Shown here in pieces: positions 1 through 64,000 of a stretch of DNA of 64,000 bases. The stretch spans positions 1-64,000 of the forward strand of contig MCFE01000090.1 of assembly GCA_002104905.1 (NCBI GenBank), read 5' to 3'. Position 1 is the first letter of the stretch. Each line of letters begins with the position of its first letter. This DNA is from Basidiobolus meristosporus CBS 931.73. Taxonomy: Eukaryota; Fungi; Basidiobolomycota. The notes beneath the pieces were generated by a model. It did no database searches. It was not told the DNA's origin and worked only from the letters and a program-made list of their open reading frames with translations. A program made the translations under genes and the position numbers.

Positions 1-79
1 CCGACATTCTAATCGGTCTAACTACTTCGCGAAGAAGTGGGTCTACATAATGGATCAATCCAGAATGTACGATCCACTA

Positions 80-1440
80 ATTCCTCATCTACCACTTTTT
101 GCCACTAAGAGACACACATATGGGGAATTGGTGGAGTAAAAATATCAAAAGCTGCCTATATTGAACTCTCAGTTTCTGGGACTGGAATACTACCACTGCA
201 TTATGCGTTATTGCAGTAGAAGAAGAGAACATTTTTGTTTCAAGGCACATGATACGAATAGTGCTGAACACCGGCAACTGGAAAGCACATTGTGGATATT
301 TCTAACCAATACTCACTGACCAAATTCAGAGTCGATGGGTTGTCGGAACCTATTACTACACTCAGGGAACATTGAAACCATTGATCATGGGGTAATCAAC
401 CCTTTCGTAATTGTCAAGTATGACTGAAAGAACTGTACAGCCACCATTCATTAGCCAATCCTCGTTCGATCTAGATCCAAGTTGCTCTGAACCATATCTG
501 TACTTTATTAGCCAGCTAATGAAATACCCGTTCAGTCAGCTGTGCCAAATAAAGCAAAGTGATGAATCAGTCATGCCAAATGAAGCTAACCCCATTGCCT
601 GTCTTGAAGGTCACATAGGTTTTGACATAAGGGCCTCCGTTGTAATTGTAGTTGCTGGTGTACACCTCACCATCAGATTCAATCCTCTCAACCACTGCAA
701 CATGGCCATCACTGCCGACACCTTGATTCCCAGGCTGGATGACAATGATGGAGGGGGCTTTGGGCTGACTCGAAACTGCCCAGCCAGCAGTGTTTCTGGC
801 GGAGGAGGTCCAGGTTAGTGCATCACCCGACCATGCTACGATGATGGCCTGTCAGCTGTGCGTAGCGAGCATCGGCCCAGTCAGTGCACTGCCCATTGTT
901 GAACCGGAATTGCAGTGTACCCTTGGAGGAGGTAGTGCTCTGGCTATTGCTACCGCTACTACTGCTTCCATTGCTACCTGAGCTACCGATACCAGAGCTA
1001 TTCTCGTCCCCATTGCTCTTGCTATTTCCGTTTCCATTGCTGTAACTTTTGCTGCCGTATTGTAGTCTTTCCCATTACCATAGTTATTCGTACCACTCCC
1101 ATGCGAGTATTTGTCCTTCTTCATGAGTGTGTGAGCTTTAGCTGCATTGACAGCTGCTGCAAAATCAGGACTAGGTCGACTAACGTCGTGCAATGGCAGG
1201 GTATCCACCACAGTCGCAGTGAGGCAGAGCGCGAGAACCAGCAGGCAAAGGAATGAGTTCATTTTTGGAGTGTACTTATCCAGAAGTAGTAGTTGATGAT
1301 ATCCAACAACCAAAGTGCACGTATTTATACTGTGTTCTGGGGAAGGGATGCTGAGACCACCTTCATTACTCTCCTCTTTGCATATAGCCATATAGGCAGC
1401 AAGGACTCGTTCCATAGAGTCGGGAATGAAGAGCAATCAG
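80..1440. repeat. Diverged direct segmental duplication of about 5450-6870 (CHAP subtype 1 unit with both flanks)
   Basis: Flanks align (e.g. CATCTACCACTTTT near 85 and 5455; CCATAGAGT.GGGAATGAA.AGCAATCA near 1415-1440 and 6845-6870); 411-818 is near-identical to 5846-6244. Boundaries approximate. Confidence 0.85.
567..1262 (-). pseudogene. Secreted CHAP-domain protein, subtype 1, copy A (two 1-bp frameshifts: pseudogene or assembly indels)
   Basis: ATG at 1262 (MNSFLCLLVLALCLTATVV, signal peptide). Aligns to copy B through a G/N/S-rich linker and the CHAP core (FNNGQCTDWADARY...GHVAMVE...TSNYNY...SFIWHD, TGA at 567-569). Versus B there is a -1 at about 1058 (GACTACAAT-ACGGC) and a +1 at about 841 (CATCATCGTAGC vs CATCACGTAGC); the shifted frame stops at 852. 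Confidence 0.8.
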
Positions 1441-2520
1441 TATACACGGGCAAGAGTTCAGTGTTGGCGTGTTATATGATGAAAATAGATTTTCACCATA
1501 TCATACTCAGCTCATGTCTCGTCTCTCAATAATCTCTCATCAGGCATATAGGGCATCTGAGTAAACAATGTTCCAGTGTAATCATATCATTTCTGTTAGC
1601 AGTCTACTCAGGCGTCACACACCCCACATTCAATATAAGTTTCCTGATCCTTACCCCTATCCCCAACCATCACATTAGAACTGCTCTTCTAATCAATACT
1701 CCCATTTTTGGTTCCACCACTTCCACTCAACCCTGTTCTTAGTGATGCATCTTGCATTCGTTGAATCTAACTCTTATACCAATACGGCTTTTTATTTTCA
1801 GATTTCGGCGTTTGGAGATTGCTACATAAATTGACCAGCTACCCTTAGGGCCCGATTTTAATTGCCCGATATACGAATGTATTTGAATGAAGTGAGTAGC
1901 AGAGTCTTCAGAAGACCAAGATTGAAACATTACATCGGTCCCCCTAATCTACAGATTAATGATCTTTCGTTAGCAAAACCCGAGACTTTTGACTCTAAAA
2001 ATACGCTATTGGTAGATCTTTGAAGCCTGAATTTGAATTCACCATGTTGGTAGGGTCTCGACTTCAACTGATTACCGAGAAAAAAAATCACTTTTTAAAG
2101 TGCAACATATCCAGATATCGTGAGGTTCCCACAATGTTCCGTCAAGAAAAAGCACAATTAGTACTATAATCAAGAATATCAACGACTGTGGACTACTTGG
2201 AGCGATCCTGAATCGAAATCGGAAATACAAGCACGTGCCTTCCAAGCCTAATGTGGTAGTAAATTAGGAATAAGGACATTCTATAACTAGATGAATTTTC
2301 ATATATGGCAGGATCCTTGATACATGCTTCATTCTGAAAGGTAAGATACGAATCGACTGGATTAAAGGTTTGAGAAGTTTTCTACTCAGCTTAGACTCAA
2401 TGGTAGGAATCGAATCCCAAATGCCACTTGTTATGGATAGCCCCGTTAAATCCTGGCCCAGAATAGTAAGCAGACTGTGGCTTGTTGCTTGTTGGATTGA
2501 TCTTCCTCAGATCTCCTCAG

Positions 2521-2530
2521 CTATATATTA
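2521..2530 (+). promoter_or_regulatory. Putative TATA element of CHAP copy C (same motif near 4335 for copy D)
   Basis: CTATATATTA about 55-60 bp upstream of the ATG, conserved in both subtype-2 copies; AATAAA at about 3169-3180 downstream. Confidence 0.4.
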
Positions 2531-2582
2531 CGAGCTTCGTGACCATGGATTCAACACGTTCACAACAACTCAATAGTACAAT

Positions 2583-3128
2583 ATGGTCAAAATCTCTTCC
2601 TTTCTTTCGGGTGCTGTTGTCGCTGCCGTTGGCCTTCTAAGTCTGGCTGCCCAAGCGCTTCCCACCTCGACCACTCCAAGCACCACCTCAGGCTCATCAA
2701 ACGCTACCGAGACATCTGCATCACATGCTCAGCTCGCTGGTCTATCCGAGCTCTACAATGCATGCTCACTGCAATTCCGCTTCGATAACGGCCAATGCAC
2801 CGATTGGGCAGATGCTCGTTATTACCAGCTCACCTGTCACCACACTCAGTGGTGGGGGAATGCCAAGACGTGGCCGGCAAGCGCTGAAAACACCGAAGGC
2901 TGGGTTGTATCCAGCGAGCCACGAGTTCCTTCGATCATTGCCATCCAGCCTGGATATCAGGGTTGCGACTCCTATGGCCATGTCGCGGTCGTCGAGAGCA
3001 TCAACGACGACGGAAGTGTCTACACCAGCAACTGGAACTACGTTGAGAATGGACGCGGCGGTCCCTACATCACCACATATGTTAACTTCTGGCCTGGCGA
3101 AGGAGTGTCCTTCATCTGGTATGAATAG
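2583..3128 (+). CDS. Secreted CHAP-domain cysteine amidase/peptidase, subtype 2, copy C (intact, 181 aa)
   Basis: Signal peptide MVKISSFLSGAVVAAVGLLSLAAQA; S/T-rich linker with NAT sequon; catalytic Cys motif GQCTDWA; His motif YGHVAVVE; SNWNY; intronless. Confidence 0.9.
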   Translation: MVKISSFLSGAVVAAVGLLSLAAQALPTSTTPSTTSGSSNATETSASHAQLAGLSELYNACSLQFRFDNGQCTDWADARYYQLTCHHTQWWGNAKTWPASAENTEGWVVSSEPRVPSIIAIQPGYQGCDSYGHVAVVESINDDGSVYTSNWNYVENGRGGPYITTYVNFWPGEGVSFIWYE

Positions 3129-4394
3129 GAGAAGAGGTCCAGCTCAGACACCCAATAGAAAATACCCCAATAAATAAATAAGTGAAACATCGCTCTATCT
3201 CGTTTTCCAGTGTGACCTACCTTCTATGCGTTTATCACGTTTGACTGAAGTATCATAACAACGAGAAGTAGGATTGTTGCTCGGAGATGCATATAGCACC
3301 GGCTAGTCATAATGATTATTTGTGATTGTTACCAGATTTATATCAAGATAATTAACTCGGTCTTTGCATGTAGGAGACGAGTTATAGATATCTAATGTTT
3401 ACTTACTTTTAGCAGCAGGAATTCTGGAGTTTGCAACAAAGGTCCCTCTAGTCTTAACATGTACGAGTAAAAGATGTATACACTTTAGATGGTAAAGACG
3501 TAGTGCTTGTATTATGGTCTGATATTACGGGTTTACTATGTAACAATTGCAGTTTCATGGCTGCTTCAAATTATGTCTACCGTATGGGTCAACATACACA
3601 TTAGCCAGCAATGTAATGTAGTACATGGAATCACACTTGTTCCGAAACCGATACAAACATATGGTTCTAACATGGAGGATTCTATCAAAGCTTAATCAAC
3701 ACAAAACAATTGGCTAAAGATAATGATAAAACGAAAGTAACCGATCAAAAAAATCCGCCATCTCCGCATCTATTTTAGATGAAAGTCAATAATCTCAGGA
3801 TCTGATATTCCACGATCTACGTAGGCCTATATTGACAGAGTCTAGACTTGAATTCGATATTCCGTGTTCGCACTACGGTAGGCGGGGTCCTTGAATCTTC
3901 GAGAATTGGACACTCTACTAACAAGAAACCTTCCTGATCTTCTAAAACTAAAGCAAAAAACTGATTCTGCGCACTGAGATGATAGACTAATCCCTAATCG
4001 GAAATGTAGATCTAGGGGCGTGCCAAATCGACTTCTATGACCAAACATGGCAGTAGTCAAACTTCATCGAAGATTACTAAACCAATCTGTGACCAACTTG
4101 CGGTCTCCATATATGGTGAATAACTTGAAGTACAATTCGATCTGCAAAGGTAAGCAAGATCCAGATTGATTGGATTGGGGGTTTTGGAAATTTCTTACTG
4201 AGCTTTAACTCGATGGTAGGAATCGAATTCCAAATGCCACTTGTTATGGCTAGCCCAGTTAAATCCTAGCCTGGAATAGTGAGCGCGATGTGATCTGTTA
4301 TTCGTTGGATCGACCTTCCTCAGATCTCCTCAGCTATATATTACGAGCTTCGTGACATGGATTCAGCACGTTCACAACAACCCAATAGTACAAT

Positions 4395-4939
4395 ATGGTC
4401 AAAATCTCTTCCTTTCTTTCGGGCGCTGTTGTCGCTGCCGTTGGCCTTCTAAACCTGGCTGTCCAAGCGCTTCCCACCTCGACCACTCCAAGCACCACCT
4501 CAGGCTCATCAAACGCTACCGAGACATCTGCATCACATGCTCAGCTCGCTGGTCTATCCGAGCTCTACAATGCATGCTCACTGCAATTCCGCTTCGATAA
4601 CGGCCAATGCACCGATTGGGCAGATGCTCGTTATTACCAGCTCACCTGTCACCACACTCAGTGGTGGGGGAATGCCAAGACGTGGCCGGCAAGCGCTGAA
4701 AACACCGAAGGCTGGGTTGTATCCAGCGAGCCACGAGTTCCTTCGATCATTGCCATCCAGCCTGGATATCAGGGTTGCGACTCCTATGGCCACGTCGCGG
4801 TCGTCGAGAGCATCAACGACGACGGAAGTGTCTACACCAGCAACTGGAACTACGTTGAGAATGGACGCGGCGGTCCTACATCACCACATATGTTAACTTC
4901 TGGCCCGGCGAAGGAGTCTCCTTCATCTGGTATGAATAG
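4395..4939 (+). pseudogene. CHAP subtype 2, copy D (1-bp deletion near the C-terminus)
   Basis: Near-identical to copy C; GGTCCTAC at about 4872-4879 vs GGTCCCTAC in C shifts the last about 20 codons. The restored frame ends at TAG 4937-4939. The homopolymer context suggests a possible sequencing error. Confidence 0.8.
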
Positions 4940-5992
4940 GAGAAGAGGTCCAGCTCAGATACCCGATAGAAAATACCCCGATAAATAAACGATTGAAATA
5001 TCATTTCAGCTCGGTTTTCCAAGTTAACCTCTGCTGCATTTACTGGCTAACCCCAGTGGTATGTATGCATAGAATTTTGAGCAATACAGCTTATGAATTT
5101 TCATTTCAAGATGATACTCAAGGCCTTCTCTTTACACACGCATCCCTTGGATGCATGAAGTGAGAATATTTGCTCTGCTAGTGAGCCACATATCTATTTG
5201 TCCATAGGTTTTCCTCAATCGAGAGGGTTTGTGCGGCAGGTAAATTGATTAATTTGGTCGTAAGGAGCTTTCTTTTCAACATTTTCAATGTTGATGCATC
5301 CAGATTTCGATCACTGTAGTATTGCAATATTTTCTGCCTATCTAATGTCCACCCATTTGGAGCCCGGAATTTCGATCTGTCAAATGGCTTCGGAAAGTAA
5401 TGTATCCACTTTATAAATCAAGCCAAAATGTTAAGATCCATCAACACTCCATCTACCACTTTTCGGCATCAAGAGACACTCACGTGGGGAATTGGTGAAG
5501 TAAAAATATTTACAACTGCCAATATTGAACCGGCAGCCCTCGGTTTATGAGATTAGCATGCTACCACTGCATTATGCAATAAGCAGAAGGTGAAGTCACT
5601 TATATTTCAAGGGACACGATACGATTTATACTGAACATCATTAGCAGGAAAGCGGACAATAGGTATTGCTAACCACCACTTACTTGAATGAACCCTTTCC
5701 AAGCAACTTGGTGGCTTAGTCCCAGTTTAGTCTGGATCGTGGCTTTTGTGTTGTGTCGATGGTTTCTCCGAGCCCACTACCAGACACCTAGGGAATATTG
5801 AAACCATCCATCACGGGACAATCAGCATATACATAATTACCAAGCATGATTGAATCAACTGCACAATCACCATTCATTAGCCAATCTTCGTTCGATCTGG
5901 ATCCAGGTTGCTCTGAACCATATCTGTACTTTATTAGCCAGCTAATGAAATACCCGTTCAGTCAGCTGTGCCAAATAAAGCAAAGTGATGAA

Positions 5993-6713
5993 TCAGTCAT
6001 GCCAAATGAAGCTAACCCCATTGCCTGTCTTGAAGGTCACATAGGTTTTGACATAAGGGCCTCCGTTGTAATTGTAGTTGCTGGTGTACACCTCACCATC
6101 AGATTCAATCCTCTCAACCATTGCAACATGGCCATCACTGCCGACACCTTGATTCCCAGGCTGGATGACAATGACGGAGGGGACTTTGGGCTGACTCGAA
6201 ACCGTCCAGCCAGCAGCATTTCTGGCGGAGGAGGTCCAGGTTAGTGCATCACCCGACCATGCTACGTGATGGCCTGACAGCTGTGCGTAGCGAGCATCGG
6301 CCCAGTCAGTGCACTGCCCATTGTTGAATCGAAATTGCAGTGTACCCTTGGAGGAGACAGTGCTCTGGCTATTGCTGCCACTACTGCTGCTCCCATCGCT
6401 ACTTGAGCTTCCGGTACTGTAGCTATCACCGTTCCCATTGCTACTATTGTAATTCTTTCCATTGTTTTTGCTATTTCCGCTTCCAGCCCTGTTGCTTTTG
6501 CTGCCGTTGTTGTAGTCTTTCCCATTACCATAGTTATTCATACCACTCCCATGCGAGTATTTACCCTTCTTCAGGAGTGTGTGAGCCTCAATTGCACCAC
6601 CTGGCTCCTACGAGATCCGGACTAGATCGATTGACATCGTGCAGCGGTAGGTTACCCACCACAATCGCAGTGAGGCAGAGTGTGAGAACCAGCAGGCAAA
6701 GGAATGAGACCAT
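5993..6713 (-). pseudogene. CHAP subtype 1, copy B (1-bp insertion after the signal peptide; CHAP domain itself intact)
   Basis: ATG at 6713 (MVSFLCLLVLTLCLTAIVV); +1 base at about 6600 (GCC AGGT GGT vs GCT GTC AAT in A) gives TGA. Downstream ORF 5993-6541 has the G/N/S linker, GQCTDWADARY, GHVAMVE and TSNYNY. Confidence 0.8.
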
Positions 6714-7888
6714 TTTTGGAATGTACTTATTCAGAAGTAGTAGTTAATGATATCCAACAACCAAGGTGCATGTATGTATACTGCGTTGCGGGTGAGGGAT
6801 GTTGAGACCACATTCATTACTCTTCTCTTCGCATGTAGCCATCCATAGAGTTGGGAATGAACAGCAATCATCTAGCATACATGGCGGAGAGCGCAATCCA
6901 GTTCATGTCTCATTTCGCTGAAACATTATTCACTATTGCGAAATAATCAAGCGTCATTAACTCCACAATTATCAATCGGCATTGAGGCAACCCTAACCTA
7001 TATCTCCCAACTTGAACTTTGATGTTGGTCAAGCTGCAGAAGCCTCCCAGTCCTATATGCAGCCATAATTGCTAATTATTCACATCAGCTACAATATGTC
7101 TCTGAACTTCTATCATCCCCCACCCATGCCTCTTAGCCACTAGAATTTCGGAGATTTTGGACCATGATGGTTATATAAAGGGTTGTAGCACATTCATTGC
7201 ATAACAAAGCTCCTGTGTTTGCTCTGTGTAATCCCGAATAAAAGCATCTTGCCTACATTCTCTGGATGGCTCGATGATTTTCAGGAGTTACACGCAAACT
7301 GCTCAAGATCGAAGGCACATTTCAACGTTTAGGCATGTGCTTACAGAAAAGGCATGGATTATGAAAATGTAGCAACTGATCACCCGCCTTTTAGTGTAGC
7401 ACTTCGATATCATCATGCACCACTATGTATTTCGGTAGGTGCAAAGATATGCAAGTAGAATGTTATATACCAGCAGTATTTATAATAGGTGGTTTGTGGT
7501 TGTAGGTCAGTAACATTCCTTTCAAAGGTGAACCTGTCACTTCATCTTCATTTATGCCGCCTCTCAACTCTGATAAGCTCCCTCTCTTTGGGATAGCTCA
7601 TCATATGCATGCGTATTTGCTTTAATCTGACATCAAGTCCTTCACTCATCCAACCAAACTTGCCAAACTACCACACAGGGGCTCCTACCAAATTTGCGGT
7701 ACTCCTAAACGACGGATATATATATATATATTATGTCCATACATAGTTAAAGCCTGATTTCAAGGGATAATTAGCTTCGACATTATTCGACGATACTCTG
7801 GATCGAACGAAACCATCAAGTATAAAAAGCCCCCTCAGCCAAGTTTTCTTCGCATCAATCTCTCAGCAGTATTTAGTTGTCAGTCAAT

Positions 7889-8848
7889 ATGGGTCCTCCT
7901 GTGACTATTACCGCGCCGTTGCATTTGCTCTTTGAGTCGAACATCACCATGTCGCTCACAGCTATGTGTACGGTTGTATTTATCAACAACCTCTACCACT
8001 CGATACGGATGCTTCCCAACAATCAGAAATTAATCTACTACCTTTGCTTCATCCAGGCATTGTTTGGGGCATTCACCAACATCATCGCCGTGGTGTTCTT
8101 CTTTTACTTTGACCTTTTATGCGGCCCACGTATCTATCTTGCTGCTACACTGAATCTGTTTGCTACCACATGCATCGAAATCATTTTACTACTGAAGGCG
8201 TACTATGGCTCCGACAGATCAAAGATAATCTTTGGCATAGGTGCAGTGCTGCAGGTTGCCAGAGTAACAGTTGGTGCAGTCAACATAATTTACACGTCGT
8301 ACATGGTGACCGAACTGCATGGCGTGCGAAGGAAAAATCAACATGCTGACAGGCATGTTGGTGGTGATCTTTGAATTGGTCCTCAACGCCTACTTTTCCG
8401 TGCTATTTCTGAGCTCCATGTATCGTCAATGGAAGTTCGTCAAGACTCGGCTTTATGCAGCTTTACTCAAAGACGGTACCATCTATTCGTTTGCCACTGC
8501 CTTTACCAGCGTTGCGATGATTATTCTGGCCAGTGCAGGAGTCTTAGGCGACAACTCACCAATTCTGTTCAATGTCAGCTGTAAGTTGGATGTCTCATTT
8601 GGACTCCCGAAACCCATCTAATTGATTCATGTATAGGGGCCGTGGCATCCAAATTAATTGTGGAACAGCTAATTAATACTCACAAACTGAAACGCGATGG
8701 GGTCACCAACGACAAAATTACTACCAAGCGCACAAACAACACTGGAGCTACTTCTACGGAAAGAAGTGGCTCAACCAATCCAGAATTCTCCTTCTCGGAT
8801 GGGCAAAAGAAAGACGAGTTTACAATCAAAGTGGTCACAAGAGACTAA
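7889..8848 (+). CDS. Fungal 7-transmembrane GPCR-like protein (one intron 8581-8636; +1 frameshift near 8321)
   Basis: Seven hydrophobic segments across ORFs 7877-8374, 8319-8621 and 8642-8848; Cys at the start of TM3 (CGPR) and in ECL2 (ACEG); GTAAGT...TAG intron restores FNVSWAVASKLIVEQL; S/T-rich tail. Confidence 0.65.
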
Positions 8849-9174
8849 CTCAATAGTTGCAACTTGCCATAGATTTTCAATGTAATGCATGTCACTAATA
8901 TATATACGCAGAATCACCTGTCAATAAATTCAACGAAAGAAACCTGCCATGTGTACAGTGTATATATTTACTCGGTATGAGGGCTTCAAGAAATGGGCTC
9001 ATTTTTATAAAGTATTATGCTCCGGTATATATGGTATTAGAATGACTGCATAACAGAATTGAAATCGATATGTTGCACAAGTGAAGGGAGGGGAGGGGAT
9101 AGCTCTGGAATCTATCACCTGATTAGCAGGATTGTATGTATAGGTATATCTCGCATCTCGCATCTCGCATTGCT

Positions 9175-12100
9175 TCACATGTTCCCGAATGGTTTCCCTG
9201 CTCTCAACGGCCCTTTACCCATCTTCTCCTTACATGAATAATGCACAACCACACCGTTAGGAAATACGGCGAAAACGCTGTTCCCAATACGCTTCAAACA
9301 ATGTGGACACATCCGGTCCTCGGTGATTTTGACATATCTGGATCTGTAATGAACTAGCTTTTCCTGCACCTGGACACCTTCGGCCCTCAGCAGGCTGCTG
9401 ACGACATGGTTCATTCTTGAGTTTTTGTGAAGCTCCCGCAGGTATTTCTCGAAATATTTGTTCAAATTCTCCAGCTTTGTATCTTCGGGAAGCATGCTGA
9501 GTACTTCCGATACATCTATGGACGATCCGTAACTTGCTAAAAGTGCGATGGCTGGCTCGATCAGTGGGGAGTCTTCTGGGTTGGATGGCTTCAAGTAGAT
9601 CCTCAACAATGTAACAAATAACTCGGGTGTCCAGTGCTCTTTGCAATAGCTCTCTGCTTTGGCAAAGTCGCCCAACTTATGGACGTAGATGTTGAGTGCT
9701 TGCTCATGCAGCCCCATTCGGCTCAATAAGATTGCCCTCTCTTCATAGAAGCCATCTGTGGTCAGCTGCCCCAGGATTTTCTCGGCTTTGTAAAAGGTGG
9801 ACTCGGTCAGGAACTTGATTAGCTTCTGGCGAGTAGAGTTATGATCTAGATTGGGTCAGTTAAATGGACAAATCATGGGATGGCGTCTTCTTTGCTGTAC
9901 CTTCCGTGACGGGCTCGACGATTTGGTCGTTTTCCGCGTTCATGACATTGTTTAAATAAAGGATGATGAGGGTGTTGTGAAATTCCGGGTTGTTATCCTC
10001 AAGTTCATGGATGATATGCTCCAGATAAGGAATGCATAGATCGGGTGCGTAATGGTCGAGATGCTCGACTACTCTGGCTCTGGGCTGTGCAACGACCTCC
10101 GACATATCCTCAGTAAATATCTGAACAGAGGGTCATTAGAACAGGTTAAGTTTGAGTGAGCATGGGCTGCTTACGGAAAGCCCCAATTCTGGGTCGGTTT
10201 GTAGAACCCATGGCGAGAACTCCAGAACCAAATCGAAATCATCCACACCGAGCTTTTGGAGGTAGATAACAGTGGATGAGCAGCCAGATAACGGATTTCC
10301 CGAAGAGCGGCCCAACCTTAAATGAATGAGTCAGTCTGACGAGCCAGATGTGAGCGGGTCAAAAGAGGTGTTACTTAGTTAAGAGCTGGAGTGATTTTCT
10401 GTGCAGTCCTTTACCCCTGTAAAGGTCAACCAATTCCCTATATTTCTAAAAGACGGGAAATGATAAATATATGAGTCCCGGTGCGGATTGCCAACCATAT
10501 TACCTTATGCTGGAGCAGTAGGGTTTCGCTCTCCGCAACATTACAATGATTGCTAACTCTCAGCAACGGCCCAACCAATGCATCATTACTGTTAAGGTAC
10601 GCCTTCAGCAACGTGGTGTCGATCAACTGTGCAAGCAGGGGAAGGCTGATGGAGGATTTTGCGACAACGCTTTCAACGTTGGTGGACAGGGAAGACAAGG
10701 TAGCCGAGGATCCGACTCGTTTGATCGACTGCGTCTCGCCATTAGAACTCAACGTTTTTGACACTTTCCGTCTCCAGTCAGTCAAGAAGCCAACCAATGC
10801 CTCAATGGCATCTTTCAAATTGCCGCCCTCTAATAAACCATCTGGACTTAGAAACGAGAGCTTACTGTGGACTGACAAGATTGAGCGTACCAAGGGTTGA
10901 GCCTCCATCCTGCTCATCAGCTTTGCTCAGAGTACCCGCGATCACAGGAGGATACAATGAAATCACTTCCACTGGGTCAGCATCCAATTCTTGGAACATG
11001 CTTAGCGCCTGCTCATATCCACCGTTACGGAACAGGAAATGCGCGTAAAGGTTGCGAATGCGCGTTAGTTGGGCATTCTAAAGAACATAGAGTTAGGGCC
11101 GTTAGACGGGAAGCATCTCCGGGTGCGTCAATGACAGACCTTTTCTTCAGGGAGGATTTTTTCGATCTGATCCAACAAACTTAGAGCCTCCTCGAACTCA
11201 TTAACCTCGACCAGCTGGTCAATCTGACATAGAAAGTTCAGTAATAATCCGCAGAACAAGCCCGTCCACCTCTCCTACCTGCTTCATGAAATCCAGTGGG
11301 ATAAGTCGCCACACATGGTCAGAGCTTGCGATATAGATCACTTTACCCTGAGTCATCATTTGTGGGTTGGTAAGCTCAATGTTTTGAACTAGCCTTTGGG
11401 TTCCGATGTTCCGGATTTCTACGTGTTTCGACAGAATTGCGATGGCGTAAGGGAATGAATACCCTGGAGAATGAATAGGTGTTGGTCCAGGAAAGCAAAG
11501 TCTACGTCACGTCATGAAAGAGTACCAAGTTCTTCAGGAGCTGCCGACCAGCTGATGCCAGCTTTTCGAGTGGGTGTTCCATCGGGGCCGATGAAAATGC
11601 TCACATCTTTGGTGAAAAAGTTCCAATTAGACTGGAAACAACCGATTAAGCGAAACATCTGCTATTTACTATCTTTCTCCACTAAAAGCTCGTCGTTGGG
11701 TAACCGTACGATCAGGGGCTTTCCGGCATTCAAAATCATCCCCATAGCGCCGATTGCCATAGAGCCCAGCTCGCTCAAGCTGCTTCCCAGGCCGGAACCC
11801 TCACCGGCATTTGCAAACAATTCGGTTACTTTGCCACTCGGCAAATCCAAAATCGCATATCCTTTTGTGAAGGACGAGCACAACTTTGTACTCGAGGCCC
11901 AAGTGATTTTCCGGACTCTGTCTGGAATGTTGAATTCCTACGATATTGAAAGTTGTCTTTGATATGCTGACGGTTGGCCAATCGTTCGTATTGAACTACC
12001 TTGGTCTCCACTAGCTCCATATCTTGCCACGTGTATACTACCAACTTCTTCTTTACCGCCACGCATAAGCGTGTGACGATGGCAGGAATGCCCTCCTCAA

Positions 12101-12634
12101 TTTCAATGCTGCTACTCACTGCAAATAAGTATGCATTCTTGATCTTGGGCAATTGTGGGCGGATGGTGAGCGTCTGAGTGTCGTACATTGAGACAACATT
12201 ATCTAACGTCGTCGGGATTAGACTTGGCCTGGGAGCAAAACCAGTGGAGCATTACCTGATAAGGACACCAGCACATCCATTTCTTTGATGTATTCTATTT
12301 GTTCAATGGGTTTTTTTGAGAAGTTCTTCTTGGATTCGATAAGCGTTACCGACAAAGGCTCCTCATCTAGGTATTTTCAGTGAATGAAGCTCGAATGGTA
12401 CTTAGATGCTTCGATATATCGACCAACCTGTAGGTTCCCTAACTTCATAAACTAGCAATACACCTGTGGAAGTACCGACAAATAGCCTATCACCTAAAAG
12501 CCAACACCCAGAGGTAAGTAAGAAACGCTGGCGCCACTCAACAAAACAGAAGCGAAACAACTGTAGGCTAGCACGGACTCAATCTTCAGTGGCAGATCCT
12601 CAACCACTGGGATCACCTCGAATGCTTGGTGCAT
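9175..12634 (-). CDS. VPS39: Vam6/Vps39 HOPS subunit (multi-exon)
   Basis: N-term MHQAFEVIPVVEDLPLKIESVLAY-DRLFVGTSTG (CNH domain); IDTTLLKAY...LLRVSNHC; C-terminal zinc finger CPHCLKRIGNSVFAVFPNGVVVHYSC. Confidence 0.93.
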
Positions 12635-12871
12635 TGTGTCGGTAGAGATTAAGTTGACTTTAGAAGTATACTGGAGCAAAATTGCTTGCTTAATACATGA
12701 TGGTGACGACAATGGGTGGCTAACACCCAAAATTCACCAGAACTCCAGATTCGGGTGATTTAATCATATAACCAGCATAATTACGCTTAATTACGCTTGG
12801 GCATGAGTGAAATAACGAACATGGTTTATTGGGAGGTATTTTGATCACTCTATCATAGGATATTGGGCTAG

Positions 12872-12959
12872 GGTATATGATCAAGAGGGTGTTCAAACCT
12901 TGGTATATGATCAAGAGGGTGTTCAAACCTTGGTATATGATCAAGAGGGTGTTCAAACC
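12872..12959. repeat. Perfect 30-bp tandem repeat x3 (GGTATATGATCAAGAGGGTGTTCAAACCTT)
   Basis: Units at 12872, 12902 and 12932 read directly; no spacers. Confidence 0.95.
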
Positions 12960-13058
12960 AAAGCGCCCTCAAGGTCGGCAATTACTGAGAAACTGGCGAA
13001 AAAATATGATACATGGAGAATGAAGCGAACGAACAAAACGGAAATGCTGATGTGAGGA

Positions 13059-14566
13059 TCAACGCATACTACGCTGCATGAATTCCAGCTCCTTGGGGTA
13101 GTCTCTGAATTGCCGCTGTATCCCCTTTGGGCAGTTGGCTCTAATCCAGGGATGTCTCTTGGCCTCTAAGAGCGGCATACGCTCGTTGGGATTGTGGACC
13201 AACAGCTGCAATGATGATTAATGGAAGCTCCGTGATGTTTACGGCGAACTCAACTTACTTTACGAATGAAGTCGCCCGCTTGAGGAGACAGGTAGTCGGG
13301 GATTTTCAGGTCGACTTTGGAAATCCTTTTGTACGTCGCCTTAATACTAGACAGGTCCTCGAACGGGGGGTTGCCAACCAGGAACTCATAGGTCAAGACA
13401 CCCAGACTCCACAGATCCACGTGGATGCTATGGTCACGGCCCTCCACCATTTCCGGGGGAAGGTAATCCAAAGTACCACACAGGGTGGTTCGTCTAGAAC
13501 GAGACTAAGCTCAGTCATTGTGCAAGCAAGAGACAAAAACAAAGCATACCGATTTGTTTGATTATGGTGGACTGACCAGCCGAAATCTGCCAGCTTGACT
13601 TGGTTGTCCATCGTCAGCAACAGATTCTCGGGCTTGATATCTCGATGAATGACATGCTTCGAATGAAGATAATGGAGGGCATCTGCGATTTGGCCAATGT
13701 ACTAAATCACTCGTTAGAGGAGGGTCGCATCTAAGAACGTGGAGGCGAATACTAACCGAAGCGGCGGTTGGCTCATCGTAATGCGTTATTTTCCGTAGCT
13801 CCTTGTACAATTCACCTTTGGATGCGAACTCGATGATGAGGTAGATCTTGGTCTCATCGAAGAAGTACCCGAACAGCCGAAGGATATTTGGATGTCTAAA
13901 GATGCTCAGTCAGTTGCGTGATGATAGGTCAGCGTGGAAAGAACGAACCTCAAATGGGTCTGGATCTCGATCTCTCTGCGAACCTGCTTTTCAAGCTGGG
14001 ATTCGATCAGTTCGGATTTGTGAAGGACCTTCAAGGCCACGACGTAATTATTCATCTTGGCTCTGGCCAGGTAAACTCGTCCGAATTTGCCTCTACCAAG
14101 GCTCTTTCCGATTTGGAAATCGTCGAGACTCCAGCTGGTGGGTCGGAGTAGTCTATGGAAGCCTTTAGTACTCGCTCTTCCTTGAATCCAGCTTGGATAG
14201 GTGGCCTACCTTTCATCCACTCCGAGGGTGTTTTTTTCTCTATCACCGGATTGAAGTCGTTTAGAGAATGCTGTGGGCTTAGGATTGACCTCTGGGGGTG
14301 GCATTAGCTGCGCATCGGTGAATTTGGCCTGGACCACAGTACTACTGACTGAGGTGGTGGGGGCTTTCTTCATTAGGCGATTGGCCAAAGTATTATTCAG
14401 CATGGCCACCTTCGTTAAGCCAGGGTTTTGAGCTCCCTTTCGAGGTGGATTTTGAACAGCCACTGGCTCTTTGCTTTGGGCTTTAGTTCTATTCTATAAC
14501 AAAACAGTAAGTTTAAATAAGTATGGTTGAGCATAAGCGTACATGGCCTCGTAGTTATTGTACCAT
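13059..14566 (-). CDS. IPL1: Aurora kinase (Ipl1/Ark1), multi-exon
   Basis: [48 protein letters not shown]-term HPWI. The start (ATG-only first exon at 14564-14566) is inferred. Confidence 0.92.
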
Positions 14567-14992
14567 TGACTTTCTCTCCTTATCGTATGGCTCACCGCTT
14601 CGTAGCTTAGGGTCAACCTTTTTTACGATATTCATATTTATTGCAGTGACTATCAAGCCCGCTTTCAATTTCACACAAACAATGGGAATTGATTATTTGA
14701 TCGTATTAGCTTCTTTTTACCAAAACAATAAACAAATCTTTCCGTCAACCAATGAGGTGCGCCCCATCATAGGGAAAAGTTTAGAATCCAATGATCTTAA
14801 TCAACCATGGAGGCTCTGTTACATACCTCTCGCTGGGCTATCAGGTTGTTCGAGGAAATAATCGTTTGAATCTCAGTAAATTTATTGATGGATTTAGAGG
14901 AATTAAATGCTATGAACAATAATATGAAAAAGGTTCGAGATTAATTCAGTTCGGTGTGAATAATTGTCCATTAAAGTGATACAGTGATTAAA

Positions 14993-16294
14993 TTAGATCT
15001 CTAATTGCTTTGGCTTCTCCCACGAAAACTCCTCGCGTCCGAAGTGGCCATAGCAGGCGGTCTTGGAGTAGATGGGCTTGAACAGGTTCAGCTCCTTGAC
15101 GATCACCCCTGGTCTCAGGTCCCAGTTCTTCTTGATGATCTCCAACAGCTCAAGGTTGCTCTTGACTCCGGTTCCATAGGTGTCGACGAAGATAGATAGC
15201 GGCTCGGCAACGCCAATGGCATAGGAGAGCTGGACCAGGCAGCGACGTGCAAGCTTGGCTGCCACCAAGGACTTGGCGATCCAGCGAGCAGTGTAGGCTG
15301 CTGAGCGATCGACCTTGGACCAGTCCTTGCCCGAGAAGGCTCCGCCTCCGTGGGCTCCCCAGCCACCATAGGTGTCAACAATGATCTTGCGTCCGGTGAG
15401 TCCGGCATCGCCCTGAGGTCCACCGATGATGAACTTGCCTGAGGGATTCAAGTGGTAGACTGTTCTCTCGTCGAGGAGCTCGGCAGGGATCACCGAGGCA
15501 ATCACCTTCTCCTTGAGCTCACGACGAATCGTCTCGTTGTCGACATCGGCCGAGTGCTGGGTGGAGATGACCACAGTGTCCACACGGAGCGGGAGCATGG
15601 CTCCGTTCTCGTTCTTGTACTCGACTGTGACCTGGGTCTTGGAGTCTGGGAGAAGCCATGGGAGAGTGCCGTCACGACGGAGCTGGCTCATCTTGTAGTT
15701 GAGCTTGTGCGAGAGTGTCACGGTCAATGGCATCAGCTCGGGGGTCTCGTCAGTGGCGTATCCAAACATGATTCCCTGATCTCCGGCGCCAGTATCCTCG
15801 ATGGCCTGGCTCACTTGCACGAGGCCCTGGGCAATGTCAGGGGACTGTTGCTCAATGGCAACCAACACGTTGCAGGTCTTGTAGTCGAAGCCCTTCTCGG
15901 AGTGATCATAGCCGATTCCTCGGATGGTCTCTCTGATCACCTTCTGGTAGTCAATCTGGGCCTTGGTGGTGATCTCGCCGAACACCATGATCATTCCGGT
16001 CTTGGCGGCTGTCTCGCAGGCGACCTTGGAGAGGGGGTCTTGGGCAAGGCAAGCATCGAGGATGGCATCGGAGATTTGATCGCAGATTTTGTCTGTAGTG
16101 TGTAGAAGGACTGGTTAGCACGGCAGCCAAGCTGTTGGAGTAGAGGTGCAGGCAATAGTAACAGTAATGGTGAAATGGAATGAGGTGGAAGTGGAGGCAT
16201 CAAGAGTACTCGGAGAGAGATACTAACCAGGGTGGCCTTCGCCAACGGACTCAGATGTGAATAGGAAGGTTTCTTGCTCAGCTAGGAAAACCAT
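14993..16294 (-). CDS. SAM1: S-adenosylmethionine synthetase, copy 1 (one 135-nt intron)
   Basis: [22 protein letters not shown]|DKICDQISD; [12 protein letters not shown]; GGGAFSGKD; YGHFGR. Confidence 0.97.
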
Positions 16295-16858
16295 GACTTT
16301 GTAATAATTTTCGAAGCACGCAGTAGCGGTATTTATGTATGCAATGGTCTCTGTGTGATGATCATCGGTATTGAGCCCTAATGATAAAGAATACAGGATT
16401 GCGAACTCACCAGAGCCAATTAGAAGCAGATAGCATGTTGCAACTTTCATATGAAACTTTGCCAAATTAGGATTAAGTTAGGCAATCTGTCCCGGCTGTT
16501 GTAATTTTGCGAACATGCGATAGATTCTATCTGCCATCACGCCATTCGTACACAGTTTGGCATATACCTCGGGCCCACATTCACACGATAGTGCAGAAGT
16601 CTGAGCGGTGATATATTCTGAATGATAACGATCTAATCATGTAGGGTACACGAACAACGTGGAATTTGTCTATGTTATGTGATAGTTCATTTTAAATGAA
16701 TAACCATAAAGTGTGGAAACACAAGTCATGGTGTAAATTTCCAATTGGCCTGCTTTGGGTGAGGACTTCCGATACTCTACCCCACTTGCCCTATGAGCGA
16801 TTGATGATAAAAAGGGCCTCGAAGTAGTCTCATTATCTATATCAAGCGTAGCAGTAAA

Positions 16859-18163
16859 ATGACCAACTTTTCGGCTGAACAAGAAACTTTCCTATTCACA
16901 TCTGAGTCCGTTGGCGAAGGCCACCCTGGTTAGTATCTCTCTCCGAGTACTCTTGATGCCTCCACTTCCACCTCATTCCATTTCACCATTACTGTTACTA
17001 TTGCCTGCACCTCTACTCCAACAGCTTGGCTGCCGTGCTAACCAGTCCTTCTACACACTACAGACAAAATCTGCGATCAAATCTCCGATGCCATCCTCGA
17101 TGCTTGCCTTGCCCAAGACCCCCTCTCCAAGGTCGCCTGCGAGACAGCCGCCAAGACCGGAATGATCATGGTGTTCGGCGAGATCACCACCAAGGCCCAG
17201 ATTGACTACCAGAAGGTGATCAGAGAGACCATCCGAGGAATCGGCTATGATCACTCCGAGAAGGGCTTCGACTACAAGACCTGCAACGTGTTGGTTGCCA
17301 TTGAGCAACAGTCCCCTGACATTGCCCAGGGCCTCGTGCAAGTGAGCCAGGCCATCGAGGATACTGGCGCCGGAGATCAGGGAATCATGTTTGGATACGC
17401 CACTGACGAGACCCCCGAGCTGATGCCATTGACCGTGACACTCTCGCACAAGCTCAACTACAAGATGAGCCAGCTCCGTCGTGACGGCACTCTCCCATGG
17501 CTTCTCCCAGACTCCAAGACCCAGGTCACAGTCGAGTACAAGAACGAGAACGGAGCCATGCTCCCGCTCCGTGTGGACACTGTGGTCATCTCCACCCAGC
17601 ACTCGGCCGATGTCGACAACGAGACGATTCGTCGTGAGCTCAAGGAGAAGGTGATTGCCTCGGTGATCCCTGCCGAGCTCCTCGACGAGAGAACAGTCTA
17701 CCACTTGAATCCCTCAGGCAAGTTCATCATCGGTGGACCTCAGGGCGATGCCGGACTCACTGGACGCAAGATCATTGTTGACACCTATGGTGGCTGGGGA
17801 GCTCACGGAGGTGGAGCCTTCTCGGGCAAGGACTGGTCCAAGGTCGATCGCTCGGCAGCCTACACTGCTCGCTGGATCGCAAAGTCCTTGGTGGCAGCCA
17901 AGCTTGCACGTCGCTGCCTGGTCCAGCTCTCCTATGCCATTGGCGTTGCCGAGCCGCTATCTATCTTCGTCGACACCTATGGAACCGGAGTCAAGAGCAA
18001 CCTTGAGTTGTTGGAGATCATCAAGAAGAACTGGGACCTGAGACCAGGGGTGATCGTCAAGGAGCTGAACCTGTTCAAGCCCATCTACTCCAAGACCGCC
18101 TGCTATGGCCACTTCGGACGCGAGGAGTTTTCGTGGGAGAAGCCAAAGCAATTAGAGATCTAA
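16859..18163 (+). CDS. SAM2: S-adenosylmethionine synthetase, copy 2 (intron 16929-17063)
   Basis: [23 protein letters not shown]|DK...; protein identical to copy 1 beyond the first few residues. Confidence 0.97.
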
Positions 18164-18265
18164 TTTAATCACTGTATCACTTTAATGGACAATTATTCAC
18201 GCTGAACTGAAACATCATTTGTTATATAAACCACTTTCTGAAAGAAGAACTTGTGAAAAACAATG

Positions 18266-18304
18266 GTTCGGGAATAGTTCGGGAATAGTTCGGGAATAGT
18301 TCGG
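18266..18304. repeat. 11-bp tandem repeat x3.5 (GTTCGGGAATA)
   Basis: Read directly; lies between the convergent 3' ends of SAM copy 2 and CASP. Confidence 0.9.
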
Positions 18305-18382
18305 ATTTACAACTACAAACAGATCGTATTTGGTAATTGGATATTGTTTTGACAAATACAAGGAATGGAAAAACCAAACAAT

Positions 18383-21380
18383 CTAATCTTGCAGCCCCGA
18401 AGGAACATACAACTCGCAATCTTGCCATTGGGACAATTTGTACAGAGTGATAAGTACAATGAAGTGAAGCAGGAAGGAATAAGCAATCAAAAAGTAGCGG
18501 CCATTCTTGTTGGCCAATACGTGGCGAGCGATGTTTAAGGTGGTGCGCTCCACCGGGTTTAACGAGTTGTATCGACGAGATTCCTCCTGTTGGCGTGGAA
18601 AACGAGATCAATCATAGCTCCACACGACCGATTCACTAACAATATACAATATATACCTTCTTCTTGTAAGCCTGGAATGGATTCAGATTCTCTTCATACA
18701 TACTCGAGTATCTGTCGGCTACATTATCGTTGCGAGAGTATGTATTGTCAACGTTGATGACGGTATTCACATTCTAAAATATAGAAGTATACGTGATGTC
18801 AACAAACGAATATTCCAGCAGAAAGGAAGTCGCATTTACCCTCTTTGATGGACCATCATTACGGTAGGAGCTGATGTATTGGATTTTCTCGTACAACTTG
18901 ACATTGTCTTCCCTTAAAGACTCTAACTCTCCGCCAAGATCAGAGATCCGCTCATTGAGTCCTCGCACCTCTTCTTCAAGCTCAAAGTTACGTTGGCGGA
19001 AACGATCACGCTGGCTTGTGAGGATAGGAATGATGGAGTTGTCGTTGCTAGAGTTCAGGAACGGCGAAGAGGGGCGGCTTTCCTAAAGTAATAGTGAGCT
19101 TGGGCACGCAATGAAGATGGAAGAAAACTACATACTGTAGACAGCGGGTCAGTGATGGAGGATACACTACGACGAGCGTTGACGTTGCTCAAATCCTCTT
19201 CCAACTTCTTAGTCAAGCTTTTCTGGTCAGTCAGTTCACTCTGGGCCTTGGAAAACTCTTCCTGTGCCTTTACCAAGTCAGTGTTGACTTGTTGTAATGT
19301 GAGCTATAGAAGAGTATATCAGTAACAGTCGGCAGTATCTCATTTAGATTGCCTACCTTGAGATTCGTCAACTCATTCTCCATCTTTCTGTTCTTGAGCA
19401 TCAATAGCTTCTCCAGGGATCCAGGCTTGGTATCCCCGTTCACTCCGTTTGTCTTCTGGGCCTCATCCAACTCATTTGCAAATTCGACAGACTAGATGGC
19501 GACGGTGTAGTTGTAGTTGTAGCAGATAGAGAATACATCGAGCAAGACACCGAAACTACCTTCAGGATCTCAAGCTCATTCTTGATCTGGATGTAATCCT
19601 TGCGCTCTCTTAGCTGAGACTTGAGTTCTTGGATTTCTTTCTCCTGATGACTCTTGCGTTAATAGTGTATTTGGGAAAATGCGTGGTCAGCTCTGGAAGT
19701 ACTTTTTCGGAAAGAGTGCTTTCGAAGTTGGCCTTGCGGCTGGAAGTCACGTTCTCACTCTGGCTGGCCGATTGTCTGAGAGATTCGATTTGCTTGATCA
19801 ACTTGGATATTTCACCCTAACAAACGGGATGTTGAATTGAAATGGAAGCCAGAAAAGGTAGATCCATACATCACTACCTCTTGCTCTGCATATCTACGCT
19901 CATATTCCGCTATTCTGTGGATTGATTCATTCTAAGCTCTTGCCCTGACAGTGGCATTGCAATCTACCCTCTACCTTTCATCAGAACCACGCTCGTCGCG
20001 TGCCGCTTGAACTTCATTCTTAAGGACCTCCTGCGAATGGCTCTTTAGCATGTGACCAAACACACACGAGACCCGGTGAAGCTTACATTTTCCCCTTCCA
20101 ACTCCACAATCTTGGCGCTTGCTCTTTCAAGGTCCATAACCACGATATCCAGCTCCGCAAGCTTGGCAGCGGTCTCTTCGTCTAAAAATCGCTGAGTATT
20201 TCCATGGGGAACGAATAGCTGATCGAGTGTCTACCATTTTTCTCTCCATGTCCGATGAGCTTAGCCTGGGTGTTGTCATGAGAACTCTTCAACTGGATGA
20301 TCTGTTCATTGGCTTGGTCAAGTTGCTTCTGAAGCTGCATTTCGCTTTGGAAGCAATGCCGATTAAAACCTGCAGCAAACCAGCGCGGTGAAAACGACCT
20401 ACCGCTCTCTGAAGTTGTTCACCTTTGTGTCAAAGATCTCTTTGATTTCTGCCTCTTTTTGCTCCACCTTCTCGGTGACTACCTCATCCATCTACATCGA
20501 GAACTCCTGTGAGTATACTCTACACCGCGGTCAACCTACCAACCATATTACTTTCTCTTCGAATCTGGCCAATCTCTGGTTAAGCGCGATATTTTCTTGC
20601 TCTTGTCCGCGAAGCCTAACGAGCTCCTCGTTGCTCTCCCCCAGTTCGTCTTTTAGTCGCTTTAGGTCGGATTTCAGGGTTTTGTTCTCGGCGGATTTTG
20701 CATTCTCTTCCTGAGGAAAACGTTCACCACCTTGCCAAATACTCAACATGAACGCACCACGGGAAACCTACCATCAACGCTGAAATCAAAGGAGCTGGGT
20801 CCGGTACGTCGGCGAAGAGCTTGTACAAATTTAGAAAACATCCTTCGGCGAATTTCAATCGACGAGTCAGATTGTCGATCTCTCCCTGGTAGGCTACACG
20901 TTAAGAGAGCAGGGTGAATTTCAACGCGGAGAGCACAACTTTTCCACCAGATGAGACCAACCTTTAAGTAGGGTTTTGAACTCGCGGGGTTTGTCTTGAT
21001 CGGCCACCTTTTTGAATTCTGCTCGGACACAGGTCGATGAGATTATTGGTTTTCAGGGACGAACCGGAGCTCTGGGTTACCTTTGGTTTTTTCGGCCAGC
21101 TGCTTTCGTGTGTTCGAGGTATCTTTTTGGTTATTTACAATTTCGGCACCCTGGGCATCGAGTTCTGTCTGTAGTTTGCTCAGGCCCACCCCTAGAAAGT
21201 GGAGATGAGGTATTTAGCAGGGGCAAAGAAGGTTAGAAAGCCTCGGAAATCCCGTCGTGACACTTGGGCCTCAAGAAAGGGAGCATCCACCGGAGATTTC
21301 AAGCTGCTGTGGCTGGTAACCTCACCTTCCCAAGATTTAAAGGCGGTGGTGAGACTTTCATCAAAAGAATTACGAGCCAT
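18383..21380 (-). CDS. COY1: Golgi coiled-coil protein CASP/Coy1 (multi-exon)
   Basis: N-term LTTAFKSWE...LSKLQTELDAQG...RKQLAEKTKEFKK; CASP_C IIPILTSQRDRFRQRNFELEEE...DNVKLYEKIQY; C-terminal TM YFLIAYSFLLHFIVLITLY. Confidence 0.9.
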
Positions 21381-21999
21381 CTTCCAAGTTTCCCGAGTGC
21401 TTCACCACTATGTTGTGTGTGAGATATGGTCTGCTAAAAATAGTAGGAAGCAAATATGCAACTACACTAGAATCGGTGCTTTAAGAAAAGGCTATTTCCC
21501 GCCTACACGAATAGTATAGATGCCCAATGTCATCGATTCATTGGCGAAGTGAGGCGAATTAAGAATCAGCTAATCCTGGGCGTCGTTTTAAGCATTTTGG
21601 GCATCTTAAGCAAAGATTTACTCTTACTCTTCGGACTCTCCATGAAGCGCCCTGATGCGAAAACCAAGCCTCCATATTGAAGCGCATCAATTGGCCATCC
21701 GGAGATTGCGCAGATATTCTAATCGCAGTGCAACAATTGCAGCAATTCACCAGATAAATACATCAGAGCCATGATGCATTGTGTAGGAACGTCGATTAAT
21801 TGGTGGACAAACAAAGTCTAAATTGATGATCGTCACTCCTTGTTCTAAAGGAGAGGTGTCATGCAGATGAACATCAATGAGCCCCTCTACTACTCCTTAC
21901 CAGGAAAATCCATTGTTAAGGGGACGGTAGGCTGACTATTTACAACTTCTTGAGCTCAGGTTCAGTCTCTATTAAACTTATCCCTACTGCTTTCCCATA

Positions 22000-23507
22000 A
22001 TGTCACACGTACGTATATCTGTACCTCAAAGATGTCAGGACAAGCGCTAACTCCTTACACAGAGATATGGTGGACGCTGGAAGAATGCCAAGAAAGGCCT
22101 ACAGTTCACCATCATGGTAGTTGGTAAGTGTGCTCGCCGTGCTTCAACCCCCACACCTTTGTCTAATCTTGGCGAACCACAATGCAGGTGCATCCGGTCT
22201 GGGGCGTACGACGTTTGTCAATACACTATGTGAGAAGAAAATCTTTCCCAACCGCACGGAATTCGACCCTGAAACAGCCCATGTCCCCAAGCCTATTGAG
22301 ATCCGCCCGGTGAATACTGGTAACGTTCCAGGCTAACGCCTCCATACAGCCATGGTCACTCACATGAAAAAGAATTGGAGGAAGATAGCATGAGAATCGC
22401 ACTGACTGTGGTTGATACTCCTGGGTTTGGCGACGGTATTGACAATGAAAATAGGTAGGAGCGACCGTCAGCCTGTCTACTGCTGCCCCACTATTTACAA
22501 CGCTATACAGCTTCCGAGAGATCCTGAACTACGTCGAACAGCGCTACGATATTATTCTTTCCGAAGAATCTAGGATTCGCCGTAATCCCAAGTTCCAGGA
22601 CAATCGGGTCCACGCCCTGATCTACTTCATCACGCCCACGGGTCATTCGTAAGTCACCCCCCGCTCCCACCGCTTTCCTCTACATCTAACCTCAACCATG
22701 CTAGCCTACGCGAGATGGATATTGAGTTGATGAAGAGGCTTGGCCCGCGAGTCAACATCATCCCGGTCATAGGGAAAGCAGATACCCTCACCCCATCGGA
22801 GTTGGCGACGTTCAAAAAACGGGTAGGTCAACCAACCGTCTCAATAGTATTCAATGCAACTAAACAACCCCTCCCAGGTGATGGCTGACATCGAATACTA
22901 TCGCATTCCTATCTATCATTTCCCCAATGACCACGACGATGACGAAGAAATGATCGCTGAAAATAACGAGCTAAGGGTTTGTAGACCCCATTGAATGCCT
23001 CGTCTCCACCTAGCTAACTCGAGGACAGGCACTCCTTCCGTTCGCTGTGATTGGCAGTGAGGAGGAGTTTATTGTAGATGGAGTCAAGGTTCGCGGAAGG
23101 AGGTATCCCTGGGGGCACGTCGATGGTGGCTATGTCCCAACTCTTCCACGCCAACTCGTACTAACCACCAGTTCTCAGTTGACAACCCCGAACATTGCGA
23201 CTTTGATCGTTTGCGCTTCATGCTCCTCAAGTTAGTTCATCTCAACTAGACCACCATTCAACGACAGCATTACTCATTGGAATCCCCAGCTCGCATATGA
23301 CCGACCTGCGTGAACTCACTCACAATGTTCTCTACGAAAACTACCGTACTGAGAAGCTGAGCCGCATGAGCCCCGATATGCTAGAGTAAGTCATCCCGCG
23401 ACCGCCCTGTTTATATCACTGCTAATCTGTGTGGAAGTAGTGAGAACAAAAGATCCGAACCAAGCTCTCCTGTTTCCGCTGCTTCCCAACCCCCCGCTAG
23501 CCCTTGA
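22000..23507 (+). CDS. CDC11: Septin, Cdc11/AspA-like (multi-exon)
   Basis: [26 protein letters not shown]-loop; VVDTPGFGD; GKADTLT; RGRRYPWG; [10 protein letters not shown]. Subfamily inferred from GASGxGRTTF. Confidence 0.88.
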
Positions 23508-23661
23508 GCATTGTAACGTCAGTTTGGTCGTCTTCTAATTTAATTTTATGTGACTTGCATCGAACCCCTCTACCTATGCTATGGGCCACCATATTTAAAT
23601 CTTAAATATAAATGCTGTTAATCGAACTCCACCATACGTATGCCAACATCTCTGGTCCACC

Positions 23662-24915
23662 TCAGAATATGTCTGTAGGATCCCAGCAGAATCGGGTGCG
23701 CATCTCTGTACTCGAGAGACCATCCAAAATGGCCATTTCCTTGATGAAATAGAGTTAGAGATATGTCACAGGTCACTTGGGGTAGGGGAGCAGATTTACT
23801 TGTTTGGATAACTCGGGCCCACCAACATTCAGATTCTGTTGGATTCTTTCGGGGGTCACGGACTTGGGTATGACAACAGCTCCGTGTTGTAGCCCCCACT
23901 TCAACAACACTTGACCCACACTTAGCTGATGGTTTTTGGCGATTGCTTCTACCTCGTCGATGACCAGCTCCCCATTGACCAGTCTGCCCTCGCCGAAGCT
24001 TGAGTAAGCCTGCACCTGGATACCATTACTCTGGCAAATCTTCATCAACTCCTCCTGGTAAAGCAGCGGGTGCATCTCAAACTGCGCCACCATGGGGGCG
24101 ATTTCCGCGTATTCTAGTATCTCCTGGACATGCTTCACTGTGTAGTTACTGATGCCAATGGAACGTAGTTTTCCCTCTTTGTACAGCTTCTCCAAAGCTT
24201 TCCAACTACCGATTCGGTTCTCCAAGTTTTGGGGGTCAGAGAGTCGAAGCTTCTGGGTCCTGTGTCTGGTTAGTATTCAAGAGCCAGCCAACCCATTAGC
24301 ATGAAGTATTTACCCGGGCCAGTGGATCAGATACAGATCCAAATACTCCAGGTTGAACCGCTTCAGGGAGCTTTCCACCGCTAGGATAGCTTGATTCATC
24401 AAATGATCGACCAGAGGTTGGATTGCTCGCCCAACTTACCTTGGTAACACTTCTCGTAGCCCTGATCCTTGGGCGCTGAAAACAAGAACTTAGAATCAAC
24501 GAGCCACTAGGAGAGTCCAGAGGCGATTTGTACCTAGCTTAGAGGTGATAAACAGATCCTCCCGCTTCAGCTTCAGATCTTGGTCCTCGAGCAAGTCGTG
24601 TATAACTTGGCCGATGATTTCCTCGTTTTTGTAAACTGTGGCGGAATCTACTCTCGAAATGGAACCCAGTTGGTTTTAGGACACTAAGTAGTATACTGCG
24701 GTTGCTGCTTACCAATCAGGCGATAGCCCGCCTTCACTGCGCTAGATATCGCATTTTTAACAAGTTCGGGATCTTTCACTCGATACGTGCCAACTGAAGA
24801 CAAGATAGAAGGCCATGTTATTAGACGTAAAAGGCTCGAGCGACTGAAACTTCCACTACTCACGACCAATGCTTGGCATTTGGAGGCCATTGCTTAGCGT
24901 GTAGCTCTTCACCAT
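23662..24915 (-). CDS. Aldo-keto reductase (multi-exon)
   Basis: MVKSYTLSNGLQMPSIG-GTY; GYRLIDSATVY; DLYLIHWP; GKLRSIGISNY; VIPKSVTPERI; ends RFCWDPTDIF. Confidence 0.92.
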
Positions 24916-25396
24916 TGACAGCGTTTTAAACACAAGAATGAATTTTCGTCGATAGTTACCACACTCATCGACCACACTTTTCCCCACGATCAACCTCTAC
25001 TGGTATCCAGGACTCTCTGGCCAATCGCAATATCCCTCAACCGATTTAACCATTTCAACCTATTTAATCACGAAATATCCCAGAATTACAGCGAAGGACT
25101 AGATTCCAATATATATATCACACATTTTCGCATAATTAATTCCCCCGAATTTAACCAGGTTACACGGGGGATCTAGCCCGAATCCGTAGATTTGGAAGAA
25201 CGGATCTAGGACTTTGTGGCCAGGCTGTGTAGAAGTATCACCCACTATCGGCTAGGATATTCACAACCGTAGCCTAATATGGAAATCAAGCCAACAAGTG
25301 ATCGTCCTATAAATATCGGTCGTTTCAAATCCCGCTTCGCTGTTGAATAATAATCATTTGTATTGTTCTCGGATCCTCCCTTGTTTTTGTTAGCCC

Positions 25397-26467
25397 ATGA
25401 CCACACCAAAGCATTACACGGCTTCAGAAGTCGCCACCCACTCCACCGAAAAGTCAGCATGGGTGTGTTACAAGAATAAGGTCTATGATGTAACTTCTTT
25501 CCTTAGCTCTCATCCCGGCGGAGACGATGTTATCCTCGAGTACGCCGGCAAAGACATCACCAAGGTTCTTGCCGACATCGACATTCATGAGCACTCCGAA
25601 GCCGCCTACGAGATGCTAGAAGACTTGTGCATCGGGGAGCTCCCCTCCAGTGAGAGAAGGGATCCCACCAACGGCTATCTGTCCGAGGGCCTTGTCAACC
25701 GTAGGCCCCAGCCTGGAATATTCGCTCCTGATGTGGATGTGACCGGCGACACAGATGCCACGAAGGACTTCCAGAAGCAGCACTTTTTGGACCTGAACAA
25801 GCCTTTGGTCAGTCAGATCTGGAACAACAATTTCACGAGAGAGTTCTACCTCAAGCAAGTACATACACCTCGCCACCTTCCCCAACCCGCCATCTTCTTC
25901 ACCAACCCGATATTGGAGATGTTCACCCGCACACCATGGTACGTGATACCCATCATCTGGTTCCCGATCTCCATGTACTTCTTATCCAGCGCCGCGAAGA
26001 TCGCTTCGCTTCAGTGGGCGATGTCGTGCTTTGTCTTCGGGGTTACGCTCTGGACCCTGCTGGAATACATCATCCATCGCTTCTTGTTCCATTTGGACGA
26101 AAACATCCCCGACCATCCCAAAGTGTTCATCGTCCACTTTTTGCTTCACGGCGTTCACCACTACCTTCCCATGGACAGGCTGAGATTGGTCATGCCACCC
26201 GCGCTCTCCTTCACCCTCGCAACCCCCCTCGTTCGCTTGGCCTATGCACTGTTCAACTCTGGTACCGCCGAGGGAGTCATCAGCGGAGCACTCTTCGGCT
26301 ACATGTGCTACGATTTGATCCACTACCACCTGCATCATGCCCGACCCTTCACGGACTACTTGCGCCTGATGAAGACGTTCCATCTGGATCACCACTACAA
26401 AAACTACCAGGTGAACTACGGCATCACCAACATGATCTGGGATCTGTTCTTCAGCACGTCCATTTAG
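25397..26467 (+). CDS. SCS7: Sphingolipid fatty-acid 2-hydroxylase with N-terminal cytochrome b5 domain
   Basis: HPGG heme motif; His boxes HRFLFH, HGVHH, HYHLHH, HLDHH; intronless, 356 aa. Confidence 0.95.
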   Translation: MTTPKHYTASEVATHSTEKSAWVCYKNKVYDVTSFLSSHPGGDDVILEYAGKDITKVLADIDIHEHSEAAYEMLEDLCIGELPSSERRDPTNGYLSEGLVNRRPQPGIFAPDVDVTGDTDATKDFQKQHFLDLNKPLVSQIWNNNFTREFYLKQVHTPRHLPQPAIFFTNPILEMFTRTPWYVIPIIWFPISMYFLSSAAKIASLQWAMSCFVFGVTLWTLLEYIIHRFLFHLDENIPDHPKVFIVHFLLHGVHHYLPMDRLRLVMPPALSFTLATPLVRLAYALFNSGTAEGVISGALFGYMCYDLIHYHLHHARPFTDYLRLMKTFHLDHHYKNYQVNYGITNMIWDLFFSTSI

Positions 26468-26553
26468 AAATGAGCATAGATTGATAAATTCTGTTGGCAT
26501 TGTATCCAGCTCGTATGTACATCCTATCCAATCTGAAATAAACCAGCCAGCGC

Positions 26554-29500
26554 ATGAAGAAACCACGTGTACCGCTGCAGCATGTTGATGCGCTCACTAG
26601 CAAACGAATGTACCGCCTAGGTGATGTTAATGTGAACGAGTTTATTTTTTCATGGGAAAAAGACTCGGACGTTGAGGTGAGCCCGGGGACACTCAAGGTA
26701 TTCGGGGGAGACTTCCACGTCGTCAAGATGAGCACATCGATCAGGCTTAAAGACCCAACTTGGTACGGCGCCAGTGTCTACGCTTGGCGTTGTATCTGAT
26801 CTTGTTGTCAGTTCTCAAACGGATCCAGTGAGGGATAGGTCTGTTTTGCTTTTGCTTCTTGCCAAGAATACGCTTGACCTTGAAAGACTTTTGGGAAGGC
26901 TACAAAGGCAAGTGGTGTGAATACTCTGCTACGACATCTCCACCACGCCCGGTTGGTGACATGATGGATGTATGGGGGATGGGGAAGATGCGTCTTACCA
27001 TGGTTAAGAATAACGTGCAGCCAAAGAGGAAGAATCCCAACTGCTCGAGTCCACCCAGAGATAAACCAGACCGAGGCAACCGAACGAAAAAAATTCCCCC
27101 CTCCCCATTGGTGGAAACCCCCTCGGTTCCGATCCAAGATGCGCTCCGGAGATTGGTGGTGTTCGAAAAAAAAACTCCTTCCTCGCAACTTCCGGTATGA
27201 GCTGATCCGGATTACTTCGTCGTGGAATATATCTCCGCAGACAAACACAAACACCAGGCATCAACAACCGAATGCCCACCCGCTGAGTTAATAAATCCCC
27301 CCGATCCGTGGACCTCGTCCATTTCCTGATATCAGAAGCTCCTACGTTTCCAAGCGGATCCATCGAATCCCGATCATTTCCTGCTTGCAAGTTTCCTGCA
27401 CCTGGGCAGCGTCGGATTTTCTGGTCAATAGGTGCACCCTCCTTCAGCGTAGAGCCCACTCGTTTGTTTCCCAGCTTAGGGCGTTCCCCGCAGGTAGCGA
27501 ACTTATGGAAAGAACATGGCTTCGAACCTCGTGAAGCCTACTCCCAATTGCAAAGACAGAAATGCCCTGAAATACTATGCCGACGCCATCAAACAGTATT
27601 CGGCCATAAAGAAGGTACGTGTGGGACCTGGAGGGCCGGTCCATGGCTTACGGTCAAGGGAAACTTGCTAAGTACATTTCTAGGAAAGGCCGCTTACTCC
27701 GGAGGAGACGGTGACGTACAAACGGATTTTGGAGAAGATTCGGTTCAAAATGGCCAACACCTTGGAAAAGGTTCAGGCGAAGTACTCCACCCGAAAAAGA
27801 GGGGAAACCCCGGACTTGTTTTCCTCCAACGACACGAGAGAGTCCCCCTCCCGGTGTGGGTCCTTTGTAGGCTCCCTGCCTTCTGTGTATAGCAGCACCG
27901 GTGAGAACTCCATGACCGAAAACGAGCTGGAATCCGGTAGTATTTCCAGGTCAACCACTGATATAAAACTTGAGGATACCGTGGGGGAATGTCCAGGTCC
28001 GCTGGAAAAACAACCAAGCGTCATGACGACCGAGACGGACTCCTGTAAGTTCACCCATGTGTCGCTTAGTGCCATCTTGAGCTTTGGCTAACCGCTGCTG
28101 TTACACCTGTCTAGCCTACACAAGCCGCCACTCCTCATTTTCTGGCCCGTCAAAGCGGAAGTCGAAAGAAGTCGAATTGCTCACAACCCCGTCGTCAGTG
28201 GAACTTCGAGCACAACAAAACAAAAGAACGACCGATCTGAAGCGCGCCCTCATAGTGAGTGCTTTGGAGTCGCTTGGCAATACGGAGTGGGAGCGATTCA
28301 AAAGGCCATTCACCTTACCAACGCATATCATAGATGACGCAAATCGGTACAAAGAACTGCAGATGCGAAAGAGCGCCTCCAGTAGCTCCAAGAAACGCAG
28401 AAACTCGGCCAAGAGGAAGGCGGGGGAGAAGGCGGCCCGCGAGTCTTTGCAAGCCACTCCTGTCCAGTATTACTCTGAAGCGAAAACTCACCAAGTAGCT
28501 GTCGTTAGTAAGTGCCTTCATTCTGGTCGACCCCCTCAACCACTGCTGATCTCTTTTGCTTCTCTGAAGTTACACCAAGAAAAAGAACATCCGAAGAGTA
28601 TCAAGCGCCGGTGGCCGGGTCCGCCGGCGAGGGCACCGTCACTCCAAACCACCCAAATGTGGCTCAAGGCTCGACTTCGCTAGTAGAATCTGTAGCGATG
28701 AGCCCGTTGAAGCAAGGCTCTGCCAGTTTCCAATGCATATCACAGCGAATGAAAGTCAGCCAGATTGTCATCTCGAGTCAAAAATTCCTGATAGCTGTTG
28801 ACACGGCGGAAAAGCTATGTGTTTGGAAGTTTGCCAGCAACCGCTCCACCTACTCGTGGGACGAGATCTTCACCTACACGTATCCAAACTATCGAACTGT
28901 AGGTGCAACCCTCACCACCCCAAACGAATCTTGCTGACCCGATTGCCTTTAGCTCTTTCGCACCATCATCTTTACCCGGAGCGACGAGTTTCTGATCGTG
29001 ACGGAAATCATCAACATCGTCCGGCCGAACGAGAGCGATGCCTACTATATGAGAATAACCACCATCAACCTTTCTCTCGAAACACACACCTCCGTCAACC
29101 TTCCCATCAGCTTGAACATATCGCGCTTGAAGGAATTGCCGGTGGCCGTCCCAAATCACCAAAGCAAGCTGATCGTCTCCTCAGGAGAGCTGGGGGAGTT
29201 GGTGATTTACCACTTCGAGGAGGATTGGAGGTTTGTGTCTAATGGAAAGCAAATGTCATGCTGAGCTTGATTTGACTGGTTCGCATACGTAGCATCCTGA
29301 TCTCCGACATCCCCCTTCCGAAGTCCAACACGGCCACTTCTGCCATCGTCTCGGTGAAGTTGGTGGAGAATGAGCCCTCGTTAATAGTCGGCACTTCGAG
29401 CAACTCGGTGACCCTATGGTAGCACCCAATCTGCCCCTCCACCATAGACCCCCTGTGATTAACACGCTCTGCATCCCCACAGGAACATCGACAAATGCTC

Positions 29501-30098
29501 CCTTCTGCATTCGATTCCATTCCCAGACGACATAGCCTTTCAGAGCATCCCAAAGTGTATTTCGGCCGTCTCTCCCATAAAGTACGTACGAATGAAGGCG
29601 ATGGCTCGGACCATAAATGAGCCATTGGTCATCATCATGGTGGCCGACGTCTGCCACGGCCAGGGACCGAAGGCCACCACTCAGGTCGAATCGTGCCAAC
29701 AATACATTCTGTATCAAGGCCAGTTGAACCACCTTGGTTCCCTGGAAAGCTGCAGGTAAGATGGTTTGAAGCGATCGTGAGGCCGTGCACCGGACACTGA
29801 TGTTTCTCTTTAGCTCCATCACCTCTCTCTCTACCTCCCAGAAATGCGTGGTTGGCTGCGTCAACGATACCGACGTGGTGCTGTGGAACAAGAATTCCGG
29901 TCGCATCATATCAACGTTGAAGCTGGTTGAACGAAGTCGAGGTAACCAAGTTCACTTACTTGTCCAGCATCTAGTTCCGTCGACTCACCACCTACATCGT
30001 TAGACAACCGACGAGTCTACAGTATCTCCATTCATCATCAAGACATGTACATAATATGTGGAGACACGGAAGGATGTCTTCACATTTACTGGCTCTAG
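26554..30098 (+). CDS. Large multi-exon protein: disordered N-terminal/middle region plus C-terminal WD40-like propeller (PALB2-like architecture)
   Basis: Same-strand ORFs at 26554, 26859, 27711, 28084, 28512 and 28998. Hand-spliced exons give [29 protein letters not shown] and terminal [16 protein letters not shown] (TAG 30096-30098). 5' exon structure unresolved; could be two genes. Confidence 0.55.
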
Positions 30099-30210
30099 CC
30101 CCTTCCCCCTTGTAACTTAGTTCTCGCCCAATGTACTTTTAGCCACCGACCGGGTTTCCTAGCATTAAATCCTGCCTAAATAAAATGGGTTGTCGGCTTT
30201 CCAGCATCAG

Positions 30211-30240
30211 CCGTACCCGTACCCGTACCCGTACCGTACC
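30211..30240. repeat. (CCGTAC)4 microsatellite upstream of TRM112
   Basis: Read directly. Confidence 0.9.
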
Positions 30241-30347
30241 GATCCGAAATTTTTTTTACCTGGTGGAATTGGGTGGGTTTCGAGGGTTTTATAAGCCCTC
30301 GCCTCGGTACTCGCCCGAGGGCTATTCCGGTCGATTGCGAAACAAAC

Positions 30348-30853
30348 ATGCGTCTTATCACCCACAACATGCTGCAGTGCCACGCCAAGGGCTGCACCAA
30401 CGACAACTTTCCATTACGTTTCGAGGAGGTCGAGGTGGAAGTTGAGGAGGTGGACATCAACGAGGAATTCCTGATGAACTTTCTTCCCAAGCTGGATTGG
30501 GAGGCTTTGGTGAAGACCGCAGTTCAAGTAAGCCATTTCCGCGCGTAACTTGCGCTTAGTATGTATACCCAACTGAAACCCCATTCCGTTGTAGCTTGGC
30601 ATTAACGATCTCCCCGACACTCTTCCCGAGAACGCTGCTGAGGATGAAACTTTCCTTCAGCGTTTACATACTGTGCTCATGGAGGTAACCTTCACAAGAA
30701 CCCTGAATTTTCCTCCTATCTCGAAATCTCACGTTGTGCCCTGTTGAACAGACCCGTATACAAGAAGGTCGCATGGTGTGCAACGGTTGCGGTCACATTT
30801 ATCGTATCAAGAACGGTATTCCCAATATGCTCCTTGCCGAACACGAAATCTAA
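30348..30853 (+). CDS. TRM112: Methyltransferase activator Trm112 (2 introns)
   Basis: MRLITHNMLQCHAKGCTNDNFPL...LDWEALVKTA...CNGCGHIYRIKNGIPNMLLAEHEI. Confidence 0.95.
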
Positions 30854-31174
30854 GCTCTACTGGGTCGTGTATAACTAACCATGTGCCAAATTCAGTTTAT
30901 TATTTCTTGTCTGGCGGAATTGAAGAGTTCACTGCTTGCTCATTTATTTAGACATCGATACGAGGGTGCTTTGTCTCGGTCAGTCCTTGATTTTTCTCAC
31001 TAAAACGATTGCTAGACGTATGTTCGAGAGAACCAAAGTTGGATCTGTCGCCCCGCTACATCGTTCTATTAGTATATAAACTAGTATCTACATTGGACAT
31101 TGAATGGAATAGACAATCGTGTCAAATTCTGTTGAAACGCTCCTCACTATGTTGGTGCGCTCCCTACCCATGTA

Positions 31175-31701
31175 TCATATCGTCTCCGATTCCAATTCCA
31201 ATACGATTTCGTCAAATCCATTCATTTCTGTATGTGAATTCGTGGTCTCAGTGTTGGACCCCTCGCTCAGTGCGGTAAGAGGATCGTATGTCGATTGGGA
31301 CTCATTTTCGATTGGGAATTTTTGGAATACCGTTGAGTCATTCATGCTTTGAATTTGGCGAGTAAAGATGTCTAGTTTCTGTATCCAAGGCAATCAGGTT
31401 AATAGGCACTTGGGCAATCTTTGAGTCTTGTCCTTACGTCCAGTGCATCGTATTGGCGAATGTCGCTTTGGTATGGGCTGTTGCCAATTGCATTGAAGGG
31501 ATCGGACATTGGACTGGAGCACCGATCGTCCGAAACGAAAAATGACCTCATATCAGTATCTGGGATTCTGGACGGATTCGACGAGAGTGGCTGGCGATAA
31601 AGCCTTGATCGAGCTGGGTCATATGGCTGAAATCTGCTGAATGACCGTTTGGGTGGATTTGGACTTATCTCACTTGGATCGAATAGTTCATTTGGTGACA
31701 T
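31175..31701 (-). CDS. Hypothetical S/P-rich protein (2 exons)
   Basis: ORF 31399-31701 joins ORF 31175-31393 via a GTAAGG...TACAG intron in frame (DALD|KLDIF). No family motif recognised. Confidence 0.5.
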
Positions 31702-32575
31702 ATTGCGACAATACGAGGAACCTGTTAGCTCTTCAATCTCATGCTAATACTTTTAGCATCTCCATTGAGATTTAATTTCTCTCCATTTACATGTTGAAAC
31801 CAAACATGTCGTATTACCTGCATCTGAGCATATTTTTGGTTTAGCGGGGTGGATTTCCGATTGGAACGAAAGGCTGGCTTATCCTTAGCAAAGGTGGATC
31901 TTGGTGTTTTGGGGTGTACTGATAGACAGGTTAGGGAGATTGGCTAAACCTTGAGTTGGCTTCAGGCGAGTCCTTACCCAAAGAAAAATCGGATGGACCT
32001 TTGTTTACGACGGTGTCAGACACCCTAATGTGGACAGAGAGGAGAAAGATAAGTATTTCCTATCGCACATACTTAGTCGATGAACAGACTTTGCGAAGGG
32101 AATCTGCATAAGCTCGCTCTTTATGCAAGAATTCTCAGAGTCACTGGAGTTGTCGGTATCAGTACTCATCATGGTCGAGTGAGAGGGATGAATCCAGCCG
32201 GGGCGCACCATCTGGTCTATATAGCATTCGATCATAGCATACATTGAGTCTTCCATGACGCATGCAACACCCAAATCAATCTAAATGCTACTGAGCACCA
32301 AGACCCTAAAGGACCATATCTCCACCAATGAACTTCGCGACCAAAGCAAGGAACCAACAACAATGAACCATCAGAGATGTAATTTTTCATTCATTCACTT
32401 GTGAAATGACCGACATTATTCCTACCAGGAAACATCCTTAAATAGGTGCAAAAATTTTGGGAAAGAAGTGGCGAGAATATTTGCGCAGCAAAAATTGAAA
32501 ATGAAAGAGGTCGAAGTCATTGACACGGTCGAGGATTACGATGTATAAGTTGTAAGGATTAATCAGATGCGGTGT

Positions 32576-33319
32576 TTAGTCTTCGCCCACGGGTGTAGCG
32601 AAGGTGAGCGGAACCACGAATTCCCCGATGTATTCAATCTGCATATGTTCTACAGCTTCCTGGATGTCGTTCAAGGCCTTCGTAGTCTGATATTAATTGA
32701 GACCAGAGTTAGCAACAATGCTGAAACAGCCTAGTCTTACACCGTTACCATGGCCAGATCCTCTTTAGTCACTCGGCTTTTACTCAATACGTCTTTGGGT
32801 GATTTTGGGAGATCGTTGGCAGGGAGATCGAAGATATTCATAACGTTGGGTGGAAGTGTTTTACAGCCCTCCATTAATGTTCTAGAAGTGCGCTATTAGA
32901 TACCATCTATTCCTTAAACCACATCCAAAACTCACTTGTAAGTGTTGGATCTCTCCATAGTATCTTGATGCTTCATTCGCTCCACTTGGGTGCGAGAAAT
33001 GTCAATCAGATTTCTATTTTAGAGGGGAATATAAGCTCCAGTTCCATAAATGTGCAAAGAAGCAGCAACTAACTCTGCAGTTTTTTGGACGATTTTTTTG
33101 AGCGAATCTTCTAGTCTTGCTTGATTCATAGCCTCATACTCTTTATAGCTCATTCTTTTATCGATGCCATCGGGCGAGGCAGTCTGGGCACCATTGAGCA
33201 GATGAGTTCTCTCGTTCGCCTAAACAGATGGGAAGAATTATAACCCAGCAATTTTCAAGTGGAACTGACGGGGGACATACGATTTGGGGATCTTCTTGTT
33301 TACTTGAGCAGCAACCCAT
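32576..33319 (-). CDS. LAMTOR1: Ragulator/EGO complex anchor LAMTOR1/Ego1-like (about 5 exons; absent from the ORF track)
   Basis: Hand-spliced: MGCCSSKQEDPQI (myristoylation/palmitoylation motif); LKKIVQKTAENLIDIS...QDTMERSNTY; ends ALNDIQEAVEHMQIEYIGEFVVPLTFATPVGED (TAA 32576-32578). Confidence 0.85.
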
Positions 33320-34531
33320 TTTATGTCAGAATTACTATTTAAACTAAAGGGCAACGATAATAGAAAGTAGCTCTAATAAGGGTTTTGGGGAGAACGACGT
33401 AAACGTTTCAAGTCAATGAAATTAAATGGTGGATATGTTTTCTGTATAAGCACGGAAATTATCTACATACAATATTATGCACTAGTTAAGCAATCCCTCC
33501 AGCCCACATAAACCCTGAAGAAATGGAATCGAGAAATCATCGACCTGGGTGAAACGCACCCTTTCGATAAATTCAATTATGGGAGATATTAACTCCAGTG
33601 GTATCAACCCGATGCCTCAATGGGCCATATCCGAGGCGAGAATGTGTGTTGCGTGAACGTCCACCAAGACTCAACATCCTCGAACTGGTAAAGTTAGCCT
33701 AGCACGTGCCTTGACATGCTCCTTCCCAAAATTGGCTCATTGGGAATGTATCAGAGGGTGTATGTATAGCTCCGAATATTTTTGGTAGAGCAGACACTGC
33801 TTCTACGATTAACCTATTGTGATTTATCGAAACACCCAATCTTCAGAAAAGGCATCATTACTTTTGCGCTTACAAATCAAAGATACACTATGATGTGCGG
33901 AATTCAAGAAATGGGCATATTCAAGGATATTGCAAGATTCAGTAAACAAGCGAATCTGCACCCATGGGTGATGTCGGTGATCACTAGCCTTAAAGAGGAG
34001 TCAGGTCAGTTGCACAACACTCAATCAACACCATGGTCAAGCTCAGCCAGCAGAGATCTAGACTAGGATTGCTGCGACTTGCCTGTGCGGGGAGGTGCGG
34101 AAGGCGGATTGCAATCGCTTCAATCAGGAAATTTCTAGAAGTGTTGAATGGTCAAATAGACATCACATTGATCACAATATGGCAAGTAGAAAGCTGATCA
34201 TCGTAGACACTCTGAGCCAATCATCTCGTGCTACCTGGTAACTTGAGCAGGGCATGCGTAATAAAGCCGTTTGCCAAAAGCAAAGGTGCGCAGAGAGATT
34301 GGATAAGCCCGATCATATTCGCTCACGATATTCCTATTCGGAGGACCAAATCAAGAACACTTTGGTGCAACACAAATATTTTCACTTCTATAAATGGTTG
34401 CAGTGTTTTGATGCTTAATAATTGATAGATTGATCAGTAGGCTGCCCCAATGCAACTTCCGTATAAAAAGCATTTCCCGCCCCAGGGAAGAGGCATCAGT
34501 AAAACTTTGATTTCCTGACACAATTAGTAGT

Positions 34532-35116
34532 ATGACCGTCCAAATCCAAAAGCCTGCTCCTTTCTTCAAGGCCACCGCCCTTGTTGATGGTGAATTCAAG
34601 CCTGTTTCCCTCGATGACTTCAAGGGCAAGTACCTTGTCCTCTTCTTCTATCCTTTGGATTTCACTTTCGTCTGCCCTACCGAGATCATTGCCTTCAATG
34701 ACCGTGTCAAGGAGTTCGAGGCTCTTGACTGTGCCGTCGTCGCCTGCTCCGTTGACTCCGAATTCTCCCACTTCGCTTGGGTCAACACTCCCCGCAAGGA
34801 GGGTGGTCTCGGCAACATGGAGATCCCTATCCTTTCCGATATCACCAAGAAGATCTCCCGTGACTACGGAGTCCTCCTCGAGGATGCTGGTGTAGCCCTT
34901 CGTGGTCTTTTCATCATCGACCCCAAGCAAAACGTCCGTATCATGCAAGTTAACGATCTCCCCGTTGGCCGCTCTGTTGACGAGACCCTCCGTTTGGTTG
35001 AGGCTCTTCAATTCACTGATATCCACGGTGAAGTCTGCCCTGCCAACTGGCAAAAGGGTGCCGACACCATCAAGCCTGATGTTGCCGGATCCAAGACCTT
35101 CTTCGCCAAGCAATAA
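34532..35116 (+). CDS. TSA1: Typical 2-Cys peroxiredoxin
   Basis: [14 protein letters not shown] and GEVCPANW motifs; intronless. Confidence 0.97.
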
Positions 35117-35648
35117 TTGCTTTAAACTGTAACTCTTAATTCCCTCATTTACCACATCAAGTAGCATTGAACTTTTGAAGTCCTAGACCTATTGTAGACG
35201 TCGGCATAAGTTAATCTAGAACCAGTGTCTAATAAATTTTACGCTCGACATCCAAAAATATTTCGGGAGGCGGAGGTGTGACAATCGTTTTAATAGAAGT
35301 TCCTGTGAGCTCGGCCATGGCAACGAAGGGTTGTATTGCTATGGATTCGATCAAGCCTTTCATGTGTAGCTACGCATTGTTTGGATTCGAATTGTAAACA
35401 TACCAGACCGCAAAAAACATAGGAAATTTTGACCAGGTCATCATCACATGCACCTCCATGCAACAACAACCTCTTACCAAAGGGTTTGGAATCGGAGGCG
35501 GGGTACAGTGCGGAGTTATGATAAAGAATAAAACCCCACGTTGTTCCTGCTTTATCAAACTAGAAGTTCATTATCCACCTTTAGATCTAGTGTGAAGGCG
35601 GGATACCCATTATTCGTACAGTTATCAGCCACATTCCATTACATATTT

Positions 35649-38600
35649 ATGTCGACTAGCCAGGGTAGCTTTTCGGGTACCGATGGTAATCAAGATGTAG
35701 CGTAAATCCCAGTATCGCAGAGCTAACCAGCATTGTGTTGTGTAGAGGTGACATCGAGTGCCCCTGAATCACAAGCCAAGAAGATCCTCTTTCGCCCGAA
35801 GCTGGAGCAAGAGCCTTGGGGCATCAATGGGGGTCGAAGAGGACTGATCCGAAGAGATAAAAACCAAGCATTGCCGAGGCAGCCCAGGAGTGGAAAGAAG
35901 TGGGGCTGCTGGTTTCTCTTCTCAAAGATCATCACATTCTACGCACCGCGTCCAATTCTTATTTGCTGTGGTAGGTAGGGCGAAGGACATTACATTGAAT
36001 CTCTTGCTGATGTGAGCATATCAATTCCAGGTATGAAGAGAGCAGAGGTTAGACAGGCTTGGAGGGAGAAGATGGCGTTGTGTACCATCATATTTGTTGT
36101 GTGTGCGTCCATCGGATTTTTGACATTCGGCTTCCAGCAAGTCTTGTGCAGTTGGGATGAAGTAAGTCGGGTAAAGCTGGATCAAGTAAACGCCACCGAT
36201 ATCATTCTTCACGGGAGGGTGTTGAAGCTGACGAGTTTGGCTCACCCAGCTGTGCCGGGGTTAAGTATAGAAGACAGCATTAGACCAACTGGTTCGTCGG
36301 GACAGGATGTCTCGTTCTTGTTTCAAAGCATGAACGGCCATTGCAGTGGAGTACTAAAGACTAGATCGGCCGAGAGTTACTTTCCCTGCATCACTCGAGG
36401 TCTGGGATTCACTGCCAAGACGAACACCACATACGACAAACGCAATTGCCATCTATCGGCATCCACAAGGGATGCGCTCGCGACGCTAGAGTTTGACGGG
36501 GAGGTTTATTACGACTGGAAGGATCTGCGGTCCAAAAGAAGAAATTTGGTTGTGTACAACGGCCAAATCCTGGATTTTGATTTGGTCGACTGGATAAATC
36601 CAGGGATTGAGGTTCCGGCCGTCTTCAAGCAGCTCCAGGATCCAAACTCCATACATAGGGGAACCGATGTGACGTTCCTTCTGAATACCTATTATCGCCC
36701 TGAAGTACAATGTGCTGTGGATTTGTTTAGGGTGGGGGCTCTTGATACCAGCACCATGGGATGTATCATATCCAACCTGCTGCTCTACATCTCCTTGATC
36801 GTGATTGTGAGTGTCATACTCGTGAGATTCTTCTTGGCCGTCATCTTTCAATGGGTCCTAAGCTGGCGCCTTGGGAGTTTCCGCGAGGAGACCCACGAGG
36901 AGCGCAAGGCACGTATCGAAGCAATTGAAAAGTGGGCCGAGAATCCCAGCAAATTGGCGTTTCCGCGCACAAAAGACGCAACAAAATATTCATCCAAGCT
37001 TCTGCCAACAACCAGTAGGTACTCTACCCCTGTTATACTTGTTGACCAAGCTTCCAACAGAACCACAACTATCCTCAAAAGCTCCTTTAACCTCGACCAC
37101 GAAGAACAAGAGGTGGATACTCAAAGGTACAGCACCCCAGCTCGCCTCATCTCGGACAGCGACACATCGCCTCGACCCACCACCATCGATGGCGATAAAA
37201 TCCACAACCCACCTACTCTCCCCCCGCCCACCTTCCAACCATTCAACTTCCCTTTAGCGCACATCATTATGCTAGTCACTTGCTATTCCGAAGGCCCCGA
37301 GGGAATACGCACAACTCTGGACTCTCTCGCACTAACCGACTACCCACAATCGCACAAACTGATTGTGGTTGTCGCGGATGGGGATATCATTGGGAGCGGG
37401 AACGAGATGTCCACACCAGATATCTGCGTCTCCATGATGAAGGACTTCGTGATCCCCCCGGAAAATGTGCTTCCCTACTCGTACGTCGCCGTCGCTGAGG
37501 GAACAAAGCGACACAACATGGCCAAAGTTTACGCCGGCTACTACAAGTTCGACGAAAGCGTCGTCGCCATAGAACGACAGCAACGCGTCCCCATGGTGGT
37601 GATATCCAAGTGCGGGTCTCTCGAAGAAAGAAGTCTGCCCAAGTCAGGCAATCGCGGCAAGCGGGACAGCCAGATCATTCTGATGTCATTCCTTCAACGG
37701 GTCATGTTTGATGACCGAATGACCGAGATGGAGTATGAGCTCTTCAACGCTATCTGGAGCACCACTGGAGTTACAGCGGATAGATTCGAAATCGTGCTCA
37801 TGGTGGATGCCGATACGAAGGTCTACCCCGACTCAGTGACCCGCATGGTTTCATGCATGGTGCGCGATCCTCAGATCATGGGCCTATGCGGCGAAACCAA
37901 GATAGCCAACAAAACCGACAGCTGGGTGTCTATGATCCAAGTGTTTGAATACTACATATCACATCATCAAAGCAAGGCCTTCGAATCGGTGTTCGGGAAC
38001 GTCACCTGTCTTCCCGGCTGCTTCAGCATGTACCGCATCAAGGCACCAAAAGGCACCAGCGGTCTTTGGGTTCCTATCCTTGCCAATCCAGATATCGTTG
38101 AGCGCTATTCGGAAAATGTGATCGACACCCTGCACAAGAAGAACCTGTTGCTCCTCGGTGAGGATCGTTTCCTGACAACCTTGATGTTGCGCACTTTCCC
38201 CAAGCGAAAGATGATTTTCGTCCCCCAGGCAGTGTGCAAGACCGTCGTTCCAAACGAGTTCAGCGTGCTGCTTTCACAGCGCCGTCGTTGGATCAACTCA
38301 ACCATTCACAATCTATTCGAATTGATACTGATAAGAGACCTGTGTGGTACGTTCTGCTTTTCCATGCAGTTCGTCATTTTTCTGGAGCTTATTGGCACAG
38401 CGGTGCTACCCGCTGCTATATGCTTTACCACCTATCTCGCCATAGCCTCGCTGATTGTAAGCCCAGTCCCACTCATTCCTATCGTTGTTCTAACCATTGT
38501 TTTGGGCCTACCCGCGGTATTGATCTTGATGACAGCTCGAAAGTTGGTGTATGTGGGCTGGATGGTGATCTATCTGATAGCGCTTCCTATCTGGAACTTT

Positions 38601-38909
38601 GTTCTTCCTCTTTATGCCTTCTGGCATTTCGACGATTTTAGTTGGGGTCAGACGAGGGTTGTGGCGGGCGAGAGTGAGGGAGGAGACGACCACGGAAAGA
38701 AGGAAGGGGAATTCGACTCGAGTCGTATCAACATGAAGAAATGGTCAGAGTTTGAGCGTGGAAAACGCCGGCAAACGAAACTTTTCTTGTCAAAATACGA
38801 TATTCCCGCAATAACCTCGGGGACACTTGGCTACCACACACCTAGCCAACTTGCAAGAATATCTACTTCTAGTCGTTTGCTACGTAACGAAACCAACCTT
38901 GAAAGGTAG
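35649..38909 (+). CDS. CHS3: Class IV chitin synthase (Chs3-like)
   Basis: QAWREKMAL, TCYSEG, GKRDSQ, VDADT, LGEDRFL, SQRRRWINS, WHFDDFSWGQTR. Upstream exons (MSTSQ|EVTS...ITFYAP...CCG|MK) are inferred from splice signals. Confidence 0.93.
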
Positions 38910-39208
38910 AGCTGGGACCATATGCATTATTTTACCATATCACATACCATCACTACTTATTGTATTAGTTATCATTAATATCGCCCGCTTTAGACTCTGG
39001 TCATATATATATATGTAGCGTTCTTATGATGAATGAACTGGGAAATTAATCTTCATTGTCCAAAAACGTTGGGAATTTCCCACTTTATGGAAGGATTTTT
39101 CAACCAATCACGTTGAATTTCCATGCTTTTTTTTTATGGTGCGAAGCTTAAATATGGCTCACGCCGGTCAACGCCTTTTTTTTTCTTTTCTGTTTCTTCC
39201 GTTGAACC

Positions 39209-40058
39209 ATGGACGCCAAGCAGTGGATCGATATCGACATTTCTAGAGTGTACCCGCTCGACCACTTTGTTGTTCCTCAGCATTACGAAAAGGATGTCGA
39301 GAGCATTCTGATTCCCCACGGAATGATCAAGGACAGAATCCAGAAGTTAGCCAAACTTATTGTCAACAACATTCCCGACGACCCTGTTCCCAACCTAGGT
39401 ACTTGTCTTGCTGGCCACACGGCTGCCGTCTCTTCGTTTTTGAAACTAACCCGCTTCCTGCAGTTGTTTGCTGCGTCTTGAAAGGTGGCCACCAATACTT
39501 CGCCGACTTGGTCAACGAGATCAAGAGATGCCACACCGACAAGGGAAAATCCATCAAGCTCAGCCTCGAGTTCTTGAAGGTCAAGAGTTATGAAAATGAT
39601 CAGTCGACCGGAAGCGTCCGCATCTCCATGACCGAAAAGGAGCTGGAGGAATTCCGTGGAAAGGTAAGTCCCGTGCAGTTTCACCCGCAATGGATCCAAC
39701 CGAATTGCTCATACGTCGTTCAAACAGAACCTCCTCATCGTCGAGGACATCATCGATACTGGCCGTACCATGGTCAAGCTTCTTGAACGCTTGAAGGACT
39801 TCGGCCCTGCCTCCGTCAAGGTGACAAGTTTGTTGATCAAGAAGACTCCTCTTTCCAACGGATACATTCCCGATTATGTTGGTTTCGCCATCCCCGATGC
39901 CTTCGTCGTTGGTTATGCTCTTGACTACAATGAGCACTTCCGTGATCTTGATCATATCGCGGTGATTAGTGTAAGTTTTCATCATCATCACATGTCAACC
40001 ATCCCCTTGTTCTAACCTCCGTCTCTAGGAACACGGAAAGAAGGCATATGCCTTGTAA
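39209..40058 (+). CDS. HPRT1: Hypoxanthine-guanine phosphoribosyltransferase (animal HPRT1-type)
   Basis: [52 protein letters not shown]; 3 introns. Confidence 0.93.
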
Positions 40059-40227
40059 ATTAAAAGATAAATTGGAAATTTATCAAGTGTATTCTTTTTT
40101 CTCTACCCCCCTCCAATAGAATAACTCACTCTCCAGGAGTGAACTTCCCTTATATTTACGTTTATCAAAAATTAAAGTCAGCTTTCGTCTACAACTCGGG
40201 ATATCTTGCTTCCCTAATCAATGGATT

Positions 40228-42882
40228 TTATTGCTCATTCTGGGCCCAGTCGTTGGCTATCACCACCACCGGATTGTCGATTAGATCCTCCGAAAGGTCG
40301 TTTCTCCTTCGGGTCATCAATTCCCCTGCCTTTACGAGATTGTTTGTGTTCCAGGGACCTTCGTCTTTCTGGTGGCTTCCCTTGGTTGGGGTGGACTGGG
40401 AGCGGTGGTGGGATTTGTGCTGTCGTTTCTTGTTTGGCTTATCTTTCATGACGATCCCCTCATGTTGCTCTGCGTGATGCTCCTCTTCCGAACTATTGTC
40501 GGTGTCCATGTAGCCAATATCCGAATCACGAAGTTCACACTCGCCGCAATGGCTGTTCTCGCAGAAGATCTCCTTGGTCCACTCGCTCAGGCCGCTGATC
40601 ACCCCCTTGGCCTCCGGGAAGATAGGCAACATCTGTAGAAAGGCGTGGGATATGCCTTGCAGGATCTTCACCTCCACCATCTTCTCCTCCACAAACTCAC
40701 GGTCGTTCAGAAAATCTGTATTCACGAAGCTGCTGATTTTACGTAGGGTCGGGTTCGAGGAGTTGCGGAGGTATTCCGGAGTAAACTTCGTCGGGTCTGT
40801 TGTAGAGGCGCTATCGGTGCTTAGGTTGGAGGTGGTGGCCGGGGACATGGCGAACTTGCTGGAGAAGCTTTGGAGATCGGTGTTGGAGCGTCTGTCCGGC
40901 CTGAAGGAAAACCCTGACATGGAGCTGTCTCGAGCATCGTCGATATCTCTTTGTCGCTTGGCCTCCCTCCAAACCTTGCGCTTTGCTTCCCGGATTCTTC
41001 CTGCGAATATGACAGTGTCATCAACCAAGGGGTCTTTTTCCCCGCATAGAAGGTACACTTTGGGGAATTGGGCGAGAAGCTCATCTGGAGCCACCACGGG
41101 GGAAAGCAGATAGTCATGCTGGAAATCTGGAGTTTGATTTGGCCCAACATACAGAATGGCCATCGCACGCATCTAGATTTGCACAGCAAGTTAGTTGGTC
41201 GTCTCTTCATGCAGTGACCTTATCGGGTAACCGTACCAAGTTGGGGGTGATGATCCTATCATTGAAGAAACTCATTCTACTTGTCATCGAGAGTCTAGTC
41301 CCCGAGTTGGATGACAGCTTGAACGGGACTTTGATTCTTTCCTGGATCGCACGGTGCTTGTGCGTGCTCCACTTTCTCTCCAGATCAGGCGTCACCGCCA
41401 GAGGGCTATGATGGCCCAGATGATTTTTCGCCTCCATTAGCGAGGGCAAGGATTTGGCTGATTGTGCACGAATCAGGTCCATTTGGGAATTGGACATCCA
41501 TGAGCTAATGTTAAAATCAAGGCATCCATAAATAAGAATCAACCCATCAGGTAATGGAACTGCTGGCTTACGCTCTAGCGCTTTGAGAACCACGGAGGCT
41601 GCAATGTTTCCTCCACTTGATATGAAACCATGTCAGCCAATTCTTGGTTGAAGCTCAGAGATGCTACTTACGCTGAGTCTCCTATCATTGCTATGGAAAC
41701 CCGGTCCCGTTTTGCCCCATCTGGGCTCGTCCAGCCAAGCATCCCTAGGCATTCGCCATTGCTTTCGACTATTGTTCTGTACACATCGAAGCACTCTTCA
41801 ATTGCGTACGGGTAAGGGAATTCCGGGGCTTTCCCATAATCGATGCTCACAACGGGCGCCCCGGTCTCGTGAGCAATCTGGGTCAGGTAGTCTTCGTGGC
41901 ATTCGGGATTCATGGTCACAAAGCCGCCGCCAGGGAAGTTCAAGATGATCCTTGAGCAGTGGGTATAGCTTTCCTTGGTCCCGGTGTAATAAATATAAGC
42001 CCTGATTGGGTTGGGGCCGCACGCGTATTTGGCCGGCCTAGGTATCAACATTCGCTTCTCGATGGTCAGCCGTGGCTTCCTTAGCCTGGAGGCGAAGCGT
42101 AGCAATGGGTGCAGCGATTTCTCCCATGACATCCTCATATACTCCACTGTGGGCTGGGCACGGATCCTGCGGACCTACGGTGAACATAGAGATGCGATGA
42201 GCCCTCGCCACGCTATGATATGCTGTTGGCTAGAACGTACTTTCTGATCGGCTCTCTCAGAGAACACAAGGTAGAACACTGTGAACACGATGCTCAGTAT
42301 ATTCATGAGCCACTTGGGCCGAATGTTCATGGCGGTGTAAAAGCCAGCATCCAGCGCGGTAAGGATCCACGTCGCTCGATAGTAGTTCCGACTATACTGA
42401 GTCAAAAAGTGAATACAGTCGTTGATCTGAAAGGGTCTTCGTCATTACCAGTCTCGCCAAGGGTTCTGGCGCTAGAAATGGCAGGAGCAAGTCAATGGTC
42501 CATCGTCCGGTTGGTTCCAGTACAGTGATCAACTTACCATTCAATCCTAGCAGCAGAAACGCATTCTTGACTACATAAACACACGTTAAACTTCCGAGGA
42601 TCAGTTGCCACGGAGAGTATCTGGCTGTACCATCACGATTGTCGTTAGTACAGCATGCCATGAAAGAGTAGCGCGGACCGACCTAGACGTTGATTAAGCC
42701 CGCTGAGATACTTGGGTTCATTCCGGCCGTATCCTCTCAAGGCTAGAATGCTAGTGAAGCTCAGTTATTAACCAGTCACAGCAAATCACTATGGTGTTGG
42801 GTGAGTACGCTGCAGTTGCCACCAGGATCACTTGTACCCGCTTGAGATTGTTGGAGGGCTTTCCTAATAGGTGATCGATCAT
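40228..42882 (-). CDS. Hormone-sensitive-lipase-like alpha/beta hydrolase (multi-exon)
   Basis: FPGGGFV oxyanion motif, IGDSA|GGN nucleophile, GEKDPLVDD, SHAFLQM; N-term MIDHLLGKPS (start less certain). Confidence 0.88.
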
Positions 42883-43227
42883 CGATGAATCGTGCGTATG
42901 TTGTGCGTATGTTCTGCGTATAATGTGTATTTGGAATGTTGAGTTAGAAAACCTTGGGCCGTAAGGTACGTCCAAAGTTTATATTTTACTCAGCTCAGGG
43001 GAAAGGAACTGACATGTGAAAACGTCCACCACACGTCATTCGCTAGGCGGGGTGAATCAATCATATGATTGTAATATGCTTGCCGAAACGCGGGGAATGA
43101 CATCAGGTAGTCAACTATTGGATCTACCTGGTCAGGGTGGTATGGACTTGATGTTTGGGTTAATTTCTCGCTGACTGTGTTTCAAAGTAAACCGAAACCG
43201 TCTTGAGCTCCCTATCACTTTTGTTGT

Positions 43228-43626
43228 TTACCCTCGCTTTGAGCAGGAGACAGTACAAAAACCGCTTGGCGTTGAGGGTGAGGGTGGCTGTTGTAAAAGT
43301 AATAAATAGTCGATTTTCATCGGCAGTAGTCCAGTTTTCTCGACCACTATTGTTGTTTCGACACTGGCAGACATACCGGTAAAGGAGTCCGTAAAGACAC
43401 CAGGGTGAGGGTTGCTGAACAGTCGAGGCTCACTAGTTTCATGATTACTAAAGAATAACTGAGGACGCTCAACTGTATATCCGCTACCAGAACTACGCAC
43501 CCCTACACTGCTTCCATCAAGGTGGAACTCTGCCTCTACCCAAAATGGCCCAGAAACCTCTTCTCCACCTCTAAACTCAAGCAAATACTTTTCTGCTTTG
43601 GAGAGGGATGAAGTTGGGGCACGCAT
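43228..43626 (-). CDS. Possible hypothetical protein or exon
   Basis: 132-codon ORF in an intergenic gap; no motif recognised. Confidence 0.3.
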   Translation of the reverse strand: MRAPTSSLSKAEKYLLEFRGGEEVSGPFWVEAEFHLDGSSVGVRSSGSGYTVERPQLFFSNHETSEPRLFSNPHPGVFTDSFTGMSASVETTIVVEKTGLLPMKIDYLLLLQQPPSPSTPSGFCTVSCSKRG

Positions 43627-44028
43627 GGAAGTATCAGAGATCTAGTGAAGGTGGGGATTTCTTCAAGACATTGAATACTTCATGTGAGCTTGGTGTAGCA
43701 TCATGTTTAGCCGATGATCCGCAGTCTATTGTTGTAGTTCCGATGGCTTCCAATTTGCATCTACGGTCACAAACCTATCATTCCATTCAGGCCAGCATCA
43801 AACCCGACTCAGCCACCCAGAGCATTGACCAAATGGATATCTAGGACCCCATAATCCAAGCAAACAGATCCAGAGATTAAGTAGTTCTAGGGAGGTGCAC
43901 TATCTAAACTGAGTAATACCACTGCGTGGAGTTCATTATCTCTCCTCTGTTACCAACTAGCCGTGTTATTGATCCTGCTACTTGATACCTTCTTCTCACC
44001 ACAGCACATAGTCCTTATTCTTCTTGAG

Positions 44029-45125
<1,097 letters not shown>

Positions 45126-45410
45126 TCCGTTCCCCCGGTCATGTGATACAGTCCCAAATAAACCATGCTTACAGATGTACTAGGCCCTTCGGATCATGTG
45201 ATCGGGGACGATTGAGGTTGCATGCACGTTGGATTTATGACAGTGTGACTGATACACATGACTGGATCGACCATTTTGGCTGTCTTGCAAGCGCCTAGAT
45301 TAGAATCACCATTACGACACCAAATTGATGCTGGCCCTGCACAAATCCTTTATATACTTCGGCCGGGCACGAATGACGTCCTCTAAACTCGACCCAACTC
45401 CACTTCAAAC

Positions 45411-46010
45411 ATGGCAAAAGACCAACATCTCACAGGGCTAGAAAGAGACACCAAGGCCCTTTCCTCCCTAGACACTGTGACCGTCTCCCCACAGAAGGCC
45501 GATGAGCTAGTCCACTCGTCTGGCCAGGGCCTTTCCAACCTGCATTTACTATCCGGACGAAAAGTCCCCACACTCGAGCAGACCATAGCGAAAGAAGAAG
45601 CCACCAGTAACTTCCAGGTGGAATCTCCTCGCCCGACCGACTCCACCCCGAAGTATCGCAACGACCTATCTCCCGACAAGTTGGGGGTAGTAGGGTTCGT
45701 CACCGAAACGGTCAGCATGGCGAAAGAACTGATATCGAACCGAATCCAACAACGTCGTGCCTCGATAGAGGGGATAGAAGAACCTGCCGAGAAGAGCGAC
45801 AAGCGGGAGGAGCATCCTGCCGAGCCTACACCCGCGGAAGAGCCCGTGCTCGTGCAGAAGGTGAAGTCCCTGTTCCCGAAGCCGCTCGTACAGGAGGATG
45901 GCGCACCCAGGTACAAGGTTGATGGCTCCTGGGGCTACAAGCACAACGAGTCGAATCCCGCAGTGGAATTCAGTCACCTCCCCTCCCAATCTATGGAGAA
46001 GCATTCTTGA
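45411..46010 (+). CDS. Hypothetical hydrophilic protein (199 aa)
   Basis: Intact ATG-to-stop ORF with gene-like, CpG-containing composition; no motif recognised. Confidence 0.6.
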   Translation: MAKDQHLTGLERDTKALSSLDTVTVSPQKADELVHSSGQGLSNLHLLSGRKVPTLEQTIAKEEATSNFQVESPRPTDSTPKYRNDLSPDKLGVVGFVTETVSMAKELISNRIQQRRASIEGIEEPAEKSDKREEHPAEPTPAEEPVLVQKVKSLFPKPLVQEDGAPRYKVDGSWGYKHNESNPAVEFSHLPSQSMEKHS

Positions 46011-46410
46011 CATGATTGCTTTTCATTTCCAATTTCATTTTCCCTGTAAATAAATCGCCTTGAATGTGCTATTTCTTTTCCAGTCCAAGAGATAGTCCAT
46101 GTTGCGTTCTCTTGGTTTGGGACGCATAGGAGACTGAATGCCCAAGAGACCCAGTACATATGCCATGAAACCTAACCCCAAGTATGGTCGAGGATATGTT
46201 ATCGCATGGCTTAAAGTGACGTATGCATAGGGTGATTTAAAGTTATAACCCCAAGTGATCTGTGGTGCTGTATTGCTTGACTTCGAGTATGTTAAAACCT
46301 ATAAAATATAAGTTCAGATAGACATGGTGCTACCACCCACATATTTTCAGAGTCTACTCCATTCCCAATACTTGAGTAGTCAGTTACCAGTATAAACAGC
46401 CGAGTATAAC

Positions 46411-46701
46411 TTACAGAACCCTGTGTTCATTAGCAGGGCTACACCCTGATGATAGGACCAAGATGGCTTGTTTCTGTACAATTAGCTTGCTAATCTCCCA
46501 GATGATATTTACCAGTCTATAGATAAGTGCAAATACTTCACGCAGCCAAACTTTGCAAATACATTCTAAAGGCCTCAACTTTTGACTATACCCTCCAGAA
46601 TAGCTAGCAAAGGCCTCAAAAGTATGACTTATTGGAACCATTAGAATCATTGAGATCTTGAAAGGTGGCAACTTATTTAAATAAGCTGTGTCTTTGGGCA
46701 T
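46411..46701 (-). mobile_element. Possible pogo/Tc5-type DDE transposase remnant
   Basis: YSGGYSQKLRPLE...LREVF loosely resembles the GGxTxxLQPLD motif of DDE_1 transposases. Confidence 0.25.
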
Positions 46702-48549
46702 TAATGAAGTAGTCCTGAAATATTGGCCTGACTGCCCCTATGAAAACCAACTTGGTCACACATATGGATCTGATCCGGATCAGCCATCAAGATCCTGACA
46801 AGACACTATCACAACTGTAAGATATGTACTAATGTCTTAATGTTCACATAACCTTGTCACTTAGATTATAGCCAACAAATTCTGGAGAATTCTAATCAAA
46901 CTCCTTGATAAGATGGCTCTGGAATATTTCATCAAAATATCAGGCAGTAAGGACTTGAAAATCTAAGAGTTGTCTAGAGTGCTCCAAGCACCACCCAGAT
47001 GTTCTTGGTGTTGAAAGATTTTAGGGAATATTAGAATGGCTCTAGAGAACTAGAGGAGTTGTATGATATTCACTTGCTTATTGAGTTGAAATAAAGTAAA
47101 TATACTTTTAGAGGAGCATTGTAAATCTAATCACTAGAATGCTTCAAGAAAGCTCCCAGGAAGCTGTGTATAAGATTTGCAGGCTTTTGGACAAGCTTGA
47201 TAACTTCTAGACCCCAACTAATGCCAAGAATTTGCTAATATCTTGTGCATTAAATCTTGGATAAGCTACTCATAACTTAGCAGTAGGCCAAATAGAGTTT
47301 GGTACTTTATGAATTGTACAGGTGTCCCATAAGAGATCCAACACCTGCAACTCATTAACAATCTGCCAGTATTCCCATGGTTTTTTCTGGCATTCAGCTG
47401 GTGCTCCTCTTTCCTAGTTTTGGTTGTGACTTGTTGTGGAAGTAGCCTTAGCAATAATAACTGTTTTTACTAGTACTATAAGCCCAGATGAATTGGCATA
47501 TGAGCAGGTATCTTCAGAGTCAACAAAGGGGCAGGGATGACAAAAGATGCTGTGTAAAAAGTGTTGTAAAAATACACAATTCCACCTAAATATTCAACAA
47601 ACTTAGTCACTTAGATTATTACCCTCAGATCTCATTGAATACTGACCAAAATCCTTGTTGGGATTTACTTGGAATATTTTTACCAAAATGCCAGGTATCC
47701 AGAACATGAGAATTCTCAAAGTTGTCCAAACAGCCCCAAACTTTGTGCTCATGTTCTTGGGACCTTTTTAATTCTATTCCATGTGTTTGTTTTGCCAAGA
47801 TCATGTAAAAGTATATATACTAGCTCTGCATTCAATAAATCATAAAGTGAATACCACATAATCTACTTGTTCTCCCAGTCACTTCTAATATCTCCAAGAC
47901 TCTTACAACAAAAAGGACAAACAAAAAAATGTGGATCTTAATGAAAGAACTTTAATCAAATAATATATAGAAAGAAATTTGATGCAGATGAACAATTGTT
48001 TACTTGCATAATTGTTCTTCTGAAACACACAAGCTAAGAGATATGGGGATAGGCAATGAATTACAAAGGTAATAGTCTATTTAGCTTAGTACCTGAACTC
48101 ACACATTTTGAGTCTTGAGTTTTTTAAAAATTACTCTCATGCATTCATGAGTCTAACTTGGCTCTATTTTTGTTCAACCAATAGCAGTTATGCAGTAGCA
48201 GCAAAGAAGCAATCTATACCATGCAACAAAGCTGACTGCCTGGCTCTTTATTTTTATCTTGATTACCAGATCTGGTATGGATGCTATTTTGTGCAATCTC
48301 CTTCTAGCAAATACATTGGCTATTTTTCCATGCATCTAGTACCTGATATATTTGGAGTTGTAAGTTAAGAGAAGCTTGTAATTTAGCTGCTATTATGGAG
48401 GAATTCTGCTGGCCTATTGTTAGTATTGTACTCAGGGATGTAAAATAAGTAACTATAGCACTTGGAACCCTGATGAGTATAGTCTCCATGATATTTTGCC
48501 AACCAAATGCATCAGAATACTCTATGAAGGTAATATGGACCCATAAAGG

Positions 48550-48830
48550 GATCCATTGAAAATCTGCTGTCAGGATCCAGCAGCTTTGAACTCATGACAC
48601 ACTTCACAATGAAAAAGTGAGTAGTGATGGTGTTTTGCTGTTTCTACTGCCAAATGAGGGAATGGCCTTGTTCCATTTGAGAGTGCCACATAGTGCCAGC
48701 CAGTTTATAGTGCTGGATTGATCTGGCACTCTGTGGCACTATCTGGAACTCTAACTTCTACTGTGATGCCAGTACAAAGATACAGCTACTGGTAATTTTA
48801 CTCAATTTTACATACATTGCTCAAATAGTG
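48550..48830. repeat. Dispersed repeat family (also about 58200-58560, and a fragment at about 46755-46820)
   Basis: Shared core GGATC...ATC.GC(TG/CA)TCA.GATCC and downstream GTGTTTTGCT in the longer copies. Confidence 0.6.
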
Positions 48831-49025
48831 CTTTTTGTGCTTTATTTACTCTTCATCAGGCACCAGAAGCACTTTTCCCAGTGAATGACTTCTTGCATAA
48901 ATATAATATGCATTAAATAGTATCTTGACTATTTGACTTAGTCAGCTGTTTTCTCCTATATAAGATTTTCCTGTGTATTTACTGGCCAGTATGCTAAATC
49001 TCTTTAGATATCCAAATGTATGCTG

Positions 49026-49405
49026 TGTGGGCTATTACTGACTGTACCTGGTAGTTGGAAGAGCTTGTAGGTCACATCAGTACCACTTGGCTCACAACAG
49101 CTTCCAACAGAAGGCAGTAAGACAATAAAGACTTGTGTTTATTATGTCCAAAGAAAAACCCTTCTCACAGTCTTGACTCAATCAGATAAACAGATATCTC
49201 ACTGGGAGAGGCTTAAGTGATAGACAGTGTGTCATAAACTAAGGGTGTGAACACCTTTCTGTAATGGTAAGTGTCTCAGCTAGGTAAGGGCAGGAATAGG
49301 AGGAAGGATGTGCAAGGGAATCATAGGGAGGATACTGGGGGGACTTTGGGCAGCACTCTGGGGAAGCTCTTGGGCAAAGAGTGGGTACTGCATTTAGTAT
49401 TCACA
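49026..49405 (-). mobile_element. Solo LTR related to the gypsy 5' LTR at 61255-61628
   Basis: Reverse complement aligns end to end with 61255-61628 (TGTGA.TACTAAATG ... CAGTAATA.CCCACA); TG...CA termini. Confidence 0.8.
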
Positions 49406-49409
49406 TGTG

Positions 49410-51670
49410 CCACTCTCAATCTGATATGATTAAATATCTCATTATATAGCTTCTGCTTCTGGCTAAGCACACTATTTCTTGGCTTTCTACAAGCTGTAAT
49501 ACATCCTAATCTCTGACAATCCTCTTATATATTAGCTAAGTCTGCCATGCATTTCTCCCTTCTGTTTAATTCCAGATGATCCTCTACTAAGAGTGCTTTG
49601 TGATGCCTACTTTTAGCAAGTGCACCCATCCCATCTTTGCATTACTTGACTGAATACCCACCCATTGGTGCAGCTTAGCTTTTGAACACCATAGGCATAG
49701 GTGTCTCCATGTGCACATCTGTCTGCAATATTTTCCAACTCTTCCTGGCTGTCCTCCATATATTAACTCATCACATCCATCATGGACTTGAAGGTAATAT
49801 TCTTCACAAGATTGGGATATGGTAGTACCTGCAACTTGACTTATCTTCCTATCTCCCTATTCATCTGCTCCATAGGAAGCTTCTAAAAGGTGAAGCAAGG
49901 CCCAATATTCACCACACACCAAGCAAGATGGAGTAGGGAATAGATACAATAGCAGCAGAGATCTATACATTCTGCATTATATTTGCAGTTTAGCTGCTCA
50001 AATTGTGTTAGAAACTCCTTATGCAACAGCTGAAGATGGGTCAAGTTGGCATTGGTGATCTGCTTCTGGATAAATATTCCTACAAAGTCCACATATGATT
50101 CCCAATGCTTCCAATGTACTCCTGGTAGGAATGGCTTCAGAATGCCACTTGAATAAATACATATCCAGTTCATCCAGTCTTTGCAAATGTATTGTTGCAT
50201 ATGCATGTGAATATTGATTAGAGCCCATGAGAAGTACTTAGGGTAGCAGCAACTCTGTAATATCTTGGCAACTCTTTCAAATTTCTCCAGTATCTTGAAG
50301 TGCTCATATAGTTTGAAATGCCCCATCTACAACTAGATCATCAGTATAGGGATAATGTTAAAAAGCAAATGCATTGCTCTCAGTGGAAAGCTTTTGCTCC
50401 AACAAATACCCACTATCTTAAGTATCTCTGGTTTCTGATAGATTCCATATTATGGCTGATGACTTATAGCTTGCCAACTTTGCTGCAGTTGCATGCTCAC
50501 TTCTGTACATTCTCTCTGTGGGAAGATGATGTTCTTAGTGTTGGTGTTTGGGTAATAAAAATATGCATGAGTTATGGAGCAGATCCCCTGGATTGCACAC
50601 ATTTAACAGCAATATTGCCCATTATGCCCAGAAAAACCTGCTATCATGCTAATGGCTGGGGTATCTTCAATGCAGATAGTGATATGTGCTTTAACATAAC
50701 AGCCATTTACTGTTATCTCACTGGAAAGCATACAAAATTCATTCAGCAATGGATACAGATAGCTATCCAGGTTGGTTGGTGATTTAGGCCCAGATACCAG
50801 TGAGACTACCATTAGATTTTTGCTTTGATACCATACAATAGGCAGCAGATTCAGTTTGATGAGAATCAGTGGCCAGCAGGAATTGCTAGTAGAGTACTTG
50901 TCTAATAAGAATCTATCAAGTGCCAAAGCAAAGGCATGGTCATACATGCCTTCTAAGTAGCCCTTGCTACTTAGCTGTTTATAAGGTATGCCATCAAAAA
51001 TATCTGATATGTTTGCATGTGACTGATACTGAGTGCTGTACTTTATAGTACTGCAATACCTGTTGGACTGCATAAGCTTCTTTAGATGGGGTATTACTGG
51101 AATATATCCAAAGTGTGAGCAATTTTTTCCCTCATTGGTTCTGGATTCCTGACAATTTGGACACATTTCAATGGTGGCATTTTTGGATGTGAATGCCACG
51201 CAACTGTTAATGCATGCTGGATTCAGGACAGTCTTTGGGTCATAGGTTGCTAGCTGCATGATGGTTGTCCACTTGTACCATGGACATGGTAAGTTGCATC
51301 CCAGAATGATTTTAGTAATATGCAGTAGCAGATTCTCAATGCCCCCATTGCTGATATTAGTGGAAACATGCCACTTCTCTAGCCACAACATTACATCACT
51401 CACCAGTAGATGGATTACTGGGCTCATTTGGCTCTGTAGAGTATCCTTGGCATTTATTTCCACAGGTGCTGTCTCATTGCATATTGGGATTTGACCAGAC
51501 TCATGCATGGTACTGTTGTTAGGGGAGATAGGCACACATTCCATCAGTGAGCCTTCTTTGTCAGAGCTATCACTCTGTATGCCATATTCAGAAGGCTGAG
51601 GTGAGCCTAAAGGCATCACAAACTCACCTGACTCAGTTTGTGCAAGATTACACAGATGGCCAGGTGTCAA
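49410..51670 (-). mobile_element. Degenerate CACTA/EnSpm transposase (Transposase_21 and DUF4218-type regions)
   Basis: CINSCVAF...CPNCQESR, YIPVIPHL, ISDIFDG, SCWPLILIKLNL, VSGPKSPTNLDSYLYPL; WICIYSSGILKPFL...WKHW; FPMEQ. Confidence 0.85.
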
Positions 51671-52020
51671 TATAGTAGTATTAACTGACCAGCAAGATAA
51701 TGTTGGTGCTGCAGTGACTGATGAATGGTCAAATATGACTTGTATGGCAAAACACTGGCCATGATCATTATAATACTACCTTTGCTGTCTGCATGATTCA
51801 TGGCTGAGAGGCTTGCTACAATAGCCACATGGTTTTTTTCTCTTCTCTTATGGTGATAAATAAAGTTGTGGTACCACATACCCACATATATGTAGCTCTG
51901 TTTCCCCATTGATGACTTACTTCCATATACATGCCACCAAAAAATAAAGTAAAGTCATCTGGTTCTCAACTAAACACTACTCCTGATGGCAGCAGAAGAG
52001 TAGTTGGACAATAGCTGGCT

Positions 52021-53383
52021 GTGACATTCAGTGCAACAAGCAGGGCTACATCCAGGAAAGGTCATGTTGACTGTGTGCCCACTGAAGGTAACAATGCAGA
52101 CTATGCAGGTCCTCAGTCAAGTAGGCAATACAGAGCCTCTGTGGAGCCGCAAGCTGACCATTATGCTCAGGCTGATGAGAGTGTATCAAATGTAGTACCT
52201 TCAGCTGAAGACCAGCAAGTGACAGTCATAACATCACCCCCACCCATATTAGTATGTACAAAGTCAGCTCATACCAAAGCATTGATGAAACAATTGGGTG
52301 CAGTGGCTGATAGGATAGATGCAATGGCCCAGAGAAATCAGGCAATAGTCCAGACACAGGGTGAGCAGATAATTCATGTAGAGCAATCTATATCCCAGGT
52401 AGAGAAAGCAGTGCTTTTGCTGCAAAGAAGGAACTCAAGTAGCTCAATGTCACAGCTAAGAATTGAGCCATTTCCTGATGTAAAAGCAGGAGAACACCAT
52501 ACAGTCTTTGAAGCACAACAATAGTGCCCAAAGATAAAGCCTACAGAAACACCTATCACAGCATGTGAGGGAGACAATGTGGTGTTTATACTAAAGCTTA
52601 AAAATCAAAAGATATTGAAGATCTGTGAAGCCATTGAGTACAATAATGAAGAGTGGGCTAGTATTTAAATGGCCATCAGAAGTCTAGCAGACCATCACCT
52701 TAAGTCTGGCATACCATGGAACCATCAGGAACTCAAGGTCAAGCAGAATGTGCTTTACTTGTTACATAAACATTATCCTGGATTCAAGCAGGCAAACAGA
52801 TCTTGGGCCAGCATTGATAGAAAAGTATCTTAAGAATAGCAGAAACTATCAAAGGCAGAAGAATAAGGGTGTCATGGCTAAAAACTGGTAGCTTCCTCAA
52901 AAGCCAATTACAAGCAGGGCCAAAAGCTCCAAACAAGCATCAAAGAGACATCAGGTAGCTGGAAGAGTGCCAATAAGGGACAAGCAGGCCAACACAGATG
53001 CACCAGCACAACATTCATCAAGGAAAAAGCATAGTACCACTCAAGAAGCACTCAGTCAAAGTAGCAGTGATGGACCTGGCAGTGGTAAAAGCCAGTGGCT
53101 TTCTCAGGAGCCCATCACAACTACAGCTGAGGGCTCAAAACAAGCAGTAAAGAAACATCAAATTCCCAGGAGAGTGCTGGCAAAGGACATGCAGGCCAAA
53201 AAAGATGTGTCAGAGCAGAATTTATCAAGCAGAAAATGTACCTCAGTACAAGAAACACTCAGACACAGTAGCAGTGAAATACTTGACAGTGATAAAGGAA
53301 CAGGGAAAGGGAAAAATACCTACCCAAGCCTGAGACAGAGAAGCATACAAAGACACTGCAGCTCTTGCCAATCAATGCTGTAA
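52021..53383 (+). pseudogene. Fragmented ORFs (coiled-coil and K/S-rich), probably TE-associated
   Basis: ORFs 52021-52524 and 52967-53383 lie head-to-head with the CACTA transposase; CpG-depleted; no motif recognised. Confidence 0.35.
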
Positions 53384-54373
53384 GCCTGGAACAGACTGAA
53401 TTCCATCATAGCCAAGTATAATTATCCACCAGAAAGCAGCAGTTTTCACAAGAGTTGGAAGCGCAGGCATTTGAGCTGCACTCTAGCAAGGTGGATGAGT
53501 TTGCAGACAAAGGCAACTTGTCTACTACAGCCTCCATGTCCTCCATTGTCAACAGAGTGGGATCCCACAGATAGACAAGGCTACAACATCAAGAACTCAA
53601 AAGACCACCACAGTGCCTTCAGCGGAATTTTGGAACATTAAGTGGCACACCAAGAGGTTGTGGCACTTTTTCAAGAGCCGTGCTCAAGAAAATGCACTTG
53701 AATATTGAAAGGATTTATTGCAAAGACTGGCAGATGAGGTGCCAGACCTTGCAATGCTGGCTGAAGACCAGGACATGTGGGAACCAGTGAATGAACAGTG
53801 GCATAAAGCTCTTGGGTTCCCACCAGAGTCATGGAAACAGAGTTTTACAGCAGAAATACTTATTGAGTGGTGGATTTTGATGGAGTTACTTGTTGAGTGT
53901 GGGGATGGGCTTAATGTATGTGTAGAGTATAGGGACTTGAATAGGTCAATACAATTGGTAATTTAGGGACAACTGAAGTTTCAATGGAAATAAATCAATT
54001 TGTACACATAAAAAGTAAGAGAAACAGTTGAGTCAGGAAGTAAGGAGTCTGAGAAAGTGGCAATAGCCAATCAATGTACACAAATGTAGGAGGTGATCAA
54101 GTGTCCAGGATCAGAAAGTGAGCAAATTGGCAGGGAACCAATCAAAGCCACTTATATATACTGTTGTGGTGAAAAATTTTGGCCCAGTTTTTTGCAAAAC
54201 CTGGAGTGCAATTATTTTTCAAAAGTCTCTGCAGGGTGTCCTGACAGGATGGGAACCTCTTAGTCAGGGGACTTTAAATTTGTGATGGCCTTTTGGTGGG
54301 ATCATCACAATAATTTCTCATGGGGTTCTTGAATTCCATAAAATTGCTCCTTTGCAGAAAAGAAAGAAGTATC

Positions 54374-55018
54374 CTATAGTGGATCTTTTGTTGTCCAAAT
54401 TTTGTCCCCAATCAGCATCAGAGTATCACACAAGATCCTGTTCTGAATCCTTATAAGTGCATCTAAGCAGATATCTGCAGTTCCTTTTAGGTATCTAAAA
54501 ATCAGCACAACTGCTGCAATATGATCAGATCCATAGTTCTGATTATACTGGCTGGCAACTGCCATTGAATATGAGATATCTGGACGTGTTCTAAGCATAA
54601 TATACATAGTACTGCCAGCCATAGATTGACAAGGAAAGTCAGGGGTTTCAAATGGCACCCAGCTCTGTTGATTTGGTTGAGTTTTGGCCAAGTTAAAGAT
54701 TGTCTCCATTGGGGCAGCTGATGGTTTACAGTCTTCCATTTGGTGCTTTTTTAATATATCTTGAATATGCTTGGATTGACTTTGGGTGATACTCTGGGTA
54801 CTGCTGCCTATGGAGAACTTTATCCCTAAGTAGTAACTGAGTTCTCCTAGATTGGACATTTTGAGCTCCTTAGATAGACTGAACTTAGTCACTTCCAATG
54901 TTTTGAGGTTTCTAGCAGCTATAATAAGTGAATCCACATATAGAGCTAATAGAACAGGATTTGCTCTATCTGTCTTATAGTACATACTATAGTCAGCATT
55001 ACTCCTTTTGAAACCCAA
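54374..55018 (-). mobile_element. Ty1/copia reverse transcriptase remnant
   Basis: GFKRSNADYSMY, LLALYVDSLIIA (YVDD degenerate), MSNLGELSYYLGI, GSTMYIMLRTRPDIS. Confidence 0.9.
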
Positions 55019-55119
55019 ATATTCCAGATAAGAATCTATGTTACAATTCTAGGCTCTTGGTGATTGTTTGAGTCCATATGGAGACTTTTTAAGCTTGCAG
55101 ACCAAATGGGGGTTATCCT

Positions 55120-56823
55120 GGTCAACAAACACATCAGGCTAGTCTATATACATGTCCTCATCAGGTTCTTCATTCAGGGTGCTGCTGTACATTCATTTGA
55201 TGGCAATTTCTACCAAGCGTACACTGGAAGCATTGTGTGTCATTTATTGATATTGTAGGAAAATATATCCAGAAGCAGATGAGTAATGCAAACTTGATGC
55301 ATCTTGAAATTTTATGCAAGGAGTTTGTAGCAGGACTTGAGTGGCTATACTGCAAGCATAAAGCTGCACATGTAGATCTCTGCTGCTACAGTATCTACTT
55401 GCTACTCCATCTTGCTTGGTGTGTGGAGTGTATTGAGCCTTGCCTCACCTTTTAGGGGCTTCCTATGGAGCAGATGTGTGGGACAAAGGAAGACAAGTCA
55501 AGTTGCAGGTGCTACCATGTCCCTATCTCATCCAGAATATTACCTCCAAGTTCATAATGGATGTGACAAATTGGCATATGGAGGACAGCCAGGAAGAGTT
55601 GGAAAATACTGAGGATAGATGCTCACATGGAGACACTTATGCCTTAGGCATTACAAAGCAATGCATCCCCAATGTGTGGGTAATCAGTTAAGTAATGCAA
55701 AGTTGGGTTTGGTGCAACAACCAACTAAATTCTATAAGACAACTCCACCAATATGTGCAGTGTTTCTTCTGGTCATAAGCTAATTTCTACATCATACAAC
55801 AAGGAATGCACACAAACAGGATCCAGAGCACACCTTTAAGGGGAACAAGTGTTCAGCAGGGAGATGGAACATATTGATTAGATACTAAGATGTTCTTTGC
55901 AGATTTTCAGGCAGTACTTATGACAACAGTAGAGGCAACCAAGCATATGTTAAAAATATGTAAATCTTACCCGCAATACATGATATATGGCAGCTCTGAA
56001 AGCATCACACAAAAAAGCCATAAAGTTGAGACTACACAAGTGTGTCAATTGCAGCAGGTGTAGATATATGTACAGGTTAGGTAAGCTGGAGGTCATAGTT
56101 CTTGTTGATTGAAGTATATGTGGAATACCCAAGGTAGTAGTGGGTAAGCAGTTAAAGTGGGGTGACACTTCAGTGGAATATATGAATGGAACAAGGGGAC
56201 CTAAAAACAGAAAGCACCAGTTGGAAAACTGGCATGGTAGCATTATACAGGACTCACTGTAGGCTACTGTACTACCACAATAAAGCCTCCGGGTCTAAAC
56301 TGCTGGCATCCTTGTCAATATGTCACTATGGTAAAAGCTCCTGCTTCTCTAGCTTCCAAGGTGCCCCAAGTATCTCCAAAGATCTCTGTGTGTTGTGTGC
56401 ACCACCCTGAAAGCTTCTTGATGGCAAGTCTGAGGTATAACTGCAGAAGGTAGGTGCAACACTAACCAATAAGGATGCATTGTTACTGGTAGAAGGGATG
56501 ATTGTTTGATCAGTACTACATCAGTAAAGAGACCGCAAGGCTCACAAGAATCCAATCTAAGTTCTACAAGAAAACTCCCACTTTTGTGTTGGAAAGTTCC
56601 CCTCTCAGAAGCCACTTTAGTCTAAAGCCCCCTTTAGAGACCACTTTAAGAAACCCCTTTACTCTAAAGAAGCCCCTTTTTGCACCCCTTTAGTGTAAAG
56701 TCTACTTTAGAGACCACTACAAGAAGCCCCTTTACTCTAAAGACACCCCTTCAGACACCTCTTTAGGTCTAAAGACCCCTTTAATGACTTCTACACCACA
56801 CCCCTTTAGTTTAAAGGGGAGTG
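55120..56823 (+). mobile_element. CACTA element 3' part (transposase C-terminus to right end)
   Basis: Inverted homolog of 49.6-50.2 kb (QKQMSNANLMHLEILCKEFV...CCYSIYLLLHL); terminates in GGGGAGTG. Confidence 0.8.
56611..56823. repeat. CACTA-type terminus: TIR (reverse complement CACTCCCCTTTAAAC) with subterminal CCCCTTTA/TCTAAAG repeats
   Basis: Many CCCCTTTA and CTAAAG motifs in both orientations, ending at GTG 56821-56823. Confidence 0.65.
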
Positions 56824-57389
56824 CAGAATTTCCTTATTGGGAAATATTTTCTCAGAAAGAAAAGTGACTGCCAAATAAGAAAAAGTTACTATGAGTAAAT
56901 AAGCCCAATAGTCAACAGAAGGTCAGAACACTGCTGCAGAAGTGAGAAACACTGCCTATAGTATATTTTGAGCCTAATGTTGAGGCTATTGGTGAAAGTT
57001 ATATCTTCTATTGGTATATCAAACTCCCTATAACTATTTCCTTATTAGCATACTGGATGTTGTTGTACATTGTTGATTAGCCTCTACATTGTAGAACAAG
57101 CCCCAAACTAATCATAATACAACAAAACGGATGGTAACTCATACCCAGGTCATGTGTCAAGGGTACTGATGTGGGCACTTGACTAATGTAGATACATCTG
57201 GTGATCACAAAGCCGTATAACATTTGGGATAAACAATGTTGATAACTAATCATGGTAAACATGATATGGAGATTCTACAAACAATTGGGGCAAAGAATAA
57301 TGGGATCATACCAACAGGATAAAATATCAATAAGTGCCTCATTATAGCTATATTAATATACTTTTCTGTGTGAGGTATGAATACCCAGT

Positions 57390-58140
57390 CACAAGAGATA
57401 CTCCATAATATCTTGCAAACTCTTTGAAGTTTCTCTGGTAACTTGAAGTGCTCATTTAGCTTGAAATGCCTCATGGACAGCTTAGTCACTAGTATAGGGA
57501 TATTGTTGACAAGCCAATGCATTGCTCCCACCAGAAAGCTCTTACTCCAACAGATACCCTCCATCTTACGCATCTCTGGTTTCCAATTGATTTCATATTC
57601 CAGCTAATGGCTTGAGCTTGCCAATAGTCATTAGTATAGGGAAATTGTTGAAAGGCAAATGAATTGCTCCTGATGGAAAGCTTTTGCTCCAACAGATACC
57701 CACTATCTTAAGTATTTCTGGTTTCCAATTAATTCCATATTCTAGCCAATGGCTTATAGCTTGCTAGCTTTGCCACAATTGCATGTTGACTTTTCTATGT
57801 TCTCTCCGTGGGAATATGAAGTGTATAGTGAGGTGTTTGGATAATAATAATGTGCTTGAAATATTAACACTACATCATTCATCAGTAAATAGATTACTGG
57901 GCTCACTTAGCTTCATAAGGTAACCCTGGCATTTTTTTCCTTTGGTGTGGTCTCACTACATATTGAGATTTTGGCAGGCTTATGCAGCATACAGTTCTTA
58001 GGAGAGATAAGCTTACAATCCATCAGTGAGCCTTCTGATTCAGAGCTATCACTCTGTGTGCCATATACAGAAGGCTGAGGAGTGCCTAAAGGCCTCACAA
58101 ACTCACCTGACTCAGTTTGTTCAAGTTGACAGGTATTTCT
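57390..58140 (-). mobile_element. CACTA fragment, internally deleted, with a diverged tandem duplication of about 140 bp
   Basis: Aligns to 50260-50560 and 51410-51650; GAAAGCT.TT.CTCCAACAGATACCC occurs at about 57534 and 57676. Confidence 0.75.
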
Positions 58141-58489
58141 ATATGCTGTTATAGATATATCAATTGGCCAACAATATCCCTATGTAACATGATTTAGTTG
58201 CACAGGTGGATCCAATATGAATCAGCTGTCAGGATCCTGCTTAGAGACTATCATAATACCAGCAGCTTGGAATTAGTGACACTGCTAACAATCTTATGAC
58301 AGGATCACAACAGTGTTTTGCTAATTTTACAACCAAATAAAGGGATAAAACTTGATAAGATTTAATTGGTGCTGTGACAATACTTGTAAGGTATATTTGT
58401 GGTCTTTTGGCACTCTATTACTATTTTAAGTGGATCCAGTTGGCCAGAACATCCAACTGCCTTATATGGCAAGAAACTTGACAGTATTT

Positions 58490-59700
58490 TAAAGGCCTGA
58501 CAGCAAGACTGTGCTGGCATTATAGCGGCAGAATGACAGCCTACAGCTGGTTCTGTATAATGCTACTGTAACAGTTTACCAAATGATATATCCTATTTCT
58601 ACCTCCTCTTGTGCAATTCATATATTCTAATGTAGAATGACCCCTCTTTATTTGCTTACCCACTACTACCTTGGTTATTCCACATATACTTTGAATAGAA
58701 GAAAACTATGGCCTCCTGCCTACCAACCCCTATAAACGCACACACCTACCACCATTGACATACTTCTATTGCCTCAATTTTACAGCTTTTTAGTGTGATA
58801 CTTGCAATGTTGCCATATACCTTGTACTGCTGGCAACATATACATCTTGCAAACATATGCTTGGTTGTTGCCACTTATGACATGAATACCTCCTGAATAT
58901 ACACAAAGAACTGCTTGGTATTTAGCCATTATAATTCTTCTCCCTGCTGAATTCCAGTCCCCCATATAGATGCACTCTGGCTTTTGTTTGTGTGAATTCT
59001 GTATTGAATGGTGTAGAAGTTGGCTTGTGACCATAACAAATCCAGCATACCTTGGTAGAGTTTTCCTGATAAAAATTAGTTGCTTGTTTCACCCATCCCA
59101 TCTTTGCATTACTTAGCTGATTACCCACACATTGGGGCTGCTTAGCTTCTTAATACCTTGGGCATTGGTGTCTCCATGTGCATATTTGTCCTCAGAATTT
59201 TCCAACTCTTCCTGGCTGTCCTCCATGTGCCAACTTGTCACATTCATGATGGACTTGAAGGTAATACTTTTGATGAAAGGGGTTAGGGCTAGGGTTAGGG
59301 GAGGGAAAGTCACCAAAGTAGGTGAAATCTTTATTTGATTTCAGACAAGTCTAACTACAAATAAAGAAGCCAGCTGGGAATAGAAGATTCCCAAAGTAAA
59401 CACTAAGTTGAATATGAATAAATCTAAGCTAAGGGTTAGGGTTAGGGTTGGGATATGGTAGTACCTGCAACTTGACTAGCGTTCCTATCTCCCCACACAT
59501 CTGCTCCAGAGAAAACTCCCAAAAGGTGAAGCTAGGGCCAATATTCTCCACACACTGTGCAAGATGGATTAGAGAATGGAGAGAGTAGCAGTGTAGTGGG
59601 GTCACAGTGGCACCTGCTGACAGATGTGCTCATTCCCATATTTTCTACTTCCCTATATCTCTACTACACTTGTTTTAGCTCTATCCCATTTGTCTTACCT
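58490..59700 (-). mobile_element. CACTA fragment (3' region)
   Basis: Aligns to 49620-49980 and, inverted, to 55400-56300. Confidence 0.75.
59281..59447. repeat. About 167-bp insertion bounded by telomere-like TTAGGG repeats inside the CACTA fragment
   Basis: TTAGGG CTAGGG TTAGGG at 59283-59300 and TAAGGG TTAGGG TTAGGG at 59430-59447; absent from the paralogous copies at about 49810 and 55530. Confidence 0.8.
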
Positions 59701-60649
59701 GATCAGTACCATCCCATAAGCTGGTTGACTATCACACCTGCTTACCTTATAGCATAAGTTATCCCTCACTTTATGTAGGATTACTAGCTGTAAGTGCTTC
59801 TATATTAGGCAAGTACCTGTGCCAGTACCCATGACACATGATCAACCTGTGTCACCATCTCTACCATTTTCACACCATATATGGTATCCCTATGTAACAC
59901 AGGTCTCAGAATACTGATTCCTGATTGGTTCGATGTGCTGTGCCTCTTAGAACCTTCTGTCACATACTTAGAACATTCTTAGGTCACTCTGATGTCATTA
60001 AGAGTTTTATTGATATCTGGAACCTTCTGGAACATCATGATTAGTAATCACTTAGCCAATAAGAAAAGTATATTAGGGAGGCTATCCCTCAACAATAAAT
60101 CATCATCCCTTTTATCAATATACCAACTTGTTGATTAGTGTGATCACTGCTACCTGCTGCTACCTGAGCTTCCAACCCCAGACCACAGGACACTCCCAGG
60201 AAACTGTGCTGACAGCCAACTGACCTTGGAGGCACTACTTCTGAGGAATACTCAGAGTAGGTATCTTTTATTATATTTGATTCTTTCCCTAGATTGTTCT
60301 TGTACAGGCAAAAATACTTATCTGTCTTTGTAACTATTGACCACAGCTGCACTCTTATCAAGTTGCTGTTGGTGGAGTTTACAGTTGTTGTGACTTTGGA
60401 AGCTTTAGTACATTGTCATCTCAAAGGACACTGAACCCAGCACATACTTTTGTTAAGACACCAATTAAGTTGGGGATTGTAGCTCAATAGTTTTCTTGAC
60501 AAGCTTGTGGCTTTATTCCCCATCATATTAGATTAGGGACAGTACCCAAGTACTCCTAGTAAGCATTTGCCAGAGGTTATTGCACCCAGTGAACATTGCA
60601 CACACAAAGCACTTGAAAAGTGTTGGACATATCTCTCCCTTGGACTTAT

Positions 60650-61254
60650 ACACCACCACAGAGGCAGTGATCTACATGTTCAGTGTTATGTTTGTAGTAT
60701 AGCTGCTCAAATCCCATCACAAACTCTTTGCACAACAGCTGTAAATGAGTCAAGTTGGCATTGGTGATCAGCTTCTGGAAAAATATTCCTACAATGTCCA
60801 TATACAACTCCCAATGCTTCCAATGTAAACTCAGTAGGAATGGCTTCAGAACACCACCTGAATAAATACATATCCAATTCATCCAGTCTTTGCATTTGTA
60901 TGGTCACACATGCATATGAATATTAACTGGAACCCATGAGAAGTAATTAGGGTAGTGGATACTCTGCAACATCTTGCCAATTCTTTTGAATTTTTCTGGT
61001 ATCTCAAAGGGCTCATTTAACTTGAAATACCCCATGTACAACTTGGTCATCAGTATAGAAATATTGTTGAAAAGCAAATGCATTGCTCCCAGTAGAAAGC
61101 TTTTGCTCCAACAGATACCCTCTATCTTAAGTATCTCCGGTTTCCAATTGATTCCATATTTTGGCCAATGCCTAATAGCTTGCCAACTTTGCTGCAATTA
61201 CAAGCTGACTTCTGTACATCTTCTCTGTGGAATGATGATGTTCTTAGTGCTGGT
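60650..61254 (-). mobile_element. CACTA fragment interrupted by the gypsy insertion
   Basis: WICIYSGGVLKPFLLSLHWKHW; aligns to 49960-50545 up to the LTR junction. Confidence 0.8.
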
Positions 61255-61628
61255 TGTGAGTACTAAATGTAGTAACCACTCCTTGCCCAAGAGTTCTCCC
61301 CAGAGTCCTACCCAAAGCCCCCCAGTATCCTCTCTATGATTCTCCCACACATCCTCCATCCTATTCCTGCCCTTATCTAGTTAGAGCACTTATCATAACA
61401 GGAAGGTGTTCACACCCCTATTTTATAACACATTGTCTATGATCTAAGCCCCTCCAGGTGATATATATATATTCAATTGAACCAAGTGAGAGAAAAAGAT
61501 ATTTGTACAGAATAAACACAAGTCTTTATTACTTAGCTACCTTCTATCAGAAGCTATTTTGGACCAAGTGCTACTGACTTGACCTACAAGCTCTCCCACT
61601 CACTAAGTACATTCAGTAATAACCCACA
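61255..61628 (+). mobile_element. 5' LTR of a Ty3/gypsy element
   Basis: TG...CA termini, followed by a PBS-like TGGTGCTG at about 61633; homologous to the solo LTR at 49026-49405. Confidence 0.8.
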
Positions 61629-64000
61629 TATTTGGTGCTGTCTCTGCAGAAGATAAGCACAAGTGTGGTAATGACTACTACAATCAAGCTAAAAACATAC
61701 AAGGGAAAGTGAGAGAAAGCCCTTGAGAGGTTTGCTAAGTTTGAGAGAATTGTGGTTGATGCAGGATGGGACAACAATAAGAAAGTAAGGGAGTTTGCAA
61801 GACATATGGAAGGGCCAGCATGGCAATGGCATTATGGGTTGGAAGACACAGTTAAAGAAAACTGGGATGCACTAGAAGAAGCCTACAAGACATGCTTTCT
61901 ATATGCTAAAGGATACCACTACAAAGCCCTTCTACCATCCTCACGGAAGTAAAGCAGTGAGAGCTATGAAGCCTAGACTGAACTGTTTCTCCAACACGTC
62001 TGATGTCTCCCAAAGGACAAAATTGCCAAACAACAGCTCATGAGGTGTTACATCATGGGCTTACACAATGAAGTAAGATGTAAGGCATCCAAAGAACAAT
62101 GGGGATGTAAAATGTTGCAAGAGTTGGTCAAACAGTTACAAGGGGTCATCTTGCTATGGAGGCTACCCTATAGTGATACAAGTGATTGAAGGACAGGGAT
62201 CCCCTGTAAGAAAGGAAAAATTGCCTCCCCAAAAGACCATGAGTTAGAGGAATTATGGCAAAAGGTCCAGGAACTCTTGATCATCAATATCCAAGAAGTC
62301 CCTAAAGAAGATGATAAACTCTAGGAAGCTGTTGTAGATCTAAAAGCCCAGGTGCAAGCCGTGACCCTACAGATGGAACAACTGCAACAACAGTATCTGT
62401 GTTATATATGTGGAGAAGTAGGCCACTGGGCCCACAAATTTGAAAAACAGTATTGAGAAGAACCCATACCAGACACAAAAGAGAAGAAGGCATCAAGATA
62501 CAGAATCCCTTGCCAGGAGGCTAACAGGACTCAGTCAATCTAAGCCCTCTGGTCAGAACAGTTGAAGTGCAGAAGAAGAAGCATGAACACCATGCTTCTA
62601 GAGAGCAGGCAAAGGAACCTGCAGTAGAGGTTCTGTCAAAAGGAAAGAATGTTGAATTGGGTGAAGAAGTTTGGAATGAGCCTTGGGAAGAAGTGTTGCA
62701 GCAAACAATGAATGCTAGTACATCTTCCCATGGCCTATTCCCCATAATGAAGGTATTAGAGCAAGCCAAGGCAACCCTCCCAATAACCAATTTACTGGGA
62801 CTTGCCCCAGCTCTACTCAAGGAGCTGATAGAGGGATTGAAGGGGATAACAACCCTTCACGTCCACCAGACGGTCCTACAAAAACCAAATAAGGGTACAT
62901 ATGTAAAGGTACATATAGAGAATAAGGAAATTCTTGCCCTAATTGCCACAGGATCCTCTATACTGATCATGTCAGAGTCATTAGCAAACGTCTAAAGTTA
63001 GATATAGTCCCCAACAACACCATTCAAGTACAGCTAGCAAATGACCAACTGGACACAACAGTAGGAGTGGTGCCTAATTGACCCATCCAGCTAGGCAACT
63101 TGATTATACACCAAGATGTTGTGGTCCTACCTGTTACAGCCAACAACTTACTCATTGGCAAGAGCAATTTATCCAACATGAGATGGACATACTCTACAGT
63201 GCATCTGAACTTAGGTGGGACACCAAGAGTATCCCACTGATTCATATCACCAGTAAGAGCAAGGTGCATAGCAACAGTGTGACAATTGAAGAGGTGAAGC
63301 TGTTGCAGTCTCCAATCATCACACAAAAGGTGAGAAAAATACCACTAGCCAGCAAGATGGTGATCTCATTAAAGTTGCCAATAGCTTATTTGACAAGTGG
63401 AAGAATGATAACTGCAACAAATATATCCAAGTAACTGGAAGGAATCTTGATCTCTAAAGTATGGATACCACCAAAATTTGAAGCATAAAGTCTGAAGTGC
63501 TTAGTGGTTGACAACAGGCAACACACAGTGACACTGTCTAGAGGAGTGTCATTGCTAAACCTAGAGGAAGTCAACAGAAACAACCAAGGACTGTCTACAA
63601 ACAAGGAACCAGAAGAGGAACTCCCCAAACTAGATGTGGACCCCGGTCTACCACTTACTTTGGGAGACAAGTTCCTAGAACACTTGCCTGAGTATTCTCT
63701 AAGAACCAAGTAATTGGCCATATACCTGGAGTATATCACCAAATCCACCTAGCTAACAAATACCATATCTAGCAAAAAGCCTATAGGAACTCAAAAATTG
63801 ACACAGATTATATCAAAGTGACAATTGAGACTTTATTAAAGGATGGCATCATTACCGAAAGCCATTCTCCATGGGCCTCCCCTGTAGTGATTGTCCCAAA
63901 GAAAGACGGAAAGCAATGTTTTTGCATTGACTACCAAAAACTAAACTATGTTGCCCAGAAGGATGTGTATTCACTACCGCAAATAGACAACCCCTTGGAC
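61255..64000 (+). mobile_element. Degenerate Ty3/gypsy retrotransposon (gag, zinc knuckle, protease, start of RT); runs off the window end
   Basis: gag EGPAWQWH; CYICGEVGHWAHK at 62400; LALIATGSS (DTG degenerate); RT SPWASPVVIVPKKDGKQCFCIDYQKLN...YSLPQID. Confidence 0.9.

Follow-up and report, generated by a model that had tools for sequence, protein, structure and literature searches.

The window analysed here is the first 64 kb (positions 1-64,000) of contig MCFE01000090.1 from Basidiobolus meristosporus CBS 931.73. As had been claimed in the initial annotation, which was made from the sequence alone, four copies coding for a CHAP domain (Pfam PF05257; MEROPS family C51) lie within positions 567-6713; they were designated A to D, and the array is directly followed by intron-bearing fungal genes, namely a Vps39-like gene and then a kinase and SAM synthetase. 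The features at this end of the window are as follows.

567-1262, minus strand: copy A, an A-type CHAP gene of the 231-aa class, encoded at full length but with a broken frame
2583-3128, plus strand: copy B, a B-type CHAP gene of 181 aa, the sole uninterrupted gene of the four
4395-4988, plus strand: copy C, B-type, a tandem duplicate of B located 1812 nt downstream
5993-6713, minus strand: copy D, A-type, the most diverged of the four copies
7889-8848, plus strand: a 270-aa gene flanking the CHAP array
9175-12280, minus strand: the Vps39-like gene, intron-bearing, with 820 aa encoded in 3106 nt and CNH, Vps39_1, Clathrin and zf-Vps39_C domains

The product of copy B consists of a predicted signal peptide (residues ~1-25), an S/T-rich linker (26-57) and the CHAP domain (~58-181), in which the residues of the catalytic motifs are Cys72, His133 and Asn150/Asn152. 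TATA-like boxes were located ~55-62 nt 5′ of the ATGs of A (TATAAA, 1324-1329) and B (2522-2529), and AATAAA signals ~40-58 nt past their stops (504-509 and 3169-3174, respectively), eukaryote-like signals of the kind described earlier for C and D. The locus had also been described as four intronless genes, each for a signal peptide, a linker and a CHAP domain with intact catalytic motifs. GQCTDWA, GHVAxVE and SNxNY were all found, but in the assembly only B is a single open frame, three of the four copies being interrupted by single-base indels. B is certainly usable, and it is the only copy at the locus of which this can be said.

In copy A, one nucleotide is missing near 1059 (codon 69) and one has been added near 841 (codon 141), and an in-frame stop (852-854) lies between these two sites; the motifs of A are still encoded, yet the Cys motif is thereby placed out of frame with the start, and the frame read from the ATG gave no Pfam CHAP match because of the frameshifts. 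In copy C, a 1-nt deletion in the codon of Pro161 (~4875) replaces the final 20 residues, and the shifted frame runs on to 197 aa, the stop equivalent to that of the paralogs falling at 4939. Copy D has one extra nucleotide near 6602 (codon 38) and a 24-nt in-frame insertion in the linker; its start and signal peptide (6713-6591) belong to a frame that stops at 6588-6590, and its CHAP frame (5993-6541, 182 aa) is open and has no in-frame signal peptide. In the public gene models the breaks in A, C and D are spanned by 'introns' of 41-129 nt, which the intact paralogs do not have. The model of C (167 aa) removes 41 nt in this way, and this intron was rejected, as the stretch is coding in intact paralogs and its removal would delete a conserved strand. 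A 43-nt GT..AG intron that would rejoin the signal peptide of D to its CHAP frame was likewise rejected, the homologous stretch being coding in intact paralogs.

Copies B, C and D scored 61.9, 61.5 and 58.6 bits, respectively, against PF05257 (cut-off 26). Neither the four copies nor the longer paralogs showed any other significant Pfam match, and no LysM, SH3b or other wall-binding module was detected at E-values up to 1, so the reported absence of such a domain was borne out. Cys72 (GQC), His133 (GHVA) and Asn152 are invariant in an alignment of 18 fungal and bacterial sequences, and the Cys and His are retained in all fungal members checked but one (P0027, with Tyr for His). A single-sequence AlphaFold run gave a pLDDT of 46.5 and was replaced by an AF2 run on the B domain with an alignment (pLDDT 88.6, pTM 0.83). 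When this model was compared with the PDB by Foldseek, the top 24 matches were all CHAP domains, the best being the phi812 hub, S. aureus 5T1Q, 2K3A and LysK CHAPK (TM 0.55-0.75), and the sequence matches of B pointed to the same staphylococcal and phage set; E. coli Gsp amidase was among the weak structural matches. In comparisons with paralogs, dN/dS ranged from 0.05 to 0.15 in B-type pairs and from 0.34 to 0.45 in A-type pairs, and the family is under purifying selection. A crude hydropathy rule picked out an N-terminus resembling a signal peptide in 33 of 46 fungal members; B and the intact A-type paralogs are among these, with an AQA|LP-type cleavage site. Taken together, the conserved Cys and His, the low dN/dS, the predicted signal peptides and the confidently modelled CHAP fold point to secreted peptidoglycan hydrolases.

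No telomere repeat was found at the start of MCFE01000090.1. The array corresponds to 1⅓ copies of a three-gene unit, and six intact copies of this unit type are located at the opposite contig end, where this sister array adjoins the gene for the fungal factor EF3. The local amplification that had been suggested is thus supported, as that of a three-gene unit. Counting this one, at least 12 contigs (83-268 kb each) carry the family in B. meristosporus. Two Basidiobolus species each have no fewer than 18-19 diverged members (19 in B. ranarum), and the family was also found in Entomophthora muscae, where members form a tandem (DSO57_1023045-47), and Massospora cicadina, which makes four fungal species in all. 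Word-indexed protein searches with Entomophthora queries returned E. muscae paralogs only.

Among the matches listed, the closest non-fungal relatives were all bacterial. In a genome scan using motif patterns that favour this CHAP subfamily, the best 75 bacterial loci were all from Chloroflexota (43-60% identity), those named to a lower rank all being Ktedonobacteria, and no bacterial sequence found exceeds 60% identity to the fungal clade. GC and GC3 of the CHAP genes gave no donor signal. Because long branches meet in the tree, the FastTree analysis was redone under a mixture model with IQ-TREE. All fungal sequences formed one clade (100/98), divided into a Basidiobolus (99/89) and an Entomophthorales (99/97) subclade in a split that mirrors that of the fungi themselves, and this clade lay inside another (86/94) that otherwise contained only Ktedonobacteria loci and three unlabelled sequences. 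Nesting within one bacterial clade, the outcome on which the initial annotation had proposed to judge the transfer, was therefore recovered in this tree; however, monophyletic Ktedonobacteria with the fungi as sister were not rejected in an AU test (p = 0.215), so that 'nested within' is not secure and the sister placement is also allowed. These comparisons support a bacterial origin, with the fungal family placed within or next to the Ktedonobacteria CHAP proteins (50-60% identity). Since the family is common to Entomophthora and Massospora and splits like the fungi, a single ancient acquisition by the ancestor of Entomophthoromycotina is the simplest, and most likely, account of its distribution. 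The bacterium-to-fungus transfer that had been proposed is supported in this form but not as a recent event at 567-6713: judged from the tree and from the presence of the family on many contigs and in Entomophthorales, the transfer is old and does not concern this locus in particular.

We consider that the family probably comprises small secreted CHAP cysteine amidases or peptidases of Ktedonobacteria-like origin, multiplied in tandem in Basidiobolus, which cut bacterial peptidoglycan; secretion, substrate and ecological role are here inferred. According to this proposal, the ancestor of Entomophthoromycotina would have acquired a CHAP gene from a bacterium close to Ktedonobacteria, the bacterial membrane anchor would have given way to a eukaryotic signal peptide and a short low-complexity linker, and Basidiobolus would have multiplied the family through tandem duplication. 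The mature protein of ~125-155 residues would be released outside the hypha, where the putative Cys-His-Asn centre (Cys72, His133 and Asn150/152 in B) would cut an amide bond in bacterial peptidoglycan, and neighbouring bacteria would be lysed or weakened, for competition or for food, in the gut, dung, soil or an insect cadaver. A further reading, against which we would lean slightly, is that a single ancient gift from a Ktedonobacteria-like soil bacterium became a core, repeatedly amplified secreted bacteriolytic family of the whole subphylum, used to control the bacteria of the gut, dung or cadaver inhabited. Entomophthora and Massospora, insect pathogens that manipulate behaviour, belong to this subphylum. 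On that reading, the family would constitute the first CHAP-type 'lysin' system of fungi and a dated transfer marker for Entomophthoromycotina.

The state of the locus itself can be read in two ways, the breaks in A, C and D being either those of decaying duplicates or base-calling errors near the contig end. There is about an even chance that the locus is mostly a graveyard, in which recent tandem duplication left A, C and D behind as true pseudogenes and one working enzyme remains: the four single-base indels are spread over three copies, none in a long homopolymer (CCC at most), no break affects any of the six paralogs at the opposite contig end, and D, the most diverged copy, differs from the paralog x3 by 34 nonsynonymous and 23 synonymous codon changes. 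Against this, only 7 codons, apart from the two mutually compensating indels, separate A from x6 (L001:16454-17149), an intact paralog, and C differs from B by 6 codons, a pattern that consensus errors close to a long-read contig end would also fit. The position of the array, less than 7 kb from the contig end, and of another CHAP pair that starts 1.4 kb from a contig end, together with the lack of introns in the CHAP genes, might also suggest bacterial contamination or a chimeric assembly, with the genes lying outside the fungal chromosome. We give this explanation next to no probability. The genes are contiguous with those for Vps39, the kinase and SAM synthetase here and for EF3 at the sister array, and members occur on the numerous B. 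meristosporus contigs, in B. ranarum, which was assembled independently, and in both E. muscae and Massospora; moreover, they have predicted eukaryotic-type signal peptides in place of the bacterial membrane anchor, a GC3 (0.53-0.58) near the host coding range and no more than the above-mentioned 60% identity to bacterial sequences, and read coverage was checked for Basidiobolus transfer candidates in general by others (PMC7466969). Contamination or chimerism, which the initial annotation had named as a finding that would overturn its interpretation, is contradicted by the fungal neighbours, the contigs and the three further fungal species; the CHAP genes are genuinely integrated in the fungal genome.

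Two other alternatives concern the history and the substrate of the family. Independent acquisitions, at least two, from related bacteria, one by Basidiobolus and one by Entomophthorales, would fit the many bacterial acquisitions for which Basidiobolus is known (PMC7466969) and the long branches between the two fungal subclades, but appear quite improbable given that the single fungal clade contains no sampled bacterial sequence and that a derived architecture, in which a predicted signal peptide and a low-complexity linker precede a C-terminal CHAP domain, is common to all fungal members. It is also conceivable that the secreted enzymes act elsewhere than on bacterial walls, on host or insect proteins, on other amide-linked small molecules, or on peptidoglycan fragments so as to blunt immune sensing by the host. 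CHAP domains include non-wall amidases, such as the glutathionylspermidine amidase whose E. coli form was weakly matched by the model, a wall-binding domain is absent, and the family persists in obligate insect pathogens. Such a role is nevertheless unlikely in our judgement, as the nearest relatives in sequence and structure are wall hydrolases of staphylococci and phages and the membrane-anchored CHAP proteins of Ktedonobacteria.

Small molecules are generally regarded as the means by which fungi fight bacteria. If the proposed activity on peptidoglycan is true, a large, conserved family of secreted bacterial-type wall hydrolases would represent an enzymatic weapon or feeding tool of fungi. 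The lineage inhabits vertebrate guts and insect bodies, which would make the family relevant to the shaping of microbiomes by these fungi, and a bridging role in the gut communities of herptiles has been suggested for Basidiobolus (PMC12400927, PMC10964425). The presence of the family in both Basidiobolus and Entomophthorales would provide a discrete character backing their common ancestry, and a Chloroflexota donor would be added to the list of transfers into early-diverging fungi. Since the proteins are small and single-domain, with no binding module, they should be easy to express and test, and they are possibly useful as lytic enzymes.

No mention of CHAP was found in the Basidiobolus or Entomophthorales literature searched. 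The statement that the system had not been characterised in fungi thus seems right within the searchable literature, where the related reports are a genome-wide study of bacterial gene transfer into Basidiobolus with 806 candidates (PMC7466969), among which the present genes may be included, and a study of CHAP genes in an oomycete, Saprolegnia parasitica (Jiang et al. 2013, PMC3681718). In the latter, a predicted-secreted CHAP family attributed to bacterial transfer and duplicated to seven genes was read as a candidate virulence factor. The Saprolegnia family resembles the fungal one in its predicted secretion, its attribution to bacteria and its expansion by duplication in a filamentous eukaryote, but belongs to another lineage. 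Other eukaryotic holders were judged from the best 150 of 969 representative matches, and no Saprolegnia sequence was among these 150, so the oomycete family was probably acquired separately.

The CHAP proteins of Ktedonobacteria (Thermogemmatispora, Ktedonobacter and Dictyobacter) form the nearest tree branch; their C-terminal CHAP domains are 48-60% identical to the fungal ones and carry the same GQCT(Y/D)WA, GHVAVVE and SNWN motifs. They are, however, 265-400 aa long with a cytoplasmic N-terminus and a transmembrane segment, whereas the fungal proteins (165-320 aa) have a cleavable-looking signal peptide and an S/T/N/G-rich linker and are encoded in a eukaryotic context in tandem arrays. 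These bacterial relatives are labelled 'CHAP domain-containing protein' or 'surface antigen'. The staphylococcal SsaA-like proteins and phage CHAP lysins (2K3A, 2LRJ, 5T1Q, the phi812 hub 9EUM and LysK CHAPK 4CSH) share the fold, the positions of Cys and His, and sequence matches with E-values of 1e-7 to 1e-5, but are only 20-32% identical to the fungal protein, and many have LysM, SH3b or amidase modules or are baseplate parts, in contrast to the single-domain fungal proteins. The dae amidases of ticks and mites (Chou et al. 2015) are reportedly also wall hydrolases of bacterial origin. Further eukaryotic examples are the GH25 lysozymes (PMC4241558) and the NlpC/P60 proteins of Trichomonas (PMC6299479). 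In all three, a bacterial peptidoglycan hydrolase was gained, provided with a secretion signal and kept by selection in a eukaryote living among bacteria, a history like that proposed for the fungal family. They belong to other enzyme families, for which bacteriolysis is biochemically proven, whereas the fungal CHAP proteins are known from sequence and model; the fungal family, with its 18-19 or more diverged members per Basidiobolus genome, is far more expanded than any of them.

All four CHAP-coding copies proposed in the initial annotation were found inside the first 7 kb of contig MCFE01000090.1 (176,536 nt), as follows:

567-1262, minus strand, CHAP-coding copy A
2583-3128, plus strand, CHAP-coding copy B
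4395-4988, plus strand, CHAP-coding copy C
5993-6713, minus strand, CHAP-coding copy D

Copies B, C and D matched the Pfam CHAP family (PF05257; cut-off, 26 bits) with 58.6-61.9 bits. Copies B and C are tandem duplicates (spacing, 1812 nt), and copies A and D are direct duplicates (spacing, approximately 5.43 kb). TATA-like boxes and AATAAA signals were located where the initial annotation had placed them, and the array is, as described there, contiguous with intron-carrying fungal genes (Vps39-like, protein kinase and S-adenosylmethionine (SAM) synthetase). An inverted repeat of 1338 nt (14945-16282 and 16874-18211; 99% complementary, arms separated by 591 nt) contains a complete SAM synthetase coding stretch (373-aa open frame) in each arm, and reflects either a head-to-head gene duplication of very recent date or an artefact of assembly:

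14996-16114, minus strand, SAM synthetase open frame in an inverted-repeat arm
17042-18160, plus strand, SAM synthetase open frame in an inverted-repeat arm

A second CHAP array was detected at approximately 156.9-165.7 kb of the same contig, between an elongation factor 3 (EF3) gene and a reverse-transcriptase gene. At this locus (L001, MCFE01000090.1:153421-173966), six intact CHAP genes, x1-x6, at 8220-17149 of L001 form two copies of a three-gene unit. Given their order (+ + - + + - in L001 orientation) and the approximately 95% identity of the array DNA to window 357-4989, the repeat unit is B-type (181 aa), B-type, A-type (231-aa class), with a length of approximately 5.1-5.4 kb. The window contains the closing gene of one unit (A) and one entire unit (B, C and D); the two arrays are mutually inverted and approximately 150 kb apart. 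The repetition of the unit in both arrays bears out the local amplification proposed earlier. The public model of x6 begins at an internal Met, and an upstream ATG gives a complete signal peptide.

The four window genes had been taken as intact; however, comparison with x1-x6, in which every frame is uninterrupted, revealed four single-base indels across copies A, C and D:

near 1059, minus strand, copy A, deletion in codon 69
near 841, minus strand, copy A, insertion in codon 141
near 4875, plus strand, copy C, deletion in the Pro161 codon, last 20 residues replaced
near 6602, minus strand, copy D, insertion in codon 38, signal-peptide frame ending at 6588-6590

Copy A has a stop at 852-854 between its two indels, and the remaining CHAP frame of copy D, which carries an additional in-frame insertion of 24 nt, is left without a signal. 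Public gene models span the breaks by 41-129 nt 'introns', which the intact paralogs lack. Since copy A differs from x6 by only 7 codons and copy C from copy B by 6, the breaks are either very recent decay, in which case copies A, C and D would be dead, or consensus errors close to the end of a long-read contig.

A word-indexed search retrieved 35 Basidiobolus representatives (clusters at 90% identity): 18 named B. meristosporus proteins plus copy D of the window, and 16 from B. ranarum; an exhaustive representative search with cluster look-up added three further B. ranarum members. The B. meristosporus representatives are spread over 12 contigs (83-268 kb). The proteins of the fungal clade are built alike, with the CHAP domain at the C-terminus, a low-complexity linker before it and a hydrophobic stretch at the N-terminus, and those outside Basidiobolus include:

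P0149, P0169 and P0177, Entomophthora muscae proteins
P0111, Massospora cicadina protein
P0188, protein encoded on a eukaryotic-looking metagenome contig, which also carries an F-box/LRR gene and another CHAP gene

The family numbers at least eight in E. muscae, the consecutive locus tags DSO57_1023045-47 among them. A 9-kb environmental contig (L079; JGI metagenome 3300042649, Ga0466724_40530) bears an F-box/LRR gene together with two CHAP genes that belong to the Entomophthorales-type clade, and probably derives from an unsampled fungus of that group. At another locus (L084, MCFE01000319.1:1-12106), a CHAP pair (1393-2106 and 3456-4004) begins 1.4 kb from the contig start, so that CHAP arrays seem to lie repeatedly at assembly breaks. 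The 237-aa member of this pair and its kin P0014, P0015 and P0033 have in common an N-terminal Cys-rich motif, CP-x-GNGLYCG, which matched no Pfam family and might represent an unrecognised binding module of small size.

Next in rank to the fungal sequences came bacterial matches (those named are from Thermogemmatispora and Ktedonobacteraceae), with 49-60% identity across the domain. When 185,579 prokaryotic species genomes were scanned with two motif patterns, which are biased toward this CHAP subfamily, the best 75 loci retained were all from Chloroflexota, and all those with lower-rank names were Ktedonobacteria (Ktedonobacter, Thermogemmatispora, Dictyobacter, Tengunoibacter, Thermosporothrix, Ktedonospora and Ktedonosporobacter). 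In an IQ-TREE phylogeny of 87 rows and 119 columns (LG+C20+F+G4 by PMSF), with two distant CHAP proteins setting the root, the 26 rows that are fungal or eukaryote-like together formed a single clade (100/98), divided into Basidiobolus (99/89) and Entomophthorales with metagenome rows (99/97). This clade lies inside a larger one (86/94) whose remaining rows are 20 Ktedonobacteria and three unlabelled only, which, with the Chloroflexota loci, upholds the bacterial origin proposed initially. Because a tree with the Ktedonobacteria rows constrained together was not rejected (AU test, p = 0.215), the fungal clade is either nested in that group or sister to it. The bacterial relatives carry a transmembrane segment before the CHAP domain, whereas the fungal proteins have a signal-peptide-like N-terminus there. 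Among the next bacterial neighbours, P0089 is an N-terminal CHAP protein followed directly by an SLT lytic transglycosylase, in surroundings that look like a phage or conjugative element:

L080:3620-4947, P0089 locus, dense one-strand array of small genes
L081:6001-7328, P0089 locus, dense one-strand array of small genes

Contamination can in practice be dismissed, since the window array adjoins Vps39-like, protein kinase and SAM synthetase genes, the second array adjoins the EF3 gene, and the family occurs on 12 B. meristosporus contigs and also in Entomophthorales. That distribution equally speaks against a recent, locus-specific transfer, and the presence in Entomophthorales makes the transfer old. 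Separate transfers into Basidiobolus and into Entomophthorales are less parsimonious, as both lineages fall in the joint 100/98 clade. Most simply, the family would have been acquired once, from a Ktedonobacteria-like bacterium, by an ancestor shared by Basidiobolus and Entomophthorales, after which it would have descended vertically and expanded in tandem within each lineage.

A confident, alignment-based AF2 model of the B domain (pLDDT, 88.6) had as its top structural matches exclusively CHAP domains that cut walls, from staphylococci and staphylococcal phages, and the same set was retrieved by sequence search. Cys72, His133 and Asn152 (B numbering) were invariant across an 18-sequence alignment, and Cys and His were retained in all checked fungal members except one, P0027 (B. 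ranarum K7432_012594), in which Tyr replaces the catalytic His (DGYVAVVE) and which may be an inactive paralog. The CHAP genes are under purifying selection, as indicated by dN/dS of 0.05-0.15 for B-type and 0.34-0.45 for A-type copies. In agreement with the reported lack of LysM or SH3b, no wall-binding module was found, longer paralogs included. The products are thus read as putatively secreted, single-domain peptidoglycan amidases or endopeptidases, which would act against bacteria or serve in feeding on them; action on a non-wall substrate is possible, the CHAP superfamily being broad.

In the same B. meristosporus genome, 806 candidate bacterial transfers, mostly intronless and of host-like composition, have been reported (Tabima et al. 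2020, PMC7466969). The main text of that paper makes no mention of CHAP or peptidoglycan, and CHAP is absent from the text and the examined portion of the tables of Ciach et al. 2024 (PMC11291939) and is not mentioned in the E. muscae genome paper. Newly added here are the presence in Entomophthorales with an old transfer date, the three-gene repeat unit and the three broken copies. It is well documented that eukaryotes have acquired other wall hydrolases by transfer (PMC4241558, PMC6299479), and for the oomycete Saprolegnia a secreted CHAP family has been reported that is duplicated and came from bacteria (PMC3681718).
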